In this document: positions 1-64,000 of the stretch, piece after piece
Layout of the letters: each line of letters opens with the position of its first letter
Position numbering within the stretch: position 1 is the stretch's first letter
DNA from: Candidatus Bathyarchaeota archaeon
GTDB taxonomy: Archaea > Thermoproteota > Bathyarchaeia > TCS64
Length of the DNA: 64,000 nt
Direction of reading: 5' to 3'
Assembly: GCA_963769425.1 (NCBI GenBank)
Contig: CAVYLP010000005.1
Coordinates: forward strand, 31,436-95,435
Position numbers and translations under genes: made by a program
Notes under the pieces: model-generated
Database searches by the model: none
Told to the model about the DNA's origin: nothing
Seen by the model: only the letters and a program-made list of their open reading frames with translations

Positions 1-2
1 AC

Positions 3-1025
3 TTCGGCGAAGAGTACTCCCTCAGAGGGGACCGTTTCCCACGCTACATACATCTCCTCGAATCCGAGGGGGTGATGGATACGCTTGGGGTTGAGCTTCT
101 CGTCCCTGAGCCAGCGGATGATGACGACCTCCGCCTCGTCCACACTTCCGAGTATATTAAAAGGGTTAACGAGGTCGCCGAGGCTCGCGGCTATCTGTCG
201 GACGATACACCGATTACGCCATCGATAGTTAGGGCGGTTAGGCTGATTGTAGGTGCCGCCCTGATGGCGGGTGACGCAGTTGCGAATAAGGGATACGCGA
301 TGGCGCAGGGGGTGGGTGGGGGGCTACACCATGCTGGGAAGGACTACGGGGAGGCGTGGTGCGTCTTCAACGACGTTGCCATCTGCGCCCGAGCGATGAC
401 GGAGCGTCACGGGTTGAGGCGGGTCCTGATATTCGACACCGACGCCCACGCCGGTAACGGTACGATGGATATCTTCTACAATGACCCCCAGGTTCTCTAT
501 CTAACGGTTCACCAGGACCCCATGACCCTCTACCCGAACACAGGTTTCCCCGAGCAGATCGGGGAAGGGGAAGGGACAGGCTACACGATAAACGTACCCC
601 TACCAAAGAGAGCCGACGACGCCTGCATGACGCTCGTACTCGAACGCGTCTTCAAGCCCATTGTTCGACAGTTCAAGCCACAAGTCATAATCAGAAACGG
701 TGGCGCTGATCCACACTACCAAGACGAGTTGGCGGAACTAGGTTTGAGCTACGATGGTCTCTGGTCCATAGGTAGGGCAGTCGCTGAAGCCGCTAAGGAG
801 ACGAATTGTGGCTTCGTGGACCTTCTCTGTGGTGGTTACAACCCGGGTCGCGAGGAGAAGGGACTATACGCCCTATTCTCAGGAGAGTATGGGCTACCAC
901 AAACGCAGAAGGAGGATGTGCCCCCTCCGAGCCACGATCCATTGGTCCTCCCAAAAACGGAGACTATAATCAACCGGCTGAGCGATCTGCTCGCCGATTA
1001 CTGGGAAATCGAGAAAACTGTGTAG
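3..1025 (+). CDS. Histone deacetylase/AcuC-family Zn-dependent deacetylase (5' end runs off the window)
   Basis: Motifs GGLHHA, DxDAHxGNG, GADPH and GGY are intact; the frame stays open upstream of 72 to the window edge (FGEEYSLRGDRFPRY...). Confidence 0.9.
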   Translation, partial: FGEEYSLRGDRFPRYIHLLESEGVMDTLGVELLVPEPADDDDLRLVHTSEYIKRVNEVAEARGYLSDDTPITPSIVRAVRLIVGAALMAGDAVANKGYAMAQGVGGGLHHAGKDYGEAWCVFNDVAICARAMTERHGLRRVLIFDTDAHAGNGTMDIFYNDPQVLYLTVHQDPMTLYPNTGFPEQIGEGEGTGYTINVPLPKRADDACMTLVLERVFKPIVRQFKPQVIIRNGGADPHYQDELAELGLSYDGLWSIGRAVAEAAKETNCGFVDLLCGGYNPGREEKGLYALFSGEYGLPQTQKEDVPPPSHDPLVLPKTETIINRLSDLLADYWEIEKTV

Positions 1026-1040
1026 GATGATTACATAAAC

Positions 1041-1526
1041 ATGACCGATCCGAATCGTAACCTGAGTGAGGAGCTTCGTGAGTTCTGGGGCACCAGTCCC
1101 GAGTCAAAGATAATCATAGTCGGTATCGGTAGAACGATCCGTGGAGATGAGTCTACGGGCCTCCTAATCGCCGAGGAGTTGGCGAAAACGAGTCACCGTA
1201 ACACCTTGGTAATTAAGGCAGAGGATCGACCCGAGAACTACACCGAGCAGATACGCCACTTCAACCCAACCCACATACTCTACTTACTCACAACCCGATC
1301 AGGGAGAACCCCCGGCGAGACCCATCTAATCACCTTAGAGGAACACAGCAGAACCAGCCTACACGAGTCCCCGTTGACGACTCTTGACCATTACCTATCT
1401 GCTATACTGAGCGTCGAGACCCGGTTGCTAATCGTTGAGCCCTGGACCGAGATGGGTGAACCATCCAGACTTCTAAAGGAAGCAGCTAGAAGGATAGCCG
1501 CGGAGATCAACAAATCACTCCAATAG
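1041..1526 (+). CDS. Hydrogenase maturation protease-like protein (HycI family, degenerate)
   Basis: IVGIGxxxRGDExxG, PENYT...FNPTH and SLH motifs; the metal-ligand Asp of the xxDAA motif is missing. Confidence 0.75.
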   Translation: MTDPNRNLSEELREFWGTSPESKIIIVGIGRTIRGDESTGLLIAEELAKTSHRNTLVIKAEDRPENYTEQIRHFNPTHILYLLTTRSGRTPGETHLITLEEHSRTSLHESPLTTLDHYLSAILSVETRLLIVEPWTEMGEPSRLLKEAARRIAAEINKSLQ

Positions 1527-1582
1527 TCCGATACTAGATAGCATGTGATCTGTTTATACTGAAACTTATCTAACCTCAAAAC

Positions 1583-2494
1583 ATGCCAATTATCAGCGTC
1601 GATGGCGTTAGCTTATACTACGAAGAGAAGGGTGCGGGTGAGCCAGTCGTCTTCAGCCACGGAATACCCACGGACTACCGCGCGTGGGAGAACCAGATGG
1701 ACGACTTCTCAAAGAAATACCGAGCCATCACCTACAGCAGGCGCTACGCCTTCCCAAATAAGCGCGAAGGGGACCTATTGGACAGCACAATAGAGAACAA
1801 CGCCTCTGATCTGAAGGGTCTGATAGACGTACTCGGCATAGCCCCTGTTCACCTCATTGGGCACAGCTACGGAGGTTTCATTGCCGCTTACCTAGCGGCG
1901 AAGTACCCCGGTTACATCCGCTCACTCGTACTCGTCGAACCTGCCATCACAACCATCCTCATCGAGGACGAAAATAGCACATCCCAGATGCTATCCCTAC
2001 TGCTAAACCACCCGTCTGTAGCCCTCGCAGCTCGTAGATTCCAGTCGAAATCACTCAAGCCCGCCATCGCGGCGCTAGACGCGGGGCAACTGGAGGTAGC
2101 CGCGGAGCTAAATGTGGAGGGCATCCAGGGAATACAAGGCGCCTTTTTGGCACTCCCCGAACCCGCCAAAAAGATGATGATCGATAACGCCCAAACAATA
2201 GGGGAGCTTCGAACGAAGTTGCCCCCGTTCAAAGACCAATTGGGCAAGATAACTTGTAGAACCCTCATCATCAACGGCGAGAATAGCCCAGCCTGGTCCC
2301 ACAGAATCGGAGACATACTCGCAAAGTCACTGAAGAGTGTCGAAGCGAAGAGGATTCGGGGTGCGAGGCACTTCCCACACATGGAAAAGCCGAGGGATTT
2401 CAACGAGACAGTCCTCGCTTTCATAGCCAGGGGAGAGGCCACCGCAACCACCCCTCGCGATGGTACAAAACAATTTATCAGCCAGCCACAGTAA
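1583..2494 (+). CDS. Alpha/beta-fold hydrolase
   Basis: HG oxyanion motif, GHSYGG nucleophile elbow, C-terminal HFPH. Confidence 0.9.
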   Translation: MPIISVDGVSLYYEEKGAGEPVVFSHGIPTDYRAWENQMDDFSKKYRAITYSRRYAFPNKREGDLLDSTIENNASDLKGLIDVLGIAPVHLIGHSYGGFIAAYLAAKYPGYIRSLVLVEPAITTILIEDENSTSQMLSLLLNHPSVALAARRFQSKSLKPAIAALDAGQLEVAAELNVEGIQGIQGAFLALPEPAKKMMIDNAQTIGELRTKLPPFKDQLGKITCRTLIINGENSPAWSHRIGDILAKSLKSVEAKRIRGARHFPHMEKPRDFNETVLAFIARGEATATTPRDGTKQFISQPQ

Positions 2495-2501
2495 GCAACC
2501 C

Positions 2502-3866
2502 ATGAAACTCGTCGTCGTCGGGATGGGCTACGTCGGGACACCAGTGGCCGCACTCTTCGCCGATGTCCCAGGGTTTAAAGTCACAGGGATGCAGCGTCGC
2601 TCCATCAGATCAGCGTGGAAGATCGACGCCCTCAACCAGGGTAAGTCGGTGATAGAGGCAGAGGAGCCGGGACTACCCGAGCTCATCAAGCGTGTCCACG
2701 ACAAGGGCACCTTCCATGTCACAGACGACGTGGTTGAGTACCGCGACGCAGACGCCATAATCATCGCCGTCCAGACCCCCGTCGACAAGAACCATGTCCC
2801 CCAGTACGAATCACTAAGGCAGGTCCTCGCCGACGTAGGTAACAATATGCGGAAAGGGGCGCTCATCTGCCTAGAGTCCACTGTCGCCCCCGGAACGACG
2901 AACCACCTCGCAAAGCCCATCCTCGAGAAGCAAAGCGGCATGAAGGCAGGCAAGGACTTCGGCCTCCTGTTTAGCTATGAACGCGTCATGGTCGGGAGGC
3001 TGATCCACAACCTCACGATGTACGACCGAATTGTGGGCGGCGTAGACGCTGAGTCCACGCAGCGCGGCATCGAACTCTACAAAAACATAGTCAAGGCGAA
3101 GCTCCACCCTACTGATGCCCTCACAGCCGAGGTAGCGAAGGTCACGGAGAACGCTTACCGCGACGTGAACATAGCTTTCGCAAACGAGGTCGCCCTCATA
3201 TGCGAGAGCCTCGGGGTCAACGTCCACGATGTCCGCGGCTTCGTAAACAGCCTCCCCAACGACAACAGCAATCCATCCGCGAACCCCTATCGCAACATGC
3301 ACGTACCCGGCGCCGGGGTCGGAGGCCACTGCCTCCCCAAGGACAGCTGGCTCCTAAAGTACGGCCTCGACACATACGGCTCCTTCAAGTTCGACCCCGA
3401 GATAATCACGGGGAGCAGGTACCTCAACGACTCGATGCCCCAACACATGAAGCGCCTAACAGAGGAGGCGCTTGCCGAGAAGGGCCTGAAGCTGAAGGAC
3501 GCGAAGATTACGATCCTCGGCGTCGCCTTCCTCGAGAACAGCGACGACACCCGTAACACCCCCGCGGAGCCCCTCTACAAGGCGCTCGTGGGCAACTGCT
3601 CAGAGGTTATAGCTCACGACCCCTATGTGAAGGAGTTTGAGGAAATGTGCATCACGAATAACCTCAAAAAAGCAATCGAGGGAAGTGATTGCTTGATAGT
3701 TGTCACTCGCCACAAGGAGTATCAAGTACTGAAGCCGAGCGCCCTCAAGGCCAAGATGAGGACCCCTGTCATTGTCGACGGGAGAAACGTCTTCAGCCAA
3801 GACGAATGCCTGTTGAAGGGATTCGCCTTTAGGGGCGTAGGTCTGCCCATAAAGAAGAGCAGTTAA
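2502..3866 (+). CDS. Nucleotide-sugar (UDP-HexNAc) 6-dehydrogenase, WecC/WbpA family
   Basis: GMGYVG Rossmann motif, ESTVAPGTT, KVTENAYRDVNIAFANE, GVGGHCLPKD; ATG at 2502 preferred over 2460. Confidence 0.92.
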   Translation: MKLVVVGMGYVGTPVAALFADVPGFKVTGMQRRSIRSAWKIDALNQGKSVIEAEEPGLPELIKRVHDKGTFHVTDDVVEYRDADAIIIAVQTPVDKNHVPQYESLRQVLADVGNNMRKGALICLESTVAPGTTNHLAKPILEKQSGMKAGKDFGLLFSYERVMVGRLIHNLTMYDRIVGGVDAESTQRGIELYKNIVKAKLHPTDALTAEVAKVTENAYRDVNIAFANEVALICESLGVNVHDVRGFVNSLPNDNSNPSANPYRNMHVPGAGVGGHCLPKDSWLLKYGLDTYGSFKFDPEIITGSRYLNDSMPQHMKRLTEEALAEKGLKLKDAKITILGVAFLENSDDTRNTPAEPLYKALVGNCSEVIAHDPYVKEFEEMCITNNLKKAIEGSDCLIVVTRHKEYQVLKPSALKAKMRTPVIVDGRNVFSQDECLLKGFAFRGVGLPIKKSS

Positions 3867-3867
3867 G

Positions 3868-5211
3868 TTAACCAGTCCTCACGCCGAGGGTCACGGATAC
3901 GGCCATTTCGGTGCCGCCCCTGATTATCGTCAGGGCGATCGTGTCACCGGGCCTCTTGTTCCTCTGCATGTAGAGGATGAGGTCGTAGATGCCCTTCATG
4001 GCCTGACCGTCTGCCTTCGTTATTACGTCCCCGCCGACAGGGGTGTAGGCGCCGTCGACTATTTGGTAGCTTGTCCCACCTCTTAGGCCGGCGGTCACCG
4101 CCGGGCCTGAGACCGTCGTCAGAAGCACGCCGTGAGTCCCCGCCGGAAGATTCATGGTGGTGACGATCCCGGGCGTAACGTCGGTGCCCTGGATGCCTAT
4201 GTAGACCTGGTCGTACTTGCCCGTGGAGATGAGGCTCGCTATCTCTCTAGAGATCGTGTTGCTCGGGACTGCGAACCCTATGCCCGATGATGTCTGCGAG
4301 GGGATGGCGGTGTTGATCCCCACAACCTCCCCGCTAAGGTTGAGGAGGGGCCCCCCGCTGTTCCCGGGGTTGATGGCCGCGTCCGTCTGGATCACGTCCA
4401 CTATCGGGTAGCCACTAGCGGAGTCCATCTCACGCCCCGTCGCGCTGATGATCCCCGTCGTCAGCGTGTCAGCCAACCCGTACGGGTTCCCGATAGCAAG
4501 CACCTCCTGCCCTACCTTCAGCGCGGAGGAGTCGCCCAGCCTCAGCGGCTTTAGAAGTGCCGCGGGGGCTGAGACCTGGATCACCGCGATGTCAGAGTAG
4601 GGGTCGGCGCCCACAACCGTCGCGGGTACTATGGTCCCATTGATGAAGGTGACAGTGATGCTGTTTGCTCCGTCTATAACGTGGTTGTTCGTCACGATCC
4701 TCCCCTGAGTGTCGTAGATGAAGCCGCTGCCCGTAGCCGTCCCGAGGGGGAGCGTCGACTTAATCAGAACCACGCTGTCCTTTACACTGTCGTAGAGTGT
4801 CGAGACATCTGTTGTGCCCCCACCCGTCGACCCGCCAGACCCCTGAGATAGGGCGCTTACTGCCTGGCTAAGCTGGGCTATCTGAGAGTTGGAGCTGAAG
4901 AGACTCGTGCTAAGACCCTGAACCGATGATGTCAGCGAAGAGACTTGGCTTGTAAGGTCGCCTATTCGGCGGCTGCTGTCGAAGTAGATGTATCCCGAAA
5001 ATCCCACGGTCAGGATGAGGAGAATAATTATGCCGCCGAGTAAAGCGTTGCTACCACCCCTTCTGGGTGGCTTCTGCTCGACCTTTAATTCGGGTGAGGG
5101 GGCTGACTCCGGCTTAGGTTCGGTCTGCGGCGCCTCGGGCGTCCTAGGTTCAGTTGGTTGTTCCGGTTGCGTCCCCGTCTGTGGTTCTTCACGATTATCC
5201 TCAGTCATCAA
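3868..5211 (-). CDS. htrA: Membrane-anchored HtrA/DegP-like serine protease with PDZ domain (paralog 1)
   Basis: TNNHV, DIAVI and GNSGGPL triad motifs; N-terminal TM helix plus coiled coil; C-terminal PDZ. Confidence 0.93.
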   Translation of the reverse strand: MMTEDNREEPQTGTQPEQPTEPRTPEAPQTEPKPESAPSPELKVEQKPPRRGGSNALLGGIIILLILTVGFSGYIYFDSSRRIGDLTSQVSSLTSSVQGLSTSLFSSNSQIAQLSQAVSALSQGSGGSTGGGTTDVSTLYDSVKDSVVLIKSTLPLGTATGSGFIYDTQGRIVTNNHVIDGANSITVTFINGTIVPATVVGADPYSDIAVIQVSAPAALLKPLRLGDSSALKVGQEVLAIGNPYGLADTLTTGIISATGREMDSASGYPIVDVIQTDAAINPGNSGGPLLNLSGEVVGINTAIPSQTSSGIGFAVPSNTISREIASLISTGKYDQVYIGIQGTDVTPGIVTTMNLPAGTHGVLLTTVSGPAVTAGLRGGTSYQIVDGAYTPVGGDVITKADGQAMKGIYDLILYMQRNKRPGDTIALTIIRGGTEMAVSVTLGVRTG

Positions 5212-5364
5212 ACTTCACCATGTTCAGACTTATCAGATCATGATGAGTGTAGCTATTCATAAACGATTTTTCAGGATTATACCATAATTTCCTCAGATTC
5301 CTGCACATACACCATTTAAAGGGGGGTTCAATAAACTGTACTTTAACCCGACGGGGATTAGCCG

Positions 5365-5688
5365 ATGGCCCTCTCAAGACGATCCTTCAAGCAGCTCCTA
5401 CTCTGGCTGATCGAGGGGTCCCGTGGGGGGGTCAACAGGGGGAAGATAATCGAGGCCGTGAAGGAGGGGCCACTCAACGCCAACCAGCTCTGCAACCTCC
5501 TAGGCGTAGATTACCGGACCATCCGCCATCACCTGGACGTGCTGGAGAAGAACCACCTCATAGTCGCTGTGGGGGAGCACTACGGCAAGGTCTACTTCCT
5601 CAGCCAGGACCTCGAGATGAACTACGAAGATTTTGAAGAGATTTGGGATAAAATTGCGAAAAGGTTGAAAAACGATGGAAGAAAATGA
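5365..5688 (+). CDS. Winged-HTH (ArsR-like) transcriptional regulator
   Basis: LLWLIxGSRGGxNR...NANQL...DYRTIRHHLxVL pattern of an archaeal wHTH family. Confidence 0.85.
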   Translation: MALSRRSFKQLLLWLIEGSRGGVNRGKIIEAVKEGPLNANQLCNLLGVDYRTIRHHLDVLEKNHLIVAVGEHYGKVYFLSQDLEMNYEDFEEIWDKIAKRLKNDGRK

Positions 5689-6148
5689 GAAGAAGATGCA
5701 GAAGACGCCATGGGCATCGATAGTGATAGTCGGCCTACTAGTCGTGATCATAGTGGTGCTCATCGGCCCCCTGAACACGCTCAACTCCATCTTCAGTAAC
5801 CCGGGCCGCCCCTTCCTCGAGCGCCTCACCCCCCAGCAACTCGAGGAGATCAGCAACCTCCTCGTCTTCTACATAAAGGGGCGCACAGTGCTCGCCCTCA
5901 TCAACACGGGGCTCCTACTATACCTCATCGCCCTCTACGTCGGCATCTACCGGGAAACGAAGTCCAACTTCAGCCTCTGCCTCGTCCTCTTCTCCGCGAC
6001 GCTGCTCCTCTACTCCGTGACGAGCAACCCCATACTGATATGGCTCAACGGGTTCCAGGAGGCAAACATACTCAGCATATTCAACTTCCTCCCAGACATA
6101 TTTACGACGCTCGCCTCCGCCATACTGATCTACCTCAGCAGGCAGTGA
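5675..6148 (+). CDS. Small multi-pass membrane protein coupled to the wHTH gene
   Basis: About 4 hydrophobic segments; YRETKSNFSL motif; overlaps the upstream regulator by 14 nt. Confidence 0.75.
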   Translation: MEENEKKMQKTPWASIVIVGLLVVIIVVLIGPLNTLNSIFSNPGRPFLERLTPQQLEEISNLLVFYIKGRTVLALINTGLLLYLIALYVGIYRETKSNFSLCLVLFSATLLLYSVTSNPILIWLNGFQEANILSIFNFLPDIFTTLASAILIYLSRQ

Positions 6149-6825
6149 GGCATCAAACCGGCCTTTAATCGACTCGGGAGCCTCTCATAGACCGATTCGA
6201 TGAGCTTCGGGTACGAGCAGATCAGGAGGGCGCATCCGGCGCCCAACAGGGCCCCGCCGGCGACGTCAGTAGGGAAGTGTACACCGACGTAGATTCTGGA
6301 GAACGCTACGAGAGAGGCCTCGGCGGTCAGGACGACGGCATAACCCCTTCTAAGGTAGAGCCAAGCGACCACGATCCCTCCAGAAACGATGAGAGTATGA
6401 CCAGAGGGGAAGGCGTAGTCGGACTCCCTCGCGATCAACAGACGGACGCCGTCGAGGACATCGTAGGGCCGGGCCCTCATGTCAATCGCCTTCATACCGT
6501 AGCCTACACCCGTAAGGATCAGAAACGTGAGGCCGAGGGTTATGGCCGCCTTCTTCTCCCTCTCCCCCCCGAGAAAGAAGAGCACAGTCATTGCTCCACC
6601 CCACACGAGTTCCCTACCATAAAGACTGAAAAGAACCATCACGGAGTCTAGCAGCGGCGAGGGGGACCAAGAGTTCACGGCTCTGAATAACCCAACATCG
6701 AACCCCTGCGTGAACCCGCTGTTGACGGAGATATTTAGGGCCACGAATAAGGCGATTAAAGTTATCCCTACTAGGTGTAGCCTCCTGATGCGGATCCCCT
6801 CTCCCCCCTCCATGACTCGAGCCAT
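6130..6825 (-). CDS. PAP2-family membrane phosphatase
   Basis: KxxxxxxRP, FPSGH and SRIYVGVHFPTD motifs. Confidence 0.92.
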   Translation of the reverse strand: MARVMEGGEGIRIRRLHLVGITLIALFVALNISVNSGFTQGFDVGLFRAVNSWSPSPLLDSVMVLFSLYGRELVWGGAMTVLFFLGGEREKKAAITLGLTFLILTGVGYGMKAIDMRARPYDVLDGVRLLIARESDYAFPSGHTLIVSGGIVVAWLYLRRGYAVVLTAEASLVAFSRIYVGVHFPTDVAGGALLGAGCALLICSYPKLIESVYERLPSRLKAGLMPHCLLR

Positions 6826-6909
6826 ACAGATGGACTAGACCTATGAGCGAAGTAAAAAAACGATCTACCTCTCCGAACACTCATATCCAGTGAATCCCGT
6901 TGTCTACCC

Positions 6910-8562
6910 GTGGTATTCAGCATGGTTGACACAGAGAGGATCGAGAACTTCATCTCAGCAGAACTAGAGGGGAGAAGGCACCCAGGCTCATCCGTCTCCG
7001 TAGTGAAAGGGGACGAGGTGGTCTGGTCAAGGGGATTCGGATACAGCGATCTAAAAAACGACAAGCGGGCAACACCCGAGACCATCTACGGCTGCGCCTC
7101 TGTCACCAAACCCGTCGTGACCACCGGGTTCCTTCAACTCATGGAGCAGGAAAAATTCAGCCTCGATGACGGGGTCAACGAGCACCTAGACGTGAAGATC
7201 AGGGACATCAAGGGGGAGGAACCAACAATTAGAGACCTCCTGACCCACTACACTGGGATGCCGACGCGTGTACCACCCCTCTACCTCCTCGGCGAGGCAC
7301 CCATGGACACAAAGAGGTACATCAGTGAGGCGGCGAGGATGGTCCGACCCAGGGGGGAGGAGTGGGCCTACTGCAACACCGCCTTCACGATCGTCGGCCA
7401 CCTCATCGAAACAATCACTGGCACACCCTACAACGAATACGTCAAGGAGCACGTCCTTAAGCCTCTGGAGATGACATCAAGCGACTTCGAGATATCCCCG
7501 ATGGTCGAGGCACGGCTCGCCCAGGGATACAAGAGAGGCGGGGGACCTGAGAAGCCACTCATACCCTGCCCACGCTACTACCTGGGGATGAGGCCCGCGG
7601 ACGCGGCGGGGAGCCTCTACTCGACGGTCCTCGACCTCGCCAAGTTCGTCTCCATGAACCTCAACCATGGTACATACCACTCGAGAAGACTCCTCAAGGA
7701 AGAGACGATCGCGGAGATGCACAGACTACAAGCCCCGACGGGTAAGTCGAGTAGCGGTATGGGATTGACTTGGTTCCGAACCATCCACGACGGGCGCGTG
7801 ATGCTCTACCACACGGGCGGCCTCCCCGACTTCACGAACCACGTCTGCTTCTACCCCGAGGAAGGGCTCGGCGTCTGCTGGCTGAGCAACATGCAGGACG
7901 GCTCAAACTGGCGGCCACCAGCGCCAACCGTGCTTAGAATGGCACAGGGGGACGAACCCCCGCATGGATCGCTCCAATCCACTCCAAGCAACTGGGCTAA
8001 GATCGTGGGCATCTACGGGGACGAGATACATCAATCCGTAATCAGGGTCGTGAACGGCTATCTGGTCCTAGACGAGAAGTTCCTACTGGAAAGGCTGGAC
8101 GACTCCACCTACCGGGTTCACGGCCCATCGAGCGACGGGGAGGATATAACCTTCGAATATGGTGAGGACGGGAACGTCCGCCAGTTCGACCTCGGCACAA
8201 GCTTCCATCTGAGATACACGCCGACGGTCCCAAGGGTCGATAACGGCGCCGATCTGGTGGGGACGTGGATCGGTGAGTACGTCGATGCGTACGGATTCCA
8301 CGATATGGAGCTTAGGATACAGGGCCGGGGGAGTGGCGTAGCGAACGGCCTCAACGGCGAGTATGTTAAACTCGACGGGTTCCGAGCCGAATTAGGCGAG
8401 GTTAAGGGGCGGGGAAGTTTCAGGATACCCCGCGAGTACGCGCTCTGGGGGACGAGCGACTACGCCGAGGTCGAGCTGAGCCTCAAGTCTGTAGAAGGAA
8501 AGCTCGTTGGGATCCTGACGAGTAATTTCGGAGCCACGAAGATCGAGTTAAAAAGGAAATGA
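6910..8562 (+). CDS. Serine hydrolase, beta-lactamase class C/D-peptidase family, with C-terminal extension
   Basis: SxxK (ASVTK), LLTH, YxN (YCN) and HTGG motifs; no signal peptide. Confidence 0.9.
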   Translation: MVFSMVDTERIENFISAELEGRRHPGSSVSVVKGDEVVWSRGFGYSDLKNDKRATPETIYGCASVTKPVVTTGFLQLMEQEKFSLDDGVNEHLDVKIRDIKGEEPTIRDLLTHYTGMPTRVPPLYLLGEAPMDTKRYISEAARMVRPRGEEWAYCNTAFTIVGHLIETITGTPYNEYVKEHVLKPLEMTSSDFEISPMVEARLAQGYKRGGGPEKPLIPCPRYYLGMRPADAAGSLYSTVLDLAKFVSMNLNHGTYHSRRLLKEETIAEMHRLQAPTGKSSSGMGLTWFRTIHDGRVMLYHTGGLPDFTNHVCFYPEEGLGVCWLSNMQDGSNWRPPAPTVLRMAQGDEPPHGSLQSTPSNWAKIVGIYGDEIHQSVIRVVNGYLVLDEKFLLERLDDSTYRVHGPSSDGEDITFEYGEDGNVRQFDLGTSFHLRYTPTVPRVDNGADLVGTWIGEYVDAYGFHDMELRIQGRGSGVANGLNGEYVKLDGFRAELGEVKGRGSFRIPREYALWGTSDYAEVELSLKSVEGKLVGILTSNFGATKIELKRK

Positions 8563-8567
8563 GGGCG

Positions 8568-9722
8568 CTAGCCCCTCCACTTTATCTTGGGCATAATGGA
8601 CTCCTTCTTCTCCTCTATCCTGCCCTTGTACTTCATCAGTTTCGGGATCGTCAGCCTCAGCTCGGTGTTCAGGTCGTTCGTTGGCTTGAAGCCTAGGGCG
8701 GGAAGCTTCTCGCGATCCGGGTGATAGTAGTGCTCCTCCTTTTCGAGACGGGGATTCTCGATGCTCCAAATCTTCGCGCTAATCCCGAACTCGCCCGAGA
8801 CCTCCACTACATGCTTCGCGAGATCGTTGACGGAGTAGGTCTCATCGAACTGGTTCAGGACGCGGTACTCCCCATCCTTCGGTGGGTTCTCCGCGGCGAG
8901 GGTCATGCATTGGACGCTGTCGCGTAGGGCTATATACCCACGTGTCTGCCCACCCTTCCCATATGGGGTGAGCTCGTGTCCGATGACGGCCTGAGCGCAG
9001 AACCTATTCAGGGCGGTGCCCCACGCTTCGTCGAAGTCGAAGCGGGTGAGGAGGTCGTCGCTAACCATCTCATCTGTGACGATGCCGTGGACGACGCCTT
9101 GCATGATGTCGGTGCTCCGGAGCCCCCAGATCTTGCAGGCGAACATGATGTTGTGGCTGTCGTGGACCTTGCTCAGGTGGTACCAGCTCCCCGCTTGCCT
9201 TGGGAAGGGGAGGGTATCCTTCCTGCCCCTGTACTCAATCTCGAAGAAGCCTTCCGGGATGTCGATATTAGGGGTCCCGTACTCACCCATCGTACCGAGT
9301 TTAAGGAGGTGACACTTAGGGGCGTGCTTCTTCATGGCGAAGAGGATGTTGTTAGTTCCCACAATGTTATTTATCTGAGTGTGGTTGCAGTGCTCGACGT
9401 CGATCATGCTGTATGGAGCTGAGGATATCTCGCCTAGGTGGACTATACAATCGGGCCTCTCATCGGCGATGACCCTGTCGGTAAAGTCGGTCTTGGCGAG
9501 GTCCCCCTCGTGGAAGGCGATTTTCCTCCCTGAAGCCTTCTGATATGCCTTGAGTCTCTCGGCCATCGGCTTGATCGGTGTGGCTGACTGGGACTTCAGT
9601 TCCTCGACGTTTCTACGTCTGCTGAAGTTGTCGACGCCGGTGACCTCGTGGCCCCTGGCGCTGAGGTGCATTGCGAGTGGCCACCCTAGGTAGCCGTCCA
9701 TACCCATGATCATGACTTTCAT
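8568..9722 (-). CDS. agl3: UDP-sulfoquinovose synthase (SqdB/Agl3)
   Basis: GMDGYLGWP, SAPYSMID, KLGTMGEYG, YHLSKVHDS and NPRxEKEEHYY signatures. Confidence 0.92.
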   Translation of the reverse strand: MKVMIMGMDGYLGWPLAMHLSARGHEVTGVDNFSRRRNVEELKSQSATPIKPMAERLKAYQKASGRKIAFHEGDLAKTDFTDRVIADERPDCIVHLGEISSAPYSMIDVEHCNHTQINNIVGTNNILFAMKKHAPKCHLLKLGTMGEYGTPNIDIPEGFFEIEYRGRKDTLPFPRQAGSWYHLSKVHDSHNIMFACKIWGLRSTDIMQGVVHGIVTDEMVSDDLLTRFDFDEAWGTALNRFCAQAVIGHELTPYGKGGQTRGYIALRDSVQCMTLAAENPPKDGEYRVLNQFDETYSVNDLAKHVVEVSGEFGISAKIWSIENPRLEKEEHYYHPDREKLPALGFKPTNDLNTELRLTIPKLMKYKGRIEEKKESIMPKIKWRG

Positions 9723-9825
9723 CGGTGGTAACCGCCCACTTCCAACAATGATCCGGGTATGACAGTTTTAAAGATACGGGACCTAAATAATTTGAGGAGG
9801 GAATGAACCCCTCACCAAGGCTGTC

Positions 9826-10050
9826 TTAATCTATAACCATCATCGTCAGAGTCGATCTGACGTTCTTCATGCGCCTGATCTTGTTCGTGATGGCGTCCTT
9901 TAGCTGCTCCATAGTTTCTGCCTCGAGTCTCACGACGTAGTCATACACACCGTAAACTCCGTAGAACTCCTTGACCTCACGGATATCCTTTAGCTCCTTG
10001 GTGAGATCCGACCCCATCTCCGCGTTAATCAGTACAAATGCTGTGTTCAT
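9826..10050 (-). CDS. Stand-alone Lrp/AsnC ligand-binding (RAM) domain protein
   Basis: AFVLIN...VYGVYDYVVRLE...IRRM...STLT; no HTH. Confidence 0.9.
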   Translation of the reverse strand: MNTAFVLINAEMGSDLTKELKDIREVKEFYGVYGVYDYVVRLEAETMEQLKDAITNKIRRMKNVRSTLTMMVID

Positions 10051-10184
10051 TATCCTCCCCTATATTATGAGTGTTCGAATCCTCCTTTAACACCTTCTAA
10101 TTGTTGTGGTCGTTGTGGGAAAACAGCTTAAGAACGGGGTAAACTTAAACGCATCCTCGACCGCGAGGTAGTCAACCCGCGCAG

Positions 10185-10992
10185 TTGATCCAATTGAGCA
10201 GCGAACAGCCCCCAACTGGAAAGTCTGAGCGCCACGTCCTCGGAACCCTCACCATCTCCCATGTCGCGCAACACTTCTTCTCGGGTGCGCCCATCCTCTA
10301 CGAGAGCATCAAGCAGGACCTCAGTCTAAGCTACAAGCAGATCGGCGTGATGGTAGGTGTAGCCAACATTCTAGGAGGATTCCTTCAGATGATCTACAGC
10401 ATCGCTGGGTGATGGATCTCCCGGCGGCTGCTTCTGAGCAACTCCAACTTCTTCATGTCAATTGGGTGTGCCATGACGGGGTTAGCGGGCAGCTTCGAAG
10501 CAGTGATATCTGGCAACGTCGTTGCCGGGGTCGGTCAGGCAGGCACGCACCCTGTGAGTAGCTCGATAATTGGAAGCAAGTTCGAGAGGAAGGGGGTCAA
10601 TTACGCCCTCTCGACGTTCTACGGCCTCGGGCCCCATTCTCCTATCAGGAGTAGCAGTCCTCTCTGGATGGAGATCAGCCTTCTATCTACTAGCTCTCCT
10701 CTTCGTTGTTACTGGGATCATCGCATCTCCATGACCACTTTCAGCATGAGCAGCCTCCTCCAAGCCCACCTCGCCAGAACCGCATCTGCGGCAGAGCGTG
10801 ACATACTGCTCGGGCTCTTCTTCACATTCGGCTTCGGCGTAAGCTCCATTTTGGTCGACGCTGCTCGGTGCAGTGATTGACGCCTATTCCTTTAACCTCG
10901 TCTGGTATACGATGGTGGGGGCCGGCGTGGGTGCGCTCATTTGTCTCGTCATCGCCGCCAGAGGGGCACCTTCGCAGACGACTCCGATGTAA
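10185..10992 (+). pseudogene. Degraded MFS transporter
   Basis: MFS-like start (SHVAQHF...LSLSYKQIG), in-frame TGA at 10410, continuation GQAGTHP, several frame breaks; total length only about 270 codons. Confidence 0.75.
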
Positions 10993-11054
10993 ATCGTAAA
11001 GCCATTTAACGCGGCGCCCTTATATTTACTGGAACTACGCGGAGAAGAAAACCC

Positions 11055-12206
11055 ATGGTGAAATTAGCAATCGAAGGCGGAAAACCCGTATCCGAGAAGA
11101 AGATACCCCTTGTAAAACCAACATTTAGCCAAAAGGACATCGACGACGTCGCGAAGGTATTGAAGTCGGCATACGTACGCATGGGGCCCTACACGAAGGA
11201 GTTTGAGGAGAAGTTTGCAGCGAGGGTGGGCACGAAGTACGCCTATGCCGTATCGAACGGGACCGCTGCACTCCACTGTGCATACCTATCGACCCTCAAG
11301 CCCGGGGACGAGGTCATCGCCCCCGCATTCACCTTCATAGCCACAATAAGCACAATCATCTACAGTAACGCTAAGCCGGTGCTCGCTGACGTGGATGCGG
11401 ACACATTCCTCCTCGACCCAGAGAAGGTGAAGGAGAAGATCACGAAGAAGACCAGGGCTATCGCCCCCGTCCACCTCTTCGGTAATAGCTGCGATATGAA
11501 GGTCCTGACCGAGATAGCGAAGGATCACAAACTCCTAATCATCAACGACTGCGCGCAGGCACACGGGACCGAGTACGAAGGCAGGGACCTCGGCTCGTGG
11601 CCGAACGTAAGCTGCTACAGCTTCTACCCGACGAAGACGATGACGACTGGGGAGGGAGGCATCGTGACCACCGATGACCCCGAGATTAACCGCCTCGGCT
11701 CCCTGATCCGCAGCCACGGCGATGACGGGCGATATCACCACGTAGTCCTCGGGCTCAACTACAGGACAACCGACATAATGTCGGTGATTGGGCTCAACCA
11801 ACTCGCCCAACTCGACGACTTCCTCGCGAAGCGCCGACACAACGGAGAGAAGCTCGTAAAGGGGTTGAGGGGCCTCAACGAGGTCAAGCCACAGGTCATA
11901 ACCCCGGGGACGAACCCGAGCTACAGCTACTTCAGCGTCGCCCTCGAACTCTCGAAGTTACACTGTACACGCGACGAGTTTATGAAGGCCCTCATGGCGG
12001 AGAACATCGACTGCGGCGTCCACTATCCGGCCCCGCTGACGGAACAACCGATAGTGAAAGAGCTGCTAAAGCCTAAACCATGCCCAGTCTCAGAGGATCT
12101 GTCGAGGAGAATAATGAGCCTCCCCATGCATCCCTACCTCAGCGACGATGACCTTGGGAAGGTCGTCGAAGGGGTTAGAAAGGTGGCAGATAACTACTCC
12201 AAGTAG
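11055..12206 (+). CDS. DegT/DnrJ/EryC1/StrS PLP-dependent sugar aminotransferase
   Basis: SNGTAALH, DCAQAHG, SFYPTKTMTTGEGG, GLNYR. Confidence 0.95.
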   Translation: MVKLAIEGGKPVSEKKIPLVKPTFSQKDIDDVAKVLKSAYVRMGPYTKEFEEKFAARVGTKYAYAVSNGTAALHCAYLSTLKPGDEVIAPAFTFIATISTIIYSNAKPVLADVDADTFLLDPEKVKEKITKKTRAIAPVHLFGNSCDMKVLTEIAKDHKLLIINDCAQAHGTEYEGRDLGSWPNVSCYSFYPTKTMTTGEGGIVTTDDPEINRLGSLIRSHGDDGRYHHVVLGLNYRTTDIMSVIGLNQLAQLDDFLAKRRHNGEKLVKGLRGLNEVKPQVITPGTNPSYSYFSVALELSKLHCTRDEFMKALMAENIDCGVHYPAPLTEQPIVKELLKPKPCPVSEDLSRRIMSLPMHPYLSDDDLGKVVEGVRKVADNYSK

Positions 12207-12218
12207 GAACCCGTGTAT

Positions 12219-13253
12219 TTAATCTGTTGTTGACGTTGGAGCCCTAGATCGACGCTTCTTCAAATGCGTCTTTATTATCCCTGAGACTCTCTCCGCGCCC
12301 CGGCCGTCGACCAGTTTTTGGCCTGCCGCGCTCATCTGCCTAATTCTATCTCTGTCTAAAAGTAGTTCTCTGATTGTCTTGGCGAGTCTCACGCCGTCGT
12401 AGTTCCCCGAGTAGCCGAGGTTCACGCAGGTGCCATAAGCCTCCAGCCTATCCGCGGTCTCGACCTCGAAGACCTCCTCGCATAGTACTATGGCGGGGGT
12501 CCCTGTCGCGGCGAGTTCGAAGAGGGTGTTGCCCCCGGCGCTGACGGCGATGTCCGAGTCGGCCATGGCCCGCCACATCTCAGCGATGTTGTGCCTGATG
12601 TCGACCCGCCTCCGAAGTCCCCCAATTGTCTCCTCAAGCTCTTCGTGGTGCTTGAAAGCGGGACCGATCACTGTCGTAACCTCGAACTCCTCTGCCATGG
12701 AGTCTAGGGTCCTAAGCACGTGAGGCGTCAGTCCGAGGGTGTCCGCGCCCCCGAGGGTTACCAGTACTCGTGTCAACCTGTGGCTCTCCCTCCTCTTTAC
12801 AGTTGAAAAACGTGGATTGATGATGGCATAGCTCGGGTCCGTGTAGAATACAATGTTCTTTTCCTTCCGAGGGAGGCAGTGGTAGAGGACGTTGAATGCG
12901 AGGTCCGACTCGTAGACTCCCTCGCCGCAATCGTCAAATGAGACGAGGAGGTCGCAGATGCCCTTGAGGTGCCCCATATATGCGGCTTCGGTGTTCAGCT
13001 TGTCGACGATTATTGCGGCGTTACGGGTCCCCCCCAGGGCAGTGAACTCTTCCTCCTTGTCGGTCACCGTCGTCGGGTACTTCTCAGACATCTTCGCAGC
13101 GGCTATCTCGTCCCCCATGGTGAGGAAGTGGACGTCCGCCCACATGCTCAACGCGTCCGCGAGGTTGAGACCCCTGTAGACATGTCCCATGCCGAGGGCG
13201 TTGCTCCCGTCGGCCCGGATCATCACCCTCGGGCGGTTCTCCCCCACCCTCAA
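12219..13253 (-). CDS. PseG/SpsG-like UDP-sugar hydrolase (GT28-like)
   Basis: IRADGxxxxGMGHVYR, TLGGAD, SAGGNTLFEL; operon with cytidylyltransferase and NeuB. Confidence 0.85.
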   Translation of the reverse strand: MRVGENRPRVMIRADGSNALGMGHVYRGLNLADALSMWADVHFLTMGDEIAAAKMSEKYPTTVTDKEEEFTALGGTRNAAIIVDKLNTEAAYMGHLKGICDLLVSFDDCGEGVYESDLAFNVLYHCLPRKEKNIVFYTDPSYAIINPRFSTVKRRESHRLTRVLVTLGGADTLGLTPHVLRTLDSMAEEFEVTTVIGPAFKHHEELEETIGGLRRRVDIRHNIAEMWRAMADSDIAVSAGGNTLFELAATGTPAIVLCEEVFEVETADRLEAYGTCVNLGYSGNYDGVRLAKTIRELLLDRDRIRQMSAAGQKLVDGRGAERVSGIIKTHLKKRRSRAPTSTTD

Positions 13254-13957
13254 CCCCCCTGCGCCAAGGAAGGATCACTGTCGAGCAGGCGCACCACCTC
13301 CCTGAGATCGACTATCTCTCCCTCGCGGTAGAGGCGCTCGTAAATGTGCGTCATGAAGCGGAGGTCTTCAGAAGTGTCGACGGTGAGTCGGTAGTCCCGC
13401 TTGAGGTCTGGGTCGCATTCGAGGGCCTGTATCCTGAACTCCTCGGGGTGGTCGAGGATGTACTCGTCTGGGTGCTCCCTGTATCTCGGCTCCTTGCCGA
13501 TCGATTCGGCGCAGGATCGTTTGAGTGCCTCGGCCTTTATTACGCAGTTGCCGGGTCCTGTGCCCCATGGCATGTCCTTCGTATATGTGAGATCCGTGCC
13601 CACCTTGAGCTGTGCCTCGATCATCTCGTCGAAGTTGTCTGGATCTATTAGGGGATCGTCGCAGGTGAACCTGACGACCTGGTCTGCCCGGTGCCTCTCC
13701 GCCGCCCCACAGAACCTGTCGAGGACATCCCTCTCGGAGCCCCTAAAGACGCTTACCCCTAGCCCACTGCAGAATTTCTCAAGCACGTCGTCTTCAGGGT
13801 TTGTCGTGGTGGCAATGACTATCTCGTCGACACTGCAGCATCTTTTCACCCTCTCGATGACGTGCTGGATGAGGGGCTTGCCCACGATGGGCATCATCGT
13901 CTTACCGGGGAGCCTCGTGGAGCCCATCCTCGCCTGCCCTATGGCCACGACCTTCAA
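13250..13957 (-). CDS. Acylneuraminate cytidylyltransferase (SpsF/PseF-like)
   Basis: QARMGSTRLPGK, RGSExDVLxRF, RLTVDTxED. Confidence 0.92.
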   Translation of the reverse strand: MKVVAIGQARMGSTRLPGKTMMPIVGKPLIQHVIERVKRCCSVDEIVIATTTNPEDDVLEKFCSGLGVSVFRGSERDVLDRFCGAAERHRADQVVRFTCDDPLIDPDNFDEMIEAQLKVGTDLTYTKDMPWGTGPGNCVIKAEALKRSCAESIGKEPRYREHPDEYILDHPEEFRIQALECDPDLKRDYRLTVDTSEDLRFMTHIYERLYREGEIVDLREVVRLLDSDPSLAQGG

Positions 13958-13969
13958 GTCGCCCCTCTC

Positions 13970-15007
13970 CTAGATATCTTCCCACGTTATCGGCTGGTCG
14001 CGCTTTATGGCTCTGGCGGCGTTTCTACCGATCACGACGTCGATGAGCTCGGGGGAGAGGCCGTGGGCGGGCCTCTTGACTATCACATCCTCCTTTGAGA
14101 TCGTGGCGCCTTTCTTGATGTCGCGGCGAGCTATGACGCTCTTCCGCGTCTCGGTCCTCATCCTCTCCTCGGTGTGGGCGGGGCGCTTAACACCATCGCC
14201 GAGGCCCTTCTCGACTTCCCTGATTCCCCTGACGATGGTGGCGAGTTCGCGGGGGTCCGCGGAGAATACGGCATCGGAGATGGGGAGCGTCTTGGAGATG
14301 GTGAAGTGCCGCTCGATGACGTTGGCACCTAGGGCGACTGCCGCGATGGGGATGGAGATGCTCTCGGTATGGTCGCTGAAGCCGACGGGGACGCCGAAGA
14401 CCCTCCTCATCGAATCCATCGCCCTCAGGTTCACCGTCGAGAGGTCCTTGATGGGGTAGTTGGAGACGCACTGAAGGAGGATTAGCTGATTGTTTTCCGT
14501 CGCCTTCACGGCGTCTACGGCCCTCGCCACCTCCGCCATCGTCCCCATGCCCGTTGACATGATGACCGGCCGCCCCTTCCCCGCGACATATCTGATGAAG
14601 GGGAGGTTCGTGAGGTCGTCCGAGCCGATCTTGTAGACCTTCACCCCCATCCCCTCAAGGAGGTCGGCATCGTCGAAGTAACTGGGGGTCGAGAACGCGG
14701 TTAACCCCCTCTCCTCGGCGTAGGCGAAGATAGCGCGGTGGTCCTCCACAGATATCTCGCTCTTCTTGAACGCCTCAAACTGGTGGGTGCCACCCGCTTC
14801 GCTCGGGAACCAAGCGCTCTCGGTGACGAGGGTCTCCGCCTTGTACGTCTGTATCTTTATGGCGTCCGCCCCCGCCTTCGCGGCCTCGTCGACGCTTCTC
14901 CTCGCCTGGTCGAGGTTCTCGAAGCTTACTCCGAGCTCCGCGATGATGTATGTGGGCTCGCCTTCGCCGACTCTCTTTTCACCGATGTTGACGTGCAAAC
15001 GTGGCAC
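13970..15007 (-). CDS. neuB: N-acetylneuraminate/pseudaminate synthase family with SAF domain
   Basis: YIIAELG, KIQT, KIGS, STGM, GFSDHT, IERHFT and C-terminal KRPAHG. Confidence 0.93.
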   Translation of the reverse strand: MPRLHVNIGEKRVGEGEPTYIIAELGVSFENLDQARRSVDEAAKAGADAIKIQTYKAETLVTESAWFPSEAGGTHQFEAFKKSEISVEDHRAIFAYAEERGLTAFSTPSYFDDADLLEGMGVKVYKIGSDDLTNLPFIRYVAGKGRPVIMSTGMGTMAEVARAVDAVKATENNQLILLQCVSNYPIKDLSTVNLRAMDSMRRVFGVPVGFSDHTESISIPIAAVALGANVIERHFTISKTLPISDAVFSADPRELATIVRGIREVEKGLGDGVKRPAHTEERMRTETRKSVIARRDIKKGATISKEDVIVKRPAHGLSPELIDVVIGRNAARAIKRDQPITWEDI

Positions 15008-15057
15008 CCCGGGGGTCTAACCTGATAGTGGGCGATCCGATTAAAGCCCTTTCCTGC

Positions 15058-16227
15058 CTAGGGTAGGTGTGCCAGCCAGTCCCTCATGACGAGGTGGTGC
15101 ATCTGGAAGGTCTCCTCTAGGCCGAGGTAGCTGCTGAAGCCCGATTCCTTCTCCTCCTCAAGCATCTTCCTTAGGGTGGGGACAGCCTCCCTGTTCCCCG
15201 TCATCCAGAGCCCCTGCGACCATCGGAGGGACGGGCTGTTCGAGACTACTCGGGTGACCTTGTTGAGGAGGTTGTACTTGTGAATCCAGTTGCCGACGTT
15301 GTAGGTAGTCTCTGCGAGTGGGCCTGTACTCCACGCCTGCACGCCGGGGAGGCCTATAGTGTCGGCGAATCCCTGCCCCCTCGCGTCGATGTTGAGCAAC
15401 ACACTCGGTTTCCTCATGCTGAGGAAGTCTATGTGGCCGTGGAGCCTGTAGCCGACATGCAGGTCGCATCCCTCGTAGAAGTCAATCTTGGAGAGCTCGT
15501 AGCTGGCGTCAACGATTTCAAAGCCCCTCTTCGTCGCGGCGTCCCTGACAGCGGTAAGTCTCGGCTCCTCCTCCTCAGCCGTGAACTCGTCCGCTTGTAG
15601 CCCACGGTGGAAGGAGCAGTAGATCTTCGCGCCGCCGAACAGCTCGGTTAATACGTCCATTACTTGGATGCACTGCTCGTCGTAGAGCCTCGGCATCGTG
15701 TGGAATTGTGGAGTTGTGAAGACTATCTTCTCGATCTTCTCGGGGATCTTGAACTTCTCGTCTAGGTGGTCAAGGTTGTACCAGACGGGGCACCCAGTCA
15801 TGGTGCTCCTGAAGCCGTTCTTCTGTAGGACCTCGACGGTCTGGTTGTCCCTGCAGCTTATAGCGGCGCACCTCTTCAGAGCCTTCCTCGACTGTTTTGT
15901 GAAGTTGTAGGTCTCCCTCTGCCTCGTGGTGCCGGGTATCTCATTCCACCCGCCGCCAAGTAGGTACATGGGTGCCTTGACGTCGTCGAGGTTCTCTGTG
16001 AGAGGGTAGACGTCGGGGTAGAATGTCTTGCTGACATTTGGGCCTCCGCAGAAGATCATGGCGTCCGAGGCGTTGACCTCGTCTAGATGGTCCCCGAGGG
16101 GCTCCCAGCCGTTTATAATGACCAACTTGTGCTCAGGGCGGTACCTCTCGAGGAGCTTCTTGGCCCTATCAAGGATCAAGAAGTCACCTATGTTTTTCTT
16201 CGCCCTGGAGAGCAGAACATAGGTCAT
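15058..16227 (-). CDS. Polysaccharide pyruvyl transferase family protein
   Basis: NIGDFLI, ISCRD, TGCPVW, GYRLHGHI. Confidence 0.85.
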   Translation of the reverse strand: MTYVLLSRAKKNIGDFLILDRAKKLLERYRPEHKLVIINGWEPLGDHLDEVNASDAMIFCGGPNVSKTFYPDVYPLTENLDDVKAPMYLLGGGWNEIPGTTRQRETYNFTKQSRKALKRCAAISCRDNQTVEVLQKNGFRSTMTGCPVWYNLDHLDEKFKIPEKIEKIVFTTPQFHTMPRLYDEQCIQVMDVLTELFGGAKIYCSFHRGLQADEFTAEEEEPRLTAVRDAATKRGFEIVDASYELSKIDFYEGCDLHVGYRLHGHIDFLSMRKPSVLLNIDARGQGFADTIGLPGVQAWSTGPLAETTYNVGNWIHKYNLLNKVTRVVSNSPSLRWSQGLWMTGNREAVPTLRKMLEEEKESGFSSYLGLEETFQMHHLVMRDWLAHLP

Positions 16228-16270
16228 GGCGTCGATTATCCTCCAGTCTGCACCTTAAAAAGGGGAGCGA

Positions 16271-16990
16271 TCAGATTCCAAGCCGCCACCCGTCACAGAC
16301 AAGCTCGATCCCCTCCGCCCCGCAGTTGAATAGAAGATCGACGCCTGCGAGGTCGGGGACGAAGGGCTCATAGACCTGCCTGTACATTGGGTGGTGGAAG
16401 TCCTGGTATACTACCCCTATCCCCGCTTCCTCGAAGAGTCTCTCGTCGAGGTAGTCCCTACCGAACCTGCCCGAGAGGTAGGTCTCGGCGCCAAGCTCCT
16501 TGCATATCCCTAGTAGGAGCTCCGAGCTGGTACCGGTCGCCCTTAGCTTCGACGCCAGGATGATCTCGGTTTGAATGCCTAGAGAATCGGCTATGTATCT
16601 GATTATCCACACGTTTAGCTCGGCGAGTTTGTTCCACTTCTCGGCGTAGAGTCTATTTAGGAACTCCTCGTGTTCGCGGAAGTGGGGGGCCTTCGAGTAG
16701 TTCTGGCTTAGGCCCTTCAGGTGGGTCTCCCCCCATAACTTCGAGTCGTCCACCTCGATATCCATGATAGGGGTCTCCAGAGGCGCCTTCTTCACCGGGA
16801 CCGTGAGCCACGACCAGCCGGTTGCCGTCCTTATCCTGTTGCGGTTCTGGAAGTAGTTCCTCCTATATTGGACGTTGTCGAGGAGGACGAATGCGTCGCT
16901 ATTGGCGAGCTTGTTGAGGAACCCCATCCAGGGGAGGTACTCGGGTTGGTGGATGCCTACTACCCTTCTACTTGCCATTGTGCCGCACAC
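16271..16990 (-). CDS. WbqC family protein
   Basis: IHQPxYLPWxG, DNVQY, NRNRI, LTVPV, YLSG. Confidence 0.92.
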   Translation of the reverse strand: MCGTMASRRVVGIHQPEYLPWMGFLNKLANSDAFVLLDNVQYRRNYFQNRNRIRTATGWSWLTVPVKKAPLETPIMDIEVDDSKLWGETHLKGLSQNYSKAPHFREHEEFLNRLYAEKWNKLAELNVWIIRYIADSLGIQTEIILASKLRATGTSSELLLGICKELGAETYLSGRFGRDYLDERLFEEAGIGVVYQDFHHPMYRQVYEPFVPDLAGVDLLFNCGAEGIELVCDGWRLGI

Positions 16991-17626
16991 CTACATGAGC
17001 CACTTAACGACCTCGAAGCTCTCGGCGTACGGCACGCCGATCTCCGTGCCGTCGTTCCTATTCTGGTTGACTACAAAGTCGATCCACTCGTCGCCCCGCC
17101 GCTCATACTCCGACTTGTGTGCTTTGATGGCCTCGATCTTCTTCTTCAGCTCCGCGGAGATGTCGGAGTAGAAGCGCTTGTTGAAGAGCTCGTCCGTGGC
17201 GTACCAGTTGCTCCGGTACATGAGTATCTTGGGAATATGCCTCGCAGCGTTGATGGTGGCTTTCCCAATGGCGTTATGGTCTTGGTGCATGTCGTGGGAC
17301 CAGTGGGTGTAGACGAGGTCAATCTGGTGGCTGTCGATTATCTCGTTCAGGTACTCGATGAGCTCGACGCCGTAGACCACCTGCTTCGTCTTGAAGGGAC
17401 CTATTAGGAGGTCGCCTCCCACTATCTTGGCGGCCATCTTCCCCTCCTCGAGGGCCGTCTCCTTCCCCCTGATGAGGGTGCCATCGTAATTGCCGTACTC
17501 GGAGTCGGTGAGGACTATCATGTGGACCTTGTCCCCATGTTTGACGTGCTTGATGAGTGTGCCACCGCAGCCGAGCTCTATATCGTCGAAGTGGGCGCCT
17601 ATCGCGAGGATGTTCAAGGATGCCAC
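16991..17626 (-). CDS. PIG-L family deacetylase
   Basis: GAHFDDIELGCGG, DMHQDH, AHKSE. Confidence 0.92.
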   Translation of the reverse strand: MASLNILAIGAHFDDIELGCGGTLIKHVKHGDKVHMIVLTDSEYGNYDGTLIRGKETALEEGKMAAKIVGGDLLIGPFKTKQVVYGVELIEYLNEIIDSHQIDLVYTHWSHDMHQDHNAIGKATINAARHIPKILMYRSNWYATDELFNKRFYSDISAELKKKIEAIKAHKSEYERRGDEWIDFVVNQNRNDGTEIGVPYAESFEVVKWLM

Positions 17627-17673
17627 CTACCTCAGATTGGGCTGTGCTCGTTTTATAACACCATCGAGGCGGG

Positions 17674-18774
17674 CTAGTCGGGGGAGGTAGCATATTCTCG
17701 GACTATCTCTGCGCACTTCTTCACCTTCTCCTCATCGATGTATGGCCAGAGGATGAGCTGCCGCTTGTAAATGTACTCCGAGTTCTCGAACAGCTTCGGG
17801 GACTCCTCGGGGTTGAACATGTTATTAACTGGCGGGATCAGTTCATTCGAGTCGAAGCCGATCCCCCGGAGCCTCGGTCCCAGTGAGTCAGAGTTCCCAA
17901 CCAGAACAGGGTATCTGACGTAACTACCCTTACCAGTGTACCTCGGGGTTCTTACCTTGCTCCCCTTCAAGGTTTTCGCGTAGATTGCGGTTGCCCTTCT
18001 CCTCGCCTCAACATTCTCTTTCAAATGCCCGAGCTCAGCTTCTAGCATGCCCCATTTGAGGCCCCTCAGCGACCTTACATACCAGTTCTTGAACGTCTCG
18101 ACGAATGACGCATACTGCTTGAACTTGGCTGGGTCATGGAGGGCGGCTTCGCGGACGGCGTAGAAGAGCGACCTGTGCACCCTGTAGTAGATGCACTCGT
18201 CGACGTTCTCGTATGGGTACGTCTCGATGAGTTGCTGGAGTCTACCCGATAGATTTGGGTCGTCCGTGGCGACGGCCCCGCCTCCCCCCTCTATCTCGAC
18301 CGGTTTCCCCCTGCCGAAGCTGAATATAGATACCTCGCCGAACTCACCAACCGACCGGGAACCCACTTTTACACCTAAGGCTTTGGCGGAGTCCTCTAAG
18401 AGAGGCACTTTGTGTCGCTGGCTGATCTCCTCGATCGTCTCGATGTCGCAAGGCTCTCCATGCTCGTGAACGGCTATGATGCACCCCGTCTTGTTCGTGA
18501 TGGATGCCTCGAGGGATTCTGGGGAGACGTTGTAGGTGTCCCTCTCCACGTCGCAGAAAGCCGGTCTGCAGCCTGCATAGATGGCGGCGGAGCCGGGGTT
18601 GACGCAGAGGAGCGCGGGCATCAATACTTCGCCCTCGCACTTGAGCGCCCTGAGGGCGAAGAGGATCGCAGACGTACCCGAACCGCAGAGGTGCACGTAC
18701 CTCCGCCCCGTTGCCTCTCTGAGCACCTCAACCGCCTTATCCTCCGCCGATGATGCCAAAGAGCAAGCCTTCAT
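17674..18774 (-). CDS. Divergent DegT/DnrJ-family PLP aminotransferase
   Basis: SGTSAI, EDSAKALG, SFGRGK with the PLP lysine. Confidence 0.85.
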   Translation of the reverse strand: MKACSLASSAEDKAVEVLREATGRRYVHLCGSGTSAILFALRALKCEGEVLMPALLCVNPGSAAIYAGCRPAFCDVERDTYNVSPESLEASITNKTGCIIAVHEHGEPCDIETIEEISQRHKVPLLEDSAKALGVKVGSRSVGEFGEVSIFSFGRGKPVEIEGGGGAVATDDPNLSGRLQQLIETYPYENVDECIYYRVHRSLFYAVREAALHDPAKFKQYASFVETFKNWYVRSLRGLKWGMLEAELGHLKENVEARRRATAIYAKTLKGSKVRTPRYTGKGSYVRYPVLVGNSDSLGPRLRGIGFDSNELIPPVNNMFNPEESPKLFENSEYIYKRQLILWPYIDEEKVKKCAEIVREYATSPD

Positions 18775-18847
18775 CTCACACTCTCATCACTAAACTTAAT
18801 TCCTTTCCGAGACACAGACACCTCAAAACCCCCGAGCGCGCCCCGTT

Positions 18848-20534
18848 ATGAGACCCAAGAAGGATGAGGTGAGAGACAAGGGCGCCGGGGCGGGGGAGCC
18901 GAACATCGAGTTCGTGAGGAAGCTCATCCACACCCCCCTCTCGGACGGGCTCAACATACTCCAACTCGCGACCTTCGGCGGTGTCTCCTACTGGTGGAAC
19001 GTCGACACGAGCTTCTACGAAAGTGTTCTCAACCAGACGAGCTACAGGCCGCCGAGGGGGCTGAAGAGGGTCTTCCCGCGACTCTACAGGAGGTTTGGGG
19101 GGCTGCCCCAGCTCCTATACGATCTCTTCGTCTGGAAGCTTTCACGGATGCTTAGTTGGGGGGTCGAAGCGAAGAAGGGGGCGATAGTCCTCATCACGCA
19201 GGACGTCGAATGGAGGAGGATACGCAACTACGAAGCTGGCGGTTACGTGAAGACGGACGCCTTCTTTCACAACGTAATCAAGAGGCTCCCAAACACACTC
19301 CTCTCCTCCTACCCCCTCGACGTCTCCATACCGGGGGGCCTTAAAGTGGCCCTCGAAAAGAGGGGTTGGTCCGTGCCGCATCATCCTATTAACCAATACT
19401 GGGGTATGGGGGCTTGGCTCAGGGAGCGAGACGCGTCGCGCCACTTCGCGGCTAACTGGGAAAGGATCGCATATGACCCCCAGCTGAGAGCGCTATGCCA
19501 ACATCAGGGGCGGGATCTCTACCCCGTTGTCCGCGACAAACTCGAATCCATCTTCCTCTACGTCCTCCCCCAGGCCGTGAAGATGCACGAGGAATCGGGG
19601 AGAATGTTCGAGATGGAGAAACTCTCACTGCTTCTGCTCCAGAACGAGTATGGATGGAGGGAGAGAAGCCTAGTCGTGGCCGCCAAGGAGCTTGGAGTAC
19701 CTGTTCTGGCAATCCAGCACGGCATCATCATCCCCGGGCACAAGGGGTACATGTACAGACGCGACGAAGTCTCCACTAAATTCTCGGTCCTCATCCCCTT
19801 ACTGTGCCCTCCCCGATTACACAGCCGTATTTGGGGAGAGCTACAGGGACCTACTAGTCAAACAAAGCGCGTACCCATCCGGAAGTGTCGTGGTGACCGG
19901 CCCGCCCCGATACGACCACCTGATCAATGCGGGAAAAATCTACAATAGAGCCAGCTTCTTAAAGAAGTACAACATTGCTGAGGGGCAGAAGCTCGTCCTC
20001 TGGGCGACCCAGAGCCACAGCCTGAGCGACGAAGAGAACATCGCTAACATCGAGGCCGTACTCGGGGCAGCGAATACCCTAGATGGCATGACTATCATCA
20101 TCAAGCAGCACCCAGCGGAGGCACCGAGATACACGAAGATGCTCCAGGACGCCGCTTCGAGCCACGGCGGCAAGGTGATAATCGTGCCGAAGGACTCGGA
20201 CACCTTCGAGCAACTCTACGCCTGCGACCTGTTGATAACAAAGAACTCAACGACGGCTGTAGAGGCCGTCGCACTGGGGAAGCCGGTCATCGTGCTCAAC
20301 CTGGGCGGGACACCTGATGCTGTGGACTACGTTACGGAGGGCGTGGCGGTCGGGGTCTACTCCCCCGAGAACCTCACTGAAACGGTAACCAAACTCCTAG
20401 TTGACGACTCTCCTCTAGCCGCAAAGAGGCCAGATTATATCAGCAGGAACATCTACAGGAGCGATGGCCGCGCCTCAGAGCGCGTCGCTGAGCTTGTAAA
20501 ACGTATTATATCAGAGAGCCCCAAGAGAACCTAA
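18848..20534 (+). CDS. GT-B glycosyltransferase-like surface carbohydrate protein (candidate nonulosonate transferase); +1 frameshift near 19790
   Basis: LAIQHG, VTGPPRYD, IKQHP and STTAVEA motifs across ORFs 18848-19948 and 19692-20534. Confidence 0.7.
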
Positions 20535-20557
20535 AATAGGCAAAAGGTGAATCAGCG

Positions 20558-21514
20558 TTGCCAGATGAAGCTGCCAGGGGGAGCCACAGGGAGTTCTGCA
20601 AAAACAAAGGGGGTCTCCCCCTGTTCCTGCAGGACTGGTGGCTGGACGCCGTCTGCGGTGAGAGCTGGGGCGCGGCCATCGCCGAGAAGGGGGGAGAGAT
20701 CGTCGCGACGCTCCCCTACTACCTGGCGAACAGGCACGGCTTTAGGGTCATCACGATGCCGAAGCTGACCCAGTCGATGGGGCCGTGGATCAGGTACCCC
20801 GGGGGGCAGAAGAGGACGACTAGGCTCGCCTACGAGAAGGGTGTCTGCGGGGATCTCGTTGACGCCCTCCCCCCGCACGCCATGTTCAACCAGACCTTCC
20901 ACTACACCATCGGCAACTGGCTCCCGTTTCACTGGAAGGGCTTCAAGGAGACGACGCGGTACACCTACGTCCTTCGGGACCTATCCGCAATCGACGATGT
21001 CTACGCCGGGATCCAGAAGAATATCCGCACAGAGATCAGGGACGCCGAGGCTGGCGGCATAGTCGTCAAGGAGACCGATGACCTCGATGAGCTCTACAGG
21101 GTCTGCAGCCTCACCTTTGGGAACAGGGAGTTATCAACCCCCTTCCCTGTCGACCTCCTGAGACGGATAGACACCGAGGCGTCGAAGCGTGGGTGCAGGC
21201 GCATACTGCTGGCGAAGGACTCCCAGGGGGTCACCCACGCCGCCGTCTACATTGTGTGGGACGACAACACCGCCCACTACATCCTCGGTGGCTCGGACCC
21301 AGCCCACAGGGACTCGGGGGCCCCTAGCCTCGCGCTCTGGAAAGCAATAGAGGGGGCATCGAAACTCGGTAAGGCGCTCAACTTCGAAGGGAGCATGATC
21401 GAGTCCATCGAGCAGTACTTCAGGGGCTTCGGTGGAGAGCCCATGCCCTACTTCCACATCACGAAGGTGAACTCTGGACTCCTTCGACTACTCCTCACAT
21501 TACGTGGGCGCTAG
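20558..21514 (+). CDS. FemAB-like double-GNAT acyl/aminoacyl transferase
   Basis: QDWWLDAV, PKLTQSMGPW, WLPFHWKGF, NFEGSM...FRGFG. Confidence 0.85.
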   Translation: MPDEAARGSHREFCKNKGGLPLFLQDWWLDAVCGESWGAAIAEKGGEIVATLPYYLANRHGFRVITMPKLTQSMGPWIRYPGGQKRTTRLAYEKGVCGDLVDALPPHAMFNQTFHYTIGNWLPFHWKGFKETTRYTYVLRDLSAIDDVYAGIQKNIRTEIRDAEAGGIVVKETDDLDELYRVCSLTFGNRELSTPFPVDLLRRIDTEASKRGCRRILLAKDSQGVTHAAVYIVWDDNTAHYILGGSDPAHRDSGAPSLALWKAIEGASKLGKALNFEGSMIESIEQYFRGFGGEPMPYFHITKVNSGLLRLLLTLRGR

Positions 21515-22558
21515 ATCTGGTCTCTCACGACTTTAACGATCTCTGAGCAGCCCGCCATCCAAGCTCCCCTCTCCACGCCGTAGTCGAGTATCTTCCCGTA
21601 GAGCCTTCCCCACTTCCCCCACATGAAGACGTTGTGCCAGATCAGGGTGGCGACACCCCCGTAGCGCTCGGTCACGTCTATTACCGTCTTGATCCTCTCC
21701 CAGGCGGCTTCTGGCCCGAGCCCGTTGTACGATTCTAGGGTCCTGTCCATGGCGGCTATGGGTAACTCCACGATCCTCCTAGCCTTACCCGTTTCCTCGT
21801 CGTATGGGTTGAAGGGGTGGCAGAGGCCGTTCCTGAACCCGGCGGCGTTTGGGAACCCGAAGGTGGAGTCGTACTCGAAGCCCTCCTCTCTCAAGCATCC
21901 CCCACGTGGAGCGAGTGTCGAAAAGTAGATAGTGGTTCCTGTACCCAACAACGCTACTGTTAAGCGACTTCTCTAATCGCTTCTTCTCCCTTGCTAGGAT
22001 GATTCTGTCCCTGTAGGCCTCCCAACCGCCGTGTAACCCGATTTCGAAGCCCCTGTCCAAAACAACTGATGTATAACTCTGTAAGTCCTCGACACTGTAG
22101 TTGTAGTCCTTCTCCCCCGGCTCGAGGGAAAGAAGAAAGAAGGTTGACTTCGCGCCGTGCTCTTCCTCTAGATTCATTATCTTGTCGAAGTTGCAGTTTG
22201 GGCGATCCGATGAGGCGATATCATCGAGGCATTCGCTGAACGTCCTGCCGCCGAGGCGGCCCCTCGCCATGTTGAGGATCTTCCTGCCAGCCCCCACGTG
22301 AGCCTTGTCGATGTCGTGGGTTAGGCAGAGGGCGAACCTCTTTCCCTTAGGATAGTCGATCCTGAAGCCCTTTTCGGCTAGGTACCTCGATGTTTTCGGG
22401 TCGGTGACGTCCCTGCCGCGTGCCAGAGCCCTCCCCCACTCGTCCAGATCACCCTCACCCTCCTCCTTCAGGGTGTAGGCTCCCCAGTAATCGGAGCCCC
22501 TCAGCAGGTCATGGATTCGAGGCAACTTCGACCCCTCAGCTAGGGTGAGGCTTCCCAC
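21511..22558 (-). CDS. Polysaccharide deacetylase family protein; +1 frameshift near 21890
   Basis: LTHDID, STFFL, EIGLHG, GYRNHYL, then YDSTFGF, GFRNGLCHPF and LIWHN in the second frame. Confidence 0.85.
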
Positions 22559-23025
22559 GCGCTCTTCTTCTCTAGATACTCGGCGAGAGTCATCCTCGGC
22601 TTCGCGGGGTTGCCGAAGACGACGGTATCCGGTGGAACGTCCCTAGTCACGACTGAGCCGAATCCTACTACGGCCTTCTTCCCTATTGTGACCCCCGCTT
22701 TCAGCATGGAGCCGGCGCAGATGATGGCGCCGTCCCTTACCTTCACGCCCACCATCTTCGGCGACATCGGGTAGGGGTCGTTCGTGAATATGACGCCGGG
22801 GCCGACGAAGACGTCGTCCCCGATAACGGTGAGCGGGGGGATGTAGGCGGAGCCCTCGATCTTGCATCGGCTCCCGATCTTCACGCCGTAGTCTATGTGG
22901 ACGAGTGAGCCGATCTTGGTGTCGTCCCCGATCTCGGTGTTGTCCCCGACGTAGGTGAAGTGCCACATACGCACGTTCCTGCCGAGCTTTACGTTCTTCC
23001 CTATGTGCTGAATGACGTCTGCCAT
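22540..23025 (-). CDS. Hexapeptide-repeat N-acetyltransferase (WbpD-like)
   Basis: Left-handed beta-helix repeats, VFVGPGVIFTND, GNPA; start at ATG 23025. Confidence 0.9.
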   Translation of the reverse strand: MADVIQHIGKNVKLGRNVRMWHFTYVGDNTEIGDDTKIGSLVHIDYGVKIGSRCKIEGSAYIPPLTVIGDDVFVGPGVIFTNDPYPMSPKMVGVKVRDGAIICAGSMLKAGVTIGKKAVVGFGSVVTRDVPPDTVVFGNPAKPRMTLAEYLEKKSAWEASP

Positions 23026-23110
23026 CGCTTCTCTAACCCATCTAGGCGTCCAATCTGGGTAATAACGATTCCAGCCCGGTGAGGGGAAAAACGGATCGAG
23101 ACCTTTTTCT

Positions 23111-23539
23111 CTAGTTGTTTTTAGGGGCATCGACCAGCTTCACAGATTGAGGATCGATGTCTATTATCTTTCTATGATCGACGTAAGACCCGGAGCCTAT
23201 CAGCCCCCAGCCGTTTTCTTCAGCCTCGGGGTGCCAGTATAGGTACCACCACCGCCACTTAGCCGAGACTTCCTCATCCGTCTCAAACCCCGCCACCCCC
23301 TCAATCTCCCAGAACTTGCCCTCCATATAGCTCGGGAAGCTAATGACCACCCTGTGGTTCCTCTCTATGTCCTTCACCTTCTTCGTCGTGCTGTAGGTTG
23401 GGAACCACATCTTGCCATAGGGGTCCTCGTTGAAGTTGGTCATCGGCCTGCTCCTCTTTGAGCCATCCTCCGAGTAAGTGATCATGTTCACCATCTTCGC
23501 TGCGAGAAAGTCGTGTACTAGACCCTGCATCTTCTCCAT
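23111..23539 (-). CDS. Pyridoxamine 5'-phosphate oxidase-like FMN-binding (general stress protein 26-like) protein
   Basis: SRPMT, WFPT, KVKDIERN split-barrel pattern. Confidence 0.8.
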   Translation of the reverse strand: MEKMQGLVHDFLAAKMVNMITYSEDGSKRSRPMTNFNEDPYGKMWFPTYSTTKKVKDIERNHRVVISFPSYMEGKFWEIEGVAGFETDEEVSAKWRWWYLYWHPEAEENGWGLIGSGSYVDHRKIIDIDPQSVKLVDAPKNN

Positions 23540-23661
23540 TCTACACCATCTAGTTTTGGTCTATGAAGCGTTTTATATTAAGAATAATAGTGGTATAAAA
23601 TAAAATAAGCACGGGAACGCAATTATTAACTTAAAATTTTAATTGCAAGTTGTTGAGGAGC

Positions 23662-24750
23662 CTATCCGAGGACCTTTATGGCCTCGTAGAGGCTCTCCTT
23701 GATATTGGAGAGGGTTTCATCCTTTGATATCTGTAGGGCGTCTAGGGTGTTGTACTCCAGGCTTGCTAGTTCCCTTAGCTCCTTCAGCTCCTCCTTGGAC
23801 ATGGCGCCACCAACGTCCTCGAGGTACGTGATCCTGTTCTTCTTATCAGCGACGAGGAAGTCGAAGTGGTCGATGTCCCACCTGTAGCCTGGGGCCTTTG
23901 CTTCGTACTCCAGCTTGGAGACGTCACCTATCGACCTCTTAATCTCTAGGAACTCCAAAGCCTCAGAGGCGTTCGAGTATGCGTCCTCCATCTCCTCAAC
24001 GTCGGTTGAGTGCTTCTTGAGAAGTTCCTCGCGGCGGCTCGACCAGATCTTCCCCTCCCTCAAGTACTCGTCGAATATCTTTGTGAATGTCTCCTCCTTG
24101 ACTACACCGTCCCTGTAGAGCTTTACTAGCTTGAGCTTGAGGGCGATGTTCTTCGCGAGGTTTTCTACTAGGTCCTTCGAGAGTGGGTCGGGGACGTATC
24201 CCTTGCCCTGGGTCTCTTCCTGGTACTCCTCCACCATCTCAGCCGTCTCGATCTTTGAAGCCTCGGCACCCGTAGATAAGGGCTCGCTCGGGGTCTCAAC
24301 TGGCGCCGCTTGTGGCATCGATGGTGCTGGCGGGGTGGTCTCAACTGGCTTGGGCTCCTCGACCACCATAGGGGTGGGCTCGGGTGCCTTCTCCTCCGCT
24401 TTCACCTCGACTACTGGTGGTTCAGGTGTCGGTTCAACCTGTACGGGGGGTATAGTAATGATTGGCTCGACCGGCTCAACCTCTTGAGGTGACTCGGGGA
24501 CTGGCTCCGGCGCCGGCTCGGGTTTCGCCATCTCCTCGGTCGGCTCGTCCACAACTATGACCGCATCCTCGTCGGGGACGACGAGCTTCTTAGTCTCGGG
24601 CTGCTCCGCCTTTTCCTCTTTCGGCTGCTCCTCTTTGTAGAGGGGGAAGCCACAGTTCAGGCAATACAGTGTCTTTGGTACGTCCTCCTTGCAGTTGGGG
24701 CAATGAACGACCTCGCCGGAAGCTCCGCTCGCCATATTCACATCATCCAC
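23662..24750 (-). CDS. Zinc-ribbon + Pro/Glu-rich linker + CdvA-like coiled-coil protein
   Basis: CPNC-x10-CLNCG ribbon, long P/E-rich spacer, C-terminal LY..G...GDV...Y helical pattern like CdvA. Confidence 0.65.
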   Translation of the reverse strand: MDDVNMASGASGEVVHCPNCKEDVPKTLYCLNCGFPLYKEEQPKEEKAEQPETKKLVVPDEDAVIVVDEPTEEMAKPEPAPEPVPESPQEVEPVEPIITIPPVQVEPTPEPPVVEVKAEEKAPEPTPMVVEEPKPVETTPPAPSMPQAAPVETPSEPLSTGAEASKIETAEMVEEYQEETQGKGYVPDPLSKDLVENLAKNIALKLKLVKLYRDGVVKEETFTKIFDEYLREGKIWSSRREELLKKHSTDVEEMEDAYSNASEALEFLEIKRSIGDVSKLEYEAKAPGYRWDIDHFDFLVADKKNRITYLEDVGGAMSKEELKELRELASLEYNTLDALQISKDETLSNIKESLYEAIKVLG

Positions 24751-25260
24751 TCGATAACGATCAATTCTCCCCTTTCATAGATTTAATCATTTTCGGCCAG
24801 AATACAGACCGGTATTGCTTGAAAAGGGTTAATTGCAGTCTAAACCTACTATAGCCTAACAGATTTCAAGTCATCATCGGCTTGTTGGCCTAAACCAGTC
24901 TAAAATAACTTGGATGGTTTAACTACGATGTGTAAATCTCTCCTGGGAAAAGTGCTTCTCAAAGATGACGTCGACGGTCAAATGCTCTCGGCGCTATTGT
25001 ACATACGGTCGTGTTTCTCTACGATCCTGCGTAGTAGATGAACAGCAATCCCGTCGGGATGACGCTTATCCCGTGAAACAGGTATGCCCTGAGGCTGTCG
25101 AATGGCGACCAGATCGAGCTGATGATGAGTTTGTAGTTGTATGAAGTACTCGACTTCATGGTGGTCTTCGCGGAGTGTGAATGTTTTGCGGGGAGATAGC
25201 TCTTCACTAAATGGCAGAAACGGGTGTATTCTTTTCAATAACCGCGGTGCTCTCTGATCC

Positions 25261-26319
25261 ATGGCGCTCCCCAACGGCAGCCTCACGCCCGATGAACTAG
25301 CCTACTATTCACGCCAGCTCGTGCTAGCCGAGATAGGGTCGATCGGACAAAGGAGGCTCAAGGGAGCGCGTGTACTCGTCGCGGGGGTCGGTGGGCTAGG
25401 GTGTCAGCTCTCCGTCCAGCTGGCCTCGATGGGTGTGGGGTATCTCCGACTCGTCGACAGGGACGTGGTGGAGATGAGCAACCTCCAGAGGCAGCACCTC
25501 TACGGATTCGACGTTGTAGGTTACCCGAAGGTCGAGGCGGCGGAGATGAGGCTCCGCAAGGTGAACCCCTTCATCGACATCGAGGCGATCCCCGCCTCGG
25601 TGAACAACAGGACCGCTCCGAAGCTGGTGGAGGGGGTCGACCTCGTCGTCGACGGTCTGGACCGGCTGACGCCACGCCTCGCCCTCAACAGGGCGTGTGT
25701 GGAGCGGGGAATCCCCTACGTCTACGGGGCCGTTATAACCCACGTAGGGAATGTGTCAACCATCATTCCCGGTGAGACGCCCTGCCTAGAGTGCTGGCAG
25801 GGAAACATCGACGAGGCGAGCGTCCCGACGTGCGCCACTGTCGGCGTCATGCCATCAGCCATCAGCGTCATCGCCAGCATACAGGTATCCGAGGCGGTGA
25901 GGATCATCCTCGGGAAGAAGCCAAACCTAGCCGGGAAGCTCCTCTTCTTCGACCTCGATGAGCTGAGCCTCGAGAAGATCAACCTTGCGAAGGCGGAGGC
26001 GTGCAATGTGTGTGGCATCCCGTCAGCATCTCCCGACGTAGATGATCCCGTCGAGGAGATATGCGGGCGAAGCGGAAAGCGTGTCTTCACAATTACTCCC
26101 AAGGAACTACTCGACCTGAACCTGGGTCAAATCGAGGAGAAGCTGACTCGCCTTAATCTTAAGAAAAGTCTGGCAACTCGCCTCGGGTTGACGTTCAACG
26201 ACGGTCATGGGATGAATGGGAGCATCTTCAGGACCGGTGTGGCCGTCTTTGAGGGTGTGGAGTCTAGGGTAAACGCCACTGATCTATACCGAACGCTGAC
26301 CGGGGTCGGAATCGAATAG
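25261..26319 (+). CDS. ThiF/MoeB/E1-like adenylyltransferase with C-terminal extension
   Basis: YSRQL, GVGGLG, DRDVVEMSNLQRQ, CLEC and CNVC Zn sites, catalytic PTC. Confidence 0.92.
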   Translation: MALPNGSLTPDELAYYSRQLVLAEIGSIGQRRLKGARVLVAGVGGLGCQLSVQLASMGVGYLRLVDRDVVEMSNLQRQHLYGFDVVGYPKVEAAEMRLRKVNPFIDIEAIPASVNNRTAPKLVEGVDLVVDGLDRLTPRLALNRACVERGIPYVYGAVITHVGNVSTIIPGETPCLECWQGNIDEASVPTCATVGVMPSAISVIASIQVSEAVRIILGKKPNLAGKLLFFDLDELSLEKINLAKAEACNVCGIPSASPDVDDPVEEICGRSGKRVFTITPKELLDLNLGQIEEKLTRLNLKKSLATRLGLTFNDGHGMNGSIFRTGVAVFEGVESRVNATDLYRTLTGVGIE

Positions 26320-26349
26320 ATTTTAATCCCCGGATTCGAGCCCTAACGC

Positions 26350-26835
26350 GTGTCTCTAAGAGCGGAGCTTGAGATTTTCCTTGGTGAGCCGGAAGGAAGG
26401 AGGGTCGTCCTCGTCGGCATCGGGAGCTCGATAAGGCACGACGACGTGGTCGGCCTCAAAGTACTCGTACTTTTGGAAGGGAAGCTCCCACCGAGTGTCC
26501 TGCTTCTCCTGACGGAGACGGTTCCCGAGAGTTACACTGGTGCAATCCGGGACTTTGCACCCACCCATGTTCTCCTCCTCGACGCGGCGCATTTCAACGG
26601 TGCCCCGGGTGAGGGAAGAATTATACCGACGAAGATGATTGCCAACGTCTCCGTTTCCACGCACAGCCTCCCCCTGCCCCTCTTCATAAACTACATCGAG
26701 AAGTCGATCTGCCCGAGGGTTGCCCTGCTCGGAATCCAGGGTGTGAACATAGAATTGGGGGAGGGGATCACCTCTGAGGTCGAGGAAGGAGCCAACATTA
26801 TAGCTCAAATTCTAATAGATTTGCTAAACATTTAA
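26350..26835 (+). CDS. hycI: Hydrogenase maturation endopeptidase
   Basis: GIGSSIRHDD, LLDAA and STH metal ligands intact; directly upstream of the hydrogenase operon. Confidence 0.9.
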   Translation: MSLRAELEIFLGEPEGRRVVLVGIGSSIRHDDVVGLKVLVLLEGKLPPSVLLLLTETVPESYTGAIRDFAPTHVLLLDAAHFNGAPGEGRIIPTKMIANVSVSTHSLPLPLFINYIEKSICPRVALLGIQGVNIELGEGITSEVEEGANIIAQILIDLLNI

Positions 26836-26920
26836 GTTCTAATTGGAACTTTTTTACACCCTTTTCCCCTGATTTTCGTTCCTTCATGTATTTAACATAA
26901 AAACCCACGAGGCGTGAATG

Positions 26921-26952
26921 TTTATATCCTCGAACCAAACGATGGTTTGAGG
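26921..26952 (+). promoter_or_regulatory. TATA box plus inverted-repeat operator of the hydrogenase operon
   Basis: TTTATAT at 26921-26927 followed at once by CCTCGAACCA-N5-TGGTTTGAGG (9/10 symmetric). Confidence 0.55.
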
Positions 26953-26959
26953 GACCGTA

Positions 26960-27295
26960 TTGCTTGAAGGTCTAACCGGATTCGTGTTAATTTTGGTTGT
27001 AGCCCTGGTCGTCGCCCTCATCATAATGGCGATCGGTAACGACCTGGCTCCCAAGAGTCCGGACACACCCGGCAAGCTGGCACCTTACGCCTGCGGTGAG
27101 GATATTCCTCCCACCAGGGTTAGGGTGAACGTCGAGAACTTCTTCATCTACGCAGTCTACTTCATGATATTCGACGTGTTGGGCTTCGTCCTCGCGACGA
27201 CGCTCGCCAGACCGGCGAACGTGATGCTCCCGCTAGCCTACGCGGCTGCATCGCTTGTGTCCATCGTGATACTGACCGCGAAGTGGAGGAAGTAG
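26960..27295 (+). CDS. NuoA-like membrane subunit
   Basis: 3 TM helices, KLAPYACGE, FFIYAVYFMIFDV. Confidence 0.88.
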   Translation: MLEGLTGFVLILVVALVVALIIMAIGNDLAPKSPDTPGKLAPYACGEDIPPTRVRVNVENFFIYAVYFMIFDVLGFVLATTLARPANVMLPLAYAAASLVSIVILTAKWRK

Positions 27296-27296
27296 A

Positions 27297-27716
27297 ATGG
27301 GTCTAGTTACATGGGCCAGAACTCGCTCCCCTTGGCTGATACACTTCAACGGTGCCGCATGCAACGCCTGTGACATCGAGATTGTGGCCGCACTAACGCC
27401 GCGTTTCGATGTCGAGCGTTTCGGCGCGCTGCTCAAGGGGTCTCCAAGACACGCCGATGTCATAGTGGTCTCGGGCTCCATCTCGAGGAAGCTGAAGAGC
27501 AGACTCAAGAGGATATACGAGCAGATGCCCGAGCCAAAGTTCGTCGTGGCTGTCGGCAGCTGCGCCAACACCGGGGGCACCTTCCAGGACTGCTACAACG
27601 TCATGGAGGGCGTCGATAAGGTCATCCCCGTCAACGCATACGTGGTGGGTTGCCCGCCGAAGCCTGAGGCGATCCTCGACGGCGTCGTCAAGCTACTGAA
27701 GAGCGCGGGGTACTGA
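27297..27716 (+). CDS. Group-4 hydrogenase small subunit (NuoB-like)
   Basis: CNAC (CxxC, hydrogenase type), SPRHAD, GSC, GCPP. Confidence 0.93.
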   Translation: MGLVTWARTRSPWLIHFNGAACNACDIEIVAALTPRFDVERFGALLKGSPRHADVIVVSGSISRKLKSRLKRIYEQMPEPKFVVAVGSCANTGGTFQDCYNVMEGVDKVIPVNAYVVGCPPKPEAILDGVVKLLKSAGY

Positions 27717-27726
27717 GGTGAATTGA

Positions 27727-28218
27727 ATGAGTTACGCTGAAGAGAATAAGAAGACCCTCGAGAGGCTCGTTGAGGCCATCGGGAAGGAGAACGTCATCGA
27801 CTCCAAGATCCCGAAGGAGAAGAGAGTCTACGTCACCATAAAGACCGACAAGCTGAGGGACGCCATCACCTTCCTCAAGGAGAAGGAGGGGTTGTTCCAC
27901 CTCTCCACGATCACCGGGATTGACCTCGGCGAGGAGAGGGAGCTAAACTATCACCTCAACCGCCCCAACCTGATCTTCACAATCAAGGTGCGGATCCCGG
28001 GTGACAAGCCCGTGGTCCCATCAATCACCGATATAATCGGCGGGGCCGTACTCTACGAGAGGGAGGTCAACGACCTGCTCGGGGTCTTCCCCGAGGGTCA
28101 CCCGAACCCGAAGAGGCTCCTCATGACTGAGGAGTGGCCCGAGGGAGTTTATCCGCTCCTCAAGAAGTGGGATGTCAAGTCCCTGAGGAAGGCGGTCGAC
28201 GGGGAGGAATGGACATGA
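27727..28218 (+). CDS. NuoC-like subunit
   Basis: HLSTITGID, PSIT, YEREVNDLLG, GHP, YPL. Confidence 0.92.
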   Translation: MSYAEENKKTLERLVEAIGKENVIDSKIPKEKRVYVTIKTDKLRDAITFLKEKEGLFHLSTITGIDLGEERELNYHLNRPNLIFTIKVRIPGDKPVVPSITDIIGGAVLYEREVNDLLGVFPEGHPNPKRLLMTEEWPEGVYPLLKKWDVKSLRKAVDGEEWT

Positions 28219-29411
28219 GCGGCACAGAGTTCAGCATACCTATAGGCCCGCAGCACCCGGCTCTAAAGGAGCCGGCGAGCTTTCTCTTCAAAGTCGACGG
28301 CGAGGTCGTCGTCGACGTCGAGCCTCGTGTGGGGTACAACCACAGGGGCATCGAGAAGGCGATGGAGGCACGCACATACATACAGAACCTATACCTCACG
28401 GAGAGGGTCTGCGGCATCTGCAGCAACGCCCACCAGACGCTCTACGCGATAAACGTGGAGGACGTCGCGGACATAACCATCCCGCCGAGGGCGAAGTACC
28501 TGCGCACACTCGTACACGAGTTCGAGAGGATACACAGCCACCTCCTCTGGGTTGGAGTAGCCGCCCACGAGATCGGCTTCGACACCCTCTTCTATTACGT
28601 CTGGCGCGACCGCGAGATCATCCTCGACATCCTCGAGGAGATAAGCGGGAACAGGGTCAACTACGCTTGGAACGCCATAGGTGGAGTCCGCAGGGACATC
28701 CCCGCCGATAAGATTCCCAAGTTCCAGAAGATGCTCGACACCCTCGCGGAGCGCACAAAGTACTACACGAAGGTCGCGACGACCGAGGCCACGATCGCAA
28801 ACAGGGCGGCCGGCGTCGGCTACTGCAGCAAGTCTGACATGATCCGCCTCTGCGGTTGCGGCCCACACGCACGCGCTAGCGGCGTCAACAAGGACACACG
28901 CCGAGACAACCCCTACCTCGCCTACGACGAGATCCCCGACTGGCACGTCATCACCGCCGAGAGCGGAGACGTCCTAGGGAACGTCGTGGTCCGCGTTGGC
29001 GAGCTCGTGGAGAGCGTCGGGATTGCCAAGTATGTACTCGACCACCTCCCGGACGGGCCGATCAGGGAGAAGTTCAACCCCCTGCAGAAGATCCCCGAGG
29101 GCGAGGCCACGAACATGGTCGAGGCTCAGCGCGGCGAGGACATCCACTACCTCTGTAGCAAGGGCGACAACAAGCCCTACAGGTACAAGATCAGGGCTCC
29201 GACACTCGCGAACATCCCGTCCCTCGCCGTTAAGCTCAAGGGAGGATACATAGCCGACATCCCAATCGTCCTCGCGGGCATCGACCCGTGCTTCAGCTGC
29301 ACGGACCGCATGGTCTTCGTCGACGAGCACAAGGAGAAGACCTGGGAGATGACGGACGAGGAGCTCAGGAGATACGGTATCAGGTGGTATGCTCATGGTC
29401 TCAATAAGTGA
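28215..29411 (+). CDS. Group-4 [NiFe]-hydrogenase large subunit (NuoD-like)
   Basis: GPQHP, L1 ERVCGICSNAH, L2 DPCFSCTDR plus a cleavable C-terminal tail; ATG 28215 overlaps the nuoC-like stop. Confidence 0.95.
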   Translation: MSGTEFSIPIGPQHPALKEPASFLFKVDGEVVVDVEPRVGYNHRGIEKAMEARTYIQNLYLTERVCGICSNAHQTLYAINVEDVADITIPPRAKYLRTLVHEFERIHSHLLWVGVAAHEIGFDTLFYYVWRDREIILDILEEISGNRVNYAWNAIGGVRRDIPADKIPKFQKMLDTLAERTKYYTKVATTEATIANRAAGVGYCSKSDMIRLCGCGPHARASGVNKDTRRDNPYLAYDEIPDWHVITAESGDVLGNVVVRVGELVESVGIAKYVLDHLPDGPIREKFNPLQKIPEGEATNMVEAQRGEDIHYLCSKGDNKPYRYKIRAPTLANIPSLAVKLKGGYIADIPIVLAGIDPCFSCTDRMVFVDEHKEKTWEMTDEELRRYGIRWYAHGLNK

Positions 29412-30405
29412 CGTATTCAGCATAGTCGTATTCCCGGGGGCGATCTTCATCGTATTCTACGCCCTCTACTGCAACTGGCTCAGCCGGAAGACCGTGGCGC
29501 GCCTCCAGAACAGGAGGGGCCCGATGCACACCGGCTACGCCGGGATGCTCCAGCCATTCGCGGACATAGTGAAACTCCTCGCTAAGGAGGACATCACACC
29601 GGGCGCAGCGAACAAGGCGTTGTTCTCAGCTGCCCCCGTCGCGATCTTCGCGCTCGCCCTCGCAGCCGTCTTCCTCATCCCAATCCAGTCTATCACGAGC
29701 CTCTACTCCTACACGCCGATCGCGAACTTCGAGGGGGACCTAGTAATCGTCCTCCTCATCTTCAGCCTCATAGTCCTAAGCGTATTCCTCGCGGGGTGGA
29801 GCAGCGCGAACATCTTCGGCGCCGTCGGCGCGACGAGGGTCGCGTTGATGACACTCGCCTACGAGATACCCCTCGTTCTACTGACTCTCGGCCCCGCAAT
29901 AATGGCAGGCAGCCTCAGCATCAACAACATAGTCGCCTGGGAGGTGGGAAGCGTCCAGAGCTTCCTCGCCGCGCCGACCCTCTGGGGTCTGCTGCTCGGC
30001 GTGGTGATGTTCATCGGCTTCGCCATCTGCATACTCAGCCTCCTCGCGGAGACGGAGATGCGCCCCTTCGACATGGCCGAGGCAGAGACAGAGATCGTCC
30101 ACGGCTGGCAGGTGGAGTTCAGCGGCAAGAAGCTGGCCCTTCTAACCCTCGGTAGGGACGTGAAGATCGTGCTAGCCTCCGCTCTGCTGACCTCACTCTT
30201 CCTGGGAGGACCAGCCGGTCCGATCCTACCCCCGATTATATGGTTCGTACTCAAAACCACCTTCTGCGTCCTCGTCCTGAGCAACCTCAGCGCGGTATTC
30301 GCTAGGTTCAGGATCGACGTGATGCTGAGGTGGGCCTGGCAGTATCTGGTGCCCCTCGCCGTCCTTCAGGTGATGGCGATCGTGGCGCTCAGCGGAGTGA
30401 TATGA
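29389..30405 (+). CDS. NuoH-like membrane subunit
   Basis: RKTVARLQNRRGP, QPFADIVKLLAKE, PFDMAEAETEI, RFRID. Confidence 0.94.
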   Translation: MLMVSISDVFSIVVFPGAIFIVFYALYCNWLSRKTVARLQNRRGPMHTGYAGMLQPFADIVKLLAKEDITPGAANKALFSAAPVAIFALALAAVFLIPIQSITSLYSYTPIANFEGDLVIVLLIFSLIVLSVFLAGWSSANIFGAVGATRVALMTLAYEIPLVLLTLGPAIMAGSLSINNIVAWEVGSVQSFLAAPTLWGLLLGVVMFIGFAICILSLLAETEMRPFDMAEAETEIVHGWQVEFSGKKLALLTLGRDVKIVLASALLTSLFLGGPAGPILPPIIWFVLKTTFCVLVLSNLSAVFARFRIDVMLRWAWQYLVPLAVLQVMAIVALSGVI

Positions 30406-30406
30406 G

Positions 30407-30808
30407 ATGGCGATGGAAAGAGAGCTTCTGAAGAACGCGTTTAGCAAGCCGTGTACCCTCATCTATCCCTTCGAAAAGAGGGAGATGCCGAAGGGTACCC
30501 GCGGCAAGCATGAGTACGACGAGGCTAAGTGCACCGGGTGCGGCATGTGCAGCCGGGTGTGCCCCAGCTTCGCCATCGAGCTCAAGGGTCTCGGCCCGAA
30601 GTGCGAGGGCCTGAGGGTAAACCTTGGGGCTTGCCTCTTCTGCCAGCAGTGCGAGGAGAGCTGCCCCACCAACGCCATCCGCTTAACCGTCGTTTACGAG
30701 CTCGCGGTTATAAACAAGGCGGACGAGATCCTTGACTTCAAGAGGACCCCTCGCCCACCAGCGGTCCCCACGGCTAAGCCCGCGGCACCCGTGGAGGTGA
30801 AGAAGTGA
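30407..30808 (+). CDS. NuoI-like 2x[4Fe-4S] subunit
   Basis: CTGCGMCSRVCP and CLFCQQCEESCP. Confidence 0.94.
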   Translation: MAMERELLKNAFSKPCTLIYPFEKREMPKGTRGKHEYDEAKCTGCGMCSRVCPSFAIELKGLGPKCEGLRVNLGACLFCQQCEESCPTNAIRLTVVYELAVINKADEILDFKRTPRPPAVPTAKPAAPVEVKK

Positions 30809-31056
30809 TGGCGTCCGAGCTAGTCCAGTTCGGGATACTCGCGATGACCATCGCCTTCGCCCTCGGCGCGGCGGGTCTCAAGAACCTACTATACGCAGCG
30901 CTCAGTCTCGGCGCGATGTGCATCAGCCTCGGAGCCCTATATTGGGTGCTCTACGCACCCTACGTGGGCCTGTTCCAGATGCTCATCTACGGAGGCGCCG
31001 TTGTTGTGCTGTTCGTATCTGTGATAATGTTCGTAAAGGGTGAGGGCAATGAGTGA
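30805..31056 (+). CDS. NuoJ N-terminal half (MbhD-like) membrane subunit
   Basis: 3 TM; APYVGLFQMLIYGGAVVVLF. Confidence 0.85.
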   Translation: MMASELVQFGILAMTIAFALGAAGLKNLLYAALSLGAMCISLGALYWVLYAPYVGLFQMLIYGGAVVVLFVSVIMFVKGEGNE

Positions 31057-31321
31057 GAACGGCGGAGCGGTCAAGGTAGCCGGAGTCGCCGTCGCGGCCC
31101 TCCTCTTCCTATCCTTCATTTACGTCGTGTCTAGCACACCCTTCCCCCACGCGTCGTATCGGAGCAGAGAGCTCCTCCCCACCGAGCCATCGGACAGGCT
31201 CGGGTCGGAGATGAGCGGCTTCCTCTGGAACTTCAGGGGGCTCGACCTATTGATGCAGACACTCATCCTATTCGCCACGGCGATCAGCTGCCTGGCGCTC
31301 CTCAGGGAGGAGAAAAACTGA
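31049..31321 (+). CDS. NuoJ C-terminal half (MbhE-like) membrane subunit
   Basis: 2 TM; LWNFRGLDLLMQ motif. Confidence 0.8.
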   Translation: MSENGGAVKVAGVAVAALLFLSFIYVVSSTPFPHASYRSRELLPTEPSDRLGSEMSGFLWNFRGLDLLMQTLILFATAISCLALLREEKN

Positions 31322-31635
31322 TGGCAAACGACGTTATTTTCCTTGGAGCCATCTTCGCGATGGTGAGCATCGGCCTCTACTGCGTCACGCAGAAGAGCAT
31401 GATTCGCATCCTACTCGGCGTCGAGATAATACTCAACGCCGGCAACTTCGCGTTCGTCTACTTCGCATCCTACAGGGTCGCCGAGGGCTTCGTCGACCCG
31501 CTCGGCCAGAGCCTCGCCTTCATGTCCATAATCCTGGGGGGAAGCGTGATCGCGGTCGGACTGGCCCTTATAGTCAACGCCTACAAGCAGTTCAAGACCA
31601 CTGAGGTCGACAAGATGAGGAGGCTGAAGTGGTGA
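31321..31635 (+). CDS. NuoK-like membrane subunit
   Basis: IRILLGVEIILNAGN, GLAL, C-terminal LKW. Confidence 0.9.
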   Translation: MANDVIFLGAIFAMVSIGLYCVTQKSMIRILLGVEIILNAGNFAFVYFASYRVAEGFVDPLGQSLAFMSIILGGSVIAVGLALIVNAYKQFKTTEVDKMRRLKW

Positions 31636-33114
31636 TGGGCCTAGAACTGCTCTTCATGTTCAGCCCCTTCGCAGTTGTGCTGTTCGGGCTGCTCGGCGAG
31701 AAGTTCAAGGTGGCGAAGCTCAGGGAGGTCGTCGCGATCATCCTGAGCGCCTTCACACTCGTGAGCGTCTGGCTCCTATACAATCTGCAGCAGGCTAGCC
31801 CCACGAAGATACTCGTGGTGACGCTCGGTGGCGCTCCACCGCTCGGCGCCTGCTTCGAGATCGACATGCTCAGCATCTACATGGCCTTCAGCGCAGCACT
31901 GCTCGGCCTCTTCGCGACCATCTACAGCTACAGCTACATGAAGCACGACACACGCCTCACCGAGTACTACACACTCCTGTCAGCCCTCGTGACCGGCATC
32001 ATCGGCGTCAGCTTCGCGGGCGACTTCTTCACGTTCTTCATCTTCTGGGAGCTAATGGGCATCGCGAGCTACGTGCTCGTCGCCTTCCGGAAGGAGAACT
32101 GGGGACCAGTCGAGGCGGGCTTCAAGTACATGGTGATGGGAGCCGTCGGCTCCACCATGCTGCTGCTGGGCATCAGCCTCATCTACGGCATGGCGGGGAC
32201 GGTGAACTTCGCACAGATCAGCAATAGCCTCCACACCAGCGGCGCGAGCCTCTGGATGATGGTCGCTATGCTCGTCTTCGTCGTGGGCTTCGGCGTGAAG
32301 TCGGCCATCGTGCCACTCCACACCTGGCTCCCCGACGCGCACCCCGAGGCACCTAGCCCAATCAGCGCGATGCTGTCGGGCATACTCATCGAGACTGCCC
32401 TCTACGGGCTAACTAGAATACTCTACATCATCTACCCTGCGGCTGACTTCAGCCTGATGATCGCGGGCCTCGCCGTCGTAACGATGAGCTTCGCCAACAT
32501 TGTGGCGGTGCTCCAGACGGACGTTAAGAGGATGCTCGCCTACAGCAGCATAAGCCAGATGGGCTACATGCTCGTCGGCGTCGCGGGCGGAGGCATCATG
32601 GGGCTCACGGGCGTGTTCCTACACGTCTTCAACCACAGCCTCATGAAGGGCCTAGCCTTCTTCTCCGCAGGTTCGATGACAGAGGAGTCGGGCACGCGGG
32701 ACATCGACAAGATGAGGGGCATCGCCAAGGTGATGCCGATAACGAGTCTCACGATGTTCATAGCCCTCCTCGGACTGGGAGGCGTACCCGGGACGGCCGG
32801 GTTCATAAGCAAATACCTACTCTTCGGCTCAGCCCTAGCCCCAGGATACTGGTGGCTCACAGTCATCGCGGTCCTAAACAGCGCCCTCAGCATGGTCTAC
32901 TACCTGAGGGTGATGAAGGCCCTAGTCGGGCAGCCGAAGGAGGCTGCTGAAGGCGACGAAGGAGGCACCACCGCTCATGCTGGGCGTCACCGTCGCAATG
33001 GCCACACTGATAATACTCTTCGGAATCTGGCCAGCGCCGATGATAGCCTACGCCACGGAGGCGGCTAAGGCTCTCCTCAACCTCCCCAACTACGTCAAGG
33101 TGATACTGCCATGA
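31635..33114 (+). CDS. Antiporter-like subunit (NuoN/MrpD-like); +1 frameshift near 32942
   Basis: FWELM, KSAIVPLHTWLPDAH, KRMLAYSS, GFISK; true C-terminus (KEAPPLML...GIWP...ILP*) in the next frame ends at 33114. Confidence 0.9.
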
Positions 33115-35275
33115 TCAGTCTACTCAACATAGCAGCGGACGCGGCGCCGACACTCATATCGGCGCCCGTCAACGGTTTAGAGCAGTTCATGTCGAACCCG
33201 GGGGCCTGGCTGTGCTGGTTGATCCCCATAGCCGGGGCGCTCCTGATGCCGGTGATCGCCAAGGGAGGCCACAGGGTCCGAGACTACGCGGCGGTCGCCA
33301 TAGCATTCGCGGCGGTCGTCGCCGCGGCCTCGCTACTGCCCGGCCTCTGGGCCGACAAACCCCACGAACGACGTACAGGTCGCAACGTGGATAACATTCC
33401 CCAACGGTGCACCGCTCACGCTGGGCGTCCTAATCGACCCACTCAGCATACTCATAGCAAACGTCGTCGCCTTCATCGCGTTCCTAATCGTCGTCTACAG
33501 CGTCGGATACATGCACGGCGACGAGCACCTAACGAGGTACTGGTTCTTCTTCCTCTTCTTCATCGGCAACATGCTCCTGCTTGTGCTCTCTGACAACCTC
33601 ATCCAGATGATGATAGGCTGGGAGGGCGTCGGTCTCTGCAGTTACGGGTTGATCGGTTACTACTACCGCGACCCGAAGGAGAGGTGGCTGGGTGGACCCC
33701 CGCCGACCAAGATGTTCCCGCCGAGCCACGCCGGCATGAAGGCCTTCATAGTCACAGGCATCGGTGACGTCTTCCTCCTCGGGGCGATCTTCATAATATA
33801 CAACTACGCCGGGACCCTGAACTTCGTCCAGTTGATCAACACGGCACCCCAGTGGATGGCGGCGATATCCGTCGTCCCAGGGCTGCTCAGCTTGACGGCC
33901 ATACTCTTCCTTGGCGGACCAATCGGCAAGAGCGCGCAGTTCCCACTCCACGAGTGGCTCCCCGAGGCGATGGCGGGTCCCACGGCGGTCAGCGCCCTCA
34001 TCCACGCGGCGACGATGGTCAAGGCAGGGGTCTACCTGGTCGCCAGAATGGCGCCCGCCTTCTACATCGGGACCTTCGCGCAGCACCTAGCCGAGGCTCA
34101 GACCTACTTCGTCGCCATAGCCGTCGTGGGCGCCTTCACGGCGTTCCTCGCGGCCAGTCAGGCGATGGTAGCGCTTGAGCTGAAGAAGGTTCTAGCGTAC
34201 TCAACCGTCAGCCAGATCGGGTTCATGATGCTCGGCCTGGGTGTCTCGGGCCTCGGGGAGGGTAACCTCCTGCCGGGCCTCACCGCGGGCATCTTCCACC
34301 TCGTAAGCCACGCCCTCTTCAAGGCGGCGCTCTTCCTGGGCGCAGGCTGCGTCATCCACGCGGTGGAGACGATATACATGGATAAGATGGGCGGGCTTGG
34401 GAAGCAGATGCCCTTCACGAAGATACTGATGCTCCTCGCGACGCTGAGCCTGGCGGGCATCCCGCCGTTCAGCGGCTTCTGGAGCAAGGACGCCATCTTC
34501 GTGGCGAGCCTTAACGCGGGCCTGACCCTGACGAATGTACTCTACGTCGTCGCGGTGGTCACCGCGCTGATGACGCTGGTCTACAGCGCGCGCTACATCT
34601 ACATGGTCTTCTACGGTGAGAAGAGCCACTTCATCCACGAGCTGGAGGAGGAGGGCCACCACGTCCACGAGAGCCCCGCAATAATGTGGGGGCCCATCGC
34701 GGTCCTGGTAGCCGTAATGCTGGGAATAAGCGCCCTCGGCCTCGTCGGATTCTTCGTCCCCAGCCTAAGCCCCGAGGTCTTCATCGAGGGTCAGATGACG
34801 AGGATGGTCGAGGGACTTAACGTCCCCGAGATATTCGCCTCCGCCAGCGCGACCTTCACGGAGCCCGTCGTCGCAAGACGCGACGAAGCTGACGGCGATC
34901 GCCTCGAGCGGCGCCATCATACTCGTCGGCGGAATAATCGCCTACCTCCTCTACATGGTGCGCAAGTACAACGCCTGGCAGATCGTCAGCGACAGCAGCA
35001 TACTGAGGCCCATCCACAGCTTCCTCTGGAACAGGTGGTACATCAACGAACTATACTACGCCGTCGGAGTCGACGGACTACTCGCCCTATGCAGGGGCAT
35101 AAACAGCACCTTCGAGGCGAAGCTCCTCGGAGTCAACGACTCGGCCCCGAGGGGCTTCACGGGGCTCTGGAACCAGGTGAAGAAGCTCCAGACCGGGTAC
35201 CTAAGCATCAACGTGCTGTACCTGGCCGGGCTGCTACTATTCCTGCTGTTCCTCGTCCTCGTGAGGGGGGTGTGA
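33111..35275 (+). CDS. NuoL/MrpA-like antiporter subunit with lateral helix; +1 frameshifts near 33360 and 34875
   Basis: GWEGVGLCSYGLI, KSAQFPLHEWLPEAMAGPT, SALIHAATMV, GFWSKD, RWYINELY...LQTG. Confidence 0.92.
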
Positions 35276-35279
35276 TGAC

Positions 35280-36786
35280 ATGGTAATGCAATATAGTCTA
35301 CTGTTATCGCTCGTGGTGCCACTGGCCGCGGTTGCAATCGCGTACTTCGCGGGTAGGTCGACAGGCAAGAGCATCGGCTGGTTCGTCGCCGCCTCGCTCA
35401 TCGTCTCGCTCGCGCTCCTAGTCGGGGTCGCGCTCGGGATCAGCGACGGCAGCGCATACAAGGAGGTCTACACGTGGGCCCCGCAGGCGGGTCTGAGCTT
35501 CACCCTGCTCGCCGACGGGCTGAGCATCTGGGTGCTGCTGACGATAAACGTCCTCTGCCTCGCTATAACGGTCTACAGCATGCCCTACATGGAGCACAGG
35601 TTCCACGAGTGGGAGCACGAGACCAACGAGAAGAAGGGCCCAGAAGCCTACGCCAGCTACTTCGCCCTCTACCTGCTCTACGCAGTCGGTATGCTCGGCA
35701 CGATAATGTCTACGAACCTCATCCAGTTCTACCTCTTCTACGAGCTAATGCTCATCCCGTCTTGGCTGCTCATCAACAACTACGGCTACGGCGACAGGGA
35801 GAAGATCGGCATGATCTACTTCATGTGGACGAACGTCAGCGCCGTCATCCTCCTCGCGGGGATACTCGCCGCCTACACCATCACGGGCAGCTTCGAGATA
35901 AGCAGCCTGACGAGGCTCGTGGGCGTCAGCAACGCCGCGTGGATAGCCGGCGCGATGCTCTTCGCCTTCTTCACGAAGATGGCGGTCTTCGGCCTGCACA
36001 CGTGGCTGCCCTTCGCACACGCTGAGGCACCAACCCCAATCTCCGCACTTGCTTAGCCCCGCCATGATCGGCATAGGAGCCTACGCGGCCCTCCGCCTCG
36101 TCATCATACCCATGACCCCGGTCTTCCAGACCTTCAGTTGGGTCTTCACACTCTGGGCGCTGGTCACAATGATATACGGCGGCCTCATGGCGCTGACGCA
36201 GGATGACATCAAGCGCTTCCTCGCCTACAGTAGTATAAGTCAGATGGGTTACATCTTCCTTGGTCTAGCGAGCGTCACCCCGAACGGTGAGGTCGGCGCC
36301 ATATACCAGTACGTAGCTCACGGTTTCGGCAAAGCCATTCTCTTCCTCGTCGCGGGTATACTCATCAGCCAGACTGGCACGAGGAGCATAAAGAAGATGG
36401 GCGGACTCGCCGACAGGATGCCCTGGACGGCTGTGATGGCCATCATAGGTTTCCTGACGATAGGCGGCGTACCGCCGACGATGGGCTTCATGAGTAAGTT
36501 CTTCATCTTCTCCGGAGTCTTCGGCAACCAGCTGGCCCCCGCCGGGCAGGTGTGGGCCGCGGTGATTGGGATAATCATGACCGTCCTCACGATCGGCTAC
36601 GGGATGTGGACGGTGCGCAGGGTCTTCTATGGGCCCCTCCCCGAGCACCTAAAGCAGGTGAAGGAGGCGCCCATGACGATGTTGCTCCCGCTCATCGTCT
36701 TCGCGGTGCTAGTCATCGTCCTCGGCATCTGGCCGACGCTGATAACCAACTACCTATCTCCATTCTTCGCCACGTTCTTCGCGTAG
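35280..36786 (+). CDS. NuoM-like antiporter subunit; +1 frameshift near 36048
   Basis: FYELMLIP, KMAVFGLHTWLPFAHAEAPT, KRFLAYSSISQMG. Confidence 0.9.
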
Positions 36787-37022
36787 GGCCAACTGGCCAT
36801 TTTTCCATTTCACGCCCTAGAGGCTACACTGCCAGTCGCCGCATCGAAAATCAACGAATAAGGCAGCTAGGGACGAGCAGAATGCATGAAGCGAATTTTT
36901 CGATATTCGCCGCTAAATAAAAAAAAGAAAAAAGGATCCGTTCCGGGAAATCGGTGAAAACGCTCAGGATGGCGGCGGCGAAGGCACCTCCCTCCCCCCA
37001 TCCACGCACTCATGAACAAACA

Positions 37023-37088
37023 AACACCTCACAACACCCTTAAAACACCTCTCCAAACCACGCCATTACATAAGTTTTTTTAATGTAA
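37023..37088 (+). promoter_or_regulatory. Phased AACACC repeats and TTACAT/ATGTAA inverted repeat around the ATPase promoter
   Basis: AACACC at 37023, 37033 and 37044 (10-11 bp spacing); IR at 37066-37071/37083-37088 flanking a T-rich TATA-like element. Confidence 0.4.
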
Positions 37089-37108
37089 GCAGGGTCTGCA
37101 ATTAGGAA

Positions 37109-37426
37109 ATGAGCGTCGCTGTCATTGGGCCCTCATCCTTCATCACCTGCTTCCAGCTAATCGGGGCAGAGGGTTACAACTGCGTTACCGGCGAGGAAGT
37201 CGCCCAGACGCTGAGCCGACTCGTGGACGAGAAGAAGTACAAGCTTATAATCTTCCCCGAGAGGTTCGCGGCGGAAACCCTCCCAGTCAGAGAGCAGGTC
37301 CTAAAGAGGGGCGCCATCTCGCCCGTCTTCGCACTGGTGCCAGACTTCACTATGCAGACAGGCGATAGGATGCAGGAGCTACAGGCAGTCATATCGCTTG
37401 CTATCGGAACAAAGCTGGAGTTGTGA
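37109..37426 (+). CDS. atpF: A/V-type ATP synthase subunit F
   Basis: VAVIG...FQLIG start, C-terminal AIG; first gene of the operon. Confidence 0.88.
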   Translation: MSVAVIGPSSFITCFQLIGAEGYNCVTGEEVAQTLSRLVDEKKYKLIIFPERFAAETLPVREQVLKRGAISPVFALVPDFTMQTGDRMQELQAVISLAIGTKLEL

Positions 37427-37429
37427 TGA

Positions 37430-37759
37430 ATGGAAGTCAAAAAGGTCCTATCAGTCGGCAAACGGCTCCAAACCATCCTCGAGGAGGCGGAGAGGGAGTC
37501 CCAGCAGAAGCTCGGGGACGCGAAGCGCCGCTCCGACGAGATGGTTAACAAGGCCCGCTCAGAAGCTGAGGAGAAGAAATCCAAGGCCCAGCGCGGCGCC
37601 GGAATAGACGACTTGGTAAAGGCCGAGGAGAACCGTGCTAAGGTGGAGGCCGAGAAGATCAAGGTCCAATACCAACAGAAGATCGAGGTGATCAAGAAGA
37701 TCCCCAAGAAAAAGAGGGACCACAGTGTCGACCTCGTCATAAAGGAGGTTCTCCCATGA
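37430..37759 (+). CDS. atpH: A/V-type ATP synthase peripheral stalk subunit H(G)
   Basis: Charged coiled coil of about 110 aa between F and E. Confidence 0.75.
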   Translation: MEVKKVLSVGKRLQTILEEAERESQQKLGDAKRRSDEMVNKARSEAEEKKSKAQRGAGIDDLVKAEENRAKVEAEKIKVQYQQKIEVIKKIPKKKRDHSVDLVIKEVLP

Positions 37760-38397
37760 GCCAGCAGAGCAGCTTGGACCTCGAGACGAGGCTCATAGAG
37801 CGCACTATGGCCCAGCGCGACGAGATGATAGCCAAGGCCGACGCCGATGCCAAGACCATGCTCGAAGCCGCCGAGAAGGAGGCCCAACGCATCAAATCCG
37901 AGACTGATCGCCAAATACTCAATATAGTCGCCAGCGTCCTCCGTGGCGTACGCGACAGGATAGTTGGTGGGGTCGAGCTCGACAGTAGGAAGCAGCTGAT
38001 GATCGCCCGCGACGAGACGCTCCAGCAGATCTACGGCGAGGCCGAGAAGAAGCTCAAGGAGTACTCCGCGGACAAGAAGGATTACCACGAGGCACTACTC
38101 AAGCTGGTCGCGGAGGCCGTGAAGGCCATCGGTGGCGAGGAGTTCATACTCTCCGCCAACGACGCCGACCTAGCCGACCTCAAGAAGACACATAAGAAGC
38201 TCGAAGCCGACGTGTCAAAAGTTGTTGGCTCGAAAGTCAGTATCACATTCGACGACACCCCCATCGCGACCATCGGTGGTGTCGTTGTAAAGAACACTGA
38301 GGGCACGAAGGTGTACTACAACACGTTCGAGGGCAGGATCAAGCGGGCACGCACCAAGCTCAACGTTACCCTCGCGAAACTAATGGAGGCCGACTAA
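37756..38397 (+). CDS. atpE: A/V-type ATP synthase subunit E
   Basis: N-terminal coiled coil, IGGVVV...NTFEGRI. Confidence 0.9.
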   Translation: MSQQSSLDLETRLIERTMAQRDEMIAKADADAKTMLEAAEKEAQRIKSETDRQILNIVASVLRGVRDRIVGGVELDSRKQLMIARDETLQQIYGEAEKKLKEYSADKKDYHEALLKLVAEAVKAIGGEEFILSANDADLADLKKTHKKLEADVSKVVGSKVSITFDDTPIATIGGVVVKNTEGTKVYYNTFEGRIKRARTKLNVTLAKLMEAD

Positions 38398-38399
38398 GA

Positions 38400-40160
38400 A
38401 TGGGAATCATAGGCACAATCGACCGTATCAATGGCTCGCTCATCAGGGCAATATTCACCGAGGCGCCGAAGATCGGTGACCTCGTTGAGGTCGGTAACCT
38501 CAAGCTCATGGGCGAGATCGTGCGCCTCGACGGGCAGACCGCCTTCTGCCAATGCTACGAGATCACAGATGGCATACGCCCCGGTGAGCCTGTAAACGAC
38601 ACAGGCGAGCCCCTCATGGCTGAGCTCGGCCCGGGCATCATGGGCGCTATCATGGATGGTGTCGAGCGCAGCGAGACCGAGCTCTGGAACAGGACCGGCC
38701 CATTCGTCAGCAGGGGAACCAGCGTCCCGCCCCTTGACAGGAAGAAGAAGTGGGAGTTCGTCCCAACCGTTAAGAAGGGCGACAATGTGGGCCCCGGCGA
38801 CTTCATAGGCACCGTTCAGGAGACGAAGAGCTTCGTCCACAAGATCATGGTGCCACCGGACATAAACGGTATCATCAAGAGCATCTACAAGGGTGAGTTC
38901 ACTGTCGAGGAGACCGTCGGGGAGCTGGAGACCCCAGATGGAGTCAAGGAACTCAAGCTAATGCAGAAGTGGCCCGTCCGCAGACCTAGGCCAGTCAAGC
39001 AGAGGCTTCCACTCAGTGTGCCCCTAATCACGGGCCAGCGCGTCATCGACACATTCTTCCCCTGCGCCAAGGGCGGCGCGGCAGCAATCCCCGGCGGATT
39101 TGGAACCGGGAAGACCGTCACCCTCCAGCAGATCAGTAAGTGGAGTGACGCGGACATAATCATACTCATCGGCTGCGGGGAGCGCGGCAACGAGATGGCG
39201 GACGTCGTCGCCCACTTCCCAGTCATCAAGGACCCGAGGAGCGGGCGCAACCTCATCGAGAGGACCGTCATCGTCGCGAACGTCAGCAACATGCCAGTCT
39301 CCGCCCGTGAGGCGTCCATCTATATGGGCACCACACTCGGCGAGTACTTCCGAGACATGGGCTACGACGTAGCCGTCATGGCGGACTCCACATCGAGGTG
39401 GGCGGAAGCACTGCGTGACATCTCCGGTCGCCTGGGTGAGATCCCAGCAGAGGCCGGCTTCCCAGCCTACCTCCCTGACAGGATCGCCGAACTCTACGAG
39501 CGCGCTGGACGCGCTATAGTCCTCAGCTCGCAGGAACGCCTAGGCAGCGTCACGATGCTCGGAGCCGTCTCCCCGCCAGGCGGAGACTTCAGCGAGCCAG
39601 TCACAACATACACGCTACGCTTCATCGGAACCTTCTGGGCCCTCGACAGCGCCCTCGCACAGCGCCGCCACTTCCCGGCCATCAACTGGCTGAGGAGCTT
39701 CACACGCTACCTCGAAATCTCCGCCGAGTGGTGGAGCCAATACGACAAGGACTGGCTCAGCAACCGCGCCAAGGCCATGAGCATACTAGAGGAGGCAGCT
39801 GAGATCGAGGAGACCGCAAGGATCATCGGCGAGAAGAGCCTCCCAGACGACCAGCGCCTAGTGCTGCTCGTCGCTGAGCTGCTCCGCGAGGGCTTCCTCG
39901 TCCAGGCAGCTTACCACGAGATCGACACTTACTGCGACGCCGAGAAGCAGACGAAGCTCCTGCGCATCATCGTCGAGTTCAACAACATGGTCGAGGGGCT
40001 CGTCAAGCAGAGCGTCCCCATCGAGAAGGTGCGCGAGCTACCGATAGTCACCGAGATGATGAGGCTCAAGGAGCGCAAGGGCAGCGAGCCCATAGACCTG
40101 GCAAAGCAGGAGATGGTTAAGCAGGTCGGCGAACTCGCCAAGACCTACGGGGTGAGCTAA
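38400..40160 (+). CDS. atpA: A/V-type ATP synthase catalytic subunit A
   Basis: P-loop [33 protein letters not shown]. Confidence 0.98.
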
Positions 40161-40161
40161 G

Positions 40162-41559
40162 ATGGCAGAACAAGCAGGACTAGTCTACAAGACCGTAAAG
40201 GAGATCCACGGCCCCATCCTCTTCGTCGAGAACGTTCAGGGTATAAGCTACAACGAGATCGTCCGCATACGCACTGAGTCGGGCTACGAGGTCTCGGGAA
40301 GTGTCCTGGAGGTATCCAAGGACTGGGCGATGGTACAGTGCTTCGGTAACACCTCGGGCATGGATCTCAAGGTTGGGGTCAGGTTCACGGGCGAGACCCA
40401 GAAGATCCCCGTCACCAACGACCTAATCGGCAGGGTCTTCAGCGGAAGTTTCGTGCCACGCGACGGGATGCCCGCTCCGCTGAGCGACGACGTCCGAGAC
40501 GTAAACGGTGGAACAATCAACCCCGCCGCACGCGAGGTCCCCAGTGACTTCGTCCAGACCGGGATGAGCAGCATCGATGGCATGAACAGCCTCGTCAGGG
40601 GTCAGAAGCTACCCATCTTCAGCGAGTCTGGTCTCCACCACAACATGCTCGCCGCCCAGATCGCCCGTCAGGCTACGATCCCCGGTAAGGAGAGCGACTT
40701 CGCAATCGTCTTCGGCGCTATGGGAATCAAGAACGAGGAGGCCGACTTCTTCCGCAAGGAGTTCGAGGAGACGGGCGCTCTGAACAAGAGTGTCCTTGTC
40801 CTCAACCTCGCGGACGACCCACCGATCGAGCGTCTGGTCACGCCCCGCATCGCGCAGACCATCGCCGAGTACCTAGCCTTCGACATGGGCATGCACGTCC
40901 TAACCATCCTCACCGACATGACCAACTACGCCGAGGCGCTACGCAGCATCAGCATCGCCAGGGAGGAGATCCCGACGAGGAAGGGCTACCCCGGATACCT
41001 CTACAGCGACCTAGCAACCATCTACGAGCGCGCTGGAATCGTCACGGGGAAGAAGGGCTCGGTCACCCTGATGCCCATTCTCTCCATGCCCGCTGGCGAC
41101 ATCACCCACCCCGTACCTGACCTCACAGGCTACATCACCGAGGGGCAGCTCCTCCTCCAGCGTGAGCTCTCCCTCAAGGGTCTCTACCCCGCCATGAACG
41201 TCCTCCCCAGCCTAAGTAGGCTCATGAAGGACGGCATCGGCGCCAAGACGACCCGCAAGGACCACCAAGACGTCTCAAACCAGCTCTACATGGCGTACGC
41301 CGAGGGAACACGCGCACGCGGCCTAGTTCGCATCGTCGGAACAGTCGGACTCAGCGACCGTGAGCGCAAGTGGCTCGAGTTCGCCGACGCCTTCGAGACA
41401 AAGTTCGTCAACCAGGGCCGCTACGAGAACAGGACCATCGAGCAGACCCTCGACCTAGCATGGGACCTACTTGCCATGCTCCCCGAGGAGAACCTCATCA
41501 GGGTCCGCGAGTCCTACATCAAGGAGTACCACCCGAAGTACCGTAAGAGAGAGAGCTAG
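40162..41559 (+). CDS. atpB: A/V-type ATP synthase subunit B
   Basis: [41 protein letters not shown]. Confidence 0.98.
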
Positions 41560-41561
41560 CC

Positions 41562-42179
41562 TTGTCCTCTACCAGCGGAGTCCGGCCCACAAAGGGCTAC
41601 CTCATGGAGATGCAGAGCCGCATCGTCTTCATAGAGCGGGGCACCGAGTTCCTCAAGCTCAAGAGGGACCACCTCGCCAAAGAGCTAAGCGAGTCCATAG
41701 AGGTGCTCAGGGGGAGGAGGAGGCTGCTGCTCGAGAGCCTCGGGGAGGCTTACAAGGCGGTCCAGGCCGCGTACCTGAGCCTCGGCCCGACTGAGGTCGA
41801 GAGCCAGGCAGCCAGCATACGCAGTACGCTCGACATCGACCTCCTGCCGAAGAGTACGATGGGTGTCCAGTATCCCTACATTAAGATACTGAGCAAGCCC
41901 AAAGTCGAGGGTGAGCTAGATATCACCCTCAGCTACGCCTCTGACAAGGTCTTTAGCATACTCGAGGAGATCATCAGGCTCGCCGAGTTCGAGAGCAGGG
42001 TCGAGCGCATCGCGGACGAGCTCGGTAGGACGAACCGTAAGGTGAACGCCCTCGAGAACACGGTAATACCCGACATGAAGGCGGTCATCAAGTTCATACA
42101 GGACAAGCTGGACGAGGAGCAGATGGAGGACCTCGTCCGAATCAAGTTGATTGGGGGTGCGTTGGCATCGGAAAGGTAA
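41562..42179 (+). CDS. atpD: A/V-type ATP synthase subunit D
   Basis: RPTK, LKLKRD, TNRKVNALE. Confidence 0.95.
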   Translation: MSSTSGVRPTKGYLMEMQSRIVFIERGTEFLKLKRDHLAKELSESIEVLRGRRRLLLESLGEAYKAVQAAYLSLGPTEVESQAASIRSTLDIDLLPKSTMGVQYPYIKILSKPKVEGELDITLSYASDKVFSILEEIIRLAEFESRVERIADELGRTNRKVNALENTVIPDMKAVIKFIQDKLDEEQMEDLVRIKLIGGALASER

Positions 42180-42190
42180 AGACGGGTTCG

Positions 42191-43219
42191 ATGACCTACG
42201 CGGTCGTCAGGAGCCACGCCCTCATCGCTGACCTACTCGACTCCAACCAGATGAGGACCATCGCCTCCACGGACAGCATCGAGGAGTTTATGTCGCAGAT
42301 CGCTCAGACGCCCTACGGGCAGGTAACCTTGGAGCCCGACGTGAACCCGAGCGTCAGCTTGGAGCGTGTCTTCTACCGCAAGTTCATCGAGCGCATCGTG
42401 AAGGTAGTGGACATAGTACCCAGCAACATCGGGGAACTACTACAGACCTATTACTACATGAGGTTCGAGACCCTAAACCTCGACAGGATACTGAGGGGCA
42501 AGTTCAGCGACGCGACACCCGCTGAGATTCAGGCGAACCTTGTGCCCATGATGCCCTACAGGGCACCCAGCTACCAGGCACTATCCGAGGCGGCCGACAT
42601 CGACGCTCTATTAGAGCTGCTCAAGGGCACAGCCTACAACACAATAGCCGAGAAGCTCCCCGTCTACAAGCAGTATGACGCCATCTGGCCCCTCCAACTT
42701 GAGTTGCAGCACCTATACAGCCTAACGATCCTCAGGAGCGTGGGGAAGCTGCCGCGCAGTCAGAGGAGGATGGTGAGCAAGATCGTGGAGCTCGAGGCTG
42801 ACATCGAGAACTTCCTCGTGGCGGTTAAGCAGAGCCGGGCCCCGAAGGAGGGGGAGGGCTTCAAGCCTGAGGAGATGTTCGACGCCACCTACGGGATATC
42901 GAAGGATGTACTCCACCTCGTCGTCGACGGGGCGGACCTCCGCGACTCCGTGGAGAGCCTCGGGGAACCCTACAGCGCCATACTGGCGCCCATCTACGAG
43001 GGGGACGTCGCCCTCATCAGGACCAACCTGAGAAGCCAGGTTCACAAGACCGTGAACGAGGCAAGAGCTGGTAACGACTTCGGCTTCAACACGATAATGG
43101 CGTACCTCGTCTTCAGCGAGTTGGAGAAGGACGACCTCGTCGGCATCGCGTGGGCGAAGGAGCAGGGCCTACAGGGCGAGGAGTTCCTCAAGTACCTCGT
43201 CGTGCCCAACGTTTCCTAG
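42191..43219 (+). CDS. atpC: A/V-type ATP synthase subunit C (d)
   Basis: YAVVR...LL, TPYG, NLDRILRG, IMAYL; operon position. Confidence 0.88.
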   Translation: MTYAVVRSHALIADLLDSNQMRTIASTDSIEEFMSQIAQTPYGQVTLEPDVNPSVSLERVFYRKFIERIVKVVDIVPSNIGELLQTYYYMRFETLNLDRILRGKFSDATPAEIQANLVPMMPYRAPSYQALSEAADIDALLELLKGTAYNTIAEKLPVYKQYDAIWPLQLELQHLYSLTILRSVGKLPRSQRRMVSKIVELEADIENFLVAVKQSRAPKEGEGFKPEEMFDATYGISKDVLHLVVDGADLRDSVESLGEPYSAILAPIYEGDVALIRTNLRSQVHKTVNEARAGNDFGFNTIMAYLVFSELEKDDLVGIAWAKEQGLQGEEFLKYLVVPNVS

Positions 43220-43275
43220 TCCCCATTTTCCCAAACCATAAATCAGCGACCCCCCAGTTGATCCCGGGTTTAGCG

Positions 43276-43842
43276 ATGTCTAAGGTGGAAACCGTTTACT
43301 TCAACGAGCCGGGGAAGGTGAACAGCAGGGAAGCGCTTCTCATCGCCAAGAAGAGGGCCGATCAGCTAGGCATTAGGGACGTGATCGTGGCCTCTTACAC
43401 GGGGGAGACTGGGGCGCTCGCTGCCGAGGTCTTCAAGGGGTATAACCTAGTGGTAGTTGCGGGGATGGTGGGCTACGTGGAGCCAAATCAGGACCGGATG
43501 AAACCCGAATATAAGAAAGTCATCGAGGACAATGGCGGTAAGATAATTCGCGCGTGTCACAGCTTCGGGGGCCTCGGCCGGGCGATAAACAAGAAGTTCA
43601 ATGCCATACAGGTGGATGAGGTGATCGCGCACGTTCTCCGCCTCTTCGGCTCCGGCGTGAAGGTGGCCTGCGAGTGCGCCTGCATGGCGGCCGACGCGGG
43701 CCTAATCCGTACCGACAGGGAGGTGATCTCCCTCGGGGGCAGCGGGACGGGTGCGGACACCGCCGTGGTTCTCCTCCCCAGCAACACTCACAGGTTCTTC
43801 GATATGCGCATTAGGGAGATAGTCTGCAAGCCCAGGGTCTAG
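43276..43842 (+). CDS. Pyruvate kinase C-terminal-like domain protein (MTH1675/DUF1867 type)
   Basis: YFxEPGxxN, VASxTGET, GVKV...MAADAG, GADTA, REIVCKP. Confidence 0.88.
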   Translation: MSKVETVYFNEPGKVNSREALLIAKKRADQLGIRDVIVASYTGETGALAAEVFKGYNLVVVAGMVGYVEPNQDRMKPEYKKVIEDNGGKIIRACHSFGGLGRAINKKFNAIQVDEVIAHVLRLFGSGVKVACECACMAADAGLIRTDREVISLGGSGTGADTAVVLLPSNTHRFFDMRIREIVCKPRV

Positions 43843-44151
43843 GACCCAGTGATCACCTGGCCTCAGGTGTCGCCTCTATCGACTCCAACCTCTTGATCAT
43901 CCTCCACAAAACGAGCCACCAAGCTGGGACTCCAGATTCTGTCGGGAGACGCGGAGGCTTCGCTCCTCTGCCTTGAGCCTTTCGTTCCTCTGCTAAAGGG
44001 TTGCCTCCTCCTTGGTCTCGTATTGGTTCAAAATCTCTGAGTCGACCTGCACCGATGGCGGGATGAATTGCGTGACCACGTGGCACCCCTTTTTCCACAG
44101 GTTGAAGCGAGAGTTTATCCCACCCTATTAGGGATGCTTTAAGGGACAACC

Positions 44152-45391
44152 TTGAGTGACGAATGGTTCTACGGCAGCAAACCCAAGAGGGCGACGAGTG
44201 GGAGCTGGGTGGCGATCCTTGTCGCCATACTCATCGTCGCGAACGTCGGCGTAGTCGCGTACAACACCGTCAACACTAACACAGAGGTGAAGAGTCTCGG
44301 AAGCCGGGTCGACTCACTGAGCCCTCACAGTCGAGTCCCTCAACACCGAGCTTACCAGCGCATACGCCGACATCTCCACCTTGAGGAACGTCATTAAAAG
44401 TGGGAGCCTAAATGTCACAGTAACGCCCGGCTCAGGCCTCGACCTTGTCGACCTCTACAATAGGACCAGGGATAGCGTTGTCCTCATCGAGGTGACCCTG
44501 CCCGCGGGCATGGCGCAGGGGAGCGGCTTCGTCTACGACATGAGCGGGAAGATAATCACGAACAACCACGTCGTCGAGGACGCGAGCAGCATATTGGTGA
44601 CATTCATCGACGGAACGATCGTTAAGGCGACGCTCGTTGGGCGTGACCCGTACTCCGACGTTGCCGTGATCAAGGTGGATGCCCCAGCGTCCCTCCTCAA
44701 GCCGCTGAATCTGGGTAGCTCCGCCGCTCTAAAGGTGGGGCAACCTGTGATTGCCATAGGTAACCCATACGGTTTGGCGGATACCCTAACCTCGGGCATC
44801 ATCAGCGCTGTGGGGAGGCAGATGGACTCCACCGGCAATTACCCAATAGTCGACGTGATCCAGACGGACGCCGCCATAAACCCGGGGAACAGCGGCGGTC
44901 CCCTCCTTAACATGAATGGGGAGGTTGTGGGAATCAATACAGCTATACCCACTGAGACGTCTCGGGGAATCGGCTTCGTTGTACCTAGCGACACGATAGC
45001 CCGCGAGCTGCCCAGCCTCATCTCCACTGGGACCTACCAGCACCCCTACCTTGGTATAACGGGGCAGGACGTGACGCCCGGGGTGGTCGACGCCATGAAC
45101 CTACCGTCGGGGACCCACGGCACGCTTGTCATTGACGTGACCGCGCTCGGACCCTCCGCCAATGCCGGGATCAGGGGAGGAACTACCACACAGACGATCG
45201 ATGGCGCCTCCATAAAGATCGGCGGCGACGTGATCGTCTCAGTAGATGGGATCCAGATGAAGAGCTTCTACGACCTCATAGTCTATCTTCAGCGTAACAA
45301 GCGACCCGATAGCACGCTTACACTCGGTATCATAAGGAACGGGGCGCCGATGGACGTGGTCGTCACCCTCGGAATTCGCCCGCAGCCCTAG
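44152..45391 (+). CDS. htrA: Membrane-anchored HtrA/DegP-like protease (paralog 2); +1 frameshift near 44322
   Basis: TM helix and coiled coil in ORF 44152; TNNHV, DVAVI, GNSGGP and PDZ in ORF 44381. Confidence 0.9.
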
Positions 45392-45834
45392 AATCTTGGA
45401 TTCCTAAGCAGACCCGCGATAGTTTCCTTGTCGTACCCGAGAAGCAGGCCTAGGCCGACGGCGATCTCCTCCTCAGCCTCCTCCAGCTTACCCTCCCTCC
45501 TCTTCCTCGCCTTCATCTCTTTCAATGCCTTATAACGGTCGAGCGTCGATGCATCTTTGGCCATGTGGACAACAACTTTTCCCTCGGTGAAGGCGGGGTT
45601 GAATAGCTTGGTGGTGAGGAAGTCCCCGTCGACAAGCAGGTGGACGTTGTACTCGTCAGCCACTAGCCTGATGGGGGCTTTGAGCTTATCGTATTCCTCC
45701 CTCGTCATTGGGGGGCTCAGGGCGAGTGGTTTCACCCCCGATCCCACTATCTCGGCGAATGCGTAGATCATCCCTAGGTGGTAGGAGTCGAGGTCGAATC
45801 CATTCACGTGTTTGCTAAGCCAGTGGTCCTCCAA
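45388..45834 (-). CDS. Hypothetical protein
   Basis: 148-aa ORF with protein-like composition (GVKPLALSPP, GLLLGY); family not recognised. Confidence 0.7.
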   Translation of the reverse strand: MEDHWLSKHVNGFDLDSYHLGMIYAFAEIVGSGVKPLALSPPMTREEYDKLKAPIRLVADEYNVHLLVDGDFLTTKLFNPAFTEGKVVVHMAKDASTLDRYKALKEMKARKRREGKLEEAEEEIAVGLGLLLGYDKETIAGLLRNPRF

Positions 45835-46077
45835 ATCGATCGATCTAGACTCTTATCCCCCTCTTAAGCGGCTTTCGCGCGTATAGCTTAACAGATAGGG
45901 AAACATTGTTATCTGAGCATCAGGCCAATTTTCTTACCCTTTTAGTTGTGTCTTCAGCCTAACCTCATAAGTTCTTTGTATTTGCTGTAAAAGGGTCACC
46001 CTCCGCGAGCTTTGTGCTCTCATTGGACAATGGGGGGCTTGGAATTGATTTGGCTTCTTTTTTAATCGGGGATAATG

Positions 46078-47424
46078 TCAGGCGAGTTTTCTGAGCGCGA
46101 AGAGAGCGACCGCCTTCGAGCAGAGGGTGAGCTCGTCTATCGATACGCTTTCGTCCCTCTTATGGTAGTTTGTGTATGTTTCGCCTACCCCTATGTTGAT
46201 GGATGGCATTCCACCGTCGACAACCTGGTAGTTCATATCGGTGCTGGCGAGGTTGCCGACGAAGGGTAGGTCCCTGCCGGTTACCTCCTTCATTATGGTC
46301 TTCGCCTCCTGGGCGAACGGGTCGTCGGAGGGAACTACGTAGCCGCCGCGGCTGTTGACTACCTCGACCTCGTAGTGGAGAGCCGCGTCTGTTGCCTTGA
46401 CGCCCTCGATGACGGCTCTGAATTCCCTCTCCACTTCCTCGAAGGTCTCAGCGGGGGTCATGCACCTGAGCACCTCTTCCTCGCAGAGGTCGGGGACAGT
46501 TGCTCCCTGGACTCCTCCCTTGATGGTTCCGATGTTGAGCATGGCGGTGAGCTTGTCAACACCCGCCTCCCTTATCTCGGTCGGCAGCTCGATGCCGGGG
46601 GTGGGTAGCTGCCTCTTCATGAGGACGTTCCTCCAGTAGTTGTCGAGGGCGACGTTGATCTTGCTCATCTTCTCGATGGCGTTTACCCCGAGGATGGGCA
46701 TCTGCCCGTGGTACGCTTTGCCGATGGTTCTGACCATGAACCGTGTCCTCCCCTGGGCGGCGAGGTTTATGCTATTCATGGAGCCATCGAGCTGTAATCC
46801 GTAGTCGGCCTTCACTATTCCCTCTCTGATGAGGTAGCCGAGGCCGGCGACGCCACCGATCTCCTCGTCGCAGTTGCCCGTGAAAATGAGGTCGCCCTTG
46901 AGCTTGATGCCGAGTTCATGGATGCCCTGCAGGGCGAGTACGGCAGCAGCCAGGGGTCCCTTGTCGTCGCAGACGCCGCGGCCCCAGACGTAGCCGCCCC
47001 CGACGTCGTAGATGCTCTTCCCATACCTGCAGGTCTTCGTGACCTCCCCGCCGAGGGGGTCGACGGTCCAGCCGTCCTTCTGTATGGCGGCGGTGTCTAT
47101 GTGGGCGCTCATGTGCATCGAGGGTCCGCCGCCTCTGCCCTTTAATCGGGCGACAACGTTGCTCCTCGGCCCCTCCAGTCCGAGCTGCTTCGCCCCAGAG
47201 AGAGTGAGGTACTTCTCGGTGGCATCGTGGATGGTGGTCTCGCAGCCGAGGGCCATCAACCTGTCCGCGATGAGCCCGCATATCCTGTCGTAATTCAGCC
47301 CCGGCGGCACCTGCGTGTCGATCCTGACGAGGTCCCTCAGTGTCGAGATAAGGTCGTCCCTGTGTTCCTCGATGTACTCGAAGAGTCGCTCCTTCTCTCC
47401 CATGCGCATCGCCTTCCAAGGCAT
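46078..47424 (-). CDS. M20 family metallopeptidase/deacylase (ArgE/DapE-like), paralog 1
   Basis: SAHIDT, GRGVCDDKG, DEEIGG, C-terminal H; start may be 47403. Confidence 0.9.
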   Translation of the reverse strand: MPWKAMRMGEKERLFEYIEEHRDDLISTLRDLVRIDTQVPPGLNYDRICGLIADRLMALGCETTIHDATEKYLTLSGAKQLGLEGPRSNVVARLKGRGGGPSMHMSAHIDTAAIQKDGWTVDPLGGEVTKTCRYGKSIYDVGGGYVWGRGVCDDKGPLAAAVLALQGIHELGIKLKGDLIFTGNCDEEIGGVAGLGYLIREGIVKADYGLQLDGSMNSINLAAQGRTRFMVRTIGKAYHGQMPILGVNAIEKMSKINVALDNYWRNVLMKRQLPTPGIELPTEIREAGVDKLTAMLNIGTIKGGVQGATVPDLCEEEVLRCMTPAETFEEVEREFRAVIEGVKATDAALHYEVEVVNSRGGYVVPSDDPFAQEAKTIMKEVTGRDLPFVGNLASTDMNYQVVDGGMPSINIGVGETYTNYHKRDESVSIDELTLCSKAVALFALRKLA

Positions 47425-47446
47425 AGCGGCGGATGGGTATCTAAAA

Positions 47447-48277
47447 TTAACGTGCCCTTCGAATCATGGAGTCGATGGGGACCCGGGTCTTGTCTCTCGC
47501 CTTGAAGGTGGTGAGGTTGGTGAACCCCGCGGCCTTGAGCTGCTTCACCGCCTCGTCGAGGTGGTCGCCGAGGGTCCCCGCTGTGTGGCTGTCACTGCCG
47601 ACTGTGACCGTGTCGACACCCGCCTCGTGTGCGGCGAGGAGGAACTCCTGGAGGGGGTAGAAGTGGCCGGTCCCCGCCCTGACCCCCGCCGTGTTCACTT
47701 CGATTCCGACCCCTTCATTCGAAGCCGACTCTAGTGCCTCTATCACGACCGAGCCGTAGTCACCCCAGCCCGCGTTCTTGCCGTAGAAGTGGAGGTACTT
47801 CCTCCAGTAGTCGGGGTGCGCCATCACGTCGAAGAGGCCGCTCTCAATGGCTCTCCTCCAAGTCGTATAGTACTCGTCAGCCGCTTTCCTTATGGCGCGG
47901 CCCTGGAAGAAGCCCTCTGCCTGAGTACGGGAGCCTATGTCTACGCCATTAATGTAGTGGGTGCTGCCGAGGATGAAGTCAAAGTCGTGGTCTTTTAGGA
48001 TGGATTCGAGGCGGCGCTCCTGTCCGGGGAAGTAGTCGACCTCCAGGCCCGCTAGTAGATTCACCTTCGTCTCTTCCTGCGCCGACCTTATCTCCTCGAT
48101 ATATTCGGGTATCTCCTCCTCCTTGATGCTGATGTCGACGTCTGGGCCGACTGTTATGAGGTGGTTGGTGAAGGCGATTTCAGTGATCCCCTTGGCCTCG
48201 GCGATCGCTATGTAATCCGGTATGAGTGCCGTGGCTGCGTCCCTCGAGTGTCTCTCGTGGACGTGGTAGTCAATCAT
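47447..48277 (-). CDS. PHP-domain histidinol-phosphatase (HisJ family)
   Basis: DYHVH, FTNH, GLEVDY, GSTH, AHPD, GSDSH. Confidence 0.9.
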   Translation of the reverse strand: MIDYHVHERHSRDAATALIPDYIAIAEAKGITEIAFTNHLITVGPDVDISIKEEEIPEYIEEIRSAQEETKVNLLAGLEVDYFPGQERRLESILKDHDFDFILGSTHYINGVDIGSRTQAEGFFQGRAIRKAADEYYTTWRRAIESGLFDVMAHPDYWRKYLHFYGKNAGWGDYGSVVIEALESASNEGVGIEVNTAGVRAGTGHFYPLQEFLLAAHEAGVDTVTVGSDSHTAGTLGDHLDEAVKQLKAAGFTNLTTFKARDKTRVPIDSMIRRAR

Positions 48278-48448
48278 TTTCGGTGCCTACCCCTGATATT
48301 GCGGAGTGGTGTTATTAGAGGCTAATCCTGCCCAGATCGGATAGAAGGTAACCAGGGTAAACCATCGGAACAGAAAAACTGGTCAGGCACCGAAAGGGAC
48401 CAGAAAACGGCTCCATTCGCCTTGACATAAAATAAAAATACAATTAAG

Positions 48449-49060
48449 CTACCTTTTTTCGACGGGGTGGCGGAGGATCGTCCTCCACTTCTCTGGCGGA
48501 GCCCTCCGGGGATCACTCATGTATATCTCATGGTGGTGCCCACGGAGGCGGTAACCATTCTCGTCGACGAAGGTCTGGATCAGCTTCTGGCTCCTCGGTT
48601 CGTCGCTGTACGGGCCAACATGGAGCATCTGTACGCTTGTCCCCTCGTGAATGCGTTGGAGTTTTACCCTCTCTACTGCCTTTCCTTTCTTCTCGACGAG
48701 GTCGGGCCTGATCTCGTCGAGCTTTACCTCCGTCACAAAGTCGGGGACGAGGATCATACTTGTCCAGTTCCAAGTCTCCCTCGGCGGAGCATCGTCGAGG
48801 TTGAAGATGCCAGGGTCGTCCCACCACCATACCCCCTCAAGAGGCATCACGGTGAAGTCCTTACCCTCCTTCTTCGACGCGAACTTGAGTGTGTACGCAG
48901 CTCCGTAGAGGGCGTTTATGGACTCTTGATAGGCTTCTCCCCCTGGTTCGCCTCTGCCGGTGTAGGTGAGGAAGCTAAACTCAGGGACATCCACTATCTC
49001 TGGCTTGGCCTTGGGTGAGTAGAGCCTCTTCAGCTCCTTCCTTAGGTCTATCTTTTCCAT
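48449..49060 (-). CDS. GyrI-like small-molecule-binding domain protein
   Basis: PLEGVWW, HVGPYSDE, HHEIYMSDPRR. Confidence 0.9.
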   Translation of the reverse strand: MEKIDLRKELKRLYSPKAKPEIVDVPEFSFLTYTGRGEPGGEAYQESINALYGAAYTLKFASKKEGKDFTVMPLEGVWWWDDPGIFNLDDAPPRETWNWTSMILVPDFVTEVKLDEIRPDLVEKKGKAVERVKLQRIHEGTSVQMLHVGPYSDEPRSQKLIQTFVDENGYRLRGHHHEIYMSDPRRAPPEKWRTILRHPVEKR

Positions 49061-49167
49061 GAGATTGTATTAGCTTAGGTGATTATAAGAGAGTTGGATT
49101 GCGGAGTGCTCTACTCAACCTCCGTGAAGACGATTTTCCTCAAACGGACACCCTCCCCGTATACCCT

Positions 49168-49473
49168 GCAGCGGCGTTCCGACTCCATGTGGCAAGGGCT
49201 CCAACTCCCGCCGCTGCGTTCCGACTCCATGCCGCAGGGTTTCCCAATTCCTAGCAGCGGCGTCCCGACTCCTAGCAGCAGGAGTTCCAACACCCGTAGC
49301 GGCGAGTCTCTTCCTAGCAGCGGGAGTCATGAAACACGATTTTACTCCTACCAGCGGCGTTCCGACTCCATGCAGCGGCGTTCCGACTCCATGTAGCAGG
49401 GTTCCGACTCCTAGTAGGATGGTATAACGTTTTTTCACTGTCCATATTCCTAGCAGCGGCGTTATGAACTCAC
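49168..49473. repeat. Degenerate 21-bp tandem repeat array (consensus GCAGCGGCGTTCCGACTCC[AT/TA])
   Basis: About 12 units; near-exact copies at 49168, 49210, 49254, 49351 and 49372, alternating with more diverged copies. Confidence 0.85.
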
Positions 49474-49595
49474 AGATAGATCTCCTCATCACGCTACCCA
49501 GTCCCTACAATAGGGGATGTACGCCTTGCTTGAGTACTGCAAGGTTCTACAGGCACTGGTTATTCAGGATCCTGATCCTAGCAACGTTTATGTGT

Positions 49596-49676
49596 CCGAT
49601 GTATTTTCTTCCCTCATCGGCGGGTGAGTGGGGCCTCCCACCCGATTCCGCCTGATAAATCCCGGTGAAGGGAGGC
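49596..49676 (+). ncRNA. Candidate riboswitch (preQ1-II-like pseudoknot) in the queT leader
   Basis: P1 CCGATG/CATCGG, P2 CGGGTG/CACCCG, loop GCCTCC complementary to the SD GGAGGC, P4-like hairpin with an ATAA loop; directly before the queT ATG. Confidence 0.5.
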
Positions 49677-50192
49677 ATGAAGGTCAAAGAGATCAGTTTA
49701 GCCGCCGTGCTGGCGGCGTTGTACGCCACGCTTGTCGTGGTATTCGCACCCATTAGCTACGGCCCGATACAGTTGAGGGTCGCGGATTGCCTTATCCCAC
49801 TCTCGGCCCTTCTGGGCTGGCCGGCCGCTGTGGGGGTGTCCCTCGGCGCGCTAGTGGGCAATTTCTACTACTTTTTGGGCCCCATCGACGTTATCTTTGG
49901 GGCGTTGGCAAACCTGTTGGCGGGTCTATTAATATGGAAACTCAGGGGGAGGCTACTTGTGGGCTGCGTCGGAGCCTCTCTGGTCATAGGGTTGATTGTA
50001 GGCGGTTACCTCTGGACATTCTTCCCGCCCCCGGATGTCCTCGGTCTTTCTCTCCCAGTATGGCTCGCTATGGTCGTAAGCATCTCGTTGAGTAGTCTTA
50101 TCTCAGTCGCGGTTATCGGCTACGGGCTGGTCAAGGGACTTGAGGCCTCCGGGTTGAGGAAGCTCCTCGAGTCTCGTGGCATAAAGGCGTAG
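49677..50192 (+). CDS. queT: QueT family 7-deazaguanine precursor transporter (COG4708 type)
   Basis: AAVLAALY...APISYGPIQLRVAD, LGPIDVIFG; SD GGAGG at 49671. Confidence 0.88.
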   Translation: MKVKEISLAAVLAALYATLVVVFAPISYGPIQLRVADCLIPLSALLGWPAAVGVSLGALVGNFYYFLGPIDVIFGALANLLAGLLIWKLRGRLLVGCVGASLVIGLIVGGYLWTFFPPPDVLGLSLPVWLAMVVSISLSSLISVAVIGYGLVKGLEASGLRKLLESRGIKA

Positions 50193-50218
50193 CCCCGGCG
50201 ATAGGCTTAACATTCTTA

Positions 50219-50824
50219 ATGCGTTTTCTTCCGTTGATGAATCTCAAGGTCCTACGGCTGGCCGGGTTATTCGGCATCATCGCGCCCCTCTTCGGGCTGC
50301 TCATCGTCGCGTCGAGCGTATGGCTCTCCCCATGGTTCAGCTGGACAGGCAACGCCCTGAGCGACATCGGTGGCTCAGCGGGGTTCGAAGCCATCGTCTT
50401 CAACTCGGGCCTCGCTATGGTCGGTGCGCTCTTGATGATGTTCAGCACGGGCCTCTTCGAGATGACTAAGGGGGATATGCTCGGTCAAGTCGGGGGCACG
50501 ATGTTCCTCATCGCGTCAATCCTATTGATCGCTATAGGTGTAATCAACATCACCATCGAGCCCTGGCACAAATACGTGAGTGTCGGCTTCTTCGTGGCTC
50601 TGCCCCTCTCCGTTATTATAATCGGGGCCTTCCTCCTCAGGAAGAAGATGAAGTTCTACGCCCTTCTGTCCTTCGGGACCGCAGTCCTCGCAGCTGGGAT
50701 GTGGTTCCTACCCTGGTCTGCGGTGGCCATTCCCGAGGCCCTGTCTGTAGCGTACATCGCGGTATGGGAGATACTCCTCGGGTACTGGATGTTCAAGAGG
50801 TACGAGGACAAGCTGGAAGAGTAG
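50219..50824 (+). CDS. DUF998-like membrane protein
   Basis: PWFSWTGNALSDIG, FNSGL, H..VS..FF, AIPE. Confidence 0.8.
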   Translation: MRFLPLMNLKVLRLAGLFGIIAPLFGLLIVASSVWLSPWFSWTGNALSDIGGSAGFEAIVFNSGLAMVGALLMMFSTGLFEMTKGDMLGQVGGTMFLIASILLIAIGVINITIEPWHKYVSVGFFVALPLSVIIIGAFLLRKKMKFYALLSFGTAVLAAGMWFLPWSAVAIPEALSVAYIAVWEILLGYWMFKRYEDKLEE

Positions 50825-50828
50825 TCGA

Positions 50829-52163
50829 TTATTCTGCACCGAGCTTACGCATCGTAATCAGGGCGACAGCCTTAGCACACTCGAGTATCTCGTCTATGCT
50901 CGCGTTCTCGTCCTGTCCGTGACCATTGCTGTATGGCCCACCGACGCCGAAGTTGATGCACGGCATATGCCCGTCGACTACCTGGTAGTTCATGTCTGTA
51001 CTGGCTAGGGTGCCTGTGAAAGGTAGCTTAACACCCACTGCCTCTTGAATGAGTGCCTGGCACTCTAGCGCGTAGGGGTCCGAAGCGGGTACGACGTAGC
51101 CCTCGCGGAAGTTTATGGTATCAATCTCGTACTGGAGGTCAGCATCGGTCGTCTTGACCCCGTCGAGCACTGCCTTGAACTCGGCCTTTGTATCCTCGTA
51201 GTTTTCGCCGGGTATCATACCGCGTAGCACCTCCTCCTCGCACAGGTCGGGGACCGTCGCCCCCTGTACGCCGCCCCTGATGGTGCCGATATTCAACATC
51301 CCCGTCGGGCACTCGATGCCCTTCGCTCTTAGCCCCTCACCGAAGTCGATGCCCGGTGTTGGGTACTTCCGCTTGAGGAGGACGTTCCTCCAATAGTCGT
51401 TTAGGGCGACGTTGAGTTTGCTCATCTTCTCTATGGCATTTACGCCGAGTATAGGGACCTGGCCGTGGTAGCTCTTACCCCTTGTCCGTATCAGGAAGCG
51501 GGTCCTACCCATCGCGCTCAGGCCGATGCCCGTCATGGAGCCGTCGAGCTGGATGCCGAGGTCCGCCTTAACTATGCCCTCGCGGATGAGAAAACCTAGC
51601 CCAGCGACGCCGCCTATTTCCTCGTCGCAGTTCGCAGTGACTATGAGGTCTCCCTTGAGCTTTACACGGGCCTCCTTGATGGCTTCGAGGGCGAGGAGTA
51701 GGGCCGCGGTCTCGCCCTTGTCGTCTCCGACGCCTCTCCCCCAGATGTAGCCGCCACCCTTGTCGAAGGCGCTCTTGCCGTACTTGCTGGTCTTCGTTAT
51801 CTCTCCCCCGAGGGGGTCGACTGTCCAGCCCTGCTTCTGTATAGCGGCGAGGTCCGTGTGGGCGCTGATATGTAGCGTCGGCCCCTTGCCGGTGCCCTTG
51901 AGGCGGGCGACTAGGTTCGTCCTCGGCCCATCGAGGCCGATGTGCTCGGCCCCGCTGAGCCTCATGTACTTCTCAGGCGCCTCGTGGAGCGACGTGGCGT
52001 AACCGAGACCACGGTACTTCTCCTCGAGTATCCCGCAGACCTTGTCGTAGTCGTGCCCCGGCGGCACCTGCGTGTCTATCCTGAGTATCTGCTGGAGGAG
52101 CCTGACCATACGATCCCTCCCCTCCTCTATGGCTTGGAATACCTCGATCTCCTGCTTGTTCAT
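50829..52163 (-). CDS. M20 family metallopeptidase/deacylase, paralog 2
   Basis: SAHTD, GRGVGDDKG, DEEIGG; collinear with 46078-47424. Confidence 0.9.
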   Translation of the reverse strand: MNKQEIEVFQAIEEGRDRMVRLLQQILRIDTQVPPGHDYDKVCGILEEKYRGLGYATSLHEAPEKYMRLSGAEHIGLDGPRTNLVARLKGTGKGPTLHISAHTDLAAIQKQGWTVDPLGGEITKTSKYGKSAFDKGGGYIWGRGVGDDKGETAALLLALEAIKEARVKLKGDLIVTANCDEEIGGVAGLGFLIREGIVKADLGIQLDGSMTGIGLSAMGRTRFLIRTRGKSYHGQVPILGVNAIEKMSKLNVALNDYWRNVLLKRKYPTPGIDFGEGLRAKGIECPTGMLNIGTIRGGVQGATVPDLCEEEVLRGMIPGENYEDTKAEFKAVLDGVKTTDADLQYEIDTINFREGYVVPASDPYALECQALIQEAVGVKLPFTGTLASTDMNYQVVDGHMPCINFGVGGPYSNGHGQDENASIDEILECAKAVALITMRKLGAE

Positions 52164-52236
52164 GGTGGATGTTTGACGCTCACGGTATGTAATATTTTGG
52201 CGCGGCTCCGCTTTTTATTCAGAAACGCCGATATCT

Positions 52237-53487
52237 GTGGGAAGGGCCTTGAACGAAGAGTTGAGGGTTGACGCCGTTAGGCTCCTCAGGAGCCTCAACG
52301 AGCTGGGTAAAATTGGCAGGAGGGAGGGTTTCAAGGGGGTGACCCGCCTAGCCCTAAGCGAGGAGGACCGCGAGGCACGCGACCTCCTCGTGTCCTGGAT
52401 GGAGGAGGAGGGCCTAAACGTTCGCGTTGACTCCATCGGCAACATCTTCGGCGTCCGCAAGGGCTTGAACCCAAACCTGAAGCCGGTGATAATGGGCTCC
52501 CACATCGACACCGTCATAGACGCTGGCATATACGACGGCGCCTACGGCGTCCTCAGCGCCCTCGAGGTTCTCAGGCGCATCAACGAGGAGGGGATAGAGA
52601 CGCAGCATCCAGTTGGCGTCGCAGCCTTCACGAACGAGGAGGGGGTCCGCTTCCAGCCAGACATGATGGGAAGCCTCGTCAAGTCCGGCGGCTATCCCCT
52701 CGAGAAGGCGTACGCGCGCAAAGACGACGACGGCGTCACCGTCAAGGAGGCCCTAAAGGGAATAGGCTACCTCGGCAGGGAGGACGTGAAGCCCGAGGCC
52801 TACTTCGAGCTGCACGTCGAGCAAGGGCCGATACTGCACAAGAGGGGCTTCGAGATCGGCGTGGTGGAGGGTGTGCAGGGGATAGCGTGGTGGAGGATGG
52901 CGCTCCGCGGGGAGGCGAACCACGCCGGCACGACACCCCTCGACATGAGGAGGGACGCCATGGCGGGCGCTGCTGAGTTATACGTCGGCCTCCTCGAATG
53001 GGTGGCGAAGAAGGGTAACGCCCTCTGCACCATCGGGAAGCTACGCCTCGAACCCGGCGCTATAAACGTCGTCCCCAGCCTCGCCGACTTCACCGTCGAC
53101 TACCGCTCATACGACGACGCCACATTCAAGGAGGGCAAAGCCGAGGTCGAAATGAGGGCGGAGGAGGTGGCGAAGCGCCACGGCCTCACCCTTGAGAGGG
53201 AGATGACTGCCGACGCGCAGCCAGTCCATTTCAGGCCAGAGATGGTCAACCTCGTCGAATCCTCCGCTAGGAAGCGCGCCTACTCGACCTTCAGGCTGCC
53301 CAGCGGCGCGGGGCACGACGCCCAGTTCATGCACGTCATCTGTCCAACTGCGATGATATTTGTCCCCTCGATAAACGGGGTCAGCCACAGCCCGGGTGAG
53401 CGGAGCGACGCCGCGGACCTCGAGCGGGGCGCGAATGTTCTCTTCGACTGCGCCCTCGCCAAGGCGGGGGTCAAGAAGGAGCCCTAG
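52237..53487 (+). CDS. Zn-dependent N-carbamoyl-L-amino acid/allantoate amidohydrolase (M20)
   Basis: GSHIDTV, YDGAYG, NEEGVRF, ELHVEQG, NHAGTTP, SGAGHDA, SHSP. Confidence 0.93.
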   Translation: MGRALNEELRVDAVRLLRSLNELGKIGRREGFKGVTRLALSEEDREARDLLVSWMEEEGLNVRVDSIGNIFGVRKGLNPNLKPVIMGSHIDTVIDAGIYDGAYGVLSALEVLRRINEEGIETQHPVGVAAFTNEEGVRFQPDMMGSLVKSGGYPLEKAYARKDDDGVTVKEALKGIGYLGREDVKPEAYFELHVEQGPILHKRGFEIGVVEGVQGIAWWRMALRGEANHAGTTPLDMRRDAMAGAAELYVGLLEWVAKKGNALCTIGKLRLEPGAINVVPSLADFTVDYRSYDDATFKEGKAEVEMRAEEVAKRHGLTLEREMTADAQPVHFRPEMVNLVESSARKRAYSTFRLPSGAGHDAQFMHVICPTAMIFVPSINGVSHSPGERSDAADLERGANVLFDCALAKAGVKKEP

Positions 53488-54797
53488 AAGCAGTACTTCA
53501 GCTTCCTGAAGGGCTCGACGAACCTTTCGACATCGCCCCTCATCTTCTCCGGGGGCTCGCCGTCGGCGGACCTCTTGATCAGTGCCGCCACTTGCCTCAT
53601 CTCACTCTCAGCCATCCCCTGCCGGGTGGCCTCCTGCACCGATATCCTGAGCCCGCCCCTGCCGTTCGGCGGGTCGTCCCAGAGTACTGTCGTGGGGAGG
53701 AGTATGTTCGACTCGTTGAACCTCGCCTCGATGACGCGGGGGCCGAGGTCGCGGACGTTGACTATCACCTGATGCGTTTTTGTGTATCCTTTCTCCTTAC
53801 CCACGACTTTGAAGCCCCTCTCGTCGAGCGCCGCAGCGAGGGCGCGTGAGTTCGCCTGTATCTGCTTCGTGTATGCAGGTCCGAAGTGTGCCAGTTCGCT
53901 GAGGCTCCATGCCGCGGCGGCGTACTTGTTCTGGTCGCGCGTCTGTATGAAGGCGGGGTGAGTGAGGGCGAGCATCTTCTTCGCCATATCTTCGTCATTC
54001 GTGAGGACGAGGCCGCCGATTGGGCCGCCCATGAGCTTGTGTGTGCCCAGCGTCATCACGTCCGCGCCCTCCGCGAGCGGGTCTTGGAAGAGGCCGAAGG
54101 CGATCAGTGGGCCGACGTGGGCCGCGTCGTATAGGATGTGCGCCCCGACCCTGTCCGCCGCCTCCCTAAGCCGCTTCAGGTCGTAGGGGAAGAGAATCCT
54201 GCCGCCGCCGACGACTATCCAGCTCGGCTTCACCTTCGTGATGCTAGCGTCGAGGGCGTCGTAGTCGATGTCGAAGAGGGGGGCACCTGGGAGGTCGGCG
54301 ACCTTGAGTCCCCTGAGGAGCGGCGGCCCATTGGGGCGGTAGCTGTCGTTCCCCCCGCCTTTGTCTGACTGGGACATTATAGTATCACCGTTCTTTGAGA
54401 GGGCGAAGTAGACGAGTGAGTTCGCCATCGAGCTGCTGAGTGTCCTCCATTCGACGTAGTCGCAGCGGAACATTCTCTTGACGAGGTGGATGATTATGCC
54501 CTCGATCTCGTCGATGTAACGGTTCATCGGTGCCGGCGGGTACTCTTTGTCCCCTACGAAGCCCTCAGTCACTCTCGTGGCGAGGTCCGTGTCGAGGAGT
54601 CTCCGCGCCCCCGGGCTGATTGCGTTCTCGGAGGGATTCAGGTTGAGACACTTGTTCCTCCTCCACTCCTCGTGCTCCTCGGCGATTGCCTTCACCCTCG
54701 CCGCGATGTTACGCGGTTCCATGCACGTGTACTCCTCCTCGATGCCATCGAGGTATTCGAGGCTCTTATCGGGCATCACGCCCTTGAATGCGGGCAT
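53484..54797 (-). CDS. Divergent serine hydroxymethyltransferase-like PLP enzyme
   Basis: LNLNPSEN, YDAAH, THK PLP-lysine motif, GLRI; several canonical GlyA residues are changed. Confidence 0.8.
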   Translation of the reverse strand: MPAFKGVMPDKSLEYLDGIEEEYTCMEPRNIAARVKAIAEEHEEWRRNKCLNLNPSENAISPGARRLLDTDLATRVTEGFVGDKEYPPAPMNRYIDEIEGIIIHLVKRMFRCDYVEWRTLSSSMANSLVYFALSKNGDTIMSQSDKGGGNDSYRPNGPPLLRGLKVADLPGAPLFDIDYDALDASITKVKPSWIVVGGGRILFPYDLKRLREAADRVGAHILYDAAHVGPLIAFGLFQDPLAEGADVMTLGTHKLMGGPIGGLVLTNDEDMAKKMLALTHPAFIQTRDQNKYAAAAWSLSELAHFGPAYTKQIQANSRALAAALDERGFKVVGKEKGYTKTHQVIVNVRDLGPRVIEARFNESNILLPTTVLWDDPPNGRGGLRISVQEATRQGMAESEMRQVAALIKRSADGEPPEKMRGDVERFVEPFRKLKYCF

Positions 54798-54951
54798 AGG
54801 TATCGCTACATACTCCTCGAATAACGTTTAACGCTTTTCCGAAGTCATTGGGGAGAGACTCTAAAGGTTTGAATTAGACGCTGAGAGGACCGATCTGGAT
54901 CAATTATCAGTGGAAAATGATTAGTAGTCTCCTACTCGACACTTTCTTGAT

Positions 54952-55419
54952 GTGATTATTTTGAAAAAAGAGATAATTAAGATAAAGGGCATCAAAAAAC
55001 CCGATAGTCCCTTTAATCACGTTGTAAAGGCCGGCGACCTCCTCTTTCTGACGAGTCAACTCTCACAAGACTTGAAAACCGGTAGAATAGTTGGTGGAAC
55101 CATCGAGGAGCAGACGAGACAGGCTCTGGATAACGTCAAATTTCTCCTTGAGTCTTCGGGGTCAGCGATGAATGACATCGTAAAAGTGGTGATCTATATG
55201 CGCGACGTTAGCAAATTTGGTGATATGAATACTGTTTACAGGGAATACTTCGAGGAGGGAGAGGAGCCGAGTAGAGTGACCGTTCAGGCGCCCTCTCCCC
55301 TAAGTGAGATCGACATCGAAATCGAGGTAACCGCAGTCGTCTCTAGAAATGAGTTAACTATTGTTATACCTAGAATCCTCCTATCCATGAGTTGTAATTA
55401 TAATTTAGGTTTTGTTTAA
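54952..55419 (+). CDS. RidA/YjgF family protein
   Basis: LFLTSQ, IEEQTRQALDN, PSRVTV, IEIEVTA. Confidence 0.9.
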   Translation: MIILKKEIIKIKGIKKPDSPFNHVVKAGDLLFLTSQLSQDLKTGRIVGGTIEEQTRQALDNVKFLLESSGSAMNDIVKVVIYMRDVSKFGDMNTVYREYFEEGEEPSRVTVQAPSPLSEIDIEIEVTAVVSRNELTIVIPRILLSMSCNYNLGFV

Positions 55420-55485
55420 CAATTTTCGAGTAGGTTGGTCAGTATATTTGGGTGCTGCTTACTCATGTGCAAACGAGAATGGTTC

Positions 55486-55523
55486 TTCTCCTAAGATTCT
55501 AGGATGTAGAACATTTAGGAGAA
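55486..55523. promoter_or_regulatory. Long inverted repeat upstream of the membrane-anchored regulator
   Basis: TTCTCCTAAGATTCTA-GGATG-TAGAACATTTAGGAGAA, about 20 bp upstream of a TTTTTAAA TATA-like box. Confidence 0.55.
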
Positions 55524-55578
55524 ATCTTTTTCTCGAAAACCCTTTTTTAAAGCCAGGGCAGGGTACAATCGACCTACT

Positions 55579-56991
55579 ATGAGCTTCGAGGAAGACACAT
55601 ACACAACCATCTTCAAGGCCATGCAGCACCCAATCCGGCGACGAATCCTACGAATGATCAGTGAGGAGCCATCAACTTACACGGAAATTCAGAGGGATCT
55701 AAATATAGACAATGGTCTCCTTAACTACCACCTCGAAGCTCTCAACTCACTAATCACCAAGAATGGCGAGGAGAAGTATGCATTGTCCGACTTCGGCAGG
55801 GCTACTGCAGGCCTAATAAAGGGAGTTGAGGAGCCGAACAAAGATACCAAGGTAACCTCTACACCTACAATCGTGAAGGTGATTGCTGGGATTCTAGCAG
55901 TCTCCCTAATAGCTTCAGGTGTCGGCTTCATAGAACTCAACAACAGGTACCTCGATCTATCCGGGCGATATGGCGCCCAGAGCGTTGAGAACATATACCT
56001 GAAGTCCACTCTTACCCAAGCTCAAACATCGGAAAGCCGTCTCAACGCGACTTTGACTGTGCTTGAGAAGAACCCGTTAGTGAAAGCATCCACGATAATA
56101 ATCGATAGATTTGGAGTTGATTACTTCACAAAATACTTCCATGATCCGGAGGTATTCGCGACTCAAAGCCAACCGAATTCAGCATCCGTCGTCTACAAGT
56201 ACCGTATCGAAGCCGACGGATTCACCGAGGATAAAAACGTCACCTTCTACTTTGACCAATCGAGTCCAGGCTACGTGTGGGGTCTATCGCCGATAGATAA
56301 TATCCAACCATTCAAAGTATCTATGGCTGATGCTAAACAATTTGCACTCCAAGCTGGGTTACCGGATAGCCCTTATGGCTTGGAAGCGAGGATCCTTGGA
56401 GACTTCGAAGACGATGTTCGCCCCACGCCTCTCTGGGTCGGCAGGTACGTTTGGCATATAACATCCCTCATCGATCCTCCATGGGCGAGGACTAGGATCT
56501 ACAAACAAGCTCTTGTTGACCCAAACTCGGGGCAAGTATACGCAATCCGGATGGGCGGTACGGGGATCACCGAGTCCCAAGTCGACACCGCGGAGAAGGC
56601 AGCTGCTCAGGGTATAGAAGGCTATGTTAAACTCGAATACCCGGAGCTACCCACGCAGATTCAAATCGTGAAGGGCGGTAACCTCACCTTCACCATGAGG
56701 GTGTCTCTAATTTCCTACAAGGCTAGCTTAGGCGAGGTGAAGCTGATGGTTGACCCGAACTACGTTGTTCCCTATACGATTCAAGCAAACGCTGTTGACC
56801 GGATTAGAAGCCTCCTATCCTACGAGCCAAACGGGGCAATGACGTTGAAGACGGGTGCTTCTATTAACATCACTGTCACGGTCCGCGCACCAAGCGATAC
56901 GGATATAGAATTTCTCTTTCCAAGGTGGGCCTTAGACAGCCTTGGAATAGGAGCAGAGGGCACGTTGGTCCTTTCTGATCTTGAAACATAA
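55579..56991 (+). CDS. Membrane-anchored wHTH regulator with large extracytoplasmic domain
   Basis: ArsR-like HPIRRRIL...LNYHL N-terminus, one TM helix (VIAGILAVSLIASGVGFI), about 350-aa C-terminal domain. Confidence 0.8.
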   Translation: MSFEEDTYTTIFKAMQHPIRRRILRMISEEPSTYTEIQRDLNIDNGLLNYHLEALNSLITKNGEEKYALSDFGRATAGLIKGVEEPNKDTKVTSTPTIVKVIAGILAVSLIASGVGFIELNNRYLDLSGRYGAQSVENIYLKSTLTQAQTSESRLNATLTVLEKNPLVKASTIIIDRFGVDYFTKYFHDPEVFATQSQPNSASVVYKYRIEADGFTEDKNVTFYFDQSSPGYVWGLSPIDNIQPFKVSMADAKQFALQAGLPDSPYGLEARILGDFEDDVRPTPLWVGRYVWHITSLIDPPWARTRIYKQALVDPNSGQVYAIRMGGTGITESQVDTAEKAAAQGIEGYVKLEYPELPTQIQIVKGGNLTFTMRVSLISYKASLGEVKLMVDPNYVVPYTIQANAVDRIRSLLSYEPNGAMTLKTGASINITVTVRAPSDTDIEFLFPRWALDSLGIGAEGTLVLSDLET

Positions 56992-57132
56992 GGAAGGAGT
57001 TCACTTTTATAAAAAAAATTTCTATTTAAAAAAACATGTCGATGGAATGAATAGGTGATGATTGATTGGCCTGAGCAAAATCAATTCTAGAAAAACCACA
57101 TTTGGATATCGACGATCGAAAATTGGCTGGAG

Positions 57133-58440
57133 TTACGGGTAGACTCTGCGCATGTCCCTTGGGAAGGGGATCGTATCCCTGATGTGTTCTAGCTTGAGCA
57201 TCCACGTTAGGACGCGCTCAACGCCCAGTCCGAAGCCGCTGTGCGGCACTGTCCCCCACTTCCTCAACTCCATGTACCACTTGTAGTCCTCGGGGTTGAG
57301 GTTGTCGTCTAGCACGCGCTGGAGGAGCTGGCTGTAGTCGTGCACACGCTGCCCGCCTCCGATGATCTCACCGTAGCCCTCGGGGGCCAGCAGGTCGCCC
57401 GACATCGTAGTGTCCGGCCTCGCCGGGTCGGGCAGGTGGTAGAAGGGCTTGATCCCGGTTGGGAACCCTATGACCCAGAAGGGGAGTTCGAAGTGTTTCG
57501 TCAGCGGTTCCTCCTGCTGCCAGCCGAAGTCGTCGCCCCAGAGCATCTCGACGCCGTCCTTCTGCAGTATCTCTACGGCCTCGTCGTACTTGATCCTCGG
57601 GAACGGGGCCTCGATCTTCAGCAGGTCCCTGGGATCCCTGCCGATTGCCTGTACCTCCTTCGGCATCTTCTCCGCGAGGTCGCGTGCTATGTGAGAGACG
57701 AGGGCGTCCCCCACCTTCATGATGCCGTCGTGGTTGGTCCACGGCTCCTCGACCTCCATGTGCCAGAACTCCGTCACGTGGCGTCGGGTTCTGCTCGGCT
57801 CCGCCCTGAAGCTCGGCGCGATGGTGAATATCTTTCCGAGGCTGCTGATCATGGCCTCGGCGTAGAGCTGCCAGCTCTGGCTCAGGTAGACGTTCTTCTT
57901 GTCGAAGTACTTGACCTCGAAGAGGGTCGAGCCGCCCTCGCATGCGGCGCTGGTGAAGCTGGGGCTCTGCGTCTCAGTGTAGCCGTTCTCCCAGAACCAC
58001 TCGCGGGCCGCCTTGAGGAACTCGCCCTTGATCTTGAAGATGGTCTGAAGCCTAGGGTCACGTACCTGTAGGTGCCTGTTGTCTAGTAGGAACTCTAGGC
58101 CGTGCTCCTTCATTGTGATGGGGAAGTCTGGTTGTGCCTCGTAGACTGTCCCTAGATTATTGACGGAGAGCTCGTAGCCACCCGGGGCGCGTTGGTCCAC
58201 GCGGGCCTTGCCCCCAAGCTCGAGGGTCGACTCCATCGGGAGCTTCTCGAGATTATTGAAGGTGGCTTCGTCGACGTTCTTCTTGTTTACGGTGCACTGT
58301 AGTACACCTGTGCCGTCGCGTATGTGGAGGAAGACCAGGCCGCCGCTGCTTCGGCTGTTGTAGAGCCAGCCGCGGATCTGGACCTGCTCCTCGTCATGCT
58401 TTCCGCCAAGTATCTTGGCTATGTCCACGAAACCGGTCAT
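57133..58440 (-). CDS. asnS: Asparagine--tRNA ligase
   Basis: OB-fold RGW...RDGTG, FRAEPSRTRRH, GEIIGGGQR, PHSGFGLGVER, PFPR. Confidence 0.93.
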   Translation of the reverse strand: MTGFVDIAKILGGKHDEEQVQIRGWLYNSRSSGGLVFLHIRDGTGVLQCTVNKKNVDEATFNNLEKLPMESTLELGGKARVDQRAPGGYELSVNNLGTVYEAQPDFPITMKEHGLEFLLDNRHLQVRDPRLQTIFKIKGEFLKAAREWFWENGYTETQSPSFTSAACEGGSTLFEVKYFDKKNVYLSQSWQLYAEAMISSLGKIFTIAPSFRAEPSRTRRHVTEFWHMEVEEPWTNHDGIMKVGDALVSHIARDLAEKMPKEVQAIGRDPRDLLKIEAPFPRIKYDEAVEILQKDGVEMLWGDDFGWQQEEPLTKHFELPFWVIGFPTGIKPFYHLPDPARPDTTMSGDLLAPEGYGEIIGGGQRVHDYSQLLQRVLDDNLNPEDYKWYMELRKWGTVPHSGFGLGVERVLTWMLKLEHIRDTIPFPRDMRRVYP

Positions 58441-58552
58441 ATTGACCGAAGATGATGCCACGGCCCCGATATTATAGTCTTCTCCCACTCGGCTGTAATT
58501 TTTTCAGGTCCTGGGGATAGGGATAAAGGGGCTGAGGGGGAGAGTCTGCTCG

Positions 58553-59086
58553 ATGAAGATACTTGCTCTCATAGGGAGTCCCAGAAGGAGGGGGAACACG
58601 GACCTGCTCGTCGACGCCGCCCTCGGGGAGGCTGAGAAGCACGGGCACAAGGGGGAGAAGCTCTACCTCTACGACTACGAGATGAGGCCGTGCGTCGACT
58701 GCCGCGCCTGCAAGCAGGGAGAGAAGGTTTGCGTCCAGAAGGACGACATGTCTAAAATCTATAAGGCGATTGACGCCGCGGACGCCATTATCCTCGCTAC
58801 ACCGATCTACTGGTACGGCCCAACGGCGCAGATGAAGCTCCTCATCGACCGCCTACGCCCCTACGTCGCAAACCGTCGCCTCGAGGGCAAGAAGGCATAC
58901 CTCATCGCCCCATCTGAGGAGGGCCCAAGCGCATGCGGACCCCTCGTCGACAGCCTGAAGATGAGCTACAAGTACCTCGGCCTCGTATACGGCGGGGAGG
59001 CGCTGATAACCGCCAACGAGAAGGGTGAGGTGGCGAAGAAGCCTGGGGAGTTGGAGAAGGCGCGCCGCCTCCTAGACGATCTTTAA
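58553..59086 (+). CDS. Flavodoxin-like iron-sulfur flavoprotein (NADPH-dependent FMN reductase family)
   Basis: GSPRRxGNT, CxxCxxC-x5-C, ATPIYW. Confidence 0.9.
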   Translation: MKILALIGSPRRRGNTDLLVDAALGEAEKHGHKGEKLYLYDYEMRPCVDCRACKQGEKVCVQKDDMSKIYKAIDAADAIILATPIYWYGPTAQMKLLIDRLRPYVANRRLEGKKAYLIAPSEEGPSACGPLVDSLKMSYKYLGLVYGGEALITANEKGEVAKKPGELEKARRLLDDL

Positions 59087-61649
59087 CGCGTGAAGAAAGC
59101 TCCTAACCCAGTCTGGCGTGGGCGTCCGACGAGTTCGTCGAAGCTCATATCGAGGGCGTCGAGCACCTGCTCAAATGTGCTCTCTAAGTACTCCTCCATT
59201 TTGTTTATGTCGACGTCCTTCTTGCTCGCAATCTGGACGGGTTTGACGCCGTCCTTGGTGACGACGTAGCTGATTATGTCCCCCTCCTTGAGCTCGTATC
59301 CCTGTTCCTCTAACATCCTACCCGCCTTGACGTGCTGGGGGGTGGTGTCGTAACCCGCGAGTCCCTTGCCTAGCATCATACTGAAGGCAACCTCCTCTAT
59401 GGCGAACTCGTGGTTCTTGAGGCGGTGGTTGATGGTGGTGACGAGGTTTTTGATCTCCTCCTTGGCGAAGGGGAACTCCTCGGGCTTCTCGACGTTGCTG
59501 AGGATTGTGGTGAGTTTGACGAAGGCGTCCTTGAGGATCGGGGGTATGTGGCGCTTCTTGCCCGTCAGTCCTTTTATGTCGAGTTTGCCGTCTGGGTAGA
59601 CGCCTAGGTAGTTCTTCTTGCGGCTGCTGAATATGGCGTATCGGTACTGCTTGTCGACGTCTAGGTCGATGCCTAGCTCGGCGTCTGCCCAGCCGACGAG
59701 GCCGTCGATCTGCTCCTTCGACGGCTTCTCGAGGAAGACGGAGTCCGTGTCGCCGTAGATGACCTCGATACCCAGGCGCTGGCTCTGGTCTACTGCCTTA
59801 TTCATTGCGTAGCGGCCGACAGCGGCGGTGCTCTCCGCAAGTGGAGGGCAGTAGAGGGGGAAGCTCTCAGAGCCGAAGACCCCATAGCTGGCGTTGAGGA
59901 AGACCTTGAGAGCCTGTGTGACGACGTCGTAGTACTGGCGCTCCTCGACGCTCAGCGCCTTGTCCCTGCTGCGTGGGCTTGTACCACTGGACCCTAAGGT
60001 CGCGGAGGCTGCCGATGATGAGGCTCGTCATGCCGCGGTTCTTCTTGCAGACCCAGTGGGGGGTGCCCGGGACGAGGTTATCCTTGCATTCGGGGTGGTT
60101 GCAGAGGATGGTGTCGTAGCTTAGGTTCCAGTTCCTGATGGCGCTGGGGTAGAGACTGGCGAAGTCGCAGACGACTACGCCGAAGTGGACGCCGGGCTTT
60201 GGGTCACGTACTATTGCGCCCTGGTACTTCTTCCCCTTGATTATGCTGGTGGTGCTCGTCTGCCCCTTGACGTCGAGGATGTCCTGCGTGTTGGGGATGA
60301 GCCAGCCGCGGCGCCGGTGCTCCCACTCCATGAGGGAGAGTATCCACCTGCTGACGCCGTTTCGGGTGACGTCCTCCATGATCATCTTGCTGATGCGGGT
60401 GAGGAGGACTATGAGGTTCATTGCGAGGTCGTGGTTGAAAGCAGTGAGCTGGTAGGTGAGGTCGGCGTCGTTCAGGCAGTACTGTGCTAGGTCCTGCATG
60501 TTCGCCGCTGTGATGTCCCCGATCTGCGAGCTTCTCCATGTTTAGGAGGGTCTTGGATATCTCGTTGAGGGTGTTCTCCCTGTAGCGGTTGCCGAAGGCG
60601 TAGCCCTGTATGCTTCTGTTCATGAAGAACTTGTAGAGGTCGAGGTGTACGCCGTTTCTGAGGAAGGCGAATCTTCGCCCCATCACGATGGGATTCTCGG
60701 AGTCGGGGACGCCGAGGTTCTTCGCCCTGTTGCGCATGAAGCGGAAGTCGAAGTCGTCACCGTTGAAGGTGAGAACCACCGGATATTCATCGAGGATCTG
60801 GAACGTCTCCCTGATCATGTCGCGCTCGTCGGTGTAGACCTTGACCTCCGCACCGAGGACGACGGGGGTGGGGACGTCGTGGCCGGTGTCGTTGAGGACG
60901 ATTATCCTGCGGAAGCCGTCGCTGGCGGAGAATCCGACGGCTGTTATGGGCTCCTGTGCCTCGTCGGCGTTGGGGAGCCTGTTCTGGACGCTTGGGCGAA
61001 CCTCGATGTCAACTGCTACCCTGCGGAGCTTGGGGACGGGGCACTGTAGTAGGCGGGTCCACTCCTTCATGTTGCCCCTGAACTCAGGCTCAATCTTTTC
61101 GAGGATGGCGTCGATCTTTGTCTCGGTCTCGGCGTCGAGGGTGTAGCCGGCGTCAACGAGGTTGCCGTTCTCTACCCTGTAGGGCATCCCGGTGATGAGT
61201 TCGCGGTCGTAGATGTAGCACTGGTAGTAGCGGATGCGGCTCTCCCAGCTGTCGCCGATGATGCTTCGGATTGGCTGACCTCTGCCCCCACCTATGCTGA
61301 GGGGGTCCTTGGCGACGACCTTCGTGACCATGATCTCCGCGTCTGCTAGGGGGTCGTGTTTCTTGACCTCCTCCATGAAGAAGTAGCCCTCGTGGCGGAG
61401 GAGGCGCTGGTTCTTCTCCAGCTCCTTGGCAGGCTCCCGACTTATGCAGTAGGGGAGGTGGCTCGTGTTATCGTACCAGAGGTAGACCTGCTGGGTCACA
61501 GGCTCGTAGAGGCGTAGGTACGCCTTCTGCTCCGCTCCGTCGTAGCCGGCGCTGAGGAGGTAGCTCGTGGGCAGGTTCTCGGGGGCCATGCGCCCCTTTG
61601 GCCTAATCTCCTCCTCGCCCTCGTCCATCGTGAAGTCCGGAGCAGCCAT
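59083..61649 (-). CDS. polB1: Family B DNA polymerase (PolB1 type); +1 frameshifts near 60527 and 59975
   Basis: Exo motifs DIEV and FNGDDFD, Y-G-A motif, DFASLYPS, KVFLNASYG (intermediate frame), YGDTDS, KKNY. Confidence 0.93.
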
Positions 61650-61681
61650 CGCGTAGACTTCGACTCGCTGGGATATATGGG

Positions 61682-62573
61682 CTATGAGGGAGCCCCGCGG
61701 CGCGCCCTCTCAGCCAAGTATAGTGTTTCTAGGGCGATGTAGGCGGCTTGGATCGCGGTTAACCCGGAGTCGTAGCTGGGTGAGACCTCGTTCAGGTCGA
61801 AACCGACAAGTCGCTTGTCGACTACTCCCACGGTTAGGTCGAGTAGCTGGGTCACGGTGATGCCTTCAGGGCTCGGGTTGCCGACGGCGGGGGCTTCGGC
61901 GGGGTCGACGGCGTCCATGTCGACGCTAAGGTAGATGGACTCAGCACCTTTGAGGGTGTCTTTGATCATTTCGAGGACGGGTTCGACGCCGAATCGTTTC
62001 ACGTCCTGCGCGGTGACGATTGTGATGTCTTTCTCGTTGGCGTACTCTATCTCCTCGGCGGAGATGGCGCGGGCAGCAACGATTACAAGTTTGAATCCCT
62101 GTTCCTCGTGTGCCCGGCGCAGGTATGTGGCGTGGCAGAGACGCTCCTCGAAGAGTGTGTCCCTGAGGTCGAGGTGGGCGTCGAAGACGACGACTGCGGC
62201 GGGGCGGAGGGCACGCAATGCGCCGAGGGTGATGGTGTGCTCCCCCCCGAGCATCACGGGGAGCTTACCCATCTTCTTGATCTCCTCGACGACCCTCCTG
62301 ATGTTCTCGACGGCGGGCTCAACCTCCCCCGCCTCAACGTCGCCGATGTCGATGAGGCTGAGGTCATCCCAGTCGAGGCCGGTCCTGACGCTGTAGCTCT
62401 CCATGTACTGGCTCGCCTCCCTGATTGCGTTGGGGGCGAACCTGCTGCCGCTCCTGTATGAGGCGGTTCTGTCAAGGGGCGCCCCGAAGAGCAGATAGTC
62501 GGCGTTCTCTGGGCTCCCCCGACTTTTCGAAGAAAAGCTCGGGGACGGGCTTCAGCAACTCGTCGAACTTCAT
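61682..62573 (-). CDS. speB: Agmatinase; +1 frameshift near 62518
   Basis: GAPLDRTASYRSGSRFAP, GGEH, DAHLD, SVDMDAVDP; start ATG 62573 overlaps the tag stop. Confidence 0.9.
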
Positions 62574-63136
62574 CGTTGTACTTCCTTCCATCGGTAGCAC
62601 TTGGTCAGGTGGTCGTTCACGAGGCCGGCGGCCTGCATGTAGGCGTAGCAGATTGTTGGGCCGACGAATGTGAAGCCCCGCTTCTTGAGGTCCTTGCTCA
62701 TGGCGCGGCTCTCCTCGGTCTCGGCGGGCATCTCCTTGAAGCTCGTGTATGTATTGATCTTCGGTTTGCCCCCGACAAAGCCCCAGATGTACCTGTCGAA
62801 GCTGCCGAACTCCTTCTGGACCTCTAAAAAGGCTCGGGCGTTCTTCACGGCGGCCTCAATCTTCCTGCGGTTTCGGATGATTCCGGGGTGTGCCATGATC
62901 CTCTCGGCGTCTGCGTCCGTGTAGGCTGCGACCTTCACGGGGTCGAAGTTATGGTACGCCACGCGGTAGGCTTCGCGCCTGTGCAGGACGGTGCTCCAGC
63001 TGAGTCCCGCCTGTACGCCTTCTAGGACTATGAACTCGAAGTGGAGGCGGTCGTCGTGTACGGGGACGCCCCACTCCTCGTCGTGGTAGGCCGTCATCTG
63101 TGGGTCGTCGGTGCCCCAGCCGCAGGTCTCCCTCAT
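62570..63136 (-). CDS. tag: DNA-3-methyladenine glycosylase I
   Basis: CGW...YHDEEWG, LEGVQAGLSW, IIRNRRKI, FVGPT, VNDHxxxC. Confidence 0.95.
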   Translation of the reverse strand: MRETCGWGTDDPQMTAYHDEEWGVPVHDDRLHFEFIVLEGVQAGLSWSTVLHRREAYRVAYHNFDPVKVAAYTDADAERIMAHPGIIRNRRKIEAAVKNARAFLEVQKEFGSFDRYIWGFVGGKPKINTYTSFKEMPAETEESRAMSKDLKKRGFTFVGPTICYAYMQAAGLVNDHLTKCYRWKEVQR

Positions 63137-63228
63137 GGGTTGAGGCAAGGCGGGTGGTCTCAAAAGGTTTACGCGTAGTCAAATCAACAATCTTAAATAT
63201 GTGGCTGTGATAAGCCTCTCAGACCATA

Positions 63229-64000
63229 ATGGCGAGCGCGAAGGAGATCAAGGAAGCAGTAAAGAAGAGATACACGGCTGTAGCCGAGTCGAGCAGCTGC
63301 GGGTGCGGAAGCAGCGGCTGTGGCTGCGGCAGCGAAGCGGAGAGCAGTAGCTGCTGCGGCGGCGGGGTCGACCCCATGCAGGCAGCTGAGATGATTGGGT
63401 ACAACGTCAAGGAGCTTGAGGAGATCCCGCAGGAGGCTATACTCGGCCTCGGATGCGGCTCTCCAATAGGTTATGTTGGGCTTAAGGCGGGGGAGACGGT
63501 GCTCGACCTCGGCAGCGGCGGGGGCATAGACGTTTTCCTCGCAGCCAAGAAGGTCGGGGCTGAAGGGAAGGCAATTGGCGTCGACATGAACGAGTCGATG
63601 ATCAGGAGGGCAAAGGAGGCCGCCGAGGAGTACGGCTTCAAGAACGTCGAGTTCCGCCTAGGAGAGATCGAGGAGATGCCCGTCGAGGACGCCACCGTCG
63701 ACGCGATAATCAGCAACTGTGTAATCAACCTCAGCCCCGACAAGGCGCAGGTCTTCCGCGAGGCGCACCGCGTCCTCAAGCCCGGGGGCAGGATAACCGT
63801 CAGCGACATAGTCACCGAGGGCAGGATACCCGAGGAGATCAGGAAGGATCTAGACTCGTGGGCGAGCTGCGTCTCGGGCGCCCTCCCCCAGGAGGAGTAC
63901 CTCAAGGACATAGAGGCAGCCGGCTTCCAGAAGCCGAAGATACTCAAGGAGTCCTTCTACGACACCAGCGAGTATGATATAGACTTCAAGGTGAAGAGCG
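63229..64000 (+). CDS. arsM: Arsenite S-adenosylmethionine methyltransferase (3' end beyond window; absent from ORF track)
   Basis: Manual translation from ATG 63229: CC, LGLGCGSP, VLDLGSGGG, SNCVINLSPDK, WASCVSGA. Confidence 0.92.
   Translation, partial: MASAKEIKEAVKKRYTAVAESSSCGCGSSGCGCGSEAESSSCCGGGVDPMQAAEMIGYNVKELEEIPQEAILGLGCGSPIGYVGLKAGETVLDLGSGGGIDVFLAAKKVGAEGKAIGVDMNESMIRRAKEAAEEYGFKNVEFRLGEIEEMPVEDATVDAIISNCVINLSPDKAQVFREAHRVLKPGGRITVSDIVTEGRIPEEIRKDLDSWASCVSGALPQEEYLKDIEAAGFQKPKILKESFYDTSEYDIDFKVKS

Follow-up and report, generated by a model that had tools for sequence, protein, structure and literature searches.

A conserved pseudoknot leader upstream of archaeal queT genes as a probable translational riboswitch for a 7-deazaguanine

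The queT gene of the archaeon studied here is preceded by a conserved RNA element of 58 nt, which forms a 5-bp basal helix, an interrupted stem and an apical loop with an anti-Shine-Dalgarno (anti-SD) sequence that pairs with the SD region. Comparative sequence analysis makes it likely, in our judgement, that this element is a new riboswitch built on an H-type pseudoknot, which would switch translation off in response to a 7-deazaguanine, probably preQ0. The window analysed here is a stretch of 64,000 nucleotides from a Candidatus Bathyarchaeota genome, and the features of the locus, numbered within it, are as follows.

49587-49594, + strand: TATA-like box TTTATGTG, part of the predicted queT promoter, at -32 to -25 from the first conserved base
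49619, + strand: predicted transcription start, the first base of the conserved RNA, placed at an abrupt onset of conservation
49619-49623, + strand: 5' strand of the basal helix, GGCGG, pairing with 49648-49652
49624-49629, + strand: 5' strand of the middle stem, GUGAGU, with G49624 and U49625 invariant
49630-49632, + strand: GGG able to pair with CCC 49637-49639 in an apical hairpin with a GCCU loop, a pairing that excludes the pseudoknot
49633-49639, + strand: 5' strand of the pseudoknot, the anti-SD GCCUCCC in the apical loop, pairing with 49670-49676
49640-49647, + strand: 3' strand of the middle stem, ACCCGAUU, with G49644 and U49647 invariant
49648-49652, + strand: 3' strand of the basal helix, CCGCC, pairing with 49619-49623
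49653-49660, + strand: A-rich linker in the third loop of the knot, with A49655, A49657 and A49659 invariant and A49658 an A in 99 of 100 leaders
49661-49665, + strand: invariant CCCGG, whose C, C, C and G are found in 100 of 100 leaders and whose last G is found in 98
49666-49669, + strand: variable spacer of 3-4 nt (from column counts in 100 leaders)
49670-49676, + strand: 3' strand of the pseudoknot, containing the Shine-Dalgarno sequence GGAGG, pairing with 49633-49639
49677-50192, + strand: queT coding sequence, 171 aa plus stop (Pfam PF06177 QueT, E 6.6e-26)
50219-50824, + strand: gene for a DUF998 membrane protein (Pfam PF06197, E 9.6e-18), 26 nt past the queT stop

The borders of the element were drawn from a protein search of 61 related genomes, in 48 of which QueT was found; the search returned 30 queT loci, whose 160 nt of upstream sequence were compared. 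A near-invariant block of 58 nt, corresponding to 49619-49676 of the window and ending in GGAGG, precedes queT at 22 of the 30 loci, and the motif is near-identical among them although the QueT proteins share only 38-65% identity. The flank 5' of 49619 is divergent even among the closest relatives. The block is absent from the other eight of the 30 related loci. Four of these eight (L020, L022, L023 and L025) carry a tRNA-Ser(GCU) gene on the same strand less than about 100 nt upstream of queT, and they belong to one family of the same order as the organism of the window. The 22 leaders were aligned (alignment A1), and a covariance model, R1, was made from them. R1 finds a single strong copy in the genome of the window, at 82.9 bits; a second match there (G000:C6:740811-740867, E 0.056) was set aside as chance, as it lies within a 739-aa open reading frame on the opposite strand and is missing the core.

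The leader is widespread in the class and occurs beyond it. An even sample of 151 genomes from the class yielded matches to R1 in 90, mostly one in each; another sample of 151, drawn from the whole phylum, yielded them in 27, of which 15 lie outside the class and are distributed over four families. An exact-pattern scan of the GTDB species genomes returned at least 120 stretches; among the matches listed, most titles read Bathyarchaeia or Bathyarchaeota, others naming Methanomethylicus, Methanosuratincola, Methanomethylicota and Nitrososphaerota or Nitrososphaeria metagenome-assembled genomes (MAGs). A Methanosuratincola in culture is reported in PMC12244365. Two contigs binned as bacterial, L176 from a Patescibacteria MAG and L177 from a Krumholzibacteriaceae MAG, also carry the leader and a QueT, with 65% and 46% identity, respectively, to the QueT of the window; these are probably mis-binned archaeal contigs.

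The fold is carried by covariation in a larger alignment, A2, of 100 leaders fitted to R1, for which 60 lower-scoring matches were fetched; L003 and L004 (near-identical to L002), L122 and the loci among L034-L051 that duplicate earlier ones were dropped, and the matches from across the phylum (L123-L132) were looked at but kept outside the pair counts. For the 22 leaders aligned with MAFFT, the RNAalifold consensus is a single long hairpin spanning 49619-49652. Across the 100 leaders, 96.5% of the cells of the basal helix, the middle stem and the pseudoknot are paired, and both sides have changed in 79 cells belonging to nine pairs, a cell count that exceeds the number of independent events because the leaders share kinship. 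Several of the compensatory types may each stem from one event: only five of the sampled families have CG at the fifth basal pair, and a single genus has UA at 49639/49670. None of 500 shuffles matched the pairing and change values, and partners slid out of register reached at most 62% pairing; the pseudoknot had no place in the model behind the alignment.

The first pair of the basal helix is GC in 72 of the 100 leaders, AU in 16, GU in 5, UA in 3 and another combination in 4, and the fifth is GC in 84 and CG in 16, with not a single leader unpaired. The middle stem opens with two wobble pairs from which none of the 100 leaders departs, G49624-U49647 and U49625-G49644; beyond them G49626-C49643 appears as GC (86), GU (4) or AU (1), G49628-C49641 as GC (84) or GU (8), and U49629-A49640 as UA (77), GC (5), CG (3) or AU (1), although these middle-stem counts are biased towards the hairpin to which the model had fitted the alignment. 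In the helix between the apical loop and the SD, three of the seven pairs show compensatory changes. Counted in the 100 leaders, one of the three occurs as GU 24, GC 23, UA 11, AU 7, UG 5, CG 2 and other 18, another as CG 77, UG 9 and UA 5, and the remaining one as CG 75, UA 9, UG 1 and other 4. Inspection by eye revealed divergent knot partners that still match, such as CCUUCC with GGAAGG, CCCUCU with AGAGGG, CACCUCC with GGAGGUG and, in two short variants, CCGAC with GUCGG. The frequent G-U and U-G pairs argue for an element that acts at the level of RNA rather than DNA. What these data support is a simple H-type topology that lacks an embedded hairpin and whose third loop, 17 nt long, consists of the A-rich stretch and the invariant CCCGG.

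This fold departs from a preliminary description of the leader, which had drawn four helices in the P1-P2-P3-P4 layout of class II preQ1 riboswitches and is wrong in three of the four. Its segments were placed correctly (CCGATG 49596-601 with CATCGG 49615-620, CGGGTG 49621-626 with CACCCG 49639-644, GCCTCC 49633-638, GGAGGC 49671-676 and the ATG at 49677), and its P3, the pairing of loop and SD, is genuine, covarying at three of seven pairs. P1 (49596-620), on the other hand, is unconserved, its flank differing in the closest relatives, and lies upstream of the predicted start near 49619. None of the six pairs of P2 (CGGGTG/CACCCG) shows a change on both sides, and its G-C pair 49623/49642 is broken in 16 of the 91 rows lettered at both positions; these same 16 rows are compensated in the helix 49619-623/49648-652, and P2 gives way to the basal helix. 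P4, the hairpin with an ATAA loop at 49649-667, is paired in 75.5% of cells with no compensation; 66 of 97 rows leave its second pair open, and it shares nucleotides with the 3' strand of the basal helix. What stands is the central proposal of a conserved, structured leader that sequesters the SD in a pseudoknot before archaeal queT and is a strong riboswitch candidate.

Within the element, sixteen positions are identical in all 100 leaders, including G49624, U49625, G49644 and U49647, the three linker adenines and CCCG 49661-664. By analogy with riboswitches built on H-type pseudoknots, the A-rich linker may contact the minor groove of the basal helix, and we propose that CCCGG forms part of a ligand pocket or of a tertiary contact. 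Three partners were considered for CCCGG. A local hairpin between its CCC and the GGG of the SD leaves 27 cells unpaired without any compensation, and pairing with GGG 49630-632 leaves 26, again without compensation; both were rejected. Pairing with CCG 49642-644 reaches 99.3% of cells, but both strands are invariant and there is no compensatory change. A K-turn or L7Ae site was likewise dropped after inspection by eye, as A49645 is present in just 9 of 100 leaders.

The predicted start near 49619 is based on the abrupt onset of conservation and on a fitting distance from the TATA-like box. When 99 leaders were aligned on the first base of the motif, A+T content was found to reach 74-88% at -34 to -25, preceded by an A-rich stretch at -39 to -35; a T occupies -1 in 52 of the 99 and a purine +1 in 96, and the information content rises from 0.31 bits at -1 to 1.11 at +1 and 2.0 at +2. 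This pattern would correspond to an archaeal BRE/TATA/Inr arrangement with a start at about 49619. At the other end of the leader, the queT start at ATG 49677 lines up with the starts of homologues in a sequence comparison. GGAGG lies 4-12 nt (mode 7-8) upstream of the start codon in 73 of the 88 leaders with a callable start; in the window and in five other leaders the gap is 1 nt, so that the knot abuts the AUG, and in the window this is too close for a normal SD.

The GGG at 49630-632 offers the loop an alternative partner. The apical hairpin that it forms with CCC 49637-49639 is part of the minimum free energy (MFE) structure of 49619-49652, at -18.0 kcal/mol, and its three pairs occur as GC 79, GU 11 and UA 4; as GC 93; and as GC 62, GU 8, AU 4 and other 13, counts that lean towards the hairpin because the alignment was fitted to it. 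A rough sum of the opened hairpin (-7.2 kcal/mol) and the knot duplex (-13.7 kcal/mol), with the knot loop penalty omitted, gives a stability similar to the -18.0 kcal/mol of the full hairpin. The shortest variants (L120 and L121) lack this competition between hairpin and knot, and hence the switch may be a matter of simple docking. Folding of the single sequence is unremarkable: the fold of 49590-49690 is not significant (z -1.16, with 27 of 200 shuffles folding at least as well), and its MFE structure draws on a flank that is probably untranscribed, and the z values for 49619-49700 (-0.80) and for the hairpin (-1.86) are not significant either. It is consequently the comparison of relatives that decides the fold.

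From these elements a mechanism can be proposed. The transcript would be the 5' leader of a queT(-DUF998) mRNA beginning at about 49619. As long as no ligand is bound, GGG 49630-632 would keep the three C's of the anti-SD in the apical hairpin, leaving the SD free. The ligand pocket would be built from invariant unpaired or wobble positions, namely G49624, U49625, G49644, U49647, the adenines and CCCGG, and a bound ligand would fasten the third loop to the stem and stabilise the helix between loop and SD. That helix would block ribosome binding, and less of the importer would be made, as well as less QueC and QueE in other lineages.

The genes found under the leader point to one pathway. An automatic ORF call places QueT behind 90 of the 100 leaders, those without a call including odd starts, a contig end, a fragment and four membrane proteins of 229-234 aa; likewise, QueT lies within 120 nt at 112 of the 120 loci of the scan, among the matches listed. 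Of the 151 genomes of the class, 40 have QueC, and a comparison of coordinates by hand placed queC on the strand of the leader and at most 2.5 kb downstream of it in 29 of these. Pfam matches bear out the order leader-queT-queC(-queT) in two complete genomes, one of them from another class. In the complete Bathyarchaeia genome G118 (L257:717-2398) the order is leader-queT-queC-queT, with two QueT paralogues followed by an HD-domain gene. In two MAG contigs labelled Nitrososphaerota (L143:734-2226, minus strand; L170:4556-6691), the leader is followed by a QueE-like gene and then by queC; the QueE matches have E values of about 1e-30 and fall under the curated cut-offs. The QueC of L170 is a protein of 483 aa with a glutamine-amidotransferase-like domain fused to its N-terminus. 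This GATase-QueC fusion scores above the cut-off for QueC, and we take it to resemble the GAT-QueC that has been proposed to act in the synthesis of archaeosine in Crenarchaeota.

In four genomes (L058:1566-2261, L070:219-920, L062 and L068), the leader stands before the multi-pass membrane protein of 229-234 aa mentioned above. No Pfam family was matched at E<=1 by the two that were scanned (L058 and L070), and against a QueT profile built here the proteins score marginally (best E 0.0023); a protein atlas places the protein near clusters annotated as 'ECF transporter S component' (score 0.94). The ECF-S-like protein is a possible alternative importer of 7-deazaguanines.

In the window itself, queT is probably co-transcribed with the DUF998 gene. 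A DUF998 homologue occurs at 24 of the 30 related queT loci, mostly adjoining queT and also where the leader is absent, making the DUF998 protein a candidate functional partner of archaeal QueT. The 400-nt gap between a minus-strand GyrI-like gene and the queT promoter holds a degenerate array of a 21-nt unit (49160-49465) with about nine copies, three of which (49352-49411) are near-perfect and in tandem. A similar cluster is present elsewhere in the same genome (G000:C1:184654-184873), and a reversed-pattern control gave about as many matches (12 vs 13).

The genome of the window, which is 91% complete, encodes arcTGT, and no QueC, QueD or QueE was found in it beyond weak partial cross-hits; the combination suggests that the organism depends on salvage. 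The TGT match (G000:C1:288752-289721) consists of two adjoining pieces in different frames (140 and 420 aa), covering positions 3-146 and 143-356 of the profile, and may reflect a frameshift, an assembly error or a real split. As described in PMC4770233, archaeal TGT inserts preQ0 into tRNA.

Two traits common to riboswitches are present here, a conserved and structured 5' leader with covariation, and its recurrence before queT, queT-queC and queE-queC of one pathway. Riboswitches typically betray themselves in this way, by one leader standing before different genes of a small-molecule pathway. The best-surviving alternative, which we nevertheless consider unlikely, is that the leader is genuine without being a metabolite sensor and acts as a site for an RNA-binding protein or as a constitutive or temperature-dependent brake on translation. 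The invariant nucleotides of the hairpin, the CCCGG and the adenines are equally compatible with a protein-binding site, and the want of a compensating partner for CCCGG among its three candidates agrees with this reading; however, the leader occurs in different classes before three kinds of gene of one small-molecule pathway, the 16 invariant positions together with the adenines beside the knot resemble known small aptamers, and no conserved candidate gene for a regulator was found beside the leader in the loci read.

If the leader is a riboswitch, its ligand might be other than preQ0, for example guanine or another purine, CDG (the substrate of QueC), preQ1, queuine or the archaeosine base, a reading to which we give somewhat less credence again. 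It draws on the putative substrate of archaeal QueT, on the queT-queC operons, which are also compatible with import of CDG, and on the control of bacterial QueT genes by preQ1 riboswitches reported in PMC5372724 and PMC11625349. Nevertheless, queE, queC and queT all lie upstream of or at preQ0, which is also the base handled by the archaeal TGT (PMC4770233, as above), and none of about 220 loci showed a gene of purine metabolism under the leader. The preliminary description had suggested preQ0 or another purine, and a ligand of the preQ0 type is the most plausible choice because the leader also stands before queC and queE.

It now appears highly improbable that the leader is a divergent member of class II and folds into the HLout knot (P1-P2-P3-P4) of those preQ1 riboswitches. 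The downstream gene family is identical and in both cases the SD is held in a pseudoknot helix, but P1, P2 and P4 are unsupported, and in a 2024 review (PMC11625349) class II is reported from Bacillota alone. At the gathering score Rfam has no match in the 64-kb window. At E<=10, the region 49400-49800 gives two chance minus-strand matches upstream of the element and 20 diverse leaders give seven chance matches, with none to preQ1-I, preQ1-II (RF01054) or preQ1-III in either set. Together with the failure of P2 and P4, this refutes the proposed membership in preQ1-II. The 'altered ligand pocket' of the preliminary description (AGUGGG in place of a CUUA-like segment) depended on the unsupported layout and falls with it. 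Equally implausible is an operator or promoter acting at the level of DNA through a transcription factor, for which the TATA-like character of the A-rich 49653-49660 and the inverted repeat of the basal helix could be invoked, but against which stand the retention of two invariant wobble pairs, the occurrence of GU (24) and UG (5) at one knot pair, the varying distance of the A-rich stretch from the start codon (spacer -1 to 12) and the separate AT-rich box at -34 to -25 from the motif start, the last two being the grounds on which the A-rich stretch was rejected as a TATA box.

In its broadest form, the riboswitch interpretation holds that the leader represents a fourth, structurally unrelated class of 7-deazaguanine riboswitch, the first riboswitch class of any kind to be known from archaea alone and the first whose natural ligand is preQ0 and not preQ1, with Bathyarchaeia, Methanomethylicia-type archaea and some Nitrososphaerota MAGs as its hosts and with control both of import (queT, the ECF-S-like gene and perhaps DUF998) and of synthesis (queE and queC); on this wider reading our judgement is evenly balanced. 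From an ecological point of view, many sediment archaea, including that of the window, would then depend on preQ0 scavenged from neighbours, and the occurrence of arcTGT and a regulated QueT where QueC, QueD and QueE were not found suggests that 7-deazaguanines are exchanged by cross-feeding in sediments and peat. To our knowledge, few riboswitch classes occur in archaea and those that do are also bacterial; a class that is common yet found in archaea alone would be a novelty. A compact preQ0 aptamer of 58 nt would be a fourth solution to the recognition of this base, a natural switch masking the SD would be usable in archaeal genetics, and the regulation of archaeosine precursor supply in archaea becomes directly testable. 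No description of an archaeal queT-leader riboswitch was found in the searchable literature, with part of the PMC articles and all supplements lying outside the search; the single mention of a riboswitch in PMC9723716 is the title of a reference, and the 'QueT' of PMC4770233 forms part of 'QueTGT'.

The element can be set beside the three preQ1 classes, all of them bacterial, that are recognised in the 2024 review (PMC11625349). There, class I is an H-type knot of about 34 nt whose loop 3 is rich in A, class II an HLout knot that is built from P1-P4 and lies before queT, and class III an RNA of about 100 nt with two knots; the Tte preQ1-I riboswitch is also stated to bind preQ0. With preQ1-I (RF00522) the element shares an H-type pseudoknot, an A-rich third loop following the 3' strand of the first stem, SD nucleotides in the second helix and the control of 7-deazaguanine genes, a likeness of architecture only, as the RF00522 model is unmatched. 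It differs from preQ1-I in its size (58 nt vs about 34 nt), in a first stem that is an interrupted hairpin of 13 pairs with two invariant wobble pairs, in a knot helix of 5-8 bp that covers the whole SD, in the additional invariant CCCGG and in its hosts, Thermoproteota archaea rather than bacterial phyla. The specificity cytosine of preQ1-I (within AC or UC) directly precedes the 3' strand of P1. In the element, C49639 and A49640 adjoin, leaving zero nucleotides between the 5' strand of the knot and the 3' strand of the stem, and invariant cytosines are found at 49661-49663. With preQ1-II (RF01054) it has in common the position before queT (COG4708), the complete SD in a pseudoknot helix and translational control (for the bacterial class, as given in PMC11625349), whereas the HLout knot, the four pairing regions and the embedded P4 of that class are unsupported here. 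With preQ1-III (RF02680) it shares, according to the same review, the association with queT and a hairpin-loop anti-SD that docks on the SD of the 3' tail; preQ1-III, on the other hand, measures about 100 nt and comprises five pairing regions with two knots, compared with 58 nt, one hairpin and one knot here, its pocket is distant from the SD helix, its hosts are Ruminococcaceae and metagenomes, and the RF02680 model is unmatched by the leader. The element differs from the three preQ1 classes in size, helices and conserved core; its regulatory logic is common to all of them, and its bare topology is that of class I.
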